Positions 1-64,000 of a DNA stretch of 64,000 nucleotides are shown here, in pieces. The stretch is from Eledone cirrhosa. Lineage: Eukaryota. The notes below the pieces were generated by a model. The model saw nothing but the letters and a program-made list of their open reading frames with translations, ran no database searches and was not told where the DNA came from. Location of the stretch: assembly GCA_964016885.1 (NCBI GenBank), contig OZ024741.1, positions 80,662,001-80,726,000 on the forward strand, written 5' to 3'. Numbering within the stretch: position 1 is the first letter of the stretch; each line of letters begins with the position of its first letter. The position numbers were made by a program, and so were the translations under genes.

Positions 1-291
1 CATTCTTCTAGGAGAAGGCAACTAAGGGAACTGGGATAACTCCGATATAAAAGCTGTGGCTCAGTAGTTACCGATGATGTTGATCTTTTCTTCTGTTCGG
101 GTTATAGCTATTGTCGCTCAGAGAGTGGGATTGGCTCCGTGCACAGTCTTTCCTTACTTTAAAAAATATCTTCACGCACAGGCATTGCACGATAGAATTA
201 ATTAATAATTATTTATAATGGTATATCGTGCAATGGCCTTACTCGATAATGAGGGGGCAGCCATCATTTATATATATATATATATATATAT

Positions 292-750
292 ATCTTCAGT
301 GTTGTATTTGTGCCAACCCTTACCTATGGTCATGGATCTTGAGTAATGACTGAAAGAATATGATCGCAAGTACAAACGGATGAAATGGGGTTCCTCCAAA
401 GAGTCTTTGGAGTAACTCGATAGAGTGCATAGCTCAGAGATCAGAGAGTCACTCCAGGTAGAACTGCTACATCTCCAAATTGAGAGATCACAGCTTCGAT
501 ACTATGGGCATGTGGTTACAATGTCTCAGGAAAGAATCGTTGGACAGATTTTAGGGGCAAAACCAACAGGCAGAAGACTCAGGGATAGATCCTGAGGAAA
601 ATGGTTGGATAACATCCATGAGCTTGGCTAGTCTTGCTTGGGGATCTAACCAGATCAGTTGGAGAGAGTTGCTTCTGACAGGACCTGCTGGAAGAAGTGT
701 TTGAGGACTCTGCCCCTATGACCCTCTCAGGAATAAGTGGGTAAAGAAGA
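292..750 (+). mobile_element. Decayed 3' fragment of an RTE-clade LINE (RT C-terminal region)
   Basis: Conceptual translation FSVVFVPTLTYGHGS*VMTERI*SQVQTDEMGFLQRV...LRYYGHVVTM resembles RTE ORF C-termini. It has stops and frameshifts. Homologous copies lie at 17765-18470 (-) and 35783-36215 (+). Confidence 0.75.
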
Positions 751-1377
751 TCTGTCTATGTACATATGTATGGTATATATGTTTGTGAGAGTATGTTGTT
801 TGTATTAAAATATGAACGTTTTTATGATTTTATTCTGAAATTGAGATTTCAAATTGAAATGAAGTGGTTTTCTGTTATTATCTGATTGATGTTAATCTTA
901 ATGGAAATTAATATTTAAAAAAATATTTAATCGTATTTTAGCTTAAATATTTTTTTTAACATTTTGCTTTCTAAAAATGAAGTGATGATAGGTTGAGATG
1001 GTTGCTGACACCTCTCACTTGCAATTTATCTTTTGATTCCAGCAAGAATAAAAATCTGTTGGACTATCCTCCTCACTGTGAGAAACAAATGTGGTTATGA
1101 TAATACTTGGAGGAAATTTAGTTGTTAGTGTTAAAAATGTTGTACAAAGGAGCCAAAAGACTCAGTCATTGATATCAAGGCTGATGATAATGCTGATGAT
1201 CCTAGGGAACATCACCCTTCAAGAACTCTAAAAAGCAAACCTCCTAGGAACAGCACATTTACTACAGAGGGAGCTGTCCTTAAAGTAACATCATACATCA
1301 CCTCATTGTTTGAACTTAGTGATATGAGATGAAAACAAGAGAGTCAAAAACAATAATAGAAATGATAATAATAATAA

Positions 1378-1567
1378 TAATTGTTTCTACTTTTGGCATA
1401 AGGCCAGCAATTATCCAGTACATTACTGGTACTTTATTTTATCGACCCCGTAAGGATGAAAGGCAAAGTTAACCTTGGTGCGATTTGAACTCAGAATGAC
1501 AAGGGGCGTAACTCTATGCGTCAAAGCATAGTGTCCGACCCTCTACCGATACTGCCAATCCACCGCC
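1378..1567 (-). mobile_element. tRNA-derived SINE (young family, ~190 bp)
   Basis: The reverse complement has a B-box-like GAGTTCAAAT, a central GCCTTTCATCCTTACGGGGTCGATAAAATAAAGTACCAG and an (ATT)n tail. Near-identical copies lie at 48162, 50927 and 62119. Confidence 0.8.
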
Positions 1568-1599
1568 AATAATAATAATAATAAGCATAATGCTTTCTT

Positions 1600-2889
1600 T
1601 TTTTTTTCTTTCTCTATTAACCACAAGGGTTGACACAAAGTATAACATTAAGGACAATACAAATAGGCATTTCTGCATGTAAAAAAACCAAAAACAGAGT
1701 ATGTGACAAAAAAAAAAGAAACAATGAAAAAAATCCCCCAATAGCGGGGAGACCTCCGAGGATCGCTCATAGAGAAAGCCCATAAGAAAAGCCATGGTTA
1801 CCCTGACCACTAGGGCAAATGCCCTCTTCCAGTTTTCCTCCTACGATGCTACAGGCACACACTCAGAGTAGGCTGATTCACACGGGCCATTCTTGCCTCT
1901 CTCACCTACCTTTCAACAAACTGGCTGGAAGTCAGCACTTCCCTCTCCACTTTGATTTTCCTCTTCAGGTGAAACCTGAAAACGTTAATGAGAGCGTCAC
2001 CGAAGAGGAAAGTACCCGTCTTCAACCCTTTCAGACGTGTCCACCATACAATCTCTTTTACCATGGCCACCAGGCAGATAAAACTGCCTGCCCTTCTCGA
2101 CTAAAGGAAGGCGGTGGGGAAATTCTCACGATGGATTCAGCTGATAGCTCGATCTGTTCTACACGTGACAGCAGGTGTTTGGCATAAACCCACAAGTCAG
2201 CAATGCTTGGACACTGGATGAGTGCATGCAGGATGGTTTCATCACCCTGCGCACATCTCGGACAAGCCTGGCTGACGACACTTCCATGACTATAGAGTTT
2301 ATCCCGAACTGGCAAGGCTCAGAGTTTATCCCGAACTAGCAAGGCTCCTGGGTAGCACTGCTAGGCCAGGGATTTCTGGAAGTTGTTCATGGGCCCCGGC
2401 CCGAAAGTTCTCCCGAAGAGATTGGCTAGTTGGTTTTCGTTGATGCTTAGAGTCTCCCCAAGGACATCGTCGCTCTTTCTCTCCACTGACCCTCTATAGA
2501 ACGCCAAGGTGGAGTTTCCAGCGATCGTATTGCCTGACTGGTCGAGGGCTGTAAGCGCCTGAAGACATTCTAGTTTCCAAGTGCTCCTTCTTGGTCTTCG
2601 CTTGACCCAGGACTGCAGCTCCGTCAAGGAGACGAGCTGGGGAAACGTGTCTAGCAAAGGGCGACCACACCTGATCACTGTTGAGGAAGAGGTGGAGATG
2701 TCATAGCCTGAGCGCATGTCTGCGCATCATCAGCCACGGCATGCCCAGCTCTCCGCGTAGTGGGTATTGATAGCAGATGGACCGTCTGACCATCGGAGCA
2801 CGTTCCTTCCATAAAAAGCGAAAGAGCAAACGCTCTAGTGCAGTCAGGCGAGGCTTAGGACAGGCACAACGGTCAGTAAAGGTACCCAA
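1600..2889 (-). pseudogene. Old, fragmented 3' portion of a Tx1/L1-clade LINE related to 24870-28227
   Basis: ORF fragments 2701-2889, 2361-2717 and 2058-2315 align with the C-terminus of the 1037-aa ORF (LFRFLWK, GLGMPWL, LVSLTELQSWVK, CPRC...HALIQC). The 3' end CCCTTGTGGTTAATAGAGAA matches CCCCTGTGGCTAATAAAGAA of the young copy. There is a short internal duplication at ~2294-2347. Confidence 0.9.
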
Positions 2890-4691
2890 GAAATAGGTGG
2901 TGGTTTTAAACTGGTTGACAAATTAACCTTGTTGATACCAATCCCCACTGAAGCCACTCTAGGTTCTACAATACAAATATCTCTAATTTAAATTGTATAT
3001 CATCATTATATTTACTTTTCTAATCTGGCATGGGTTGGTTTCAGATAGTGCTTTACAGCCAAATGCTCTTCCTGACACCAACACATTTAGTTGCTTCTTT
3101 GACATGCAGGGGTAAAGTGGATGTATTCTAAAAAGTGGAATATATTGCCTGGATACACACATATATTTATTTTAAAACATTCCTTCATAGTATTATGTAA
3201 AAAAAAACAAAAAACGTTATGTTCGAAACACCATCATAATAATGATTATTTTCAAAATGATTTGAAAATCTTAGGCAGTATTTTTCATCAGAAATATGGA
3301 AATGAAAGGGTTATTAAGTTTACCACTCAAGTAGGCCCTATCAGGATTTGAAATCAAAATGCAAAGAGCTGGAACAAATACTGCAAAACTCTAACAATTA
3401 CACCAATCTACTGTTGTGGACTGATACTTTATTTTATTGACCCAGAAAGGATGAAAGGCAAAGTTGACTTCAGTGGGATTTGAACTCAGAGCACATACAA
3501 CCAGAAAAAATACTGCAAAGTATTTTCCCCTATGCTCTAATGACTCTGCCGACTTAAAAAATAGATATAGAATCTTTCAGATGATAATAAGGATTTGTTT
3601 CGACTGAATTTTTATAGAATAATTGTAATTAACTAAATCATTTTCATAAAAATTATTTTATTCTTTTATCACTTCTGAAAAACAAAGTTTGTATTTGCAG
3701 GATTTGAACCCAGAATAATATTTTCAAGTAACTAAGCTTAGCTCACTACCATCTAAGTTGATTGCTCTTTCTCTAATGGTTTTTAAGGCTTGATGATTAT
3801 CTACAGTGTCAAATTTGGTGAAATATGGTTATTTGAATCAACAAAGTTGACCCTAGTGAAAGTGTGTGGCCTAGTGATTAGGTTGGTGGGGTCATGATCA
3901 TAAGGTCATGTGTTCGATTCCCAGACCAGGTGGTGCAATGTGTCTTTAATCAAGGCACTTCATTTCACATTGATCCACTGAAATTATGTACGACCAGCAA
4001 CAACTAAGAGGTTAATCTTGCAAAAATTATGCAATGTGATGTTTGAACTCTTTGTATCATTATTTTCTTAACACAGAGCATCACTAGTTTCTTTGGATTG
4101 GATTGTTTTACTATATAGATATATATCATACATCAGTTTAGGCTGGGATCATGTTGTCCATACAGTTTGTATGTATTGTGTGATGTGATTGTCTGATTAT
4201 AGTGCATCCATGCTAGCGTGGAAGATGGACGTTAAACGATGATGATGATGATGATATTTAAACATCTTGAGAGGTTTTTTTCTTACTTATTTGGTGAGTG
4301 CTGAACTGTGAAAGGTTTACTAAGTGAAATGTTTGACACACATATTCAACAAATATTTCCTAGCTAAGTAATTGGTGTTTCGATTGCATATATGATGCTC
4401 TCCAGCCTCTGGCCCACAAATGTACTGTCTCTTCCATTTGTCTTTTCTACTATTACAATGATGGTCTCTGCTTCTTAAAGATTGCTGGTCTTGCACTCCC
4501 TTGTCTCCTCTCCACTTATCATCTATGTTGTGTCCATTCACTCAAGCTTCTCACTCACCACAATGCACAGTCATTCTTGCTCAGAACTTCGACTCTTTGA
4601 AACTCCCTTTATGCTCATGTTTTTCCAAAAGGAGTGGAGTTGCAATAATTTAAGTGGAATATTAACTATATCAATCTCTCTAGTCTTGGAG

Positions 4692-5115
4692 AGCCTGTGA
4701 AGTCCATGAGCACTGGTCTTTGCTCTAGATAACACCTCAGGCCTCTGAAGTCCATAAACATTGGCCTTTGCCCCAGATAATAACCCAGGACTGTGAAGGC
4801 CATGAACACAGGCCTTGACTCTAGATAATCCCCCCCCCCCCGATCTGTGAAGGCCATGGGCACTATTCTTTCCTCCTGATAACTCCAGACCTGTGAAGGC
4901 CATAAGCACTGAATCTTCCTCCTGATAACACCCCCAGGCATGTGAAGGCCATGAGCACTATTCTTTCCTCCTGATAATAACCCCAGAGCTGTGAAGGCCA
5001 TAGGCACTGCATCTTCCTCCTGATAACACCCCCAGGCCTGTGAAGGCAATGGGCACTACTCCTTCCTCCTGTAATATCCTAGCCTGTGAAAGCTATGAGT
5101 ACTGTACCTTCCTCC
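4692..5115. repeat. Minisatellite, ~49-bp unit, ~9 diverged copies
   Basis: CTGTGAAGGCCAT(G/A)..CACT...CTTCCTCCTGATAAC.CCCCAG recurs at ~46-54 bp spacing. Confidence 0.9.
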
Positions 5116-5811
5116 AAACTTACCAAGTATAAATACAATTATGTAATTGATATCTTTATTTCACATCAATGTAACATAGTAACACTGAAGAATAAAACTT
5201 GTTTCTAAGAGCTTCTCCTAACTCATATTAAATCTATCTTACTATCTTCTACATATCACAACTCTTCATCTATTAAACATCATCCATTTTCATTGCAGCT
5301 GAATTGGCTTCCCATTTGAAATTTTTCAGTTATATTTTTATATTTAACTTCTTGCTGAAACTCTCACTTAGACACAGATTATCAATTTCATTTCTAGTGC
5401 TTCATTCACAACATTTTCAGTTTTTTAATATCTTTCACCTTTAGTGTTTGTATTTCTCTACTATACAGTAAAAACACAATTCACACTTACCTACAATAGG
5501 ACTATTCTTTTCATCATTATTGTTTTTATGTCTACTTTCCATTCTAGCATGGGTTGGATGGAATATTTGAGGCAGGTTATTTTATGGCTGGATACTTTTC
5601 TTGATGCCAGCATATACTATATATATATATATGGTATATACTGCTCATCTTAATTGAATCATTATACTGTCCAACCTAAACAAATGACACTGCTTACTTT
5701 AAGCACTGTCTATGGGAAGACATGTGGCAAACTGACATACATACATACGTATACACACGCGTGCACGCACACACACATATATATGTAAGTTTGTATGTGT
5801 ATATATATGTG

Positions 5812-5861
<50 letters not shown>

Positions 5862-8366
5862 CATGCATATGTGTGTGTATATATATATATATATATACGG
5901 GGTAACAAATAATAGTTAAATGCAGTCCACTTAGGTGTAGTCCAGTTATGGTATTCCGGGTAGATATATATATATATATATATATAGTTACTTGAGTGTG
6001 ATTTCACACTTGAGGTAATTTATATATTTTAATACATAGTATTAGCAGTACACTAGAACAAATCAGGCTTGAAAAAGTGTGACTTATTTACCAGATCTTG
6101 CTCTTATGTATGGGGTCAAAGGTTGAAACTCAAATAATACAAACACGAAGGGGTGTGATTTATCTACCAAACCTTCCTTTTATTTATTGGTCAAAGGTTG
6201 AAGTTAAAATATAAAGAGAAAGTGGGTACAACTCATCTACTGCTGTAATGTATATATAAGTATATATGGTATATTTTGAACTGCTAGATTGTCCAGTGTA
6301 AGGAAATGAAAATATAGTATATCAATCAAACTGATACTCTTTTCTGAATGAAAGAAGGAAGGTTACTTGTTTCTAATTAATCAGAGAGATTGTGTGTATA
6401 GCAATAATGTTAATAAGTTTATCAGTCATTATCCTCATTTGGAAAGAGGACTTTTTACACTTTCATCAATATTATTTTAGTCAATAATAGACAAGCAGCC
6501 TACTGTAAGTTTGGTGTAAACCTCAGGCAGTTATATGTCTACCTCTCCACCTATTTTGTGCAGTAAAGAAAAATTTCAAAACAGTTGAAGCAGCAGCTGC
6601 TGCTGTTCTAATAATACAATTGTTGCTGCTGCTGCATCGTGTGTGTATGTGTGTGTTTTCATGTGTGTGTGTGTACGTGAGATTGAAGGGAAGGGAGAGA
6701 AAAACAGCGAGAGAGAGAGAAAGAGAAATGGAGTGAGTTCTCTGTTCAAGCACTGCTGCTGCTGCTGCTACTGCTGCAGTTGCTGTGTCTGTTGTGGCAC
6801 TTTCTCTATGTTGAGAACATTATCTCGTGTTCCTAAGTATCAGTACTACAGAATGGTTTATTTATGCATTTCATTTTTCTTTTAAGTCTTCTTTTGTACT
6901 GTACTGGACTGTACCGGACTGGACTGCATATTAAAATGCAATTCTATTTAATGACACGTTACTATGAGAATGGAACTAGCAGACGAACACAGAGCTGGAA
7001 ATGTTGATACCTATAAGTGCTCTTAAGCAATGGCCATGGATGTATATTCTTACTTCACAGTATATCCTAGGACAGGATATACAGCAGCAACAAAATGAAG
7101 TGCACAGTTTACTCTCATCATAAACACTGATACAGAGTATTTGAGCATTTATGCAATTAAACACAATTTTTTTTTCACAAAACAATTTGAAAGTATAACT
7201 GGATAATAGTACTACTACTAATAATAATAACAACACCCCAAGACTGTTTTATATAGTTGATGATGACTTTCCTATCTGGTTCTTGCTTATGATGGTGTGC
7301 CTTATTTTCAATTGATGTGATATTTCCTAAAGATCTGTATATTTAACTGGTCCATTTATATTTTGTTTCGTTTAGCTTGTGGTTTTTACGAAAAAAAAAA
7401 AAAAAATTCTAAAGATATATTTTGTTTGCAAAGCATGCATTGTAAAGCAATGTATGTACTTCTGGTTGTGTTTTCTCTCCCAAATGTGAATTAGTGTACT
7501 TAAACAGGTGTAGCTGCTAAGATATAATATTACTACATGATAGCTTCTGCTACTTTTTATATGTATTATTTCTTAATAATGATACTGTAACAGTGAAATC
7601 AGTGCAGCTGTTGTGTTTTCTGTTGGAAACACTTTCACTTTACAATTCAAATCAAACCACTGTAATATCCAAGTCAAAATATTATTGCTACAAACGATAC
7701 ATAAAACAATTGTTTCATATATATATATATATATATCTGCAGGTGTTATAGCCTATATGCTTTGATGTAAAGTTTTCTTTCATCTATAAGTTCTTTTTTT
7801 AATTTTTATTAATAGTTAAAGAAAGCCATAAAGTACTTTAAGTCCTCTCATCTTGTAATTTAGTGAAAACTAGACTAATAAGTAATTATTTTAGACATAT
7901 TTCTAATGAATATATAAAAATGTGCTAGGAAATATCCTTGACTGTGTGAAAAAACTTAGTGTGTTCTCTGACAGAAACAAACTTTCATAATATCTTGTAA
8001 ATGAAATATTCATTAAATCCTTAAATTATAAAAAGTAAGAAAGGAAAAAAAGCCACTGCAATTGTTTGGATACAAACCAGTAATATTGCTTAGTGTTGGT
8101 GATTTTTGAATGGGTGTATAATATTTTCCTCCTTGTGCATCACAAAACTTCTTAATTAATAGGGCTGGTTTCACTTGGATTTCTAGAATATATCATTAAA
8201 ATTAGATTTAAAAAGATTTTTCAACATGAATACCTATCCACTACACTGGATTATTAATATACGATGAACATAATCTAAAATGCATATATTGCATCTCACT
8301 ATTTAACTTGTAATGTTTCACCAGAGGATGTAAATGTCCACTTACAGCTCACCCAAGATAAACAGC

Positions 8367-8387
8367 ATGAGGGTCACATATCGGCGG
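8367..8387 (+). CDS. Candidate short first coding segment (MRVTYRR) ending at a strong splice donor
   Basis: ATG AGG GTC ACA TAT CGG CGG|GTAAGT is a phase-0 consensus donor. It lies at the end of a transposon-poor stretch (~6500-8390) containing (GA)n and (CTG)n, which looks like a promoter or 5' UTR. Confidence 0.3.
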
Positions 8388-11300
8388 GTAAGTAAATATA
8401 ATGGGACAAAACCATATTTCGTTATATAATTACAACACTTAGCAAACATTTCAAAGCATTTGAAGTATATCTTTATTTGTGTTTCATATTATTTTGGGCA
8501 GTTTATATTCATTCATCATTTGAAATGAATGGAGGTATTTTCAAAAGCTACTATTATTATCCTCATTGTTATTATACTTATGTGGATTGACAAAATCATT
8601 AGCGAGTTGGAAAAAATGATTTGGGGCATTTACTTATGGCTCTTTATATTCTGAGTTTGATTCCCACTGGTAAATTTTGCCATTCATCCTTCTAAGGTTG
8701 ATAAAATAAAGTACCATTCAAGTAATGGGGTTGGGATGGAGGGGTCAGTGCAATCTGAAGCAATTATTGTTTATCTTCAATTACTATGTGTGATAATTTT
8801 GAAAATTTGGCAGTAGAATAAAGCAAATAAATAAAGTGTTTATTACTTCTTTTGGTAAATGTCTCTATTTCATTGAAGGTAAAAATATATTTTAAAATCT
8901 TCAGTGAAAAATATTTCTCATAAACTATTCACAGTTGTCATTTATTGAAGTTGATACCTTTTGTAATTCTCATCATATGAGCATTATTGGCCTCTTTCAG
9001 AGGGATTAAAATATATAACTTTATTTTCTGAATTGAGATGAAAAATCAATAAGAATATCATTTTAATTATGTTTGAAGCTATATTTTGTTGCACCACTTT
9101 TTGATCTGTATTTTTATCTGAAGTACGCATCTATTTTGTTTGGGGAACTAGATTACACCACAGTTCTGTTTGTAATTATTCAACCTAGTTCATTATTTAT
9201 ATAAAATAAAGGTGGTGGTGGATTGGCAGTATTATTAGAGTGTTGGACAAAATGATTTGCTATATTTAATTACAACTTTCTACGTTTCTAGTTCAAATCT
9301 CACTGAGACCAATTTTGCCTTTCATCCTTCAGGGGTCGATAAAATAATGTACTAGTTAAGTACTGGAGTTGATATAATTGACTTTCTCCTTCCCCAAATT
9401 GTTGTCCTCATGCCATTGTTAGAAAGAATTATTTATATAAACTACATAGTTCAATGTGTAGTTAATCAACAAAAGTTATGTATAAGGTTGCTGTATTCTG
9501 TTTGTTTGTATGAAATTCGTTTTATAATTTATAAATATTTATCTTAAGAAAATATTCACTGAAGATACTATTTATTAAAGGAGATAGGAAATCCAGTATA
9601 GACAACAATCACGACGTATATTGTTGATGTTTATGAATTATGTCATTCATATCACAGAGAATCTTACTTGTACTATTTAGCTCACTATTGATAATTTTCC
9701 TTTGGAGAACTTCATATATATAGATCTTTCACAGAAGAAAATACATATTATTGATGTTACTAATGTTTTGAAGTGATTTAGATAAATCTTTTACCCATTG
9801 ATTCAGAATTACAGCAATATCTACATCTTCTATTTCTACCTTTATATCTCTGCCAAACTTGGGTCAGTCAGTTATAGTTTTCCACCCCCATCTTTTGTTG
9901 TACCATTATACTACTAGCTTTCTTTCTATGCTATAATCTAGCATTTTAGTAAATGACCTCTATTTATTGATTTTCTTCCAACTTACATTGGTATTTATTT
10001 TGCTTTTAGAAGACATAAATTTATAAATATCTTTTTTTTCTTTCAGTCATTCATTCTCAAGAATTAAATTTGTTCGTTTCTCCACGTACTTATTACAAAG
10101 TTTTATGTTGAAGCATCCTGTCATTTTATCTAGTGATGTGTGTATTGTTTATCTTTCTTGAAATTTAAAGGTATTTCCATATAGTCTTACACTGACTATA
10201 AAATATTGATTTCTTACATGGTCACAAGGCCTCTCATCTAAAGGGAAGCAAAAGTAAGATTATGTAATGTTCATGCCTTCCTTGAGAACATCAATAAAGA
10301 GAAGCCCATTAAGAAAATTTAGGTTGTTGTATAAAATACGAACATTATTGAGGTAAAAATAAATATTTAGAGAAATAAAAGGCGTACTTATTCTATGTAA
10401 TTAAGGGGTAGTGAATTATTAAAAAAACTTTATTAGAAATCTATTTTTCTCACATTACTAGCAGTAGTTGTCTCACTAAGCCTTAACTATATGATGGTTT
10501 GTCAGCTACCACTGACAGATTCTGGTTATACAAATCTATTTGCTGTACACTGATTGAGCCATCCTGTCTGTTTCTATTGTGGCAAACAACAAATCCTTCA
10601 GCTATAAACATGCCTGCTAGATTAGCAACCAAAATTTTCCTTAAATAACATTTGACTACCTTAAAAAATAGCAGGATGCATTGAATAATGCCCCCCACCC
10701 ACCCTACAACCCTGGATATACATACTGTAAAAAAAAGATAGGATTTACACAGTTGGAACAGTTTTTGTCATAAGTCACTCTTGTGTAGTATACTGATTAG
10801 GATAGTATTAACATGTTCATCACTCCACACAATCAACAATTGCTTTATAGAATGTAGAGAATGATCCAAAACCTGGTTAAAATATAGTCTATCTGAACTG
10901 CTAGGCCTCTGGGTTACTTTCAGACATTTACTATGCTGTCTGTGTGTCATAAGCCAACTTGTGTAAACCTGAGTAGGACTATTTACTAACAACTTTATAA
11001 AGACTTTTATTATTGCTCTAAAATGTTGCTGTGTTTTGAAACAGTCAACAAAAAGAAAATGTAGACATGTCAGAGATTAATGTAGTTCATAGAAAAACAT
11101 TACATATTTGTGTTCTATTGTTGTTTTTATGGCCTAATAGTTAATGTGTTGGGCTCACAATTGCAATGTCATAGGTTCAATTCCTAGACCAGTTGGTATG
11201 TTGTAGTTTTGAGCAAAATATTTCATTTCACATTGTTCCAGTCTACTTAGCAGAAATGAGTTCCAACAGCAGTAGCAGCCGGGGGTTAAACCAATGATGG

Positions 11301-13789
11301 ACTGTCCAGGCTTGGGACATTCTTTAATCTGTTTTAAGACAAGATTAGAAGGGCAGTGCCCATGACTTTTTTCAGGGAGTCCAAGGCTGGCAGTAAAAAA
11401 GTATCTGGCATTCAGAAAACAAAGTACAATTCATGTGTTGGAGTTAATTCTTATAATGCATCCTAGATGCAACTAGAATATTTTAGAGGAAGAGATAAGA
11501 TTGACAAGGTGCAGATTGACAGTCTCTTAAACTCTAATTCAATTAAAAGTAAAATAATATGTATTTTACTATATAATGGATGACCAATTAATTTATAACA
11601 TTTATGTCCTGCTGCATTGCATATTCAATTAAAAATAAATTTATATTTGGTGCTCCATGAAGTTTTTCTCATGGAAGTTGTGGAATGTCCTTTCTGAAAA
11701 GTGTTTGCATTGCTGTTTATGTCACAAGATTTATGAGAAAAGGAAAAAAAAAAAGAATAACAGGAATATTTAATAAAACCAATTACATTTCAGATTTAAT
11801 TAAATCTAAGTTACACATTAAAAGAATAAAACTAGAAATGTCAGCATGTATCATTGATGAAAACCTGAGATAATGAATGATACTTCGATTTATAATCAGA
11901 ATGGAATTAATTATTTTTTAATATTATTTTATATCTGAGATGGGCCTGTATGTCTAGCATTTTCAATCCTTAGACTGAACGTCGGTGGTAATATTCAGTT
12001 TCTTGTATAAGCATGCTAACTACAAACTTACTGTTTTACTCAAACTAAACAGTATCAATGTGGGTAGATAAAAATTGCCCTTTCACTAATTTTCTGTTCA
12101 TAATCTTCATCTCAAGTCTTATCAATCTCCAGAATCAGATTAACCCTTTTGTTACCATATTTCTACTGTATTTGAATGAACTAATTACAAATTTGGTAGG
12201 ATTTATGAAAATTATTATTTCAATTTTAAGATGGTATTTGTAACATAACAAAAGGTTCTTATATAAAATTAGGTTGGAAAACTTTAAATAGGTAGTTTTT
12301 CCCCATTGAACCAAAAGTAGTCAGGTGGGTTGGTATCAATACAGTTAATTAATTTCTAAATTAATTTAAAGAAACCATTTATTTAATTTACACATTTATT
12401 TTCAAATTTTCAAATTCCTAAGCTTTGTTAACCAAACAGCATCCAAATTAAATTTAGCAAAGTAATTAAATTGGTTAAATGTCATTAAAATGATTCTTCC
12501 ACAGAATTAATATATTATCAGTACATTAGTGGTTAGGGTGTTGGGCTCATGATCATAAGGTCATGGTTTCAATTCTGGGATCAGACAGTGTGGAGTATTC
12601 TTTAGCAAAATGCTTCATTTCACATTGCTTTCATAAATATCTACCTGTACTCTCAGGCATTGCTCCTGCACTCTTCTGTAGAGAGCATCACACAGGTTGA
12701 TAACTATGATCTCAATTGACCCAAGTCATCCACTCCATGACATAGCTAAGGATTCTCAGCTACTAGACCAACATTGCTTGTCATCACGCTGTCCTTTCTT
12801 TCATAACGCAGCAAAGCTGTGAAACTCAAATTTTAACATGCTTCAGACATGGAGAGATAGCTGGTAACAGACATCTTGATTGGCCCAATTGAATGTCAGC
12901 CCCAGTACAGACCGTCTACCAGGTGCTAACTTCTCTTGGAGGGAGTGGGTGTTCCTGAATTCGTTACACACAGGTATCAGCTGATTCAATGCAGCCATGC
13001 ACCAATGGGGGCTGCAGCCATCAGCAGCTTTCCAGTGTGGTTCTTTAGAGCAGGTTGCCTTAGAGTGAGTGCCTGGATCTCCACCCATCTGAGAGTGTGG
13101 ACTTCACACACCCTAACCCCACTACTATGAACTGGTTGCAGTGCCTGGGGATGTCGCATGATTACTCTCTCATACTCTTACAAAAGAAATATAATTTTAC
13201 TGTGGTGCTTATTAAAACACCTGAGAAACCTCCTATGAGGTGCTACCTCATAAGAGGCCAGCTAAACCTGCATTGGTATGAGCTGTATATTTTTCATTTC
13301 ATCAGTACATTGGCTTAAACTTTACATGAATAAACTATTTTTAAACTTTGAAATTAATAAGCTCTATTGTAAGCAACTTTTTAGAATTACAGAGGGCTCA
13401 TCAGCCACACCAAATATATGATAACCTCTAGGATAAAATGCATCCAGTAGACTGTAAAGTGGTTGATGTTGAGATGGGCATTCAACCATAGAAACCCTGC
13501 CAAAAATGGAACATATTTAGTGAGACATGGTCTTTCACCCATATAGGAGGACAGTAGCTCCAATTAAGTACTGACCTAGTCTGTAATGAAGTGCATTACC
13601 CATGCCAACATGGAAATGGATGGATATAATGTGATGAAGATGATGATTTGTCATTTGATATGTTTTTAAATCACTCCTTGTGTTCCCCCTTCATTTATGT
13701 ATTTTACTCTTTTACCTGTTCCAGCCATCCGGCTGAGGCCATGCTGAATATTTTCTGTTCAGTTTTATTCCTAGTGTTGCAATGAGGTA

Positions 13790-15110
13790 ATGCTGGTGCC
13801 ATGATAAAACAACCAGCCCACTCTGTAAAGTGGTAGTGTTGGTGCCATGATAAAACACACCCAGCCCATTCTGTAAAGTGGTAGTGTTGGTGGCATGATA
13901 AAACAAATCGAGCTCACTCTGTAAAGTGGTAGTGTTGGTGCCATGATAAAACACACCCAGCCCATTCTGTAAAGTGGTAGTGTTGGTGGCATGATAAAAC
14001 AAATCGAGCTCACTCTGTAAAGTGGTAGTGTTGGTGCCATGATAAAACACACCCAACTCACTCTGTAAAGTAGTAGTGTTGGTGCCATGATAAAACACAC
14101 CCAGCTCACTCTGTAAAGTGGTAGTGTTGGTGCCATGATAAAACAACCAGCTCACTCTGTAAAGTGGTAGTGTTGGTGCCATGATAAAACAACCAGCTGA
14201 CTCTGTAAAGTGGTAGTGTTGGTGCCATGATGAAATAACAAGCTCACTCTGTAAAGTGGTAGTGTTGGTGCCATGATAAAACAACCAGCTCACCCTGTAA
14301 AGTGGTAGTGTTGGTGCCATGATAAAATAACAAGCTCACTCTGTAAAGTGGTAGTGTTGGTGCCATGATAAAACAACCAGCTCACTCTGTAAAGTGGTAG
14401 TGTTGGTGCCATGATAAAATAACAAGCTCACTCTGTAAAGTGGTAGTATTGGTGCCATGATAAAACAACCAGCTCACTCTGTAAAGTGGTAGTGTTGGTG
14501 CCATGATAAAATAACAAGCTCACTCTGTAAAGTGGTAGTGTTGGTGCCATGATAAAACAACAAGTTCACTCTGTAAAGTGGTAGTGTTGGTGCCATGATA
14601 AAACAACCAGCTCACTCTGTAAAGTGGTAGTGTTGGTGCCATGATAAAACAACCAGCTCACTCTGTAAAGTGGTAGTGTTGGTGCCATGATAAAACAACA
14701 AGCTCACTCTGTAAAGTGGTAGTGTTGGTGCCATGATAAAACAACCAGCTCACTCTGTAAATTGGTAGTGGTGGTGCCATGATAAAACAACTAGCTCACT
14801 CTGTAAAGTGGTAGTGTTGGTGCCATGATAAAACAACCAGCTCACTCTGTAAAGTGGTAGTGTTGGTGCCATGATAAAACAACAAGCTCACTCTGTAAAG
14901 TGGTAGTGTTGGTGCCATGATAAAACAACCAGCTCACTCTGTAAATTGGTAGTGTTGGTGCCATGATAAAACAACCAGCTCACTCTGTAAAGTGGTAGTG
15001 TTGGTGCCATGATAAAACAACCAGCTCACTCTGTAAAGTGGTAGTGTTGGTGCCATGATAAAATAACAAGCTGACTCTGTAAAGTGGTAGTGTTGGTGCC
15101 ATGATAAAAC
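13790..15110. repeat. Minisatellite, 46-47-bp unit, ~28 copies, derived from a dispersed SINE-like repeat core
   Basis: Unit GTGTTGGTGCCATGATAAAACAACCAGCTCACTCTGTAAAGTGGTA. The same motif occurs singly in dispersed repeats (e.g. 45810-45860, 41190-41240). Confidence 0.97.
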
Positions 15111-16490
15111 AGAGGCTTCTCAACTGTGTGTTGTGGCACTTTGGTTTGCATCACTGATAATCTATAGGTGTGCCATGAAATTAATCAAATTTGATCAATT
15201 TCACAAATATTTGGTTGTGAAAGTATATCTGAGAATTGATAACTCTGCAAAGAATCAGGCATGTAGTTGATATTTACTGTATTTCTTCATTTATAATAAA
15301 ATGGAAAGTCTCAGTTATCAATATATTATATATATATATATATATATACAGACATACATTTCTCATATACTTTGGTTGCTTAGCACACAATTTAATATAT
15401 ATGAAAAAATTAAATACCAGCATGAACACTAATAATATGCAAATTAGTATATTCATTTCAGGATACTACTATAGGTGATAGGATATATAAGCCTCTTAGT
15501 TATATATTTCCTTGTGGTTGCTTAGATGATATACATATCTTCTGGTAAGAACCTAACTTGGTTTGAAAATTGATGAAAGATATTTATTTTTCAATTTACA
15601 GGGAAATACGTATATTCAGCATGGTTACATGCCTCTATACTAAATGTGTAAATTTATATAAACATTTATCCAGTCTCATTTACCTCTGTACTGTATATAT
15701 ACAGATGTAAATTTATAATCATTACATCCTTGCATATAAAAACTCCGGAGTATAGCAATATCTATATCAGCTATCAAAATTCTGATCTCACAAATATATT
15801 TCACTCCAACAATCAGTTTCTCATGACGAATGTGAAAGAACCGAATATTAGCATTTTGTATATCATTTGGAATCAATTGCTATCAACATATATTTGCAAT
15901 TTGAAATGAGCAACTTTTAGTTCAGTAAAAATTTCTGAAAATATGTAATTGTGTATTATAGGATCTCCACCTTTTTTTGCCCTTAATTATTTACACACAC
16001 ACACATACACATAATTGTGTATCGGTTTGTGCGTACACAAAATAAAGTAATTATTTATTAATTTTGTTAATTTCATGTTGATGACAAAACTTTTTTAAGG
16101 TGGTGCTATCAATGTGGAAATTTTGCAAAGTGCTGTTCTGGATACTAGTTGTCTAACTGCAGAAATACATATCACTTGGTACCTGTTTTTCTTTTATTAT
16201 ACATTTAATTGTGAGAGAATGGCAAGCCATTCCATGGTCCTAGCAGACAGAATGGAGAAAGTGTATCCCTGATGACAGCAAGGGAAATGTGTTGAAATAA
16301 CCATTTGAACTCACAGACCACGCGAGATGGCTTGGCTTGGAGTTCTGTATGCCAGTAAGCATTCTCCTACACTGTGCTTGTATTATTGGGGTTGCGATGA
16401 TACAGGTTAGTGATTGTTGTCAGTCCCTGTAAATAATATAAAAGCTATTAATTTTTACCCCTCCCCCCCCTGAAAAAAATTATATATATA

Positions 16491-17170
16491 TCTAAACTAT
16501 AATAAAGGAAGGTCTTGCGGGACTGTGTACGGTTTATTTTTTTTTATCCCATTAGTAAAATAAGTTGGATTACTTTGAATAAATAATGAATATTACATAA
16601 TTTATCTAGTAAATTTCGTAAACAAAAATAATTTCGTAAAAATAAATAATTTAAAATTGACTTCTTTTCAAAGTTGCACTTCCGGTATATCATTTACCAC
16701 CACCACCACTACCATATATATAGAAAGAGAGAGTGTGTGATGTCAACACTTCCGGTATATCATTTACCACCACCACCACTTCAACTACCATATATATAGA
16801 AAGAGAGAGTGTGTGATGTCAACACTTCCGGTATATCATTTACCACCACCACCACTACCATATATATAGAAAGAGAGAGTGTGTGATGTCAACACTTCCG
16901 GTGACGATCACTTAAATATACTAATTTTCTGTCACTAATTTTCTCCTAATGCAGTTTATATATAATATCGTCTTTTTTTAATGTGTCATGGATTACGTTA
17001 CTGATTACATAAGACAGTGTAACAACGTCTTCATTCAATTTCTGTTTATATTGTCAATTACGATTTTATTTGATGTATCATATCTACATGTTTATATACT
17101 TGCGTATAATATCAATATACACACTACACATGCTAGCAGAAAACCACCCAAAGGGTGGTTTTTCTGCTAG
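16491..17170 (+). mobile_element. Non-autonomous Helitron-like element with internal tandem repeats
   Basis: Starts with TC after (TA)n and ends with the palindrome CTAGCAGAAAACCACCC-AAA-GGGTGGTTTTTCTGCTAG followed by T. It shows an A|T insertion site and no TSD. Internal ~70-80-bp repeats span 16677-16902. Confidence 0.7.
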
Positions 17171-17321
17171 TATATATAATAATTGGTGTTAGGAAGGGCA
17201 TCCAGCCATAGAAAACCTGCCAGATAGTTCTATATGAGCGAGACACGGTCACCCGACCAACCTTGCGTCTAACCCATGCTAGCATGAAAGATGGACGTTA
17301 AACGATGATGATGATAATGAT

Positions 17322-17560
17322 AATACAAGGACGATTTGTTATGCCTTCATTATGTTTATTGATTGGTGACGCGTATTTCACTATTGATCAGCTCAAGGTT
17401 TGATCTGTATTGATCTGGCCCGACTCTGGAATCCAAAGCTTGTCGGACCTCTGGTGTTATAATGACAGAATGAACAGATCAAACCTTGAGCTAATCAATA
17501 AGAAAACGCGTGTCACCAATCAATAAACGTAATGAAGGCTTAACAAATCGTTCTTATATT
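17322..17560. repeat. Inverted repeat (foldback), ~87-bp arms with a ~65-bp spacer
   Basis: 17322-17408 is roughly 90% complementary to 17474-17560. Confidence 0.9.
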
Positions 17561-17764
17561 GTTATATTTACACTCTGTTTAGCTCTACACCTCACTATAG
17601 ATGTGAATCTAAACATCGAGTGCTCACCTGGGTGAACTTACAGTAACTTCACATTACACTCCCTGGATATATATATATATATATAAGGTGCTTTTAGTGC
17701 GTTTGTAAGTTTTCTTTGGCACTACACTACTGTCTCACTTATAATAGTATTTTCTTCTTCGCCC

Positions 17765-18470
17765 ACTTATTTTTGGGAAGGTCATGAGAGCAGAGTCCTC
17801 AAGCATGCTTTCCTGTGAGTCCTGCTGACAGTAGCAACCATCTCCAATTGATCTGGCTGTATCCCCAAATGAGACCAGCTGAGCTCATGTATGTTATCTC
17901 ACCATTTTGCTTGGGGTCTACCCATGTGTTTCCTGCTGGTTGGTTTTGCCCATAAAATTTGTCCAGCAATTCATTCCTGAGGCATTTGAATCACATGTCC
18001 ATAGTATTGGAGCTCAATTTGGAGAAGTAGCAGTTCTACCTGGAATGACTCTTTGATCTCTATTGAGTAACATTACTTCAAAGACCCTTCGGAGGAACCC
18101 CATTTTGGCCGCTTGTGTTTGCAATCATATTCATTTGGTCATTACCCAATATTCATTACCATAGGTAAGGGTTAGCATGAATACCGAATTGAAGATAGTG
18201 AATTTGACTTTTACACCTATCTCCCTTCATCTGATGACCAAATACTGAAGCTTGCGCATTACTGCACTAGCTTCTGCACTTAATTCAGCCTCCTGCCTTC
18301 CATTGTTTGTGAACATGGCCCCAAGATACTTGAACTTCTCCATCTGCTTCAGTGGGACTCCACTCACATGTAGAATGCACTGCATAGTCTTACTTGAGAG
18401 TATGAGTGTCTCAGTCTTTGCAGCACTGATTTTCATTGCTGCCATGCAACACTCAGTGTTGACCAACATT
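17765..18470 (-). mobile_element. Decayed RTE-clade LINE 3' fragment
   Basis: ORF 18227-18469 has MKISAAKTETL...LKQMEKFKYLGAMFT, an RT domain 6-7/thumb-like signature. The rest is homologous to 292-750. Confidence 0.8.
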
Positions 18471-21400
18471 TTTTATTAAGTATGGTTGAATGAATGAAAA
18501 TATTTCCCTTAGTCTCAAATATTAAACTCTTTTGTTACCATATTTTTAATGAAAGATGCTGACTATGATTTTAAGTGATTTAAAAAAATCAAGAATTTGG
18601 AGGGTTTTAAAAATATAACCAATTGTTTTCATTATTATGTTGGTATTTGGAGCATATCTTAACAAAGGTTCTTATATAAAATTATGTTGGAAGGTTTTTA
18701 GATAAATACATATACTTTAAAATGGATATTCCTGTAATGTTGAACCAGGAGCTTGGTATCAAAATTGTCAAAGACTGTATGAGTTAGTGTGGGCCTGGGA
18801 ACAATTGATAATAGCTGGTGAAAATCAAAATGAATGTATAAATATCATTTTAAGAAAATTATGCATTCAGTGGAAAGTTTTGGCTGGCATATTTTGTTTA
18901 GAATATATATTAGCTGGATGGATATGCCTGGGAAATGTTGGCTTCCAATGACCAGAACATTGTTTCAGAATTCACTGTGCCTTGCCTCATCAAGACTTAA
19001 TAATGTCATCTAAACCTGCTCTGCTTTTGTCTTGGATGTGTCATCTTTGAGAGTCAGATTTTAATATGCTTTCTCTTGGCAGATGTCGCATTGCCGTTTA
19101 TTAAATATAGTGTCATTTTATGGATTTATAACAATGTTATAGTGGTTCTTAATTTTTTTACTCCATGCCCACCCACCTCATCACCATTCAATATAAAAAC
19201 ATATTTGGTGTTTAAAAGATATAATGTAACATTTTAGAAATTTACCCATCCCCTAAAAAGAAAATTAAAATTGGCTCCTGTGGGGCATGTGCCCTATGTT
19301 TAGTATCTCTGCTCTTGAGATTACTGAGTTCTACAGGTCTTGCTTTCCTAATTTAAGCTTTTGTTGAAACATTTTATTTATCTCCAACAGTTATGAAATT
19401 ATTAACCTTTTTGATACTAGAAAAGAAAGAAATCGGACCGAGGAAACAATGTTTCTGTTGGGCTTTCCAATTGCTAATATTATCTATTGGTCGCAAATCC
19501 AGGTAGAAGTAGCAACGTGAAATAAAGTGTCTTGCTCAAGGACATAACGCATTGCCTGGTCCAGGAATCGAACTCACAACCTCACGATTGCTACCCACCT
19601 GAAATCAGTCCTAGTTCTATGATACAGAACTGTCCGTAAAGTGTTCACATTTAAATTAAAACTTTTGATCAAAATTCTATGTAAGAACCATTTCGTTAAA
19701 TACTATTCTAAAAATGACAGTTAATAATTTTACTAAATTTCTTCCAATTCTTGTTTATTTGAAAAATTAATTGAAATGCATAAGCAGTGTATTTTAGTAG
19801 AAATTATAGTCAGTTAAATGGTTAAATTATTGTTTTTCCCAGTGGTTCATCATATTGATGATTATATTATTTTTCTATAGTATTGAGCAAATGATAAGCA
19901 GAGCATCCTTGGATAGGATGTTAACCTATTACAGATTAACATCCTAACTAGGTTAATTAGTTTCTTCATGAGCACAAGAAAATGCCTGCAGCAGAATGTA
20001 GTTTTGTGAAATTATCTTCATACAGTTATAGTATGAACACATATGCCAACTTTTTACTTCAACTGGAATAAACAACAACATCAGAGACAAGTTCTAGAGT
20101 TAGCATTTAGAACATAATTGGCAACAACAAAACCTTCTCTAACAATTCATGAAAATATTTATATTTGTAGAAACATCTCTGTAAAGTGGTTGGTGATTGA
20201 ATAGAGACATTATAAGACTTTTCAATCCTGTTGAGGACATAGTAACATCTCTAGTGTTGGAATGAGATAGTTGGGTTCATGTGTTGGGGAAAGATGAAAG
20301 TGGAACTGAATGTGGAAGGAAGTAGAGGCAGGGGAAATTCTAGACATGGCTAAAGATGATGGAGGGAAAGAAAGGAAAATTAGTGATAAGAGATGCAGAG
20401 GATAGGGAAAAAGGGAGAAGTCTGCAAAACCAACCCTTGCTTTAGCAGGGAAAATAGTTTTAAAATACTAGTTACTGTTTGTCTGGTGTTGGTGCTATGA
20501 TAAAATGCACCCCACCCAATCTGTAAAGTAGTTGACAATCAACATATATTAATTAGGACTCCAGTCTTATTGAGAACATGGCAACCTCTCTAGTACTGAT
20601 GTCAGGTTAAAATGCACCCAGTACACTCTATAAAGGGTTAGTGTTGGGAAGGGCATAGAAACTATGCAATGGAAACTATGCTGAAAATTGGAACATATGA
20701 GTAAGGTATAATTTCCAAAATCTGCCTGGAAATAAGAACTAACACAGGTTGTAATGACTTGTCCAACATGTGTCAGCATGGACAATAGATGTAAAAGGTT
20801 GAGTGTTGTGGTTGTGATGATGATAATATCCATAATACTGTAGAAGATATATAAAAAGCACTCAAGAAAATATATGGCAATTCTGTTTACTTAAATTTCT
20901 TATGATACAGAAGAATTGTATTAATGCAATGTTAAGTTAGTAAATTTAACATTTTATTCATATGGTAATAGCAGGCTGCCGTCTCTTAGTCAATTGTCAT
21001 TTTTAAGCTGAGATTTCAAATCTTTTAGTAGAATGCTTTTATAATATTTCTCATTATTATTTTGCAATAGTAGTAGTAGTAGCATCACAGTGGTGTAGCT
21101 TTCGTAATAGCACAGTGATATAGCTATCCATTGTTGCTACCATTTGGTTGAAATCATCAACACCTCCTACTTGCTTATGTTTTCTCTATATTTTATCAAA
21201 AAGGAAGGAGGGAAAATAAAGAACAATTTTATATATTTAAACTAAATGTTGATGCAGATGCAAATACCATGAATGAGAATTGAATGTGAATAACTGCTGG
21301 AAATTATAGCCACATCTTCTACATTGGCTTGTTGCATTAGCCATTATATTACAGACATCCACCCAAATCTACCAGTCAAATTATTTTTTGTCTAAATCCT

Positions 21401-22668
21401 AAAGCAATCTATTTTAATCTAGTGTAGTTGTGATCTCCATGGAAAGAAGGGAGGGTTAAAATTACATACTCTGTCAAAAGTTTAACAATTTTAGCCTCCA
21501 ACTGGGGAGAAATACTTTCAAGTGATTTGAAAAATGATATACATTTATAAGTGGAGGCCACCGGAAAAGCTACAACAGTTGGAGGAGCCCAAGAAAATAT
21601 CCAAACAAATAAAGGCTTAAAGAGTATCGACATACAATATGGCCTGGATATTGGCACAACACAAGAAAATTCAAAACCCCAACGTTTAGCAAGTTTGGCA
21701 AGTTTTCTATGGCTGGATGCCCTTCCTATCACTAACCAAATTACGCAGTGTACTGGGTCTGTTTTATTGTGTCTTCAATACTAGAAGGGTTATTGTGTCC
21801 TTCATACAACTGAAGAGAGTCTTCTATACCTTCTTTTGGCATGTTTTCTACAGCTGGATGTCGATCCTAACATCATCCACCTTACAAAGTGTACTGGATG
21901 CATTTGTTTATGGAACCAACACTAGTGCAGTTGCCATGTGATGACTGAAGCCCTTCCTAACACTAACCACTTTACAGAGTATACTGGATATGTTATATAC
22001 TGACTATACTCTTCAGTTATGTTTATATGAAAATGTTCAAGTATTATCTGACACTAGCTTCATTATAAGGGGACACGGACAATTAGAAATAAGTGTATTG
22101 GCAAAATTTGGTTGGATAGAAACTATCAACATCCTTTTTAGCCAAGACTCTACTTTATCTGCTGTTTTATTGCTAGGTAATAAAATAGCATTAAATTGGT
22201 AAAAGCAAGAGTTTTTAGTACTTCAAAGTAAGGTGAAATTAGATTAGTTAAAATTGATATCTCTCTCTCTCTGTCTCTCTGATAACCCATTCAGTGTTGC
22301 TGATAAATTTAACAACTTTCCATTGGTGAATTATAAAAAAAAAAAAAGAAAGTGAAAAAGATTTTCAGTTTTGAAAATTAAAAAAAAAAACACTTTCAAT
22401 ATTTCATTAGTTTGATGTTATGGTAATAAGTAGCTTGTTTTTATCAACTATCAAAGTAATTCTAGTAATTGTATCATCATAAGATTTAAAATCAAGATAA
22501 TTTTCATCTATATCGTTTCAAAACTGTTACCATATTTTTAATGAAAGACACTGTCTATGATTTTCAAATATTTTGGGAGTGATTTAATAATATAGTTAAC
22601 TCTCTCATAATTAAGCTCAATTCTTGATTATTTTGAAGTTCAAATTTCACAGATTATAATTACTCCAC

Positions 22669-22922
22669 TTAACCCTTTTACTGTCTTATTTCTAATGAAA
22701 GACTTCCTGTAATTTTGAAAATAATTAAGTATTTGGAGGGATTTAATAATATGACTAAGTTTCTTGTTTTTAAGCTGGTTTTTGAATTATAACTTAACAG
22801 AGAAGGTTCTTATATGAAATTTTGATGAAAAATGTTTAGATAATTATAAACACTTTAAAACCAGCAAGTTTGTATCATAGAACCAGAGATGGTTTTAGGC
22901 AATTTGGTATCAAAAGGGTTAA
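22669..22922. mobile_element. piggyBac-like MITE (~250 bp), representative of a family with many decayed copies in the window
   Basis: Termini TTAA-CCCTTTT ... AAAAGGG-TTAA. Related copies lie near 12140-12347, 18522-18770, 33601-33826, 41513-41756, 55010-55201 and 57798-58025. Confidence 0.7.
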
Positions 22923-24869
22923 ATTCTTGACAAAATTGTGAAATCTCTTTTTCAAAAATCATTTGATTGAACATTTCAAAGATTTTAACCACTCTATCTT
23001 ATATTGATTTTCTTACTTAAGAGACAAGGTTAATTTTCAAATTCTGAACTCTGGACAAAGATGAAACAAAACCCTGAAAGACATTTATTTTGACATTCTA
23101 CCAGTCCTGCCATCTTACTGTCATTTATCACAGCTAATATTAAAGCTAATCTCTCTCCTGAAACTCAATATAAATATTTTCAAATTTCTTGTATTTCAAT
23201 CACAAACAACCTAATTAATTACACTGTCTTCACTCAATAAACCTCAACCTAATAAATCTCTTCTAGGCAATAACCTTATCTAAAATAATTGTGTAATAAA
23301 ATTGGTAGCAGTTGCCAGACATCATTATCATCATTCTGTGTTGGCATTGGTTGGATGTGTTGTCACAGTCTGAGACTGGACACGTCAGGGCACAACATGT
23401 TACTTGTATATATAATCCATCATTGCCAGGGTTTCTGCAGCTCGATGCCCTTTCTAACACCAATCACTTTACAGAGTGTAATTGGTGCATTTTATTGTGG
23501 TACCAGTATTAGAGAGACTGTTTGTCCCTAGCTCCACTTTGTCTCAGTTCAATTGTCATCCTCTTTACAGAGTGTACTGAGTTCATTTAGTTGTGGAAGT
23601 AGTGCTAGTGAGTATGCCTTGAATTTTGCAAGGCTAAAAAGTACTCACTACCATGTCTCCATTGATTCAAAGCCATATGTTGAAAAAGGTAAATAGAATG
23701 AAAGAAGAAGGATTAGGATGGGTGTATGAGTATGATGGGAGGTGACAGAGAAAGAAGTAATGGGAGAAAGGCAGTGCTCAAGGGAGAAATATAAAGGTGA
23801 TGTTGGATTCAAATGATGTCTCTAATTTGAGAATATGTTTTTCTCTCTTTGTTACCAGTCTCAGAGACCTTAGGAATGGCTGTAAGCACTACCTAATGCT
23901 TCAGCATAGACTGATATGAATAAATAAAATTGTTGATACTGCAAGAGTGTCAGAGTCTGACAGATAGCAGGACTTATCTAGATAGAAAATGCAATTTACC
24001 TTATTTATTGTTTCAACTCTTCAGTTTCTCTTAGGTAACAAAACATTTCACACATTCCATCTTCATACCATTTCCAAGTTCCAGTTTTACATCTATAGCT
24101 CCCTCCATATACACTTCACACATAAATCTAGTTGTCTCATTATTTAATCATCCCTTCACACTACTACATTTTCAGTATACCCACCCAGCAAATATCTTAC
24201 ACTTAATGGAGTTCACTCCAACAAAAAGATATAGATGGGGATGATGGAAGAGAACATGAAAGTCAGGGGACTGGTGAGGGGATATTTTGGCAATATGGCA
24301 AAATGGAGAAGCTTGCCATAAGGCCCAGCAAGGCTAATCCTTGCTTTAGCAGGGGAAATAACTATAAAACATTTGTTGTTACTGTTGTTCCAACTCATGC
24401 AAGTATGGAAAAACAACCATGAAATTAATAAATGAAAAAAATATTTCTTAGCCATAATTCTAATGAATGACACTTAACTTTGATAGGTTTTGGCCAGTTT
24501 GGCCCAGGTCATGTCTAACTTAATAGCACCACCTGCCTCTGATTTTCAAATAATTTTGAAAATAATTAAGAATTTGAAATGATTTAATAATACAACTAAC
24601 CTTCTCATTATTAAGTTAGTGTTTGGAATATAAACTAAACATAAACTAACAGATTCTGACATAAAATTATGATGGGAGGTTTTTAGATAAATATAAGTAT
24701 TTTAAAATAAACAGCTTTGTATTATAGAACCAGGGGCAATTTCAGGTAGTTTGGTATCAAAAGGTTTAATAACAAAACAAGTTTATCTCACATCTATTTT
24801 TTAGTGTGTTTAGATTTGAAATTCTTTATCATAAGAGGAAAAAAAATATCTATATCTATCTATCTATCT

Positions 24870-27800
24870 CAGGCTGGTGGCCGCATATGCCCCATCCGGG
24901 ACACCGCGGCCAGACTTCTTCAAACGTCTAGAGACTTTTCTGGGAACGTCCCGCTCCTTGCTTTTAGTGGGGGACTGGAATGGAATCCTAGATGCACGTT
25001 GGGACTATGTGGGAGCATGTCCCGATAAAGGGGGGTGTAACAGCCTCAAACAGTTAATCGACCGATTTGACCTGGCCGATAGATATCGACTAGATTTTCC
25101 GACTGCGCCACTGTGGACGTGGAGTAATCGTAGCGGAACATCTAGATCGTACCTAGATAGGGTTCCAGTTAGAAATAAGGATAGGGACATGTTAAGCTGT
25201 CCACAAATGTTCATGGTTGCCTATTCAGATCACAAACTAGTGACCTGCATGGCCAACCTTGATAGAACCCATAGACAAGGACCCGGCTACTGGAAGCTGA
25301 ACTTGTCGTTACCGACAAGCAAAGCCTACAGTAGACGGATTAGCACTTTAGTTAAACAGCACTTGACAGGGGCCATTGTCAACAACAGATGGTGGTACTC
25401 TCTCAAGAGGGCAGTTAGATTAGACTCGATAGTTTTTAGTAAAGAATTAGCGTTAGATAGAAATAGAACCGAGAAGGAACTGGTAGATAAAGTAGAAGAG
25501 GCTATTAGAAGTGGCAACGTAGCCAGCGTGCTAGCAACGAGAACGGCCTTGGACCAGTTCTTCGACGCAAAGCACGAGGGCTGCGTTGTCAGAAGCAAAA
25601 TACGTGCTCTGGGAAACGAGGGAGCCAAAGCTGTTAGCTGGGCCCGAGTGACGGAGGCAAAAAGTGGCAACAAGTCCACGATTCGGTCTTTGAAGGACCA
25701 AAACGGACGCGTGATACGTGAGCCGAAGCAGATGTGTGCGGCTTTTCAGCGGCACTTTGCTCGGCTGTTCGGGGGGAGCGGCGCGCCGGGAGAGGCTATG
25801 GATTTCGGTCCATACCTCGACGGCCTACCGCGACTCTCGGACAGCGAGGCGAAGTTCTGCGAAAAGCCGATTTCAGCCACTGAGATAGGGGACGCGCTGA
25901 GCCAATGCGGCAAACGCAAATCTCCAGGTCTCGACGGTCTACCCTACGAATTTTACGTAGCAATGCCGGACTTATTCTCCGGTCTCCTGGAAGCGGTCTA
26001 CTGCAACTGGCAACAGAACGGGAGAATTCCCAATTCTGTAACCGGGGGCGTGGTCACACTAATCAGGAAGGACGAGAATAAGGGGGATGACATAGGCAAC
26101 TTCCGGCCCATAACTCTGCTAAACACAGAGTTACAGATTTTGGCCAAGGTGTTGGCAAAGAGGCTGGCGCTTGTCGTCGAGAACCTGGTGGGAGAAGCGC
26201 AGACATGCGCGATCCCGACCAGGTCCATACACGACAACCTCCACCTCATGCGATACATCATAGAGAGGGTAGGGTGTAAACCCGGCTTCGGTGGGGCCCT
26301 GATCAACTTGGATCAGTCTAAGGCTTTCGATAGGGTTGACCATCGTTACCTGGATGCGGTGCTCGAGGCGGCAGGCTTCGGACCCGTGTTCAGGGGCTGG
26401 ATTGCTGCAATGCACAACAGCAACATCTGCTCAAGGGTCAAGGTGAACGGTTACCTCTCGGAGCCGTTCCATATTACGCGATCCATTCGACAGGGATGCC
26501 CTCTCTCCTCCCTTCTGTACGTACTGACTCTCGAACCACTACTGCGGAAGCTGGAGCTATTGCAGGGCATCCCTCTGGAACCGGGACTGCGGAAAGCGGC
26601 GTCGGCCTACGCCGACGACGTGACAGTAATGGTGTCGAGCGCCTCGCAAATCGAGAAAGTCGGCACCTTACTAAAGGAATACGAAAGTCTCACAGGAGCG
26701 AAGCTGAACCGGGACAAGTCCATCGGTTTGCAACTCGGATCGTGGAGAGGCAGACCGATGCCTTCCGATGACGTCGTCGGACGCTGGACGGAAGGACCGG
26801 TAAAGCTGCTCGGGGTCTGGTTTGGTCCGGACCTCCAGGTGGAGAAGAACTGGAACGAAGTGACGGCCAAGGTGTTTGCACTCACCCAGAAGTGGGCCGA
26901 GTGCAAACTATCCTTGAAAGGTCGAGCGGAGGTGGCGAACACTTTTATAGCGTCCGCCATCTACTACCGCTTGACCGTCGTGCCTTGTCCAGCCAAAACG
27001 CTCGCCAAAATGGAGCGCGCCCTCTTCCGATTCCTTTGGAAGAGGCGGGCTCCTTTGGTAAGAAGATCCATCTGCTGCCAACACCCTTCTAACGGAGGGC
27101 TGGGGATGCCGTGGTTGACGATGCGCAAACACGCGCTCAGGCTGCGGCATCTCTACGTATTCCTCACCGGACAACCGGTGTGGGCCCCGTTTGTGAGGCG
27201 AGCCTTCCCACGACTCGTCTCACTGACCGAGCTACAGTCCTGGGTCAAGCAGAGACCGAGGAAAATGGGCGACTGGCACATCGAATGTGCTCAGGCGCTC
27301 ACAGCCCTCTGGCAGGCGGACCCGGCGATCAGTGGAGACTCCACTTCGTCATTCTATAGAGGGTTGGTCCGCAGCAAGTGCGACGACGCGCTCGGTGAAA
27401 CTCTAGGCGTGGAGGAAGATGAACTGGCCAGTCTGTTCGGTAGGACCTTCCGCCCGGGACCGATGGACAACTTCCAAAAGTCCCTGGCCTGGCAGTGCTA
27501 CCGAGGAGCTCTACCAGTTCGAGACAAGCTCTACAGACATGGGCGCCCGGGCAGGGACCCTGCAAAAAAGATCTGTCCGAGGTGCGTGCGAGACGAAGAA
27601 ACCGTCGCGCACGCATTCATACACTGCCCGGGCGTCACTGACCTGTGGGGATATGTAGAACGACTATTGTCGCGGGTGGGACCAATCCAGTTGACCACCG
27701 AGTCCATTGTCATGATCAAACCGCCACCCTCCTTCAAAAACGAAGGAGAGGCGGTTTTCCTTTGTGTGATAGCTATGGCGAAAGAGGTTGTATGGTGGAC

Positions 27801-28227
27801 AAGGTTGAAAGGGCTGAGGTCAGACACCTTTCTCTCCGGCCAACAACTGATTCTTTTTTTCAAATACCACTTTGGAAGAAGAATCAGGATGGAGAGAGAG
27901 GTGCTGTACCGCAGCAAGTTTTATGAAAGGTGGGTGAAAGTGGCGAGAATGGCCCGAGTGAATGGGCCTTCTCTCTATATCAGCCTGTAGGTTGAGGAAA
28001 AGGAGGAGGAGAGGAAAGGAGTACAAGCTCTTCGTACTCCTGGAGATGAGGGTTGCACATTTTTTCGGGGGTATGTGTTACCCATATAAACTGTCTCCCT
28101 CTATTGGGGAAAATCGACTAACTTTTAAATTCCATCTGTGATAACATTTTACACGTTTTTATTGTATGTAAACTTCCCCCTTTGTATTTGTCCCCTTCTT
28201 TTGTGCCCCTGTGGCTAATAAAGAAAT
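24870..28227 (+). mobile_element. Young 5'-truncated Tx1/L1-clade non-LTR retrotransposon
   Basis: GC- and CpG-rich block in an AT-rich background. It begins inside the endonuclease domain (RLVAAYAP), has a ~240-bp 3' UTR with a T-rich tract and AATAAA, and is flanked by TATC/TA microsatellite on both sides. Confidence 0.93.
24877..27990 (+). CDS. Tx1/L1-type ORF2: partial APE endonuclease, reverse transcriptase and C-terminal CCHC zinc finger
   Basis: 1037-aa open frame. EN motifs GDWN, SYLDR, SDH, WKLN. RT motifs KSPGLDGLPYEFY, FRPITLLN, LDQSKAFDRVDH, RQGCPLS and YADD (26608-26619). Zinc finger CPRC-x8-H-x4-C. The N-terminus is truncated, so the GTG is not a true start. Confidence 0.95.
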   Translation: MAAYAPSGTPRPDFFKRLETFLGTSRSLLLVGDWNGILDARWDYVGACPDKGGCNSLKQLIDRFDLADRYRLDFPTAPLWTWSNRSGTSRSYLDRVPVRNKDRDMLSCPQMFMVAYSDHKLVTCMANLDRTHRQGPGYWKLNLSLPTSKAYSRRISTLVKQHLTGAIVNNRWWYSLKRAVRLDSIVFSKELALDRNRTEKELVDKVEEAIRSGNVASVLATRTALDQFFDAKHEGCVVRSKIRALGNEGAKAVSWARVTEAKSGNKSTIRSLKDQNGRVIREPKQMCAAFQRHFARLFGGSGAPGEAMDFGPYLDGLPRLSDSEAKFCEKPISATEIGDALSQCGKRKSPGLDGLPYEFYVAMPDLFSGLLEAVYCNWQQNGRIPNSVTGGVVTLIRKDENKGDDIGNFRPITLLNTELQILAKVLAKRLALVVENLVGEAQTCAIPTRSIHDNLHLMRYIIERVGCKPGFGGALINLDQSKAFDRVDHRYLDAVLEAAGFGPVFRGWIAAMHNSNICSRVKVNGYLSEPFHITRSIRQGCPLSSLLYVLTLEPLLRKLELLQGIPLEPGLRKAASAYADDVTVMVSSASQIEKVGTLLKEYESLTGAKLNRDKSIGLQLGSWRGRPMPSDDVVGRWTEGPVKLLGVWFGPDLQVEKNWNEVTAKVFALTQKWAECKLSLKGRAEVANTFIASAIYYRLTVVPCPAKTLAKMERALFRFLWKRRAPLVRRSICCQHPSNGGLGMPWLTMRKHALRLRHLYVFLTGQPVWAPFVRRAFPRLVSLTELQSWVKQRPRKMGDWHIECAQALTALWQADPAISGDSTSSFYRGLVRSKCDDALGETLGVEEDELASLFGRTFRPGPMDNFQKSLAWQCYRGALPVRDKLYRHGRPGRDPAKKICPRCVRDEETVAHAFIHCPGVTDLWGYVERLLSRVGPIQLTTESIVMIKPPPSFKNEGEAVFLCVIAMAKEVVWWTRLKGLRSDTFLSGQQLILFFKYHFGRRIRMEREVLYRSKFYERWVKVARMARVNGPSLYISL

Positions 28228-28239
28228 ATATCTATATAT

Positions 28240-28283
<44 letters not shown>

Positions 28284-28367
28284 AAGTTATATTTAAAATT
28301 GTTGGGTTACAACTAGTAAATATTTATAACTGATATAAAAGCACTCGACAAATATTTGGAGTATATT

Positions 28368-28681
28368 TACAATATTAAATAAATGGAAAACTATATTTAT
28401 AAAACCATATTTATTTCATTATATATATTTCGGGGATATCATATTAACAATATGTTATGCCTTCATCAGACAAAATACAATATATAGCAGACTGCTAGAG
28501 TAAACCTCTTCAAATGAAGTTGATGTTTATTACGGTATGTCGAATATATTTATCTATAAAACTGTTTATATTGTATTTTGTCTGATGAAGGCATAACATA
28601 TTGTTAATATGATATCCCCGAAATATATATAATGAAATAAATATGGTTTTATAAATATAGTTTTCCATTTATTTAATATTG

Positions 28682-28683
<2 letters not shown>
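28368..28683. repeat. Perfect 117-bp inverted repeat with an 82-bp spacer, in a (TA)n-flanked module resembling a Penelope inverted pLTR
   Basis: 28368-28484 is the reverse complement of 28567-28683 (no mismatch seen by eye). Confidence 0.92.
28574..28639 (+). ncRNA. Type I hammerhead ribozyme-like motif (mirror copy on the - strand at 28412-28477)
   Basis: Stem I TATTTTGT/ATGAAATA (2 G-U pairs); CTGATGA at 28582-28588; imperfect stem II hairpin; GAAA at 28620-28623; palindromic stem III ATATATAT; predicted AUA cleavage after 28631. Confidence 0.6.
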
Positions 28684-28714
<31 letters not shown>

Positions 28715-28813
28715 TTACATATATATATATATATATATAACGAAGGCGGTGTAAGGAACCAGATGAACCATAACGCACCAGAGTACTCAATACTTAGGGT
28801 AGTAGAGTGGGTA

Positions 28814-28932
28814 ATAGGAAAATGTTTAACCCCGACGGCAGAGCGCAAGCCGTTTTGATGGCTATTTCTGGACTCCAGAAATAGCTATCGGAACAGCTTG
28901 AGCTCTGCCGTCGGGGTTAAACATTTTCCTAT
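28814..28932 (+). repeat. 58-bp-stem hairpin with a 3-nt loop
   Basis: ATAGGAAAATG...TTTCTGG ACT CCAGAAA...CATTTTCCTAT. There are 5 non-Watson-Crick positions, 3 of which are G-U on the + strand. Confidence 0.9.
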
Positions 28933-29019
28933 ATATATATACACACACACACACACACATACAATGTAAATATATTGATATATAAAAATATTAACTCACT
29001 GACCATATATATATATATC

Positions 29020-29585
29020 ATTATTTTTATGTTCATTTTTTCCATGTTTGCATGGGATGAATGGTTTCTCTTCAGCACAGCATCTCTCCACTCACTACAT
29101 TCTTTCATCATCACTTCTGTGAGTCTCAGTGAATTGAGATCAACTCTCACTACATCTGCACAGGTCTTCCTTGATCTTTCTCTACTGCAGCTTCCTTTCA
29201 CTGGGATTTCTTGGCACTTCTTCACCCAGTGGTCATTGTCCATGCACATCACATGTCTATACTAATGCAGTCTGCTCTCCTGCACACCACCTCAGATTCC
29301 TCTTAAACCCAGCTTCTCCCTCAGCTCGTCCAAGCTCTTCCTTTCTCTCTCACTTATATTGTACATCCAATGAAGCATGGTTGCTTCACTGCTGTCCAGT
29401 CTATGCATGTCCTCTGCAGTCACAGCCCCTATGTTTCACTACCAGGCAGTAGCGCATTTCACACACAGGCATCATACAGCTGTCCATTTGTATGTAGGGA
29501 GAAACCTTTTGTTGTCAATAATGGAAGTAGTTCTCTAAACTTCTTCCATTCTATCTTTATTCTGACTATTATACTTTTGGCATCC
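29020..29585 (-). mobile_element. Decayed RTE-type LINE 3' fragment
   Basis: MDNDHWVKKCQEIPVKGSCSRERSRKT...EWRDAV resembles an RTE C-terminus and is followed by a (GAT)-like tail. Confidence 0.75.
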
Positions 29586-29856
29586 CTCAGCTGTTCCTTG
29601 CCCTCCTGGATTCTCTTGTGGCTGCAGAAAACAGCCTCTCAGCTTATGAAAGTTAGTCTGTAAGCAGTTTTCATCATTTCATAGGTTTCTGCAGTGTTTT
29701 TGCCAAGCTTGATACAAAATTTTATTGCATATCAAACCTCTAAGTTGTCCTTATGTCCTGACTGCATTGTGGAACCAGTAAGCTGTGATAAAATGTTTAT
29801 GATAGGTTTAAAGTTATGTAGCGATTCGACCCTTCAACCGGGGGCGGGGGAGGGGG

Positions 29857-29900
<44 letters not shown>

Positions 29901-32900
29901 CATGTTAACTTATTATAGCCATGTCAAGGATGTATTAGAGGAATAGTTATGTAAGTCATGCAAAAGTGCCTGAAAAGAAAAAGTCTCAAAACATCTTGAG
30001 TGTACCTCATGCGCACACATTTATACACACACACACATACATATTACAAAAGAAAGTAAATACTCAGATGAATAATGAGTTATGCCAATAATATTTTGAA
30101 CTCGATGTAAATCCATAATCAGCAAAATAAGAGGAATCATTTTATCAGTGGTATGATCCATAACATTTAGTTAAGAATCAGTCCTTATGTAAGTAAAACT
30201 GACAAGCTATATGAATGTGGTGGTGTAGAGCACATTTAATTATGCAACAAATAGCAAATATGAAATTGAATAATTTTTGTCATGACACATGCTTCATGAC
30301 ATGTTTATAATGGCATTGCTTCCCAAAATGATAGTATCTCTTTCATGTGAGCACTTACTATTTACCTGTGCAGCCACCACATACATAGCCTACATTCTTT
30401 ATTAGCCTGTATGTATATATATGTATGAGTATATCAAACTCATAATGATAGTGTCTCTTTCATGTGAGTAATTGCTGCTTCCCTGTGCAGCCACAGTCTT
30501 TATTAGCCTATATTCTTTGTTAGTCTGTATGTATATATATATATCTGGAAGTCTATCCATCCATCCATAGATTGATATGCAATAAAATTTTGTATCAAAT
30601 AGATATTAAATTGTGGTGATATGACAACCTCTCCTGTGCACTCGATAGAACATGAGACATATGTGAGACACAGGTCCCTGGTCTGCCTGGGAGATCAGTA
30701 GCCAAATTTCAGTACTGACTTGGTCTATGTAGACTCGTCCAACCCTTGCTAGCAAGGAAAAGGGGTTGTTAAAACGACGTTGATGATGCTATATATATTG
30801 AAGATGTCTTATAATTTTCTGAAATAACATTATTTCCTGTTCATAATTTTAATGACAATTTCTTTTCTTTTTTGATTTTAGAAGTTAAATGTTTTTGGTA
30901 GATTTCATAAAGAAAACAATTAAGAAATCACTTTCAAATAACTATTATACAAGTGTACAAATCTTTTTTAGATTTTCAGGAAATTTACTATTTTTTTTAT
31001 TTTACAATATTACATTTATTTATATAATCAAATAAATTCACAGAAAAATAATTGTCATTGCACTAACAATTGCTTCCAATGTACATTCTAATTTGTTAAC
31101 TTCATTTTGTTTGTTAGTGCTGTTATTATTTTTATTATTATTTTAGTGGTATTGTTGGTGCCACAATAAAATGAACTCAATACACTCTATAAGTGGTAGT
31201 GCTAGTGCTACGATAAAATGCATCCAGTGTAGTCTGTAAGTGATGGTGCTAATGCCACAATAAAATGCACCTAATTCACTCTGTAAAATAGGAGTGCTGG
31301 TATCATGATAAAATGTCTCAGTATATTCTGTAAAGCAGTTAGGATTAGGAAGGGCATCTAACTTTTGAAACCATGTCAAAATCAAACATATGAGCAATTC
31401 ATAGTCCTCAGGCCCCTTCAAATCACAGACTGTGACAATCCATCATAGTAAATAAATATAAAACAGTGTTGATGATAATGATGATAATAAGGGAGGTGGT
31501 TGGTTTGGTATTGAGTAAAGTCTCTGTGAGTTCAAATCCATTTGTGATGAATTTTGTCTTTCCTCTTTTTAAGGTTAATAAAACAATTGCCAGTAACATC
31601 TTCCATACAAATGTTTGGCCTTGTGCCAATATAAGAAATTATTATAATTGTTGCTGTTATCATTATTGTAGGGGTGGATAAGGGTGGCAGATTAGCAGTA
31701 TTGTGGTATTTAATTATGCTTTTCTATGTTCTTAGTTAAAAAATTGCTGAGATCAGCTTTGCCTTTCATTTTCCCAAGGTTGATAAAATAAAGCACATTT
31801 AGGAACAAAGCTAAAAATTTGGGGTGGTGAGGAGGATTATAGTATTGACCCTAGTATTTTACTAGTCACTTTAATCGATTTTCTCCTCCCCACCCCAAAT
31901 GTTTGGCTTTGTTCCTAAATAAGAAACCATTATTATAGGTATGGCTAAAACATGTACTCTGTAAATGCTAGTATGTGGTTTATTAGCCACACCCCTTCTG
32001 TCAAAGCCTGTTGAGCCTGGTGCAAGGAACCCTTATTATTTACTCTAATATATGTAGCAGTTTCAGGTTTCACCCTTCTGTTCTGGATTCAAATCTTACT
32101 GATAAAATAAGTACCTGTCGTCTAAACTCTTCTCCAACAAATTTGTGGCTTTGTGGCTTCATGCCAACCACTATTAGAAAACATTTATTATTAACTATTG
32201 CCTTTATTGTTCCTGTTTGTCTATGTAATCTATATTTAACTTGTGAGTTCTATCAAGCCAAACATCAATTGATGTGCTGTGCTACTGCATGTGACAATAA
32301 AGAAATTTTCTCCTATTCTTTTCTATTTATTACAAACATAAACTGCTAGTATGTGTATTATGCTATACTTAAATTTAAAGTACTTCAGTATGGAAGAATA
32401 TACTAGAAATATGAATGCATTTTCAGATTCAAATAGCATTTCTTAAACAGAAGCCATTACAATCAAATTTATATGACAGAATTTCAAGAGTATTATTGTC
32501 AGAGGGCATATGAATGACAAGAAAAGGAAATAAAAGTGTTGGATTCAAAATTTATTGTCTAAGTATTAATTTGTTCTTTAATATTTTTATATCTGACAAA
32601 TTTTTGTAATTTTTCTTCATTTTTATAATAAATAATCAACAAAAGGTGCCTAACAATGTTTTGCATCAATTTGGTGAATATTTAGACATTCAGGAGTAGT
32701 TTAGTAAACTAGTATTACAGTAGTGACAGAAGAGGCAGAGAGAGAGAGGAGGAGGGTGCAGTATGTCATTGAATTAGAGGTTGAAGTGTGTTGATGAGTG
32801 AGCCTTTGCCAATTAGTCAGAAGTCTTTCTTTTGGATGCAGCCTACTGTAACCCAAACCATTGATCCATAAGACATCTACAGGTAATTCCAGTATTGTTG

Positions 32901-33292
32901 TTTGCATGGCAGTGAATTGGTAGAGTTGTCAGTGTTGCTATTTGTTCTGGCAATCTCTTCTTCGAAGTCAAATCCCATTGAGGTCAACTTTACTTTTCAT
33001 CATTTGGGGTTGATAAATAAAGTACCACTCTATGGGCATTGTGATGGCAGAATTATTAAAGAGTTGGACAGGCTGCTTTAGATATCTAATCCAGCTCTGT
33101 GCATTTTGAGTTAAAATCCCACCTCTTGCCAAGAGTTGTGACTGGCAGATAGTATCAGTAATGGATATATAGTTTCCTTGGTTTGATCTGATGATCACCT
33201 CCTTTCCTTTTTGATGTTAAATATGGCTAAAATATTGCAAAATAATAGATTACAATGAAAAATCTTCTAATAAAATGGCTTACAATCTAGAA

Positions 33293-33899
33293 CACTGTTT
33301 CTCAAATTTATTTTGTTATGGAACTTTTATATGACTTTCTAAATATTGCCTTATGTCTTTCCAAAAATTACAAAAAGGCCATATGTATCCTGGTTTTTAG
33401 AATATACTGCATCCATGCATGTTGTAAAAGGTGACTAAAATAGATAGGGTGAGAAAAGGCCTTTGGCTGTAAAACATTGTCTCAAACCAGCCTGCCCAAT
33501 CCATGCCAGAAGGGAAAACTGGATATAAAATGATGATGTAGATGATGCAGAATCCATATTTATATTTTACAATCTCCACAGTCCTCATTTTAATAAAACA
33601 TTAACTCTTTTATTAACACATTTATACTGAAAGATATTGCCTATAATTTTCAAATCCTTTTGAAAATAATCAAGTAGTTGGAAGGATTTAGTAAAATAAC
33701 TTTTTCATTAAGCTGGTGCTTGGAACAAAGCTTAACAGAGGTTCTTACATAAAATTATGAAAAGTTTTTTTTTTTTATATTAAAATAAACAGTTTATCTT
33801 AGTTACTTTGGTATTAAAAAGGTCAAATGAAACAAAAATTGTTTAGAGATAATTTATTCATTAAAAAAATTATTTTTTATTTTATTTTATTTCATTTTA

Positions 33900-33943
<44 letters not shown>

Positions 33944-34987
33944 TTTTTTTTTTTTTTTATTAAACTCTATTTAAAAAAAATGACTATCTTGTGGAACCTC
34001 AACATTTTTGTGGATGATAGATAAATTGTGTCACATTGACATGCACCTGGTGCTCTTCTCCCTGAGGAACTGCTTCACCCTCCACAAATTGCTCTACATA
34101 CTGGGTGTCTTGTCACTCTTGTATAGATCCTCTCATCGAATTCAATGTCACCATCTATGCAGTATTAGCTTTGACAGTGCTGGCTGGCAACAGGAAAAAA
34201 TCCCTGGGAAATTTGGTGACCTCGGCCTCTGATTCACTTCAGACCTGGCACTACCAGCCTATCTCTCCTCAGTCTCCTCTCACCATGCCCTCATCAGTGA
34301 GGTACTCCACAGGATGGCAGAACCTGACATGTCCTGGGAACTAGAGTCAGTTCTGGCAAATTGGATCAACAAAGGCCTTGTCACCCTCCAATATACAGAT
34401 GTCCAACATAACTGGGACATCAAGTGCAGGTCTTCCTTCAGGCAGATTGAGTCTTCCTTAGACCAATATGGTCTCACCTGTCTCTGCTCCGCCATGCAAC
34501 CAAACAGCGACACGTGGCTCAATTTTGTGCTTTCCTCATCAACCAGTACTCTTCTTGATGATGAGTGAACTCATTGGATAACTCGATGTAGGGCTGTTGT
34601 TGACAAGTTTGACTTGCAACCACTATCATGCCAACTTAGCAGTGACCGGTCCCCCCGGCATGCCCCTCTGAATAATATTATCAAGAGGAGCCACAACACA
34701 ACCAGCTTCCCGACACAACTGGAGCCAGCCGGCCTCAACCGTTATGATGGTAAGCACCCTGCCAGAATGACCCTCTTCCCATTTTAGGGAAGTAAATCCC
34801 TAATTTGGGACGTGACATGTGACGTTCTGTGCCTCCAACCATGTCACTTCAGCTACAAACCAGGACACTGCCACCTGCAATGCTTAATTCTCTTTTTTCT
34901 CTTTCTTTTTTGCCCTTTTTTTGTTTCATTTAAATATTAGTATTTTTTATTTAACATGTTTCTTGGAACCCACTTTGGGAAACACTA
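33293..34987. mobile_element. hAT (Charlie/MER5-like) MITE carrying nested insertions
   Basis: Degenerate TIRs CACTGTTTCTCAAA ... TTTGGGAAACACTA and an 8-bp TSD ATCTAGAA (33285-33292, 34988-34995) that fits the NTCTAGAN target preference. Confidence 0.7.
34010..34885 (+). pseudogene. Decayed CRE-clade non-LTR retrotransposon fragment (RT end, zinc knuckle, restriction-like endonuclease)
   Basis: Translations LRNCFTLHKLLYIL; QPNSDTWLNFVLSSSTSTLLDDE; CRAVVDKFDLQPLSC...RHAPLNNIIKR...LEPAGLNRYDGKHPARMTLFPF*GSKSLIWDVTC match the CRE RH..N...LEP.GL...DGKRPDG.T..PW....L.WDVT pattern. Confidence 0.8.
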
Positions 34988-35782
34988 ATCTAGAATATCA
35001 TAAGTTAACAGTCAGAAGTCATGACTAAATGTATATCAGCTAGAGAAATAAAGTATGGCAACAATTAAAAATATTTTAATTTACTAAACTAAGAAAAACA
35101 AAATATTAGCAACAAATAGTTCTATTTGCACTATTTTTGTTAATAAAAAAAATTCTATTTGTACCAAATATTTCTATATAGAGTTCAATAAACTTTAAGA
35201 ATGTCTTCAGGCATCAGTTTATTTAATGTTACACATATGTAGCTTAATCTTATTATCATTAGCATTTTAATCAATCTTCTTGCAGTATTTGCTCACTGTT
35301 CCAATCTTCTGATTCTCTAAACTATCTTTTACTCTTATACTAGTTTCAGATATATTAGATTACGACTGCGTCGTGGCACCACCTTGAAAGGATTTAGTTG
35401 ATCATATTGACCCTAGTACTTATTTTTTTCAAGTGCAGTACTTACATTATCAATCTTCTTTTGTTGAACCTCTAAATTATGGGACGTAAACATATGCAAA
35501 CTACTTCTGCCCCCATACACATGATGGGTTCTGCACAGTTTTCATCTACTAAATTTCACTCATAAGGCATGGTCAACCCAAGGTTATAGTAGAAGACACT
35601 TGACTAAGGTGCCACATAGTGGGACTGAATTCAAAACCACATGGTTTCAAAGTGAACTCTTTAAACTTTTGATTTTAAATCCTTTCAAAAAGCTGAAACA
35701 TATATCATTTTGGTGCTGATTTTCTTTTTTTAATTAAAAACAACAGAAGAAGCGAGGCAGGTGTAAAAAGCCAAACATGCTA

Positions 35783-36215
35783 TCTTCAATTTGGTATTTG
35801 TGTCAACCCTTACCTATGGTCATGAATCGCGGGTATTGCAGCAAATACACGTGGCTGAAATGGGGTTCCTCTGAAGGGTATTTTGAGTAATGTTACTCAA
35901 TAGAGTGTGTAACTCAGAGATCAGAGAGTCGCTCCAAGTAGAGCTACTATTTTCCCAAATTGTGAAATCACAGCTCTGATATTACAGGCATGTTGTCAGA
36001 ATGTCTCAGGAAAGAATTGCTGGACAGATCTTACAAGCAAAACCAACAGGCAGGAGACCCAGGTGTAAGCTTCGAGCAAGATGGTTGGATAATGTTTATG
36101 AATTTGGCTGGTCTCATTTGGGAATCCAGCCAGATCAGTTGGAGACAGTTGCTTCTGACAGGACCTGCTAGAAAGCATTTCCTACAATCCTCCCAGGAAT
36201 AAGTGAGCAAAGAAG
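35783..36215 (+). mobile_element. Decayed RTE-clade LINE 3' fragment
   Basis: Homologous to 292-750 (TTTGTGTCAACCCTTACCTATGGTCATG...GAAATGGGGTTCCTC). Confidence 0.75.
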
Positions 36216-36281
36216 ATGATAATGAAAAACAAAAAAGTAAATGCTTGATTTCACAGATTTAAAAAAAAATTTCTTAGACTA

Positions 36282-39057
36282 TCTCCTTATAATATATAAC
36301 CAGCAATTTCTTTGTCTGTCTGTCCGACAGTGGAAACACGTGCGCGCGTGCGAATGTTTTTTGCGCACGCGTAGAGTGAGAGTGAAAGAAAGAGACAGAC
36401 TACGAGAGGGGGATAGCGGGAGGGAGAGAGAGAGAGTGAATAGACGCTAAAACATGTGCGAATGTTTTTTGCGCACGCGTAGAGAGAGTGAGAGTGAAAG
36501 AAAGAGACAGACTACAAGAGGGGGATAGCGGGAGGGAGAGAGGGGGGGAATTGAGGAGTGCTACAGAAACATATATACATTTCTGTGTGTGTGTAATATA
36601 TATATATATACACACACAGAAATATATATATATACACACAGAAATATATATACATTTCTGTGTGTGTAATATATATATATACTAGCAGAAAACCACCCGG
36701 TGGGCGGTTTTCTGGTAGTCTCCTTATAATATATAACCAGCAATTTCTCTGTCTGTCTGTCCGACGCGTAGAGAGAGAGTGAGAGTGAAAGAAAGAGAAA
36801 GACTACAAGAGGGGGATAGCGGGAGGGAGAGAGAGAGACGCTGGAAGGGGGGAAGGAATGTTATGTTTTGCTGTCTGCATTACGATACATATATATATAC
36901 ACACACACACACTGAGCGCGTCATAATGACGTAATGCAGACATACAGACAGCCAGACATACAGACAGATATTATAAGAGCACAACGTTATATCTATGTAT
37001 CTATCTAAAAAGAAAGACTAAGAATTATATAGAGAGAACGCTAAATCGCCTAATGCGGTCCCTAGGGCATTGAAAAATTGAAATAATTTTTGCTCAAAAC
37101 ACTCACAGGACCATAAGTATTACATGTCTAAAGTTTGAAAACAATCGGTTGGATGGTTCTCAAGTTTTAGTGAGCTGACAGACAGACATTCTCTGTTTTA
37201 GATATATAGACTAGCAGAAAACCGCCCCCGGTTTAAAACTGAGGATGTCTGTCTGTGTGTGTGTGAGTTTGAATCCCTAAAACTCGAGAACTACCCAACT
37301 GACTGTTTTCAAACTTTACACATATAATACTTGTGTTTCAGGGAGTGTTCTGAGCAAAAAGAAATTTCAAATTTTCAATGCTCTAGGGACCGCATTAGGC
37401 AATTTAGTGATCTCTCTCTATAATTCTTAGTCTTTCTCTTTTTAGATAGATACATATAACATCGAGCCCTTATAATATCTGCCTGTATGTCTGACTGTCT
37501 GCATTACGTCACTTCCCTGAGGATGGCTGTGTGTGTGTGTGTGTGTGTGTGTCTGTGAGTTTGAATCCCTAAATCTCGAAGTACCCAACCGACATTTTTC
37601 AAACTTTACATGTATATTACTTATGTTTCAGGGAGTGTTATGCACATAAAAAATTTCAACTTTTTGATCCCCTAGGGCCCACATTAGTTGAAAAACTGCG
37701 TTTTTTCAGTTTTTTAAGAGTTTTTTGAGTCATTACGTCAGACTGATTTCCTTGAAATTGTAACTATCTATTAGTCAGTCTCTTCTTCAATCCGTGAGCA
37801 AAGAAATCCAACTTTTTTATGGCCTAGGACCCGCATTAGGTGAAAAACTTCATTTTTTCAGCTTTTTATGGCTTTTTGAGGCGTTACGTCTAGCCGATTT
37901 TCCCGAAATTTCAAGGCATATTATGCACATAAAAAAATTCATTTTTTTCATCCCCTAGGGCCCGCATTAGGTGAAAACCTGCATTTTTCCTGCTTCATCG
38001 AGGAAAATCTTAAAGATTATCCAGCCATCAGAGTATTCAGTTTATTTTCTTTACATATTGTCCACGCATGCAGTTTTTCCACAATTAGGTCTGTTGGCGG
38101 CCAGCGTTCCAAAACACCTTATCCCGTGAAACGCTGGGTACCACTGCTAGTCTATATATATAAAACTGAGGATGTCTGTCTGTGTGTGTGTGAGTTCGAA
38201 TCCCTAAAACTCGAGAACCACCCAACCGACTGCTTTCAAACTTTACATGTGTAATACTTATGTTTCAGGGAGTGTTCTGAGCAAAAAAAGTTTCAAATTT
38301 TCTATGCCCCAGGGACCACATTAGGCGATCTCTTTCTATAATTCTTAGTCTTTCTCTTTTTAGATAGATACATACTTATAACGTCGCGCCCTTATAATAT
38401 CTGTCTGTATGTCTGACTGTCTGCATTACGTCACTTCCTTGAGGATGTCTGTGTGTGTCTGAGAGAGAGTTTGAATCCCTAAAACTCGAAGTACCCAACC
38501 GATTTTTTTCAAACTTTACATGTGTATTACTTATGTTTCAGGGAGTGTTATGCACATAAAAAAATTCAACTTTTTTTTATCTCCTAGGGCCCGCATTAGG
38601 TGAAAAACTGCGTTGTTTAACATTTTTAGGGTTTTTTTGAGGCGTTACGTCAGACCGATTTCCTTGAAATTGTAACTATGTATTAGTCAGTCTCTTCTTC
38701 ATACTGTAAGCAAAGAAAATCCAACTTTCTTATGGCCTAGGGCCCGCATTAGGTGAAAAACTTCATATTTTCAGCTTCTTAGGGCTTTTTGGAGACGTTA
38801 CATCTAGCTGATTTTCCCGAAATTTCAAGGCATATTATGCACATAAAAAAAATTCATTTTCTTGATCCCCTAGGGCCCGTATTAGGTGAAAACCTGCATT
38901 TTTCCTGCTTTATCGAGGAAAATCTTAAAGATTATCCAGCCATCAGAGTATTCGGTTTATTTTCTTTACATATTGTCCAGGCATGCAGTTTTTAGGTCTA
39001 TTGGCGGCCCGCGTTCCAAAATACTTTATCCCGTGCAACGCCGGGTACCACTGCTAG
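36282..39057. mobile_element. Chain of non-autonomous Helitron-like elements in both orientations
   Basis: TC starts at 36282, 36719, 38151 (+) and 37210 (-). Hairpin+CTAG ends at 38150 and 39057. There are direct CTAG|TC junctions and two ~900-bp tandem copies (37234-38150, 38151-39057). The whole block sits between an A and a T. Confidence 0.8.
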
Positions 39058-42000
39058 TAGCTAATATTAGTTAATTCTTTTGGTACTTAACTACCTATAC
39101 AAAATTGTTTATTTTAAATGTTTATATTTATCTAAAAATTTTCCACCATAATTTTATGTTAGAACATTTGTTAAGTTATGTGCCAACCAGCAGCTTTATA
39201 ATGAGAAAATTAATTATATTATTAAATACCTCTGAATTCTTGATAATTTCAAAATTATTTGAAAATCATAAGCCAGTGCCTTTCATTAGAAATATAAACA
39301 AGGTTTAAATATTAATGATGCCATATAACTGCAGTTATAATAGTTTTGATATCAAACTGCCTAAAGCCACCCTTGGTTCTATAATACAAAACTGTTTATT
39401 GTTAAGTATTTATATTTCCCTAAAAAAGAAACCTTTCATCATGATTTTATGTAAGAACCTTTAACCCTTTAGCATTTAAACCGGCTGTATCCAGCCAGAA
39501 TTCTCTCACTTTTTCCTGTTCCAACTGGCTGTAATCGACCATGTATACTTATGTTAAGGTATTATTCTCAAAATAAAAAATATCAAAATCTCATAGATTT
39601 GATATTATGTGAGATAAAGCCTTTACTGCGAAAATACAATAGTATATAATATATACTATTGTATAATATCTTGTTCCAAACACCAGCTTAATGAAAAAGG
39701 TAGTTAAATTCAAATTTTTGATAATTCAAATTTTTGATAATTTTAAAATTCGTTGGGAGTGCCTCATTAAAAATATGGAAAGGAAAGTGTTAAAGCATTT
39801 GAAATTAACTTAATGATAATAACTTGATATTTGAAAATGTTGTTTTTACCTACCCCAGACAGAACAATTGATTAAAGTCTTATTTCCATAGCATTTCTAG
39901 TTACTAACTTGTTATTGGCAAAGGCTGTCTAGTTCTCACCAACCTACTTTACTACTGTTCCATTGCTAATAGACACTACTTAGGTAACTGGATCATTGCT
40001 ACACCAGCCTGATTTCTGGGATCAGAGATGTTAAAGCTGCTGAGTAATAATCAATAGGCAATCACTGGCCTACTAAGACAGAAAGCTTAACACATTACCA
40101 TTCCTCTACTTTTACTCCTTTTCCATACTTTGCTTTTAAACCCAATATCTCTTACACAATCTATAAAAACAGCACCATGCAGTTTTCAGGAAATATTTTA
40201 TGAAATACAACAAGCCATTTTGTGTTATGTTCTTTTTCTCTCAATAATTTTCTTTTTTGGAATATCGTGATCACCATAATCATCATAACCATCATCATCA
40301 TCATCAACATTTTAATGTTTGTTTATCCGAAAGTTAGATGAGAGCTTTTTGTGGCAGTTTATTTATGGTTACATGCCCTTCTTGACACCAGCCCATACCT
40401 TATTCCAAGTATGGTATATATATATACTGGTGACATTTAAGTGTTATGCTGCAGGACATATTGTTTAAGGAGGACATAAACAACTGTTACCATCTAACTT
40501 CATAAACATTGTCAATATGATGTTTATAGCATACACACACAAACACACACTCATATATACATATGTGTGTCTGTATTATATATATATATATATGCTTCCT
40601 TACAGTTTCTATCTACCATATCCTCTCACAAGATTTAGGTTATCCTGGGATTGTTATAGGTGAGGACATTTGTTCAAGGTACCATGCAGTGGGATTGAAC
40701 CCCAAACCACGTAGTTGCAAATCAAACTTCTTAACAGCACATATTCTAGTATATCTGTTATTTATTTTGCATAATTTTGCCGTTTTCTATAGCATAATGG
40801 TAAGAATCTCCACCTGTCATATGGAAGAACAGGGCTGGATTTCCTACTGAAGAGGCTCTTAATTTCTGAAGGTGGTTCCCCAGCATGGCCATAATTTAAT
40901 GACTGAAACCAATCAATGAAATGTTTAATATTACTGGTGGTTAACAACTTCTTTTTGTGAACTGATATATAAATATTTATAAATATATCTTTAACAAAGG
41001 GTTGGGAGGACCCTTTACTTGAAGCAAGGACATGACAACCTCGCTAGTGTTGTTGATCTACATGATAAATGCACCCAGTACATACTGTGAACTGGTTGGT
41101 GATAGGAAGGGCTTCTAGCTGTAGAAAGGTTGCCAAACAAAGGGTTGGGAGGATTCTTTAGTTATGTCAAGGACATGACAACCTCCTTAGTGCTGGTGAT
41201 CTACACAATAAAAGCACCCAGTACATGCTGTAAAGTGGTTGGTGTAAGGAAGAGCATCCAGCCATAGGAAGCTTGTCAAACTTGTCAAAAGACATAAAAA
41301 CTTCTCCTGTACACTTGATAGAACATATGACCATATGTGAGATGCTGATCCCTCAGCCTGTCTGTGAGACCAATAGGCCCACTTCTGTACTGACTTGATC
41401 TATTTAGACATGTTGAACCCTTGCTAGCAGGGAAAGCAAGTGTTAAATGATGATGATGTTCACATATTCTTTATTCCATTTGGTAATAAAATAAAATTCT
41501 CAACACATTTGTTTAACCTTTTTGATATAAACCCGCCCCAAATCAGCTTTGGTTCTATAAATCAAAACCCCCAATTTGAAAGGTCTTTTATTTAAATTAA
41601 ATCTTTCAAAATAATTTCCTATCATAACAATTTTTTCATGTTATAAATACTATTCTAGTAATGAAATAATTAATAATTTTTGTAGACCTCTCAAAATTTA
41701 TTAACAAAATTAAATTCCATGTATTTTATTAGAAATATGGTCATGAAAGGGTTAAAATAGATATGCTTTGCTTTTGTTTTTATTCAGCCATATCATAATT
41801 TCAAGAATTCAATTAAATACTTGGTTGTTTTCTTTTCAATGCCAACTTTGTAACAAAATACACTCTCTTTCTCTCTCTTAACTTATTTTTTTCATTTTTT
41901 TAAATATATAAAAATCGATGTTTATTGGAAACCTTTTTGTTCTGTAGGATTAGATATTAAATATTTAAAATTAATTATCAGTTATTATTTATAGTATTTA

Positions 42001-44007
42001 ATTGCAGTGTGCTATCAATTATGATAATTTCAAATCAATGCATGTTAACTAAAGCTAATGTATTTTACTTATCTCACATTATTAACACATTCAAGTAATA
42101 TGTGAGAGTGGAATCATAAGGGCATACTTTAGATAATTAATTTCATCTAGGTATATGGAGGTAAATAGGGTGGTGGGATTTACTTAATGACATTGTAGTT
42201 CTGTGTTCGTGGGCATTTTTTGTTGTTGTTGAGCTGTTTAGTTAGAGAGGGAATGCCTTGTGGTATTTATTCCAGCAGCTCTCTGAGTTCAAATCCTACT
42301 GAATTCAAACCTTGCATCTCATCCTTTTCGGATCGATAAAATAAAGGAATAGTTCAGGTTGGTGGATTGGTGGAATTGTTAAAGTAGTAGGTGAAATGCC
42401 TTGCGGTATTTTTTTTCTGGCTCTTTGCTTTCTGAATTCAAATCCCACCGTGGCCTACTTGGGTGGTAGACTTAATCCATTGCCTGGTTTAACACAACCA
42501 TCTGGCATTTTAGAGTGCCTTTCAAAAGCATTTGATCCAGGACTTTGGTTTAAAGATACTTTCTCCCCTCCCTCCTACCAGTCTCAAAGGCCATGTAAAG
42601 GGTCATGGTCACAGTTGCCCCCCTCCCATTAGTCAGTAAAAAAAGGGTGGAGAGAAGGAGGGAATTGAAAAGAATAACGTTTGGTTATATAAATTGTGAA
42701 TTAGGTTAATATTTTCACTAGATATAATTACTTGTAACCAGTTTTTAATTTATGCTATTAAACAGACAAGTGTTTTAAGACCATTTTCCTTGTTAAAGCT
42801 GGGTTTATCTTTTCAGGCCTCATCATCATAATCATTTCATTTTACGTCCGCTTTTCCCTGCTTCTCCCCTCAACTTCCCTTTGATTTTTATTTCTTCCTT
42901 TATCTTCAGTCATGTTTTTCTTGCTCTTTCGTTAGTGTCCTGTCCAGAAATATTTCTCTGTTATCCAATGTATCGAGGACTCCTTGGTGTTTGTGTTATC
43001 AATTTAGATGAGAGAGAAATGTTCTTGGTTAGAGCACAAGATTTTCAAAGTGTAACTTTTCCAGATGAAATAGAATCAGTTTTTCAATTAAATGCATTAT
43101 TTCTAAAATGAGTGGCCCTGTACCATCAATAATGATGGCAATAGTGATGAATGTATTTAATTTTAGGAGTCCAGGATTGGTATGCCATATATTCCAGGAT
43201 TATTAGATATGTGAATACTCATACAAACTGGGAAATTTGTTTTGATAAATTAATAGTTTGCATAAGAGAAACTTTATAGTTTATGTTGATTACTGACACA
43301 TGGGAGTAACTAGAATGATATTTTAATAAGTTATTTCTAGAATATAATTACATAAAAGTTCAGAATATATGTACAAATTTTCTTCTTCTTGTATGACATA
43401 TGCACAATGGTCAGAGAGACAGATCGAGATTGCTGGATTGCTGAGCCAGACTAAAGTATCATTTGTAGAATCATGAATTGCCTCCAGGCTGCAAGGAAAA
43501 CGTCTGAGGGGGCAATCCCAAACAACATGCAGCATTGTCTGGTCAGAGTTAACACAATCACATGCTGGGCTGTCTTTTCCAATTAAGGAACACCGAATGT
43601 CATACAGGATTAAATGTATGAGTGACTTTGGAGAAATAACTATTTATAGCAAAGCAGATGTAGCATTAGAACCCAGGTCCTTGTGATTGGAAACCTCATT
43701 ATTGTAGCAACATGACTGAGATAAGAAATGTATCGTGTGTGTATGCATGTGTAAATTTGAAAGAGTTACAGACAGAGATATATATAAATATTCAAACATA
43801 CACGGCATATGGTTAATTTGCCTTTGGATATAAAGTCCTGTCTTGGTTTGTTTAACTTATTTGAACTCTCTCTTCTTTCAAATTCCCATTTCACTCAGAA
43901 CATATACATATTAATTTTTATATTTCCAATAAATGTTGGTCTTTTAACTTTTTCACAAGTTGAATTACTAGTTAACATGTTATACCTCTGGCACACTATT
44001 CATAAAG

Positions 44008-44073
<66 letters not shown>

Positions 44074-47000
44074 CTGTTCGTATGCGTGTGTGGGTATATC
44101 TGTGTGTATGTGTCTGTATGTCTGTGCATGTGTCTGTGTGTTAAAGGCAAAAAAAAATTTACATTGACATCTGAGACCGATGAAAATACTTTTTTGCTTT
44201 TAAAAGATGTTAAAAATTTTCTTTTAATCCCAAACTGTTTTGTTAGTAAGAAATTGATATAAAGTTTCTTTTAGGGAATGTAGATTAAATTCTTGTTTAA
44301 TAGACACTTCATATATAAGGTGAAATAAAAAGTAAGATTTGTGCTGACCTTTTGACGTGAGTGCTTAAGTAGATTATAGATCAATATTAGTATGAGCATA
44401 GAGGTGAACGAGGGAGCCTCTACATGGTCACTTATTCAACCCACTAGAAATAGTAACTAAATTGCCTTCAAATCACATCACACTACACACTATCTTAAAA
44501 ACAGGAACGGACATATAGGTAAGATAGTAGAGTCCTAAATATCCAAGAAAAGATGGAATGGTCACTTTTGAATTGTATTTGATTGTAGGTCAGCTTAAAC
44601 CATGTTAACCTTCAGTTGTTATTTTAACATCAGCCCATCTCATAAAAGAAACCTATCGGCTCCCTTGAGTTTTGATTGGAGCTTTCTCCACTCCCTATAT
44701 TTTGAAGGCATTCTTGTTCCAGCTTCAAACATTTCTCTCAGAGGCACTGGAACTAACCAGCATAGAGATAACTGTGGATAAAAACAGGAAAGGAGCTGAT
44801 TGCCAGCTTGGACCAAGAAAACTATATGTTTATTGGTCTTTCTGTTGCTGATAATATCTGTTGCTTGCATCCCCTGATAGGAGGCAAAATTTGTACTCAG
44901 AATACACAGGGCCAGATCAGATTTCACAAAATATACTGTCAAACTCATTAACAACTCCAATTCATTGAATATGCAGCCACATTCTTTGTTAGCCTGTATG
45001 TATATATATATGTGGGAGTCCATCCATCCATGGAAAATCGATGTTAAATTGTCGTGATGATGATATATATGACAACCTCTGCTGTGCAAACGATAGAACA
45101 TGAGACACAGTGAGACACAGGTCTCTTACCTGTCTGGGAGATCAGTAGCCCAGCTTCAATACTGACTTGGTCTATGTATCCAACCTTTGCTAACAGGGAA
45201 CGATGATGATAGTATGTGTGTGCATGCGTGCGTTCTGCTCTGACACTAATATTAGTTTTCATTGATACTATTGATACCTGCTGTTGCAATGGCTGTTTGT
45301 GTCCAATATGGTTTATATTTTCCAAACTAACATTTGTCTCTTTGTTAATTGATTATAGACTATGTGTTTTGTTTCTCTCTCCTTTTGATCATTGTTAATG
45401 ATATTCCACCAGTTTCATATTGATTTCCTTAATTATATTTAACTAAGATCAATCAAATTATTTATACTGTGCCATGCTAATCAATACCAGCTAAGAAATA
45501 GGTTCTGGGAAGTGATTATATATCAAAATCTTTACTTTTCTTTCTTATTTTCTTCCTTGTTAAATAAAATTCTGTTGGATTTTTTTATTTTTTTTATTTG
45601 AGATTAAGTAAGTTTATAAATAAAATTCCGGCTTAGAACCTAAAGAGGTTTATCTGTCTAAGGTTGTATATTATTATTTTTTTTTGTACTGCTTTCCACA
45701 CATTTTTCTCCATTGTGGTAAATTGGGACACTGCATATTCTAGGAAGAAATATTTTTTCTAGTTGGTAGAGAGGGCTCCTCATTTGTGTCAAGGACAAGA
45801 CAACCTCTTTAGTGCTGGTGCCATGATAAAATGCACTCAGTACATTGTAAAGTGGTTGTTATTAGGAAGGGCTTCCAGCTGTAGAAGTCGAAAAGAGTAG
45901 AGAGGATTCTTCAGTTGCATCAAGGCCACAACAACCTCTCTAGTGATGTTATAATAAAATAACTCCAGTTGGTCAGCTCATGACTATAATAGAAGAATCA
46001 TGCCCAATGTGCTACACATTTGGATTGAACCCAAAATCATATGGTTGTGAAGTAAACTTCTTAACCACACAACCATGCCTGTATTAAATTAATTAATCAA
46101 TATTTACTTTACATATTATATCTTCTTCAAGTTCCTCTATTATTTATTCCATTCATTCTGCCATCTCCTGTTGCTATTCTGTCTGTAGTAATGTGAATGT
46201 CCTTCTACCACTGTAAATGTCAGCATGATTACAGATTACCATTGACAACTTTAACAAGATATTCATATGTCAAATCATAGAAAAATAAGAATAAAAGCTA
46301 GAAGCAGCAAGAAATGAGAATGTTTACACTAAACTGAATCTATTCGATAGATTATGTGAAGTTCGATGAAAGTTAAGTGAACTGACGACAATGATATCAA
46401 CCTTCCTGCTATTGATAAAGTAGTGGCAAAATTGTAACAATTGTAGAATGGGCAAACATTATGAGCACCCTCTCTCCAAAAATGGGGGAGTGCTAAACTG
46501 CAGTTATGCTGAAAGAACATTTAATACTGTACAATATATGTCATAGAGCTGGCATGGCTGTATGGTTAAGAAGATTGTGACACAACCACATGGTTTTTTT
46601 GGGTTCATTCTCTCAGTTAATTTCATGAACATGTTCCAGTGATAAAAAAACTGGAACACTCATTGTTGAACCCATTCCTTCTATTCCTTACTAGCTGTAA
46701 AAAGCATTCAAGTTACTTTTTGCATTCATACTTGGGTGAAGGTCCTACTGTCCTGAGCAGATATGTAGATTCGGTCACTTGTCATACACCATTACAGAGG
46801 CAGAATTTACAATAGATTACTCCAGCCAGTAGGCATCTCTAACAAAGTACACCCCGTCCCACCACCTCCACACCACCCCGTTCTATGTAAAGTTATGTTG
46901 GTGCCGCGCCATCCAGGCCGAAACAAATGAGATCGTGTAGGTGTCACAACAAAAAAACACACAGTCCACGCTGTAATGTGGCCGTGTAGGCAACACGGTA

Positions 47001-47317
47001 AAAACCTCCCAGACCCACACTGTAAATGTGGTTGGTGTTAGGAAGGGCATCCAACTGTAGAAAACCTGCCAGACAGTCCTATGCGAGCAAGACAATCACT
47101 CTTGCCTCAAGTGGGACTACCCCCGTCCAAACCCATGCAAGCGTGGAACACGGACGTTAAACGTTGATGATGATGATGATGATGATGATCAATATATAGC
47201 AATATAGTCAATATCTTTGTTGCACTCACTCACTCCTCCACACACTCACACTCACTTCTTCACTTAAACACACACTTGCTCCACACATGCTCACTCACTC
47301 CTTCTCTCTCTCTCTCT

Positions 47318-47410
<93 letters not shown>

Positions 47411-48033
47411 TTAGTAAATGATAAGCAGCTGATAGGAGAGTGGTGGTATAGGCTACAAAGATAATAGCACAGATCTACTTCCATTATAATTGTTTAGCTA
47501 TTATCTGCCATAATAATAATACAGATCTGCAATATATTATGAGCATGATGGTATATACACAGTGAAGATGCTGTATTAAAACATTTAATCAATTTCATTA
47601 GGTCTGGATCATAAAAGCAATTTGGCAAAGAAAATTGTTGACTGTGAAATTAGCTAGTATAGTGCTTTACTGTAACATGTTATTACAGACTATGAATTGA
47701 TCCTCAATAATCATATTGGAGACAAATTCATTCTCTGGGTTTTCTTTAAAATAGGATTCTAATATATTGACATGGTCAGATAAAAAAATGATCTATTATT
47801 GATAAATCATGTAAACCAGTACTACCTGTTTAATTGTTGGGCTGTTGGTTACTGGTGTGTGGAGGGTGGATGGATAGCTTAGCAAGATTTTAAAAAAATG
47901 CATGTGTACAAGGGTGGATGAATGCGCCAAAAAGTCAACAGCCAGTCTATAAACAAACCTACAAATGGAAATCTCATTGAGTTAATCATTGCTAACTCTC
48001 TTGGCAACCTTTGCACCCAGTTGTCTTTTTCAG

Positions 48034-48074
48034 CTGTACTGGCCTTGCTATTCCTCTGATCCAGGGAGGTGCAG
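48034..48074 (+). CDS. Possible 41-bp micro-exon
   Basis: TTGTCTTTTTCAG acceptor and CAG|GTAAGA donor. Two of three frames are open. No homology support. Confidence 0.2.
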
Positions 48075-48161
48075 GTAAGAGAAAGCGCTTGATAAGGTAC
48101 AGTCCATCAAACAGGCTTCCAAACAGTTTAAGGATAAAATGCTCAAGTAATATGAGATAAT

Positions 48162-48347
48162 TGTTTCTACTTTAGGCACAAGGCCAGCAATTATCCAGTG
48201 CATTACTGGTACTTTATTTTATCGACCCCGTAAGGATGAAAGGCAAAGTCAACCTCGGCGGGATTTGAACTTAGATCGTAAAGGGACGTAACTATGCTGG
48301 AAAGCATGGCGTCCGACCCTCTACCGATACTGCCAATCCACCGCCCT
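48162..48347 (-). mobile_element. tRNA-derived SINE with a 15-bp TSD
   Basis: TSD GTAATATGAGATAAT at 48147-48161 and 48348-48362. Same family as 1378-1567. Confidence 0.88.
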
Positions 48348-49171
48348 GTAATATGAGATAATGAAGGTTATAATGCTTAAGTAACATGAAATAATGAAGG
48401 TTATAATCCTTAAGTAACATGAAATAATAAAGGTTGTAATGTCCAAGTAACATGAGATATTAATCTTTAAACACTGCCATCAACTCCACCACCATAACCT
48501 CCCCATACATCACCACCACCTCTGTCGCAACCACCACCACCACCACTATCATTTCCATCACCATCACCACTGTCACCTACAAATTGCAGGTTTGGTAGAT
48601 AAGTCACACGTGGCTTTTCACACCTTATAGTAAACAAACTGTGATATATATCTCTGAATATATATGGTATGTGTATTATGAAAAGGTGCTTATGTTTTTG
48701 TATTGTATTTTAGGATTTGGACTGATTAACCTAGAAGAGCTGTACTTGCTGTTTTTAGTGTCTACATCTTTTTGATTAATATAAATTCAGATAATAAATA
48801 GGGAAATATCTATTTGGGATGCTAATGAAAAATAAAGTTTACTTGTTAAGAGATTTAAAACTGGAGCTAAGTACCAGCCTTCAGAGGCCTGAAAATTCCA
48901 TGTCTCAGTCTTAGTATTTAAATTTGAAACATGGACCCTCTTCCAATATAACGTTAAAAAACTTGAGTGCTTTCACAAGCAGAAACTTTAATCAATCATA
49001 ATCCAGAAATGTGAGGACCCCATCACAAACCTTTGGGAAAGTTCAAACCAACAGCATTGAAACCATCATCATCTAACATCGGTACAGATGGATTGGCCAT
49101 ATGTCCTATATCAGTAATATATTGGCCTGCCAGATTCTCTACATGGAACTCAGCATCAGCAAAAAAAAATC

Positions 49172-49690
49172 CAGTCTTGTTGGTCATCAGAAATAGAATT
49201 CACAACAAACAGAGAAGGATTGGTTTTGTTGGACATCATCAGAAATAGAATTCACAACAAACTCAGAAGGACTGGTCTTGTTGGACATCAGAAATAGGAT
49301 TAACAACAAATAGAGAAGGACTAGTCTTGTTGAACATCATCAAGAATAGACAACAAACAGAAAAGGACTGGTCTTGTTGGTCATCAGGAATAGAATTCAC
49401 AATAAACTCAGAAGGACTGGTCTTGTTGGTCATCAGGAATAGAATTCACAATAAACTCAGAAGGACTGGTCTTGTTGGTCATCAGGAATAGAATTCACAA
49501 CAAACAGAAAAAGACTGGTCTTGTTGGTCATCAGAAATAGAATTCACAATAAACTCAGAAGGACTGGTCTTGTTGGTCATCAGGAATAGAATTCACAACA
49601 AACTCAGAAGGACTGGTCTTGTTGGTCATCAGGAATAGAATTCATAACAAACAGAAAAGGACTGGTCTTGTTGGTCATCAGGAATAGAAT
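49172..49690. repeat. Minisatellite, 49-bp unit, ~10.5 copies
   Basis: Unit GAAGGACTGGTCTTGTTGGTCATCAGGAATAGAATTCACAATAAACTCA. Confidence 0.95.
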
Positions 49691-50834
49691 GAGGAAGGAA
49701 AAGACAACACAAAATATTTAGAAGTTGGAGGAAATAGCTGCTGATTACAGCAAGGTTTCTATTTCCTATTTATCTGATGTTTGACACTGATTATTTAGAG
49801 TAATAAGTGACAAACTTTCTAGGTTAGTTTCTACTGAGCAATAACAATGATAACAATATTTACTTCTAACACTCTGGACTAGATTACATACTTCAGTATT
49901 TGAATTTTAGGTAATTTTTTAGTTTTTAATTGTTTAAATAATTGCTGTTGGTTACTTTATATATAGTTCTAAATGTTTACACATATATTTACATTTATAT
50001 TTTCCTTTTGTCTTTGTGTTATTCTTCTTTGTAAATTACTTTGTTCTTCCTTTTGCTGTTGCTTTCGATATAAACATTATTGGTGGCGTCAGTGATAAGT
50101 GTAAAAACGCGTGTTTGTTAGTGTATGAGAGAACATGAATAATTGATGGCGTAAAAAAAATTACTTTTAATTACAATATAATTAAAGACTACTTTTAAAA
50201 CATTTCTCTTTACAGTAATTAATAATTTTATTATTATTTTTTAATGCTTCACTTATTTTTGGTGCTTTGATGGTCTTATTTGATTAACTTTGAGGAAATT
50301 GCCTTTTTTAATAACTTCATGCATTTTTTATTAAATATTTTCTGAAAAGAAGAACTGGAATTTTCAAATTTGTGGTTATCATAGAGGTACATCTGTTTTT
50401 GTCACTAAGTCAAGAAAGTCAAGGGTATATGCAGAAAACTTGCTGTATTTGTGATGTTGCACTTTTCTATATTTCATACGCATTTATATTAACCAGAAAT
50501 GTAATTATCTTACATACTTGTGTATAAGTAGCACCTTTTCCTGCAAAAATACATGAAAGTTGAGACTAACTTATTTACTGCACCTACAAAACTTCAATTC
50601 AAAATATATGGTACATTGTAAATGTATGTTAAATGGAGGTGTAACTTATCTATATAAGTATATACAGTATATCTGCTTTCTTAACAGTTGCATTCTTTTC
50701 TTCATTCATGGTTTCTAATATGTCATATGGTACCTCTTACTCTTTACTGCATGCAGGGATGTTGATAGATTGCATGAAATTAGAATTGTACAAAGTTTGC
50801 CTACTGATTGGAAAATATTATATTCTTTTAAATC

Positions 50835-51107
50835 CTTACGGGGTCGATAAAACAAAGTACCAGTAATACACTGGGATAATTCCTGGCCTTGTGCCAAAAG
50901 TAGAAACAATTATATTCTTTTAAATCGGTGGATTGGCAGTATCGGTAGAGGGTCGGATGCTATGCTTTCCAGCATAGTTACGTCCCTTTACGATCTGAGT
51001 TCAAATCCCGCCGAGGTTGACTTTGCCTTTCATCCTTACGGGGTCGATAAAATAAAGTACCAGTAATGCACTGGGTAATTGCTGGCCTTGTGCCTAAAGT
51101 AGAAACA
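50835..51107 (+). mobile_element. Two tandem SINE copies (5'-truncated, then near full length) with a triplicated 18-bp target site
   Basis: ATTATATTCTTTTAAATC at 50817-50834, 50909-50926 and 51108-51125. Confidence 0.88.
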
Positions 51108-52753
51108 ATTATATTCTTTTAAATCAGGTCGATGCAATATATATTCAAGTGAGGAAAGATGTTAAGTTTAGATGAAGGGAAGAAAAATTATAATAGGGGT
51201 TGCCAAGCTGAAAACATGTTAAAGAGGGAGGAAGGTGACTACAAGAATGAGTAGCATTCATTAATGCCTGTAAGTGAGAATGTTTCTAGAGTAAAGATAA
51301 GGTGTTTTTCTCTGCACTTTCAGGTGTAGGGTGAGCCATGGTATAAGCTAGCAAAGAATAATGATTTCTGAAATACATGTATATCTCCCACCTAGCTTGA
51401 TACCAACTTTACTGTTTGTTTTGCTATTTTTGCATTCTTTGGGTGTTTTTCTGTCTATTGCACAATTTACAGTAGTCTTTACTTGCGTTCTTTTTACTCA
51501 ATCCAACCACAACGAAAATCTCTCATCATTTAATAATTTTAATAGAACTTTTCTTTTGTAGAAAGTGGTTTTCAGTTTTTTTCTTCTGAGGAGTGTCATT
51601 TTCGTCACGATCCGAATGATATTCTATATTCAGTTCCCACTCATGATAGGTTCAAAATGTTTCTCCAAAAAGCAAAGCAGTTCAGATATTGAAAGATGAC
51701 ACCACCAAAGCACACTGCATGCCATGACACAACTGTTTAAACTGAACTGATATAGTTGTCTTCTAAGAATTTGTCTTAATCTATGTTTACATATCCTTGC
51801 GTATTATCAGTGGAAATTATTCAAATAAAATGTCCACTGATCGATAGTGAGTGAATAGTGCATTATTATTACCTACCAGTATAATACAGAAGATGGTTAG
51901 CTACCGATTTGAAATAATATGTAGAAGGGTATTGATGTCAAGTGAGATCTGATGGGCAAATACATTTAATGGATAGCTCCTCGATGTAAAAGTCGTTATA
52001 GCTGATGAATGGTAAATCATTAAATGATGATTTTAGAAAATCAATGAATCCAAATTTGCAAAACAAGTACAATTTCTAAAACATACCAAAAAATTTGGTC
52101 TCGTACCAAATTTACAGAAAAGTCAAATTAAGAGCAAATAGTACCAAATTTGTATGAAACGAACCAACTTTGGCAGCACTGATTATCATCATCATTTAAC
52201 TTCCGTTCTCCCTGCTATATAAAATTTTTGATTTGGTTAAAAAAAACTTCTTTTTATAATATCTTGATGATATTATAAGTTTTACATATGTTACCAGAGG
52301 GCTTGATTTTGATATCTACTCCCCTGTTAATGGGTACTAAAAAATACTTAGAATATAATTTATCATTTAATAGTATTTTAAAAGATAAAGTAAACTGGAT
52401 TTGCCTAAGGTGTAATTTTTTCTCCATTTGATGCTGATTATATTTCACAGATATAACCTAATTATGATTTTTTTCAATCTTTATAATCTTTGTAGGGATT
52501 TTGTGGAAGGAAGGTAAAAGCAGTGAGAAGGATTATTAACTTCCTGTTTGATATGTCTGTATGTGGTGTAGTGGTGGTGGTGGTGGTGTGTGTGTGTGTA
52601 TCCCTTGCTAGTAGACGAAGCAGATGTTAAAACGACAATGATAGAGAGAGAAATCGAGGGAAGGAGAAAAAGATATTAATCTTCATTAATGTGTGCCATC
52701 ATATAGTGTAGAGTTTCTGTGTTAACAACTACATCCGCATCAATACTTCACTG

Positions 52754-52800
<47 letters not shown>

Positions 52801-55800
52801 CTTTCCATTCATCATCATCACCACCACCATCACCTTCTTCGTCATTATCTGTTTTGTCACGTTTCCATTGTTGTTTCTTTTAGTATTCTGAAATTCGCTT
52901 TCACTACTACTCAAACCTTCATCTTGGAACCCCTGGCACTTCACCTAACAGTCATCATCCAAACACATATGTCATTGCAGCATTGTTTTCTTTTTATACA
53001 CAACATCTGATTCCACTTATACCCAGTTTTTTCTCAATTCATTTGTCATTCATTACACATGCTGCAGAGCATGCTCAATTTATTTCTATGCTTGGAACTT
53101 CAGAACTTTGGGCATTACTTCTCCAAATACTTATCTTCCATATACAATATATGTCTGTACCAGTGCAGTCTTCTTTCTTGCACACACCATATAATTCCTC
53201 TTATCCCCAGTTTTTCTATTCATAAATGTAATATGAAATATTTTTCATTTGAAATCTTTCATTTTCTGCTAGAATTTGACATTTCTTTCTTCTAATGTTA
53301 GAGAAACAATTTTATATATAATTGTTATTTATCTTCACACTAAATTATTATCTTATATATCAACATTGTTTTTTAAATTTCTTAAAGAACAGCACAATTA
53401 TAGTCATCAACTTCATACTGACTAGAATTGTTTTCACAGTTACTTCTAACTGCTGTTTCACAGATATTCAAATAATATTTCCCAAAAATAAATAAATAAT
53501 TAAAAAAGAAATAAACAAGCCTTCTCAATTATCCCAAATCTAAGCAACTTCCTGTTGCTGAAATCCGTGCAGCAACTCCCAGTACAAGTTTCATATTTTG
53601 GATTTATTTTATTTTCAATCGTATACTCATAGGCTTCTTGATATCAATTTGCTTTTTAAGTGGCTGCTTGGAATATTTCTTAAGATTATCACTGACAGAA
53701 ATATAAACTATTACAATTCAAATTATTACAAATTTTTGGAATTTGACTATTTTTTGTGTGTAAAAAAATGACATTTATTTGAAAAGGTAAGCGGATTATC
53801 TTGTCTTGTCTTTTCAGTGACTGTATTTAATTTATTCTATAATATTCTTTTACTTTTACTGGTTCCAATCATTAGACTGTGACTATGCTGGTGTATTGCT
53901 TTAAAGGGATTTAGTTGGTCATATCGACCTTCAGGGCTGGTACTTATTTTATCGATCTCATCTTTTTTTGTCAAACAGCTAGGTTACTAGGACATAAACA
54001 TACACACACACACATATAATAATAAAAAATAATAATGAAATTATTGTGTACAGTGCTCAGGTGAACTACAACTCATGCATAGTACATAAGATAATGTCAG
54101 GAAAGTGAATAGTGTATGAGTCATGACATACACACAGATACATAAATACACACACACACACACTTATGACAGGCTTCTGTAGTTTTCATCTTAAAAAGAT
54201 TTAGTCAGTCATATTGACCCAAGTAGTAGTATTTATTTTATCAATCTCTTTTGGTTTTATTTTCGTTGTCTGGATCTGTGCTTCATAAACTAAACTAAAA
54301 CATACCAGTATATCTTTGGGTGGGCGGTAAACATACACACCAGTAGGTTTTAGGTCCTCAAAGAGTTAACTAACAATATCAGCAAATCACTATTGCCTAT
54401 TGATAGAGGGCAGACTTTAGAACTACTTTTTCATATTTCACATTATACTGAGTAACATTGGGTGTAATGAAAATATCATGTAAATAGGCAGAGTGTAATC
54501 AAAGACGATTTAGATATGCAAGAGTGGATTTCATATTTGTAGTCTAATGCAGATAATGCAGTATTAACAGCTACATGGAAGTTATCCAGAAAATATTATA
54601 TTTCATATCATAGTCATTATCATCATTGTCACCACCACTACCACACCACCATACCACCACCACACCACCATACCACTACCAAAACTACCATTATTTTACA
54701 TCTGGTTTTTATGCTGATATGAGTTGGACAGATTGTTACATTTCAAGTCAATTCTTCTTTGGAGTTAACTGCCCTCCTGGAATTGGGAGTGTGTGAGGGG
54801 AGGGGCATCTTGCTTGTTCATTGTTCATTCCAATTTTTGGCATAGTTTCTAATCTCAATAACATTGATTATGCAAGCTCCTCTCAGTGATCTCTGAAATA
54901 AAATTGCTTCAGTAAACTAGCTGGTCACTATTAAAAACAACAGATAACAGTCACAGACTAAACAATAATGGTCTCTGTACACAAACTCCTCTATAGAGTT
55001 TATCATAAACCAATTTGATACAAACCTGGTTATGATAGCCTCCTGGTTTTATGATTAAAAAAGCTGCTCATATTAAAATGTTTCAAACATCAGCTTTCTA
55101 ATGAAAATGTTTGCTATTTCATTAACTTCTTTAAATTTTCAAAATGAATTGATACACATAGGCAATGTATTTCATTAGAAATATGGCTATGAAAGGGTTA
55201 ATAGAACTAGTACATTATTAGTTATAGTACTAACACATAATGTGGGTTTTGTATGGAGGGATTAAGTATTGATTGGTTACTTCACCAAAATATAACTTAG
55301 ATATTTTTGTGGATTATGTGTATGTATGCATATGTGAGTGTATCTGTGTATATGTGTTTGTGTGTCTGGATTTACACTTACAACACACTTAAAAACCAAT
55401 TCTGTTTGTGTATGTTCTGTAACTGTCATCTATCTTATATATATAATATATATAAAATCATCATCATCATTTAAAAATCATTTTCCCTGCTTGTTTGATG
55501 GGTTGTCACAGATTGAGTCACTACTCAAGCAAAGCTACTGACTTCTCAGACAGACCAGGGGCCTCCATCTCACTTATGTTGCCTCAATCTATTCAGTGCA
55601 TTTTAGCATGGCATTGGCACTAGGGAGTTTGTTATATCTTTGATACATCTCAACAGTCCTTCCGACCCTTTGTTTGGTATGTTTTCTACAGCTGGGTGGT
55701 GGTGGTGGTATCTATTGAAAGCTACCACTGATCCCTAGGTCTATTGTGGCCAAAGGCGAGTGAGTGAGAAGTAATTGGCATATCTATCAGGGTAGGAGGC

Positions 55801-56242
55801 TACAATGTAACTGGCTTTACTGAGGTACATACTATAAACTGTCTTTACTAAGTATAGGGGTGGGGAAGAGGCAAAAAATGATATCTGTATCTGTTGGTTT
55901 ATTAACAAGAAAGGAACAATTGTATTTCACTATTTTGTAAAGTAACTAAGCTGTGTTAGTTTAGTTTACACAGTAACTAAGCTGAGTTAATTTAACTTAT
56001 TGGAGTTCACTATTTTCTAAGCTGAGTTAATTTAAGTTAATTTACAGGGGAGAAAGAGAGAAATAACTTACTTCAGTGGTGTTCCAGTTGGTTGGTATGC
56101 CTACAAGGGAAGAGTAAATAAATATTCATGGTGTTGAAATTATTTGCATAGTTTATACGTTAGGAGAGATGATGTTGTTGAGCATGCTGTAATATGTGTG
56201 TGTGTGTGTGTGTGTGTGTGTCTGTGTATATATATATATATA

Positions 56243-57136
56243 ACTGATTAGTTAGCACCCCAAACACTAAATTGGGAATATACTTAGGTATATCCTAATG
56301 TTTGTTGAGTGAGATGGTGTTGGTCAGAGTATTGCTTAAGGCTTTCTCTGTTAATGTATTAAATATATACTCTTGATAGCCAGATATGATTTCCAGATAT
56401 AAGGTACGACTCTCTTTATTATTATTATTTTTTATATGAAATACTGATTGATCTTCCTTGTATCCCATGTCTGATTTAGCCTTAGAGAATAACTATGTGT
56501 GTATATGGGTGATCCATACATGTCTTTATTATGTTTTAATATCTCTATGTGTGCATTGATTGTGTATACATATAGTTATTCTTTTAATATCCAATTGAGT
56601 TCTTAAACACGTGGTTAGAATACCTAACAGGTTTAAATGACCAGCGTGTATATTCTTTTATATTTTAAGATGACCTCCCCTTACCCCCTTGGGGGCAGCG
56701 TGTATTTTACCTTTGAGTGGACTGCTGGATTTTCGAATCTACCAGTCTCTTTTTAGCGCTGAAGGAGACCATCACTAATCTATTAATGTCGATGTAATTC
56801 TTATATCGATATTATTTGGGCGTCCACTGATGAGTTTATAAGAGCCCGCTTGTGTATAAAAGTATGGATTATATACAAGTTTCTACATAACCTGGAAATT
56901 ATTTATCCCAAATTGTAGAAATCTTATAACGAAACGGCCGTCTGGAAGGAAAGAGATATTTATTTAATTATGTCTCATATAAAATAATACAACCAGCTAT
57001 CCACGAAATACTGATTAGTTAGCACCCCAAACACTAAATTGGGAATATACTTAGGTATATCCTAATGTTTGTTGAGTGAGATGGAGTTGGTCAGAGTATC
57101 GCTTAAGGCTTTCTCTGTTAATGTATTAAATATATA
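56243..57136 (+). mobile_element. Retrozyme-/Penelope-pLTR-like non-coding element: 767-nt unit plus a 127-nt terminal direct repeat
   Basis: Direct repeats at 56243-56369 and 57010-57136 (2 mismatches); (TA)n on both flanks; internal hammerhead; no ORF in the track. Confidence 0.75.
56823..56946 (+). ncRNA. Type I hammerhead ribozyme with an expanded, branched stem II
   Basis: Stem I TCCA/TGGA; CTGATGA at 56827-56833; stem II GTTTATAAGA/TCTTATAAC (one bulged T) enclosing two hairpins; GAAA at 56931-56934; palindromic stem III ACGGCCGT; GUC cleavage triplet at 56940-56942. Confidence 0.8.
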
Positions 57137-57327
57137 TATATATATATATATATATCATATAAAAATGACTTCTACAGGATTAGAATTGTTTTATTTGTTT
57201 GAAATTGATGAACAGTTTTAGTTATGTGGAAGTCATTTCTATATGAAATAAATAAATCTTTATCTTCTCTACTAATGTATTGAATACCTTATTTAACCGT
57301 GGTTCCCTTCTGCTGGAGAACCATTCT

Positions 57328-57373
<46 letters not shown>

Positions 57374-57439
57374 AAGCGAGAGAGAGAGACTTAGACATAA
57401 AGATAACACCATTGGCAGAGAATGAGTAACAAAAATGAA

Positions 57440-57620
57440 CATGTACATTTTTGATCTCCCATCCCTTGTGTGCTAAAATTGTATTACTACATCTTTTATC
57501 TCCCACTCTTTGTGTGCCGAAGTTCTACTGGTATGTCTTTTATATCCCACCCTATGTGTGCTAAAAATGTACTGGTGCATCTTTTATTTACCATCTCTTG
57601 TGTGCCAAAGATGTACATTT
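57440..57620. repeat. Degenerate ~42-bp tandem repeat, ~4 copies
   Basis: CATCTTTTATCTCCCA..C.TTGTGTGC(T/C)AAA recurs. Confidence 0.6.
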
Positions 57621-58080
57621 TAGTTTATTTTGTAAATCAAAAAAGCCAAACAAAGTAAATAAAACAATTTTGAAAAAAAAAAATTTTCATATTTTACAAT
57701 GTTTTATAATAAAGCAAAAATTCTGTTGCAGAAAAATATGAAAAATGTCACTGGGGCTCAAAACTGATTGTTAATAGTGCATTTATGTTCTTGATTGTTA
57801 ACCCTTTCCTTTCCATATTTCTATCATTTTCAAATAATTTTGTAAATAATGGGATATAGTAATATAACTTACTTTCTCATTAAGTTGGTACTTAGAACAT
57901 AAGAATGGTTCTGACATAAAATCATGATGGAAGGATTTTTAGATAAATATAAACTCTTTAAAACATACAGTTTTGTATCATAGACCCAGTGGTGGTTTCA
58001 GGTGGTTTGGTACCAAAATGGTTAAATGTGAAAAAACAATCAATGAATATATGTTAATATATTTTTTCTTTTGTTTCTAG

Positions 58081-58188
58081 TCGGACAACAAGGTTCGAGC
58101 TGAGGGGCTTCATCAAACACAACACAAGAATGCTTCATCATCGAAGTTGCAACAGTGTGTTGATCATCCATTAGCAGATACTACAGAT
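58081..58188 (+). CDS. Internal coding exon of an unidentified host gene (SDNKVRAEGLHQTQHKNASSSKLQQCVDHPLADTTD)
   Basis: Strong polypyrimidine acceptor TTTTTTCTTTTGTTTCTAG and donor GAT|GTAAGT. Length is 108 bp = 36 codons, open in phase 0, and it is not repeated elsewhere in the window. Confidence 0.7.
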
Positions 58189-58229
58189 GTAAGTATTATT
58201 ATAATTCTATATATACATATACGCACATA

Positions 58230-58705
58230 ATAGCTAAAATTAGGATAGGATGAAAGTTTAGAGAGCTACTCCCACTGGTTACAACAAAAGGTTTCATCCT
58301 ATGTACAAAAGGATAATTGTATGTGAAGTGATGCCTGTGTGCGAAGTGTGATGCTGCATGGTAATGTGAACATGAGAGAAAGAAAGAGCTTGGACGAGCT
58401 GAGGGAGAAGCTGGGTTTAAGAGGAATCCGAGGTGGTGTGCAGGAGAGAAGACTGCATTGGTGATGTGCATGGACAATGACCACTGGGTGAAGAAGTGCC
58501 AAGAAATCCCAGTGAAAGGAAGCTGCAGTAGAGAAAGATCAAGGAAGACCTGTGCAGATGTAGTGAGAGTTGATCTCAATTCACTGAGACTCACAGAAGT
58601 GATGATGAAAGAATGTAGTGAGTGGAGAGATGCTGTGCTGAAGAGAACCTGTTCATCCCATGCAAACATGAAAAAATGAACATAAAAATGATGATGATGA
58701 TGCAT
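58230..58705 (+). mobile_element. Decayed RTE-type LINE 3' fragment
   Basis: Near-identical (inverted) to 29030-29350 over its 3' part, with a (GAT)n tail. Confidence 0.75.
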
Positions 58706-58769
58706 GTATATATATTAAGAAAAGGAAAAGACAGTTTCATGTATTCAACTTCAGTTTATTACTCTCTCT

Positions 58770-59720
58770 CTAAGTCATATCAAAGGAATTCATGACTGAA
58801 GGCCCATGGTAACTTCCATATGTTATTGACCCAGTACTTATAGGTGAATGTGGAAGAGCTTGAGAAAAAAATTCCTGAAGTGGAAACAAATTAGAATCAA
58901 AAGGACTGAGAGTAAACTTAGCAAAGACCAAAGTTTTAGTAAGTAGGGAAGAAGACAAGATTCTGATCTCATTGGGAAAGTGACCATGCTGTATATGTAG
59001 AAAAGAAGTAGGTAGGAACACTATATGATGTACTCAATGTAAGGTATGGGTACACAAGAGGTGTAGTGGGATTGTAGGCAGACTAACAGAAAATATAGTC
59101 TTTGTCTGTGGCAGATACACAGGTATAGTGTGTAGGAGGAGCAGTGAAATAAACATTTTCTAATATTAGGAAGGTACCATAGAAGTAGTTGATTGTTTCT
59201 GTTACTTAGGTGACTTAATTACCAGTGGAGGGGGTTGATGGAAAAAGGATTTTGAGTTATCTCTATTGAAAACAAAGAGATTTTCTCTACAGTAGATTGT
59301 ATGATGTCTGCATTAAAAGTGAGATGTTGCATAGCAGTAAATGCAGAGGATATGCAGAGATTGGAGAGAAATGAAGTAAACATGCTCTGCTGGATGAGCA
59401 ATGTTGGTGTGCATGAACAATGGAACATGGATGAACTGAGAGAAATGTTGGATATAAGAGGAATCAGATGTAATCTTCAAGAGAGAAGACTGCACTAGTT
59501 TGGTCATGTGATGCATATTGATAAGGAACGCTGGATGAAGAAGTTCTAGGAATTGCCAGTGGAAGAAAACTGCAGTAGGGGAGACCAAAAAAAAAACAAA
59601 AAAACTGATCACAAACTGAATCTCAAAGAGATGATGAAGGAATGCAGCAATTGAAAGGAGGTTGTGATGAGAGAGACTGGTCTGGCCCATGCAAGAAAAG
59701 CGAGTGTAAAATGATGATTA
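58770..59720 (+). mobile_element. Decayed RTE-type LINE fragment (RT end, Cys-rich insert, C-terminus)
   Basis: Translations LESKGLRVNLAKTKVLV; PCCICRKEVGRNTI*CTQCKVWVHKRCSG; EVVDCFCYLGD; MQRLERNEVNMLCWM...LQERRLH*FGHV. Confidence 0.8.
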
Positions 59721-59788
59721 TTATGGCTTTCCAAACTTATTATTCCAGTCATAATTTGATACGGATATAACTTAATTACTCATATATA

Positions 59789-59819
<31 letters not shown>

Positions 59820-60352
59820 CTTCTTCTTCTTCTTCTTCTTCTTCTTCTTCTTCTTCTTCTTCTTCTTCTTTTTCTATTTCCTTTTTTTTTTCTTCTTTTT
59901 CTTTTTTCTTTTTCTTCTTTTTCTTTTTCTTTTTCTTTTTCTTTTCCTTTTTCTTTTTCTTTTTTTTCTTCTTTTTTTTCTTTTTTTTCTTTTTCTTTCT
60001 TTTTTTTCTTTTTCTTTCTTTTTTTTATTTTCCTTTTCTTCTTTCTCTTTTTCTTTTTCTTTTTCTTTTCCATTTTCTTTTTCTTTTTCTTTTCTTCTTT
60101 TTCTTTTTTTCCTTTTTTCTTTTTTTTTCTTTTTCTTTTTCTTCTTTTTCTTCTTTTTCTTTTCTTCTTCGTCTTTTTCTTCGTCTTTTTCTTTTTTTCT
60201 TTTTCTTTTTTTCTTTTTCTTTTTTCTTTTCCTTCTTTTTTCTTTTTTTCTTTTTCTTTTCTTCTTTTTCTTTTCTTCTTCTTTTCCTCTTCTTTTCTTC
60301 TTTTTCTTTTTCTTCTTTTTCTTTTTCTTTTTCTTTTTTTTCTATTCCTTCT
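59789..60352. repeat. (CTT)n followed by a ~500-bp nearly pure polypyrimidine tract
   Basis: Directly visible. It accounts for the spurious Lys/Arg/Glu ORF at 59780-60073. Confidence 0.95.
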
Positions 60353-62118
60353 ATTGTGCTATTCTAAACTATTTATCATTATTCCTGCATTCAATATAGA
60401 TACTCAGACATTCTATTATATATTAGTTTTAAAATATTAATGACGGATCTTTTCAGCCAAATTTATTTATTATATTTCCAACTATTGTTATACTGAATCG
60501 GGTTGATTATTGGTTAGTTCTTGACCTATCCAAAATTGGTGAGAGAGAGAAACAGATAGACAGAGAAAGAGGGTAGAGTGTCATTGTTTTTATGGGTTGA
60601 CTGAACACTTGGGCTTATCTCCATGTTATGAAGTGACTGGAAAGATTACTTCAGACCAAACATTAATCTTTCCTCAGCTGTTACTGGCCTTATTTTCAAC
60701 TGAATAAGTCAGAGATGGAAGGGCAATACTTATGTCTCTTTTCAGAGTCTCCACTCCAAGATTGTTGGGAGGGAGGAAAAGGAAAGTTATTCTCAAACCT
60801 GAGACCTGGTCAGAATGCTTGCAATAGAGTGGACTTCAATAAGGACACCCAAGAGTCAGCAGGTCACAAATTAAGACTACCACCCAAATAGGCCACAGTA
60901 GGATTTGAACTCAGAATGCAAAGAGTTGAATGAAATACCACAAAGCTCTAACAATTTTACCAATCTACCATCCTGAACTGATACTTTATTTTATCGATCC
61001 TCCAAAGGATGAAAGCAAAGCTGATCTTAGTGAGATTTGAATTGACAGCACAGAGAACCAGAAAAAATACTGCAATGCATTTTGTCCTATGCTCTGACAA
61101 CTCTCCCTATTTGCTGCATGGTTTGATCAGAAGATTAGTTGTGATAAGAGGAGATGATGGTTTTATATGTTTCTAGATTTTGTGGTATTTGGAAGTAAAG
61201 TCATTATTACCTGACTCTAGGCACTTATCCAAAATGGCTGACTAACTACATGTGTTTTCCTCCTGAGAAAAAAATGAAAATTTTCCCATTTCTTTCCTTT
61301 CTATCTTACCATTTCTTCTTCTATCTCTCATTCTATCTTCTGATTAAGGACTAATGTCCTAAATGTTAAGACTCTTTTCCATCTATGTCAAGTTTTAAAC
61401 TAATATAAATCATCATTATACTGTATTGTTCTTCCCTGTTGACTTTTCACATACATCTATTTTCTATACTTGGTTGGATGAGATGAATATCACCTTTCTT
61501 GTGAAATGATTGCATGAAACAAAAAAACAAACAAACAAAAGCAATTCTTATTTCAACTCAACAAGCTTTAACTACAGTTAAATGAAGGCTTGGAAGGTAT
61601 TAAGTTATTGCTGAGATTGTGGAAAAAGCAATACCAGTCTTTGGTGACATAGCAGTGCTAATATGATGCCTGTATTTATTAGATATTAATTTCCTTGCTG
61701 TCATTCTTATCTTCTGCAGATGTTTTGCTGACTCTAGGTTAAATATGCTTTTCTTTATCATTCTTCATCCTTATTTTTTTCTTTTTTCTTTCTTTCTCTC
61801 TTCATTTGACCCTTTCATTCAGCCTTGGCAAAAAAAAAAAAAAGTATTAATTCTTAAATTAAGTAAAATGAATGGAAATATATCTATATTTAAATCTTTA
61901 AAAGCAAGTTCCAGTCATAAATTTTTGACTTGTATTAATAATTCATAGTTAGGATATTGGAAATCAATCATACTACAACTTTATCTATCTATGTCACATC
62001 TTCCATTAAGTCCAACAATAAATTTCAGATGAGTTCCATTAAACTTAATAGACAAATATTTGGTGAAAATATATAAGATTTCATGTATTCATGCATATTA
62101 TTATGATTACTGTAAGAA

Positions 62119-62290
62119 TTGGCAGTATCGGCAGAGGGTCGGACATGCTTTCTAGCATAGTTATGTCCCTTTATGATCTGATTTCAAATCCCGCCGAGGT
62201 TAACTTTGCCTTTCATCCATATGGGGTCGATAAAATAAAGTACCAGTAATGTACTGGGTAATTGCTGGCCTTGTGCCAAAAGTAGAAATA
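62119..62290 (+). mobile_element. tRNA-derived SINE with a 19-bp TSD
   Basis: TSD ATTATGATTACTGTAAGAA at 62100-62118 and 62291-62309. Confidence 0.88.
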
Positions 62291-63533
62291 ATTATGATTA
62301 CTGTAAGAAATATTCAACTTTCGCTATTATTTATGGAAAACAGAACTCAATATGGATGCAATGAGTCTGATTACTATAGAAACTTATGATTTAAAATTTT
62401 TTTTCCTTCCTTCTTCCTATAAATTTGTATTGTGTTTTGGGATGATTTAATCTAGAGCTGAGTGAATTACTGGAGTTATGGCTAAGTATACTATTCATTC
62501 AAAAGAAAAAATAAGAAAAAAATACAGCTTAATCAATAGATTTAATCAAGAGAGCTGTAGTGAAGTGCTATCATGCTATGTTTGTCATTAGGAATGAAAA
62601 CAGCTTGGAATAAAAGTTACTAAGGCAACACAATGTTTTAGAATTATATAATTGGTGAATGGTGAGGTTAATCACCTAATACAGGAATGTCTTCTGGGAA
62701 AAATAAATATTTATTGGCAGTTTTCCTATTTTTGTTCCCTAACAATGAGTTAGCTCCAGTGGTTCTAAGCATGCTTTATTTTACCATCTGCTAATTAATG
62801 TTACATAGAAATATATCATATTTATATAAATAAGTGTTTTAATACCAGCTGACATAAAATAATTGTTATATCCCCTCATGTTAATGTTAGCTTTCATCTA
62901 AAAGCTAATATTACAGGGTAAATCATGATATTGCTTCTTGTTAGTCGAAATTAAAAGCACTTATTTAAATAGACTTTTTTACATGATAGCTTGTTGGTGT
63001 TGTTTTACAAGGTGTTAGAGTTTGTGTCAGACAGACAGAGAGAGAGAGAGAGAGAGCTAGATCAAGGGAAGTGAGGACATAACGTGCTAAGACTACTTAA
63101 TTGATGTTTTCCAACATTTCCCCTGTGCCTTATCACTACCTGTTAATTAGCTGATCATGTTTATCCTGAGTAGTTTTTAATTTCAATTAATTTTCCTTAA
63201 AAGCAATAACAATAAGAAACAGCTAGATGAGAATTTAAATTATAATAATTGTACAGGCTTTTTGTCCGTCTGCCACACAAGTGTTGCAATCTGTCAAAAA
63301 CCTAAAATTATTTACAATTCATGAAACACAAATATTAAGACAAAAAAGCTGGGTGTATGCAAAATGTTCTGAATGTCCTAAAAATACTTTCATTCATACC
63401 AGAAATCAATGTTCTCTGTCAAAGGTGTTGTCTGTCTGTCTCTCCTCCCCCTCTCTCCATATCTTTATATTATAGATATAGATACGCACACAAGCATATA
63501 TCTATTACCTCTCTCTCTCTCTGTATATATATA

Positions 63534-64000
63534 CAGGGTGCGGACGATATTTGTTCGCAAGATTACTGTCTAGGAAAAAATAACACAGTAGTTTTATTTT
63601 TTAAGATATATTTATCAAACTTGGGTCAGTTTGTCTTCATGACTTGTTCTTTCAATCTCACTTGATAAACCCGCCATTGGCTTTGATGACGGCCTCAAGG
63701 CGGCCTCGGAACCGGCTACAGGCCTTCGTCACTGTCCTCCGACTTAGGCCCCTAAAGGCACTTGTGATCCTGGCCTTCAGATCATCTTTCGTATTGCAGC
63801 TAGATCTGTTGGTGTCTCGTTCCACTGCGCCCCACACAAAGAAGTCGAGGAGGTTGCAGTCAGGTGAGCTGGGAGGCCAGATGTCAGGTGAAGTGTGGTC
63901 GACGAAGTTCTCTGACAGCCAGGCTTGGGTCTTTCGGCTGGTATGGCAGGGCGCTGAGTCTTGCTGCCACACGTACGACCTACCTGCAGTTACCTGGTCA
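63534..64000 (-). mobile_element. Tc1/mariner-superfamily DD37D (maT) transposon, 3' end; continues beyond the window
   Basis: TA target followed by a CAGGGTG terminus at 63534, with the transposase C-terminus on the - strand. Confidence 0.88.
63658..64000 (-). CDS. DD37D transposase C-terminal catalytic region (partial)
   Basis: WQQDSAPCH...WPPSSPDCNLLDFFVW has 37 residues between the 2nd and 3rd catalytic Asp. It ends RLEAVIKANGGFIK* with no stops. Confidence 0.9.
   Translation of the reverse strand, partial: DQVTAGRSYVWQQDSAPCHTSRKTQAWLSENFVDHTSPDIWPPSSPDCNLLDFFVWGAVERDTNRSSCNTKDDLKARITSAFRGLSRRTVTKACSRFRGRLEAVIKANGGFIK

Follow-up and report, generated by a model that had tools for sequence, protein, structure and literature searches.

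A hammerhead motif with a branched domain in place of loop II in a non-coding, Penelope-like repeat of Eledone cirrhosa

The window, a 64,000-nt stretch of the Eledone cirrhosa genome (contig OZ024741.1, positions 80,662,001 to 80,726,000, forward strand), contains a type I hammerhead motif in which a three-way-junction domain replaces loop II; this much is confirmed. The motif is real and under selection; it appears to add a structural variant to a known ribozyme, and the mobile element that carries it is of a known type. We consider it reasonably probable that this non-coding unit of 679–767 nt is copied by the reverse transcriptase (RT) and GIY-YIG endonuclease of a Penelope-like element (PLE), and that its hammerhead cuts after C56942, probably as a dimer joined through a palindrome.

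The hammerhead and its carrier repeat

The canonical core named in the initial annotation, in type I order (CUGANGA, GAAA, NUH), is present and was mapped base by base (Table 1). The ~78 nt said to stand in place of loop II with two hairpins occupy 56844–56921 and consist of the junction GCCCG and hairpins IIa and IIb, and stem III is self-complementary as described (ACGGCCGT). The hairpin noticed beyond stem I is retained, with changes, in all subfamilies of the repeat. A further distal pairing had been proposed between TATTATTT (56810–56817) and AAATAATA (56982–56989); both strands exist, but the helix between them is weak (probability ~0.3, two-sided changes in 0 of 8 pairs), and part of its 3′ strand can alternatively pair with the last bases of the element in all five subfamily majorities. 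A descriptor that allows a long domain II (up to 220 nt) has a single hit in the window and no hit in any of 300 shuffled sequences. Rfam at its gathering threshold gives no match in the window; in E-value mode Hammerhead_1 (RF00163) aligns to 56821–56948 with 26.6 bits (E 0.00048; the gathering score is 34), leaving 93 nt unaligned. The hammerhead core descriptor in PMC8557442 permits a spacer of 7–17 nt, and the expectation that standard searches would miss such a motif is thus borne out.

Table 1. Features of the insertion and of its hammerhead (positions in the window)
Feature	Position	Strand	Remarks
(TG)n(TA)n microsatellite, 5′ flank	56195–56242	.	
Whole insertion	56243–57136	+	1.17 units of a non-coding 767-nt repeat, 5′-truncated, one hammerhead
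5′ partial repeat, 127 nt	56243–56369	+	98% identical to 57010–57136, 767 nt apart
Unit spacer	56370–56809	+	least conserved part
Equivalent of the second stop of long copies	56760–56792	+	151–183 nt before the cut; putative transcription start
GGGC, 5′ strand of candidate pseudoknot	56818–56821	+	partner GCCC 56844–56847
Stem I, 4 bp	TCCA 56823–56826 / TGGA 56943–56946	+	U-A to C-G in subfamily B
Core CUGAUGA	56827–56833	+	sequence mapping, Rfam match
G10.1 paired with C11.1	56834 / 56930	+	sequence mapping
Domain II, 97 nt	56834–56930	+	stem II, 5-nt junction, hairpins IIa and IIb forming a three-way junction
Stem II, 8 bp	56836–56843 / 56922–56929	+	U56835 bulged
Hairpin IIa, 11 bp	56849–56859 / 56869–56879	+	two-sided change in 4 of 11 pairs
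Hairpin IIb	56880–56887 / 56914–56921	+	7 invariant pairs; 26-nt loop with nearly invariant TAACYTGG
GAAA	56931–56934	+	
Stem III palindrome ACGGCCGT	56934–56941	+	
C17	56942	+	
Predicted cut	between 56942 and 56943	+	5′ ends of copies agree with it
Hairpin 3′ of stem I, 7 bp	56953–56959 / 56970–56976	+	
Structured tail	56986–57127	+	ends at the fixed 3′ end; putative RT binding/start site, role from PMC11167929
(TA)n target, 3′ flank	57130–57155	.	

A first look at the 3.0-Gb genome gave 1811 candidates for the hammerhead region, which are not copy numbers, and 40 that were scored match at 98–100%. The repeat was observed at about 200 genomic places and likely occurs at thousands. Neither this mobile repeat nor its structured tail and candidate pseudoknot figure in the initial annotation. 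At 30 of 30 loci the 3′ end falls at or close to unit position 122–127 (one shorter, one longer) and the 5′ end is scattered, and long copies cross head to tail from one unit into the next. Among 173 distinct tail ends, 117 adjoin (TA)4 or longer, 40 enter another unit, and 16 do otherwise (11 adjoin shorter or different repeats and five neither). The unit has a GC content of 33–34%, and the longest stop-free frame in the window insertion is 65 aa. Target-site duplications were not seen by eye at the inspected loci, where microsatellite flanks would mask one. Partial tandems, such a tail, and (TA)n targets are features of PLEs (PMC8557442, PMC11167929), so the fixed 3′ end, 5′ truncation, partial tandem, and (TA)n flanks together make up the PLE pattern, here without a gene. 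It is very improbable that the copies are mere 3′ ends (pseudo-LTRs) of 5′-truncated coding PLEs. One coding family in this genome (family E) is such a case, with an endonuclease frame ~875 nt upstream of a hammerhead that has a 92–93-nt domain II, but all 27 of the 27 insertions that are long enough continue into a previous unit and not into a coding frame, and no frame in the unit exceeds 70 aa.

Several other features were observed in the window. An open 1051-aa frame of a non-LTR retrotransposon (RVT_1, zf-RVT) lies at 24835–27990 on the plus strand and a 207-aa frame made of short tandem repeats at 13712–14335 on the minus strand. A 53-nt inverted repeat (77%; 57138–57263) lies immediately past the (TA)n of the element, followed by 44-nt tandem repeats (57443–57616) and by two repeat copies ~75% alike and 1.04 kb apart (58386–58641 and 59423–59670). 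On the plus strand, 108 nt between AG and GT with one open frame (58081–58188) form a candidate exon, in which case the hammerhead would sit in an intron in sense orientation. Elsewhere in the genome one insertion is repeated with identical flanks at distances of ~100–130 kb on a single contig, as part of larger segmental repeats (L006–L011; L234, L237–L241, and L244).

Conservation, folding and a candidate pseudoknot

Four subfamilies, A–D, have units of 679–767 nt (B 679–697 nt, C 701, and D 723); B, C, and D were reached via the flanking sequence of copies. Clustering of 159 near-full sequences gives groups of 73, 39, 27, 16, and 2 with two singletons, and contigs from runs X1–X3 (one sample) cover each of the 30 bins and bear out the subfamily variants. 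Identity among A, B, and D is 70–77% in domain II and 79–80% in the tail, and 48–63% in the spacer. The catalytic bases and the palindrome are retained in all subfamilies, the latter in three forms (ACGGCCGT, ACGATCGT, and ACGAGTCGT), and CTGATGAG is present in 49 of 58 A copies. An extra unpaired base follows G10.1 in A and is lacking in B–D; position 10.1-11.1 is U-U in B and D, a combination reported as tolerated (PMC3088659). Individual copies differ by duplications, of 30 nt in hairpin IIa or 7 nt at stem II, or by 3 nt inserted into loop IIb (L061:1560–1625, L232, and L043).

In 18 copies picked by hand (six each of A, B, and C), pairing is kept in 92.8% of cells, compared with 35–49% for slid structures. 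The covariation across genomic copies for which the initial annotation had proposed a check takes the form of two-sided changes in 8 of 58 pairs, with core and stems kept: four are in hairpin IIa, two (of nine pairs) in stem II, and one each in stem I and the palindrome (of four pairs each). This number does not exceed that of shuffles (193 of 500), and the rows compared amount to about five related lineages. Folded alone, domain II takes the same three-way junction as its minimum-energy structure in four of the five subfamily majorities, and the fifth retains both hairpins; with the paired changes across subfamilies, this upholds the view of the motif as an expanded hammerhead variant. The comparisons support the reading that the four subfamilies maintain the fold through paired changes in stems I and II, hairpin IIa, and the stem III palindrome. 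An unbiased scan returned 186 helices, 19 of them with two-sided change, and ranked the tail helix 56992–56996/57087–57091 first; further covarying tail helices lie at 57038–57045/57059–57066 and 57092–57096/57113–57117, so that the tail is a structured domain in its own right.

In the window, the hammerhead-competent fold differs from the predicted minimum-energy one and would cost 7–9 kcal/mol, the predicted pair probability of stem I there is 0.02, and a 201-nt region folds no better than shuffles (z −1.12). Over the sequences compared, the competent fold lies 5–12 kcal/mol above the minimum and a palindrome duplex contributes −9.6 to −14.1, for a net of −2.3 to +13.2 kcal/mol; the duplex energy thus roughly offsets the cost of the competent fold and does no more, which counts against the proposed cleavage.

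The strands GGGC and GCCC are complementary and nearly invariant, being paired in 97% of cells with two-sided changes in 0 of 4 pairs. We lean, by a modest degree, toward a pseudoknot in which this pairing would hold stems I and II together. A 9-bp stem II next to a 4-bp stem I is, by our own reasoning, a poor geometric match for such a pseudoknot, and the same bases can instead form a nested hairpin that buries the core, so an off-switch role is possible. When the layout is scored as the first unpaired strand past stem II pairing with the strand immediately 5′ of stem I, it recurs with different sequences in a 49-nt (L300) and a 50-nt (L152) domain II, for which equally good shuffles number 7 and 42 per 1000, and it is absent in six of the eight other hammerhead types examined. 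About 40% of hammerheads are reported with such a pseudoknot (PMC3088659). Like those described by Perreault et al. (2011, PMC3088659), the present one would be a pairing of 4–5 bp in which an unpaired part of domain II meets the strand on the 5′ side of stem I; unlike them, its partner is a junction strand on an 8–9-bp stem II, it lies in a repeat with a dimer-type stem III, and within-family covariation is absent. A second candidate, between loop IIb (YTGG) and 56993–56996, was dropped, as the latter bases pair better inside the tail (three two-sided changes).

Traces at the predicted cut and the nature of the template

If the hammerhead cuts its RNA in the cell, some copies should begin at the cut. 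Tail-only queries starting 21–29 nt past the cut, which leave the upstream length free, were run for four families (30 loci each, less 4 query loci and 11 further occurrences of a single insertion). Between the cut and the query start (0 to 21–29 nt) lie the 5′ ends of 25 of 105 independent insertions, where the break rate upstream predicts 6.3 (p 1e-8); leaving out family D gives 13 of 76 and 5.0 expected (p 0.002). The pile-up is modest per family and strong in D only (12 of 29 in D; 4 of 21 in A, p 0.04; 5 of 27 in B and 4 of 28 in C, p 0.07). Weighting by TA-likeness in A, B, and D gives 4.3 expected against 21 observed. In four insertions (L248, L175, L185, and L338) the sequence begins with the base directly past the cut, with ~0.45 expected for two positions; the first T may derive from the TA target, so these starts are good to within one base. 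One insertion starts 3 nt before the predicted cut, and few 5′ ends lie inside the hammerhead itself. At the upstream cut, 9 of 21 long A copies stop 3–18 nt past it, in a hand-curated list with two positions adjusted and one event common to the tail set. In run X2 a joint in one contig resumes exactly at 56943, the first base after the predicted cut, as a single observation.

The junction pile-up is an indirect sign of cleavage in vivo, and it seems likely that the hammerhead cuts its own RNA in the cell. Were the motif instead kept as a folded protein-binding or promoter element that rarely cuts, with the 5′ ends produced by RT stalling at the folded core or by a local transcription start, the energetically unfavored competent fold and the scarcity of 5′ ends within the hammerhead would be accounted for, a stalled RT would give an identical trace, and the Anolis element does transpose in vitro without cleavage (PMC11167929). 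We nevertheless regard that explanation as quite unlikely: it does not predict four junctions at the exact cut base or the catalytic bases and palindrome kept throughout, and a separate upstream stop already explains a start site.

This upstream stop bears on the form of the template. Of the 203 distinct 5′ junctions compared, 27 extend as far as the upstream cut, 10 ending 3–18 nt after it and 17 going past. Fifteen of the 17 halt within 190 nt, seven of them at 151–183 nt (six A and one B); in A, all 11 copies that pass the cut stop within 183 nt, six at 151–183. Two B insertions reach further upstream, one by 313 nt and the other as a 3-mer. The upstream core region (at least 114 nt before the upstream cut) is covered by only a minority, 10 of the 203 distinct insertions. 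Repeats within one copy are in most cases no more alike than the nearest other copy, a result compatible with either a circular or a linear template. A second stop 150–185 nt upstream favors linear, longer-than-unit templates over circles, and stops by 183–190 nt would be explained better by a 1.5-unit master whose start site precedes the first hammerhead than by a circle. The classical retrozyme cycle, in which monomers from cut to cut are ligated into 767-nt circles and reverse transcribed for more than one round, is unlikely as an account of these copies. The unit does close head to tail, one locus (L064) has about three units, two of them with 0 of 181 tail differences, other animal retrozymes are documented to form RNA circles (PMC7229834), and PLEs have been suggested to do so (PMC4209133); against this, a circle does not predict that 15 of the 17 copies past the upstream cut halt within 190 nt (p 6e-5 to 0.06, by assumed break rate).

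With linear templates, copies of ~1.5 units would be transcribed from a start ~150–185 nt before the first hammerhead. Two hammerheads, in the same transcript or in trans, would then join via the 8–9-nt palindrome and cut part of the RNAs; GGGC/GCCC would somewhat more probably form the pseudoknot at this step, and otherwise a competing hairpin that keeps the core off. The enzyme would bind the tail, nick (TA)n DNA, and begin copying ~190 nt past the cut site, as suggested by PMC11167929. Copying would end at a random break, at a cut end, or at the upstream stop, the pattern seen in the genome, and cut ends would give short copies of 175–195 nt, or of ~950 nt if only the upstream site is cut. 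With one intact hammerhead and no upstream start, the window copy would be expected to yield only short copies. A more far-reaching proposal is that the hammerheads form a distinct subclass, with a pseudoknotted three-way junction that takes the place of the loop I–loop II contact of dimer-acting PLE hammerheads and with efficient cutting in vivo, with junctions that record both the cut and the transcription start and with linear, partly cut, longer-than-unit RNAs that need no circle; we hold this as a tentative possibility, on balance doubtful.

Candidate enzyme partners and relation to known elements

The genome has 10,596 GIY-YIG candidates, of which 150 were scored, and frames with both RT and GIY-YIG are present; these have a CxxC linker and are Neptune-like by motif as in PMC8557442. 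A second endonuclease type has over 60,000 candidates, including one family with 150 of 150 identical matches. Hydra-like is a tentative label for this type. An autonomous element with the A–D hammerhead or tail was absent from 70 GIY-YIG loci and 30 loci of the second type, a small part of the more than 10,000 and 60,000 endonuclease candidates; the sole match was an unrelated B insertion (L166). The label of a Neptune-type partner was dropped, as the two endonuclease types are both abundant and the tail is found in neither.

Other hammerhead families have domain II lengths of ~11 to 116 nt, and among those folded A–D alone are branched. The domain II of family E (L201–L225), which looked branched by eye, folds as an unbranched rod and has no likeness to that of A (score 24, shuffles 28 ± 4.5). 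A very young coding PLE family (L306–L335) has many 821-aa frames, tandem and inverted pairs, and a hammerhead with a domain II of 36 nt. Further hammerheads were seen in L160 (minus strand, 6182; domain II 116 nt), L152 (6963 and 7422; 50 nt), and L300 (minus strand, 3968; 49 nt). In another PLE family (L121, L122, L124, L126, L128, L168, and L169) the 3′ end downstream of the frame has GAAA, a palindrome, and UA with no canonical CUGANGA nearby, and is possibly a degenerate or far-split hammerhead.

Type I hammerheads of PLEs have a short helix I, a long helix II, and a palindromic helix III (Cervera and De la Pena 2014, PMC4209133), and the present motif shares with these dimer hammerheads its 4-bp helix I, 8–9-bp helix II, palindromic helix III, and occurrence in dispersed families with compensatory changes. 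By this analogy, the palindromic stem III probably lets it act as a dimer. The published ones have a small loop II and an unpaired base between 9 and 10.1, whereas the present element has a 78-nt three-way junction and a base after G10.1 (A) or none (B–D), and it differs further in its candidate pseudoknot and its non-coding carrier unit. PLE hammerheads are reported to have low activity as dimers (PMC4209133), one of nine Xenopus dimers cut (bioRxiv 10.64898/2026.07.22.740005), and in Anolis no reads ended at the cut (PMC11167929); such poor cutting weighs against the cleavage proposed here.

Like non-LTR retrozymes (PMC7229834; bioRxiv 10.64898/2026.07.22.740005), the repeat is non-coding and low in GC, has one type I hammerhead per head-to-tail unit, and co-occurs with PLEs, and its units of 679–767 nt fall inside the 51–972 bp retrozyme range (bioRxiv 10.64898/2026.07.22.740005). 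Unlike them, it is longer than their 170–400-nt circles, is mostly present as less than one unit, and has a PLE-type hammerhead and junctions that favor linear templates. The same preprint reserves “active” for retrozymes in which two or more complete hammerheads follow one another; there is one in the window copy, and a minority of the family has two. With EN+ PLEs and their non-autonomous partners (PMC8557442, PMC11167929) it shares partial tandems, a fixed 3′ end downstream of the hammerhead, 5′ truncation, and (TA)n targets, and it is unlike them in lacking a coding frame and in having a ~190-nt tail with a covarying domain of its own.

A natural branched stem II of this kind was not found in the literature searched, and a prior description may exist. 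The domain indicates that a conserved, branched structure of 78 nt can be accommodated at loop II. The Rfam threshold and short-spacer descriptors miss such a domain, and hammerheads in animal repeats have therefore probably been undercounted. The role of the hammerhead in EN+ PLEs has been called unclear (PMC8557442). In this genome a trace of the predicted cut and a separate upstream stop are retained, and cleavage in vivo and the choice between linear and circular templates can therefore be addressed by junction counts.
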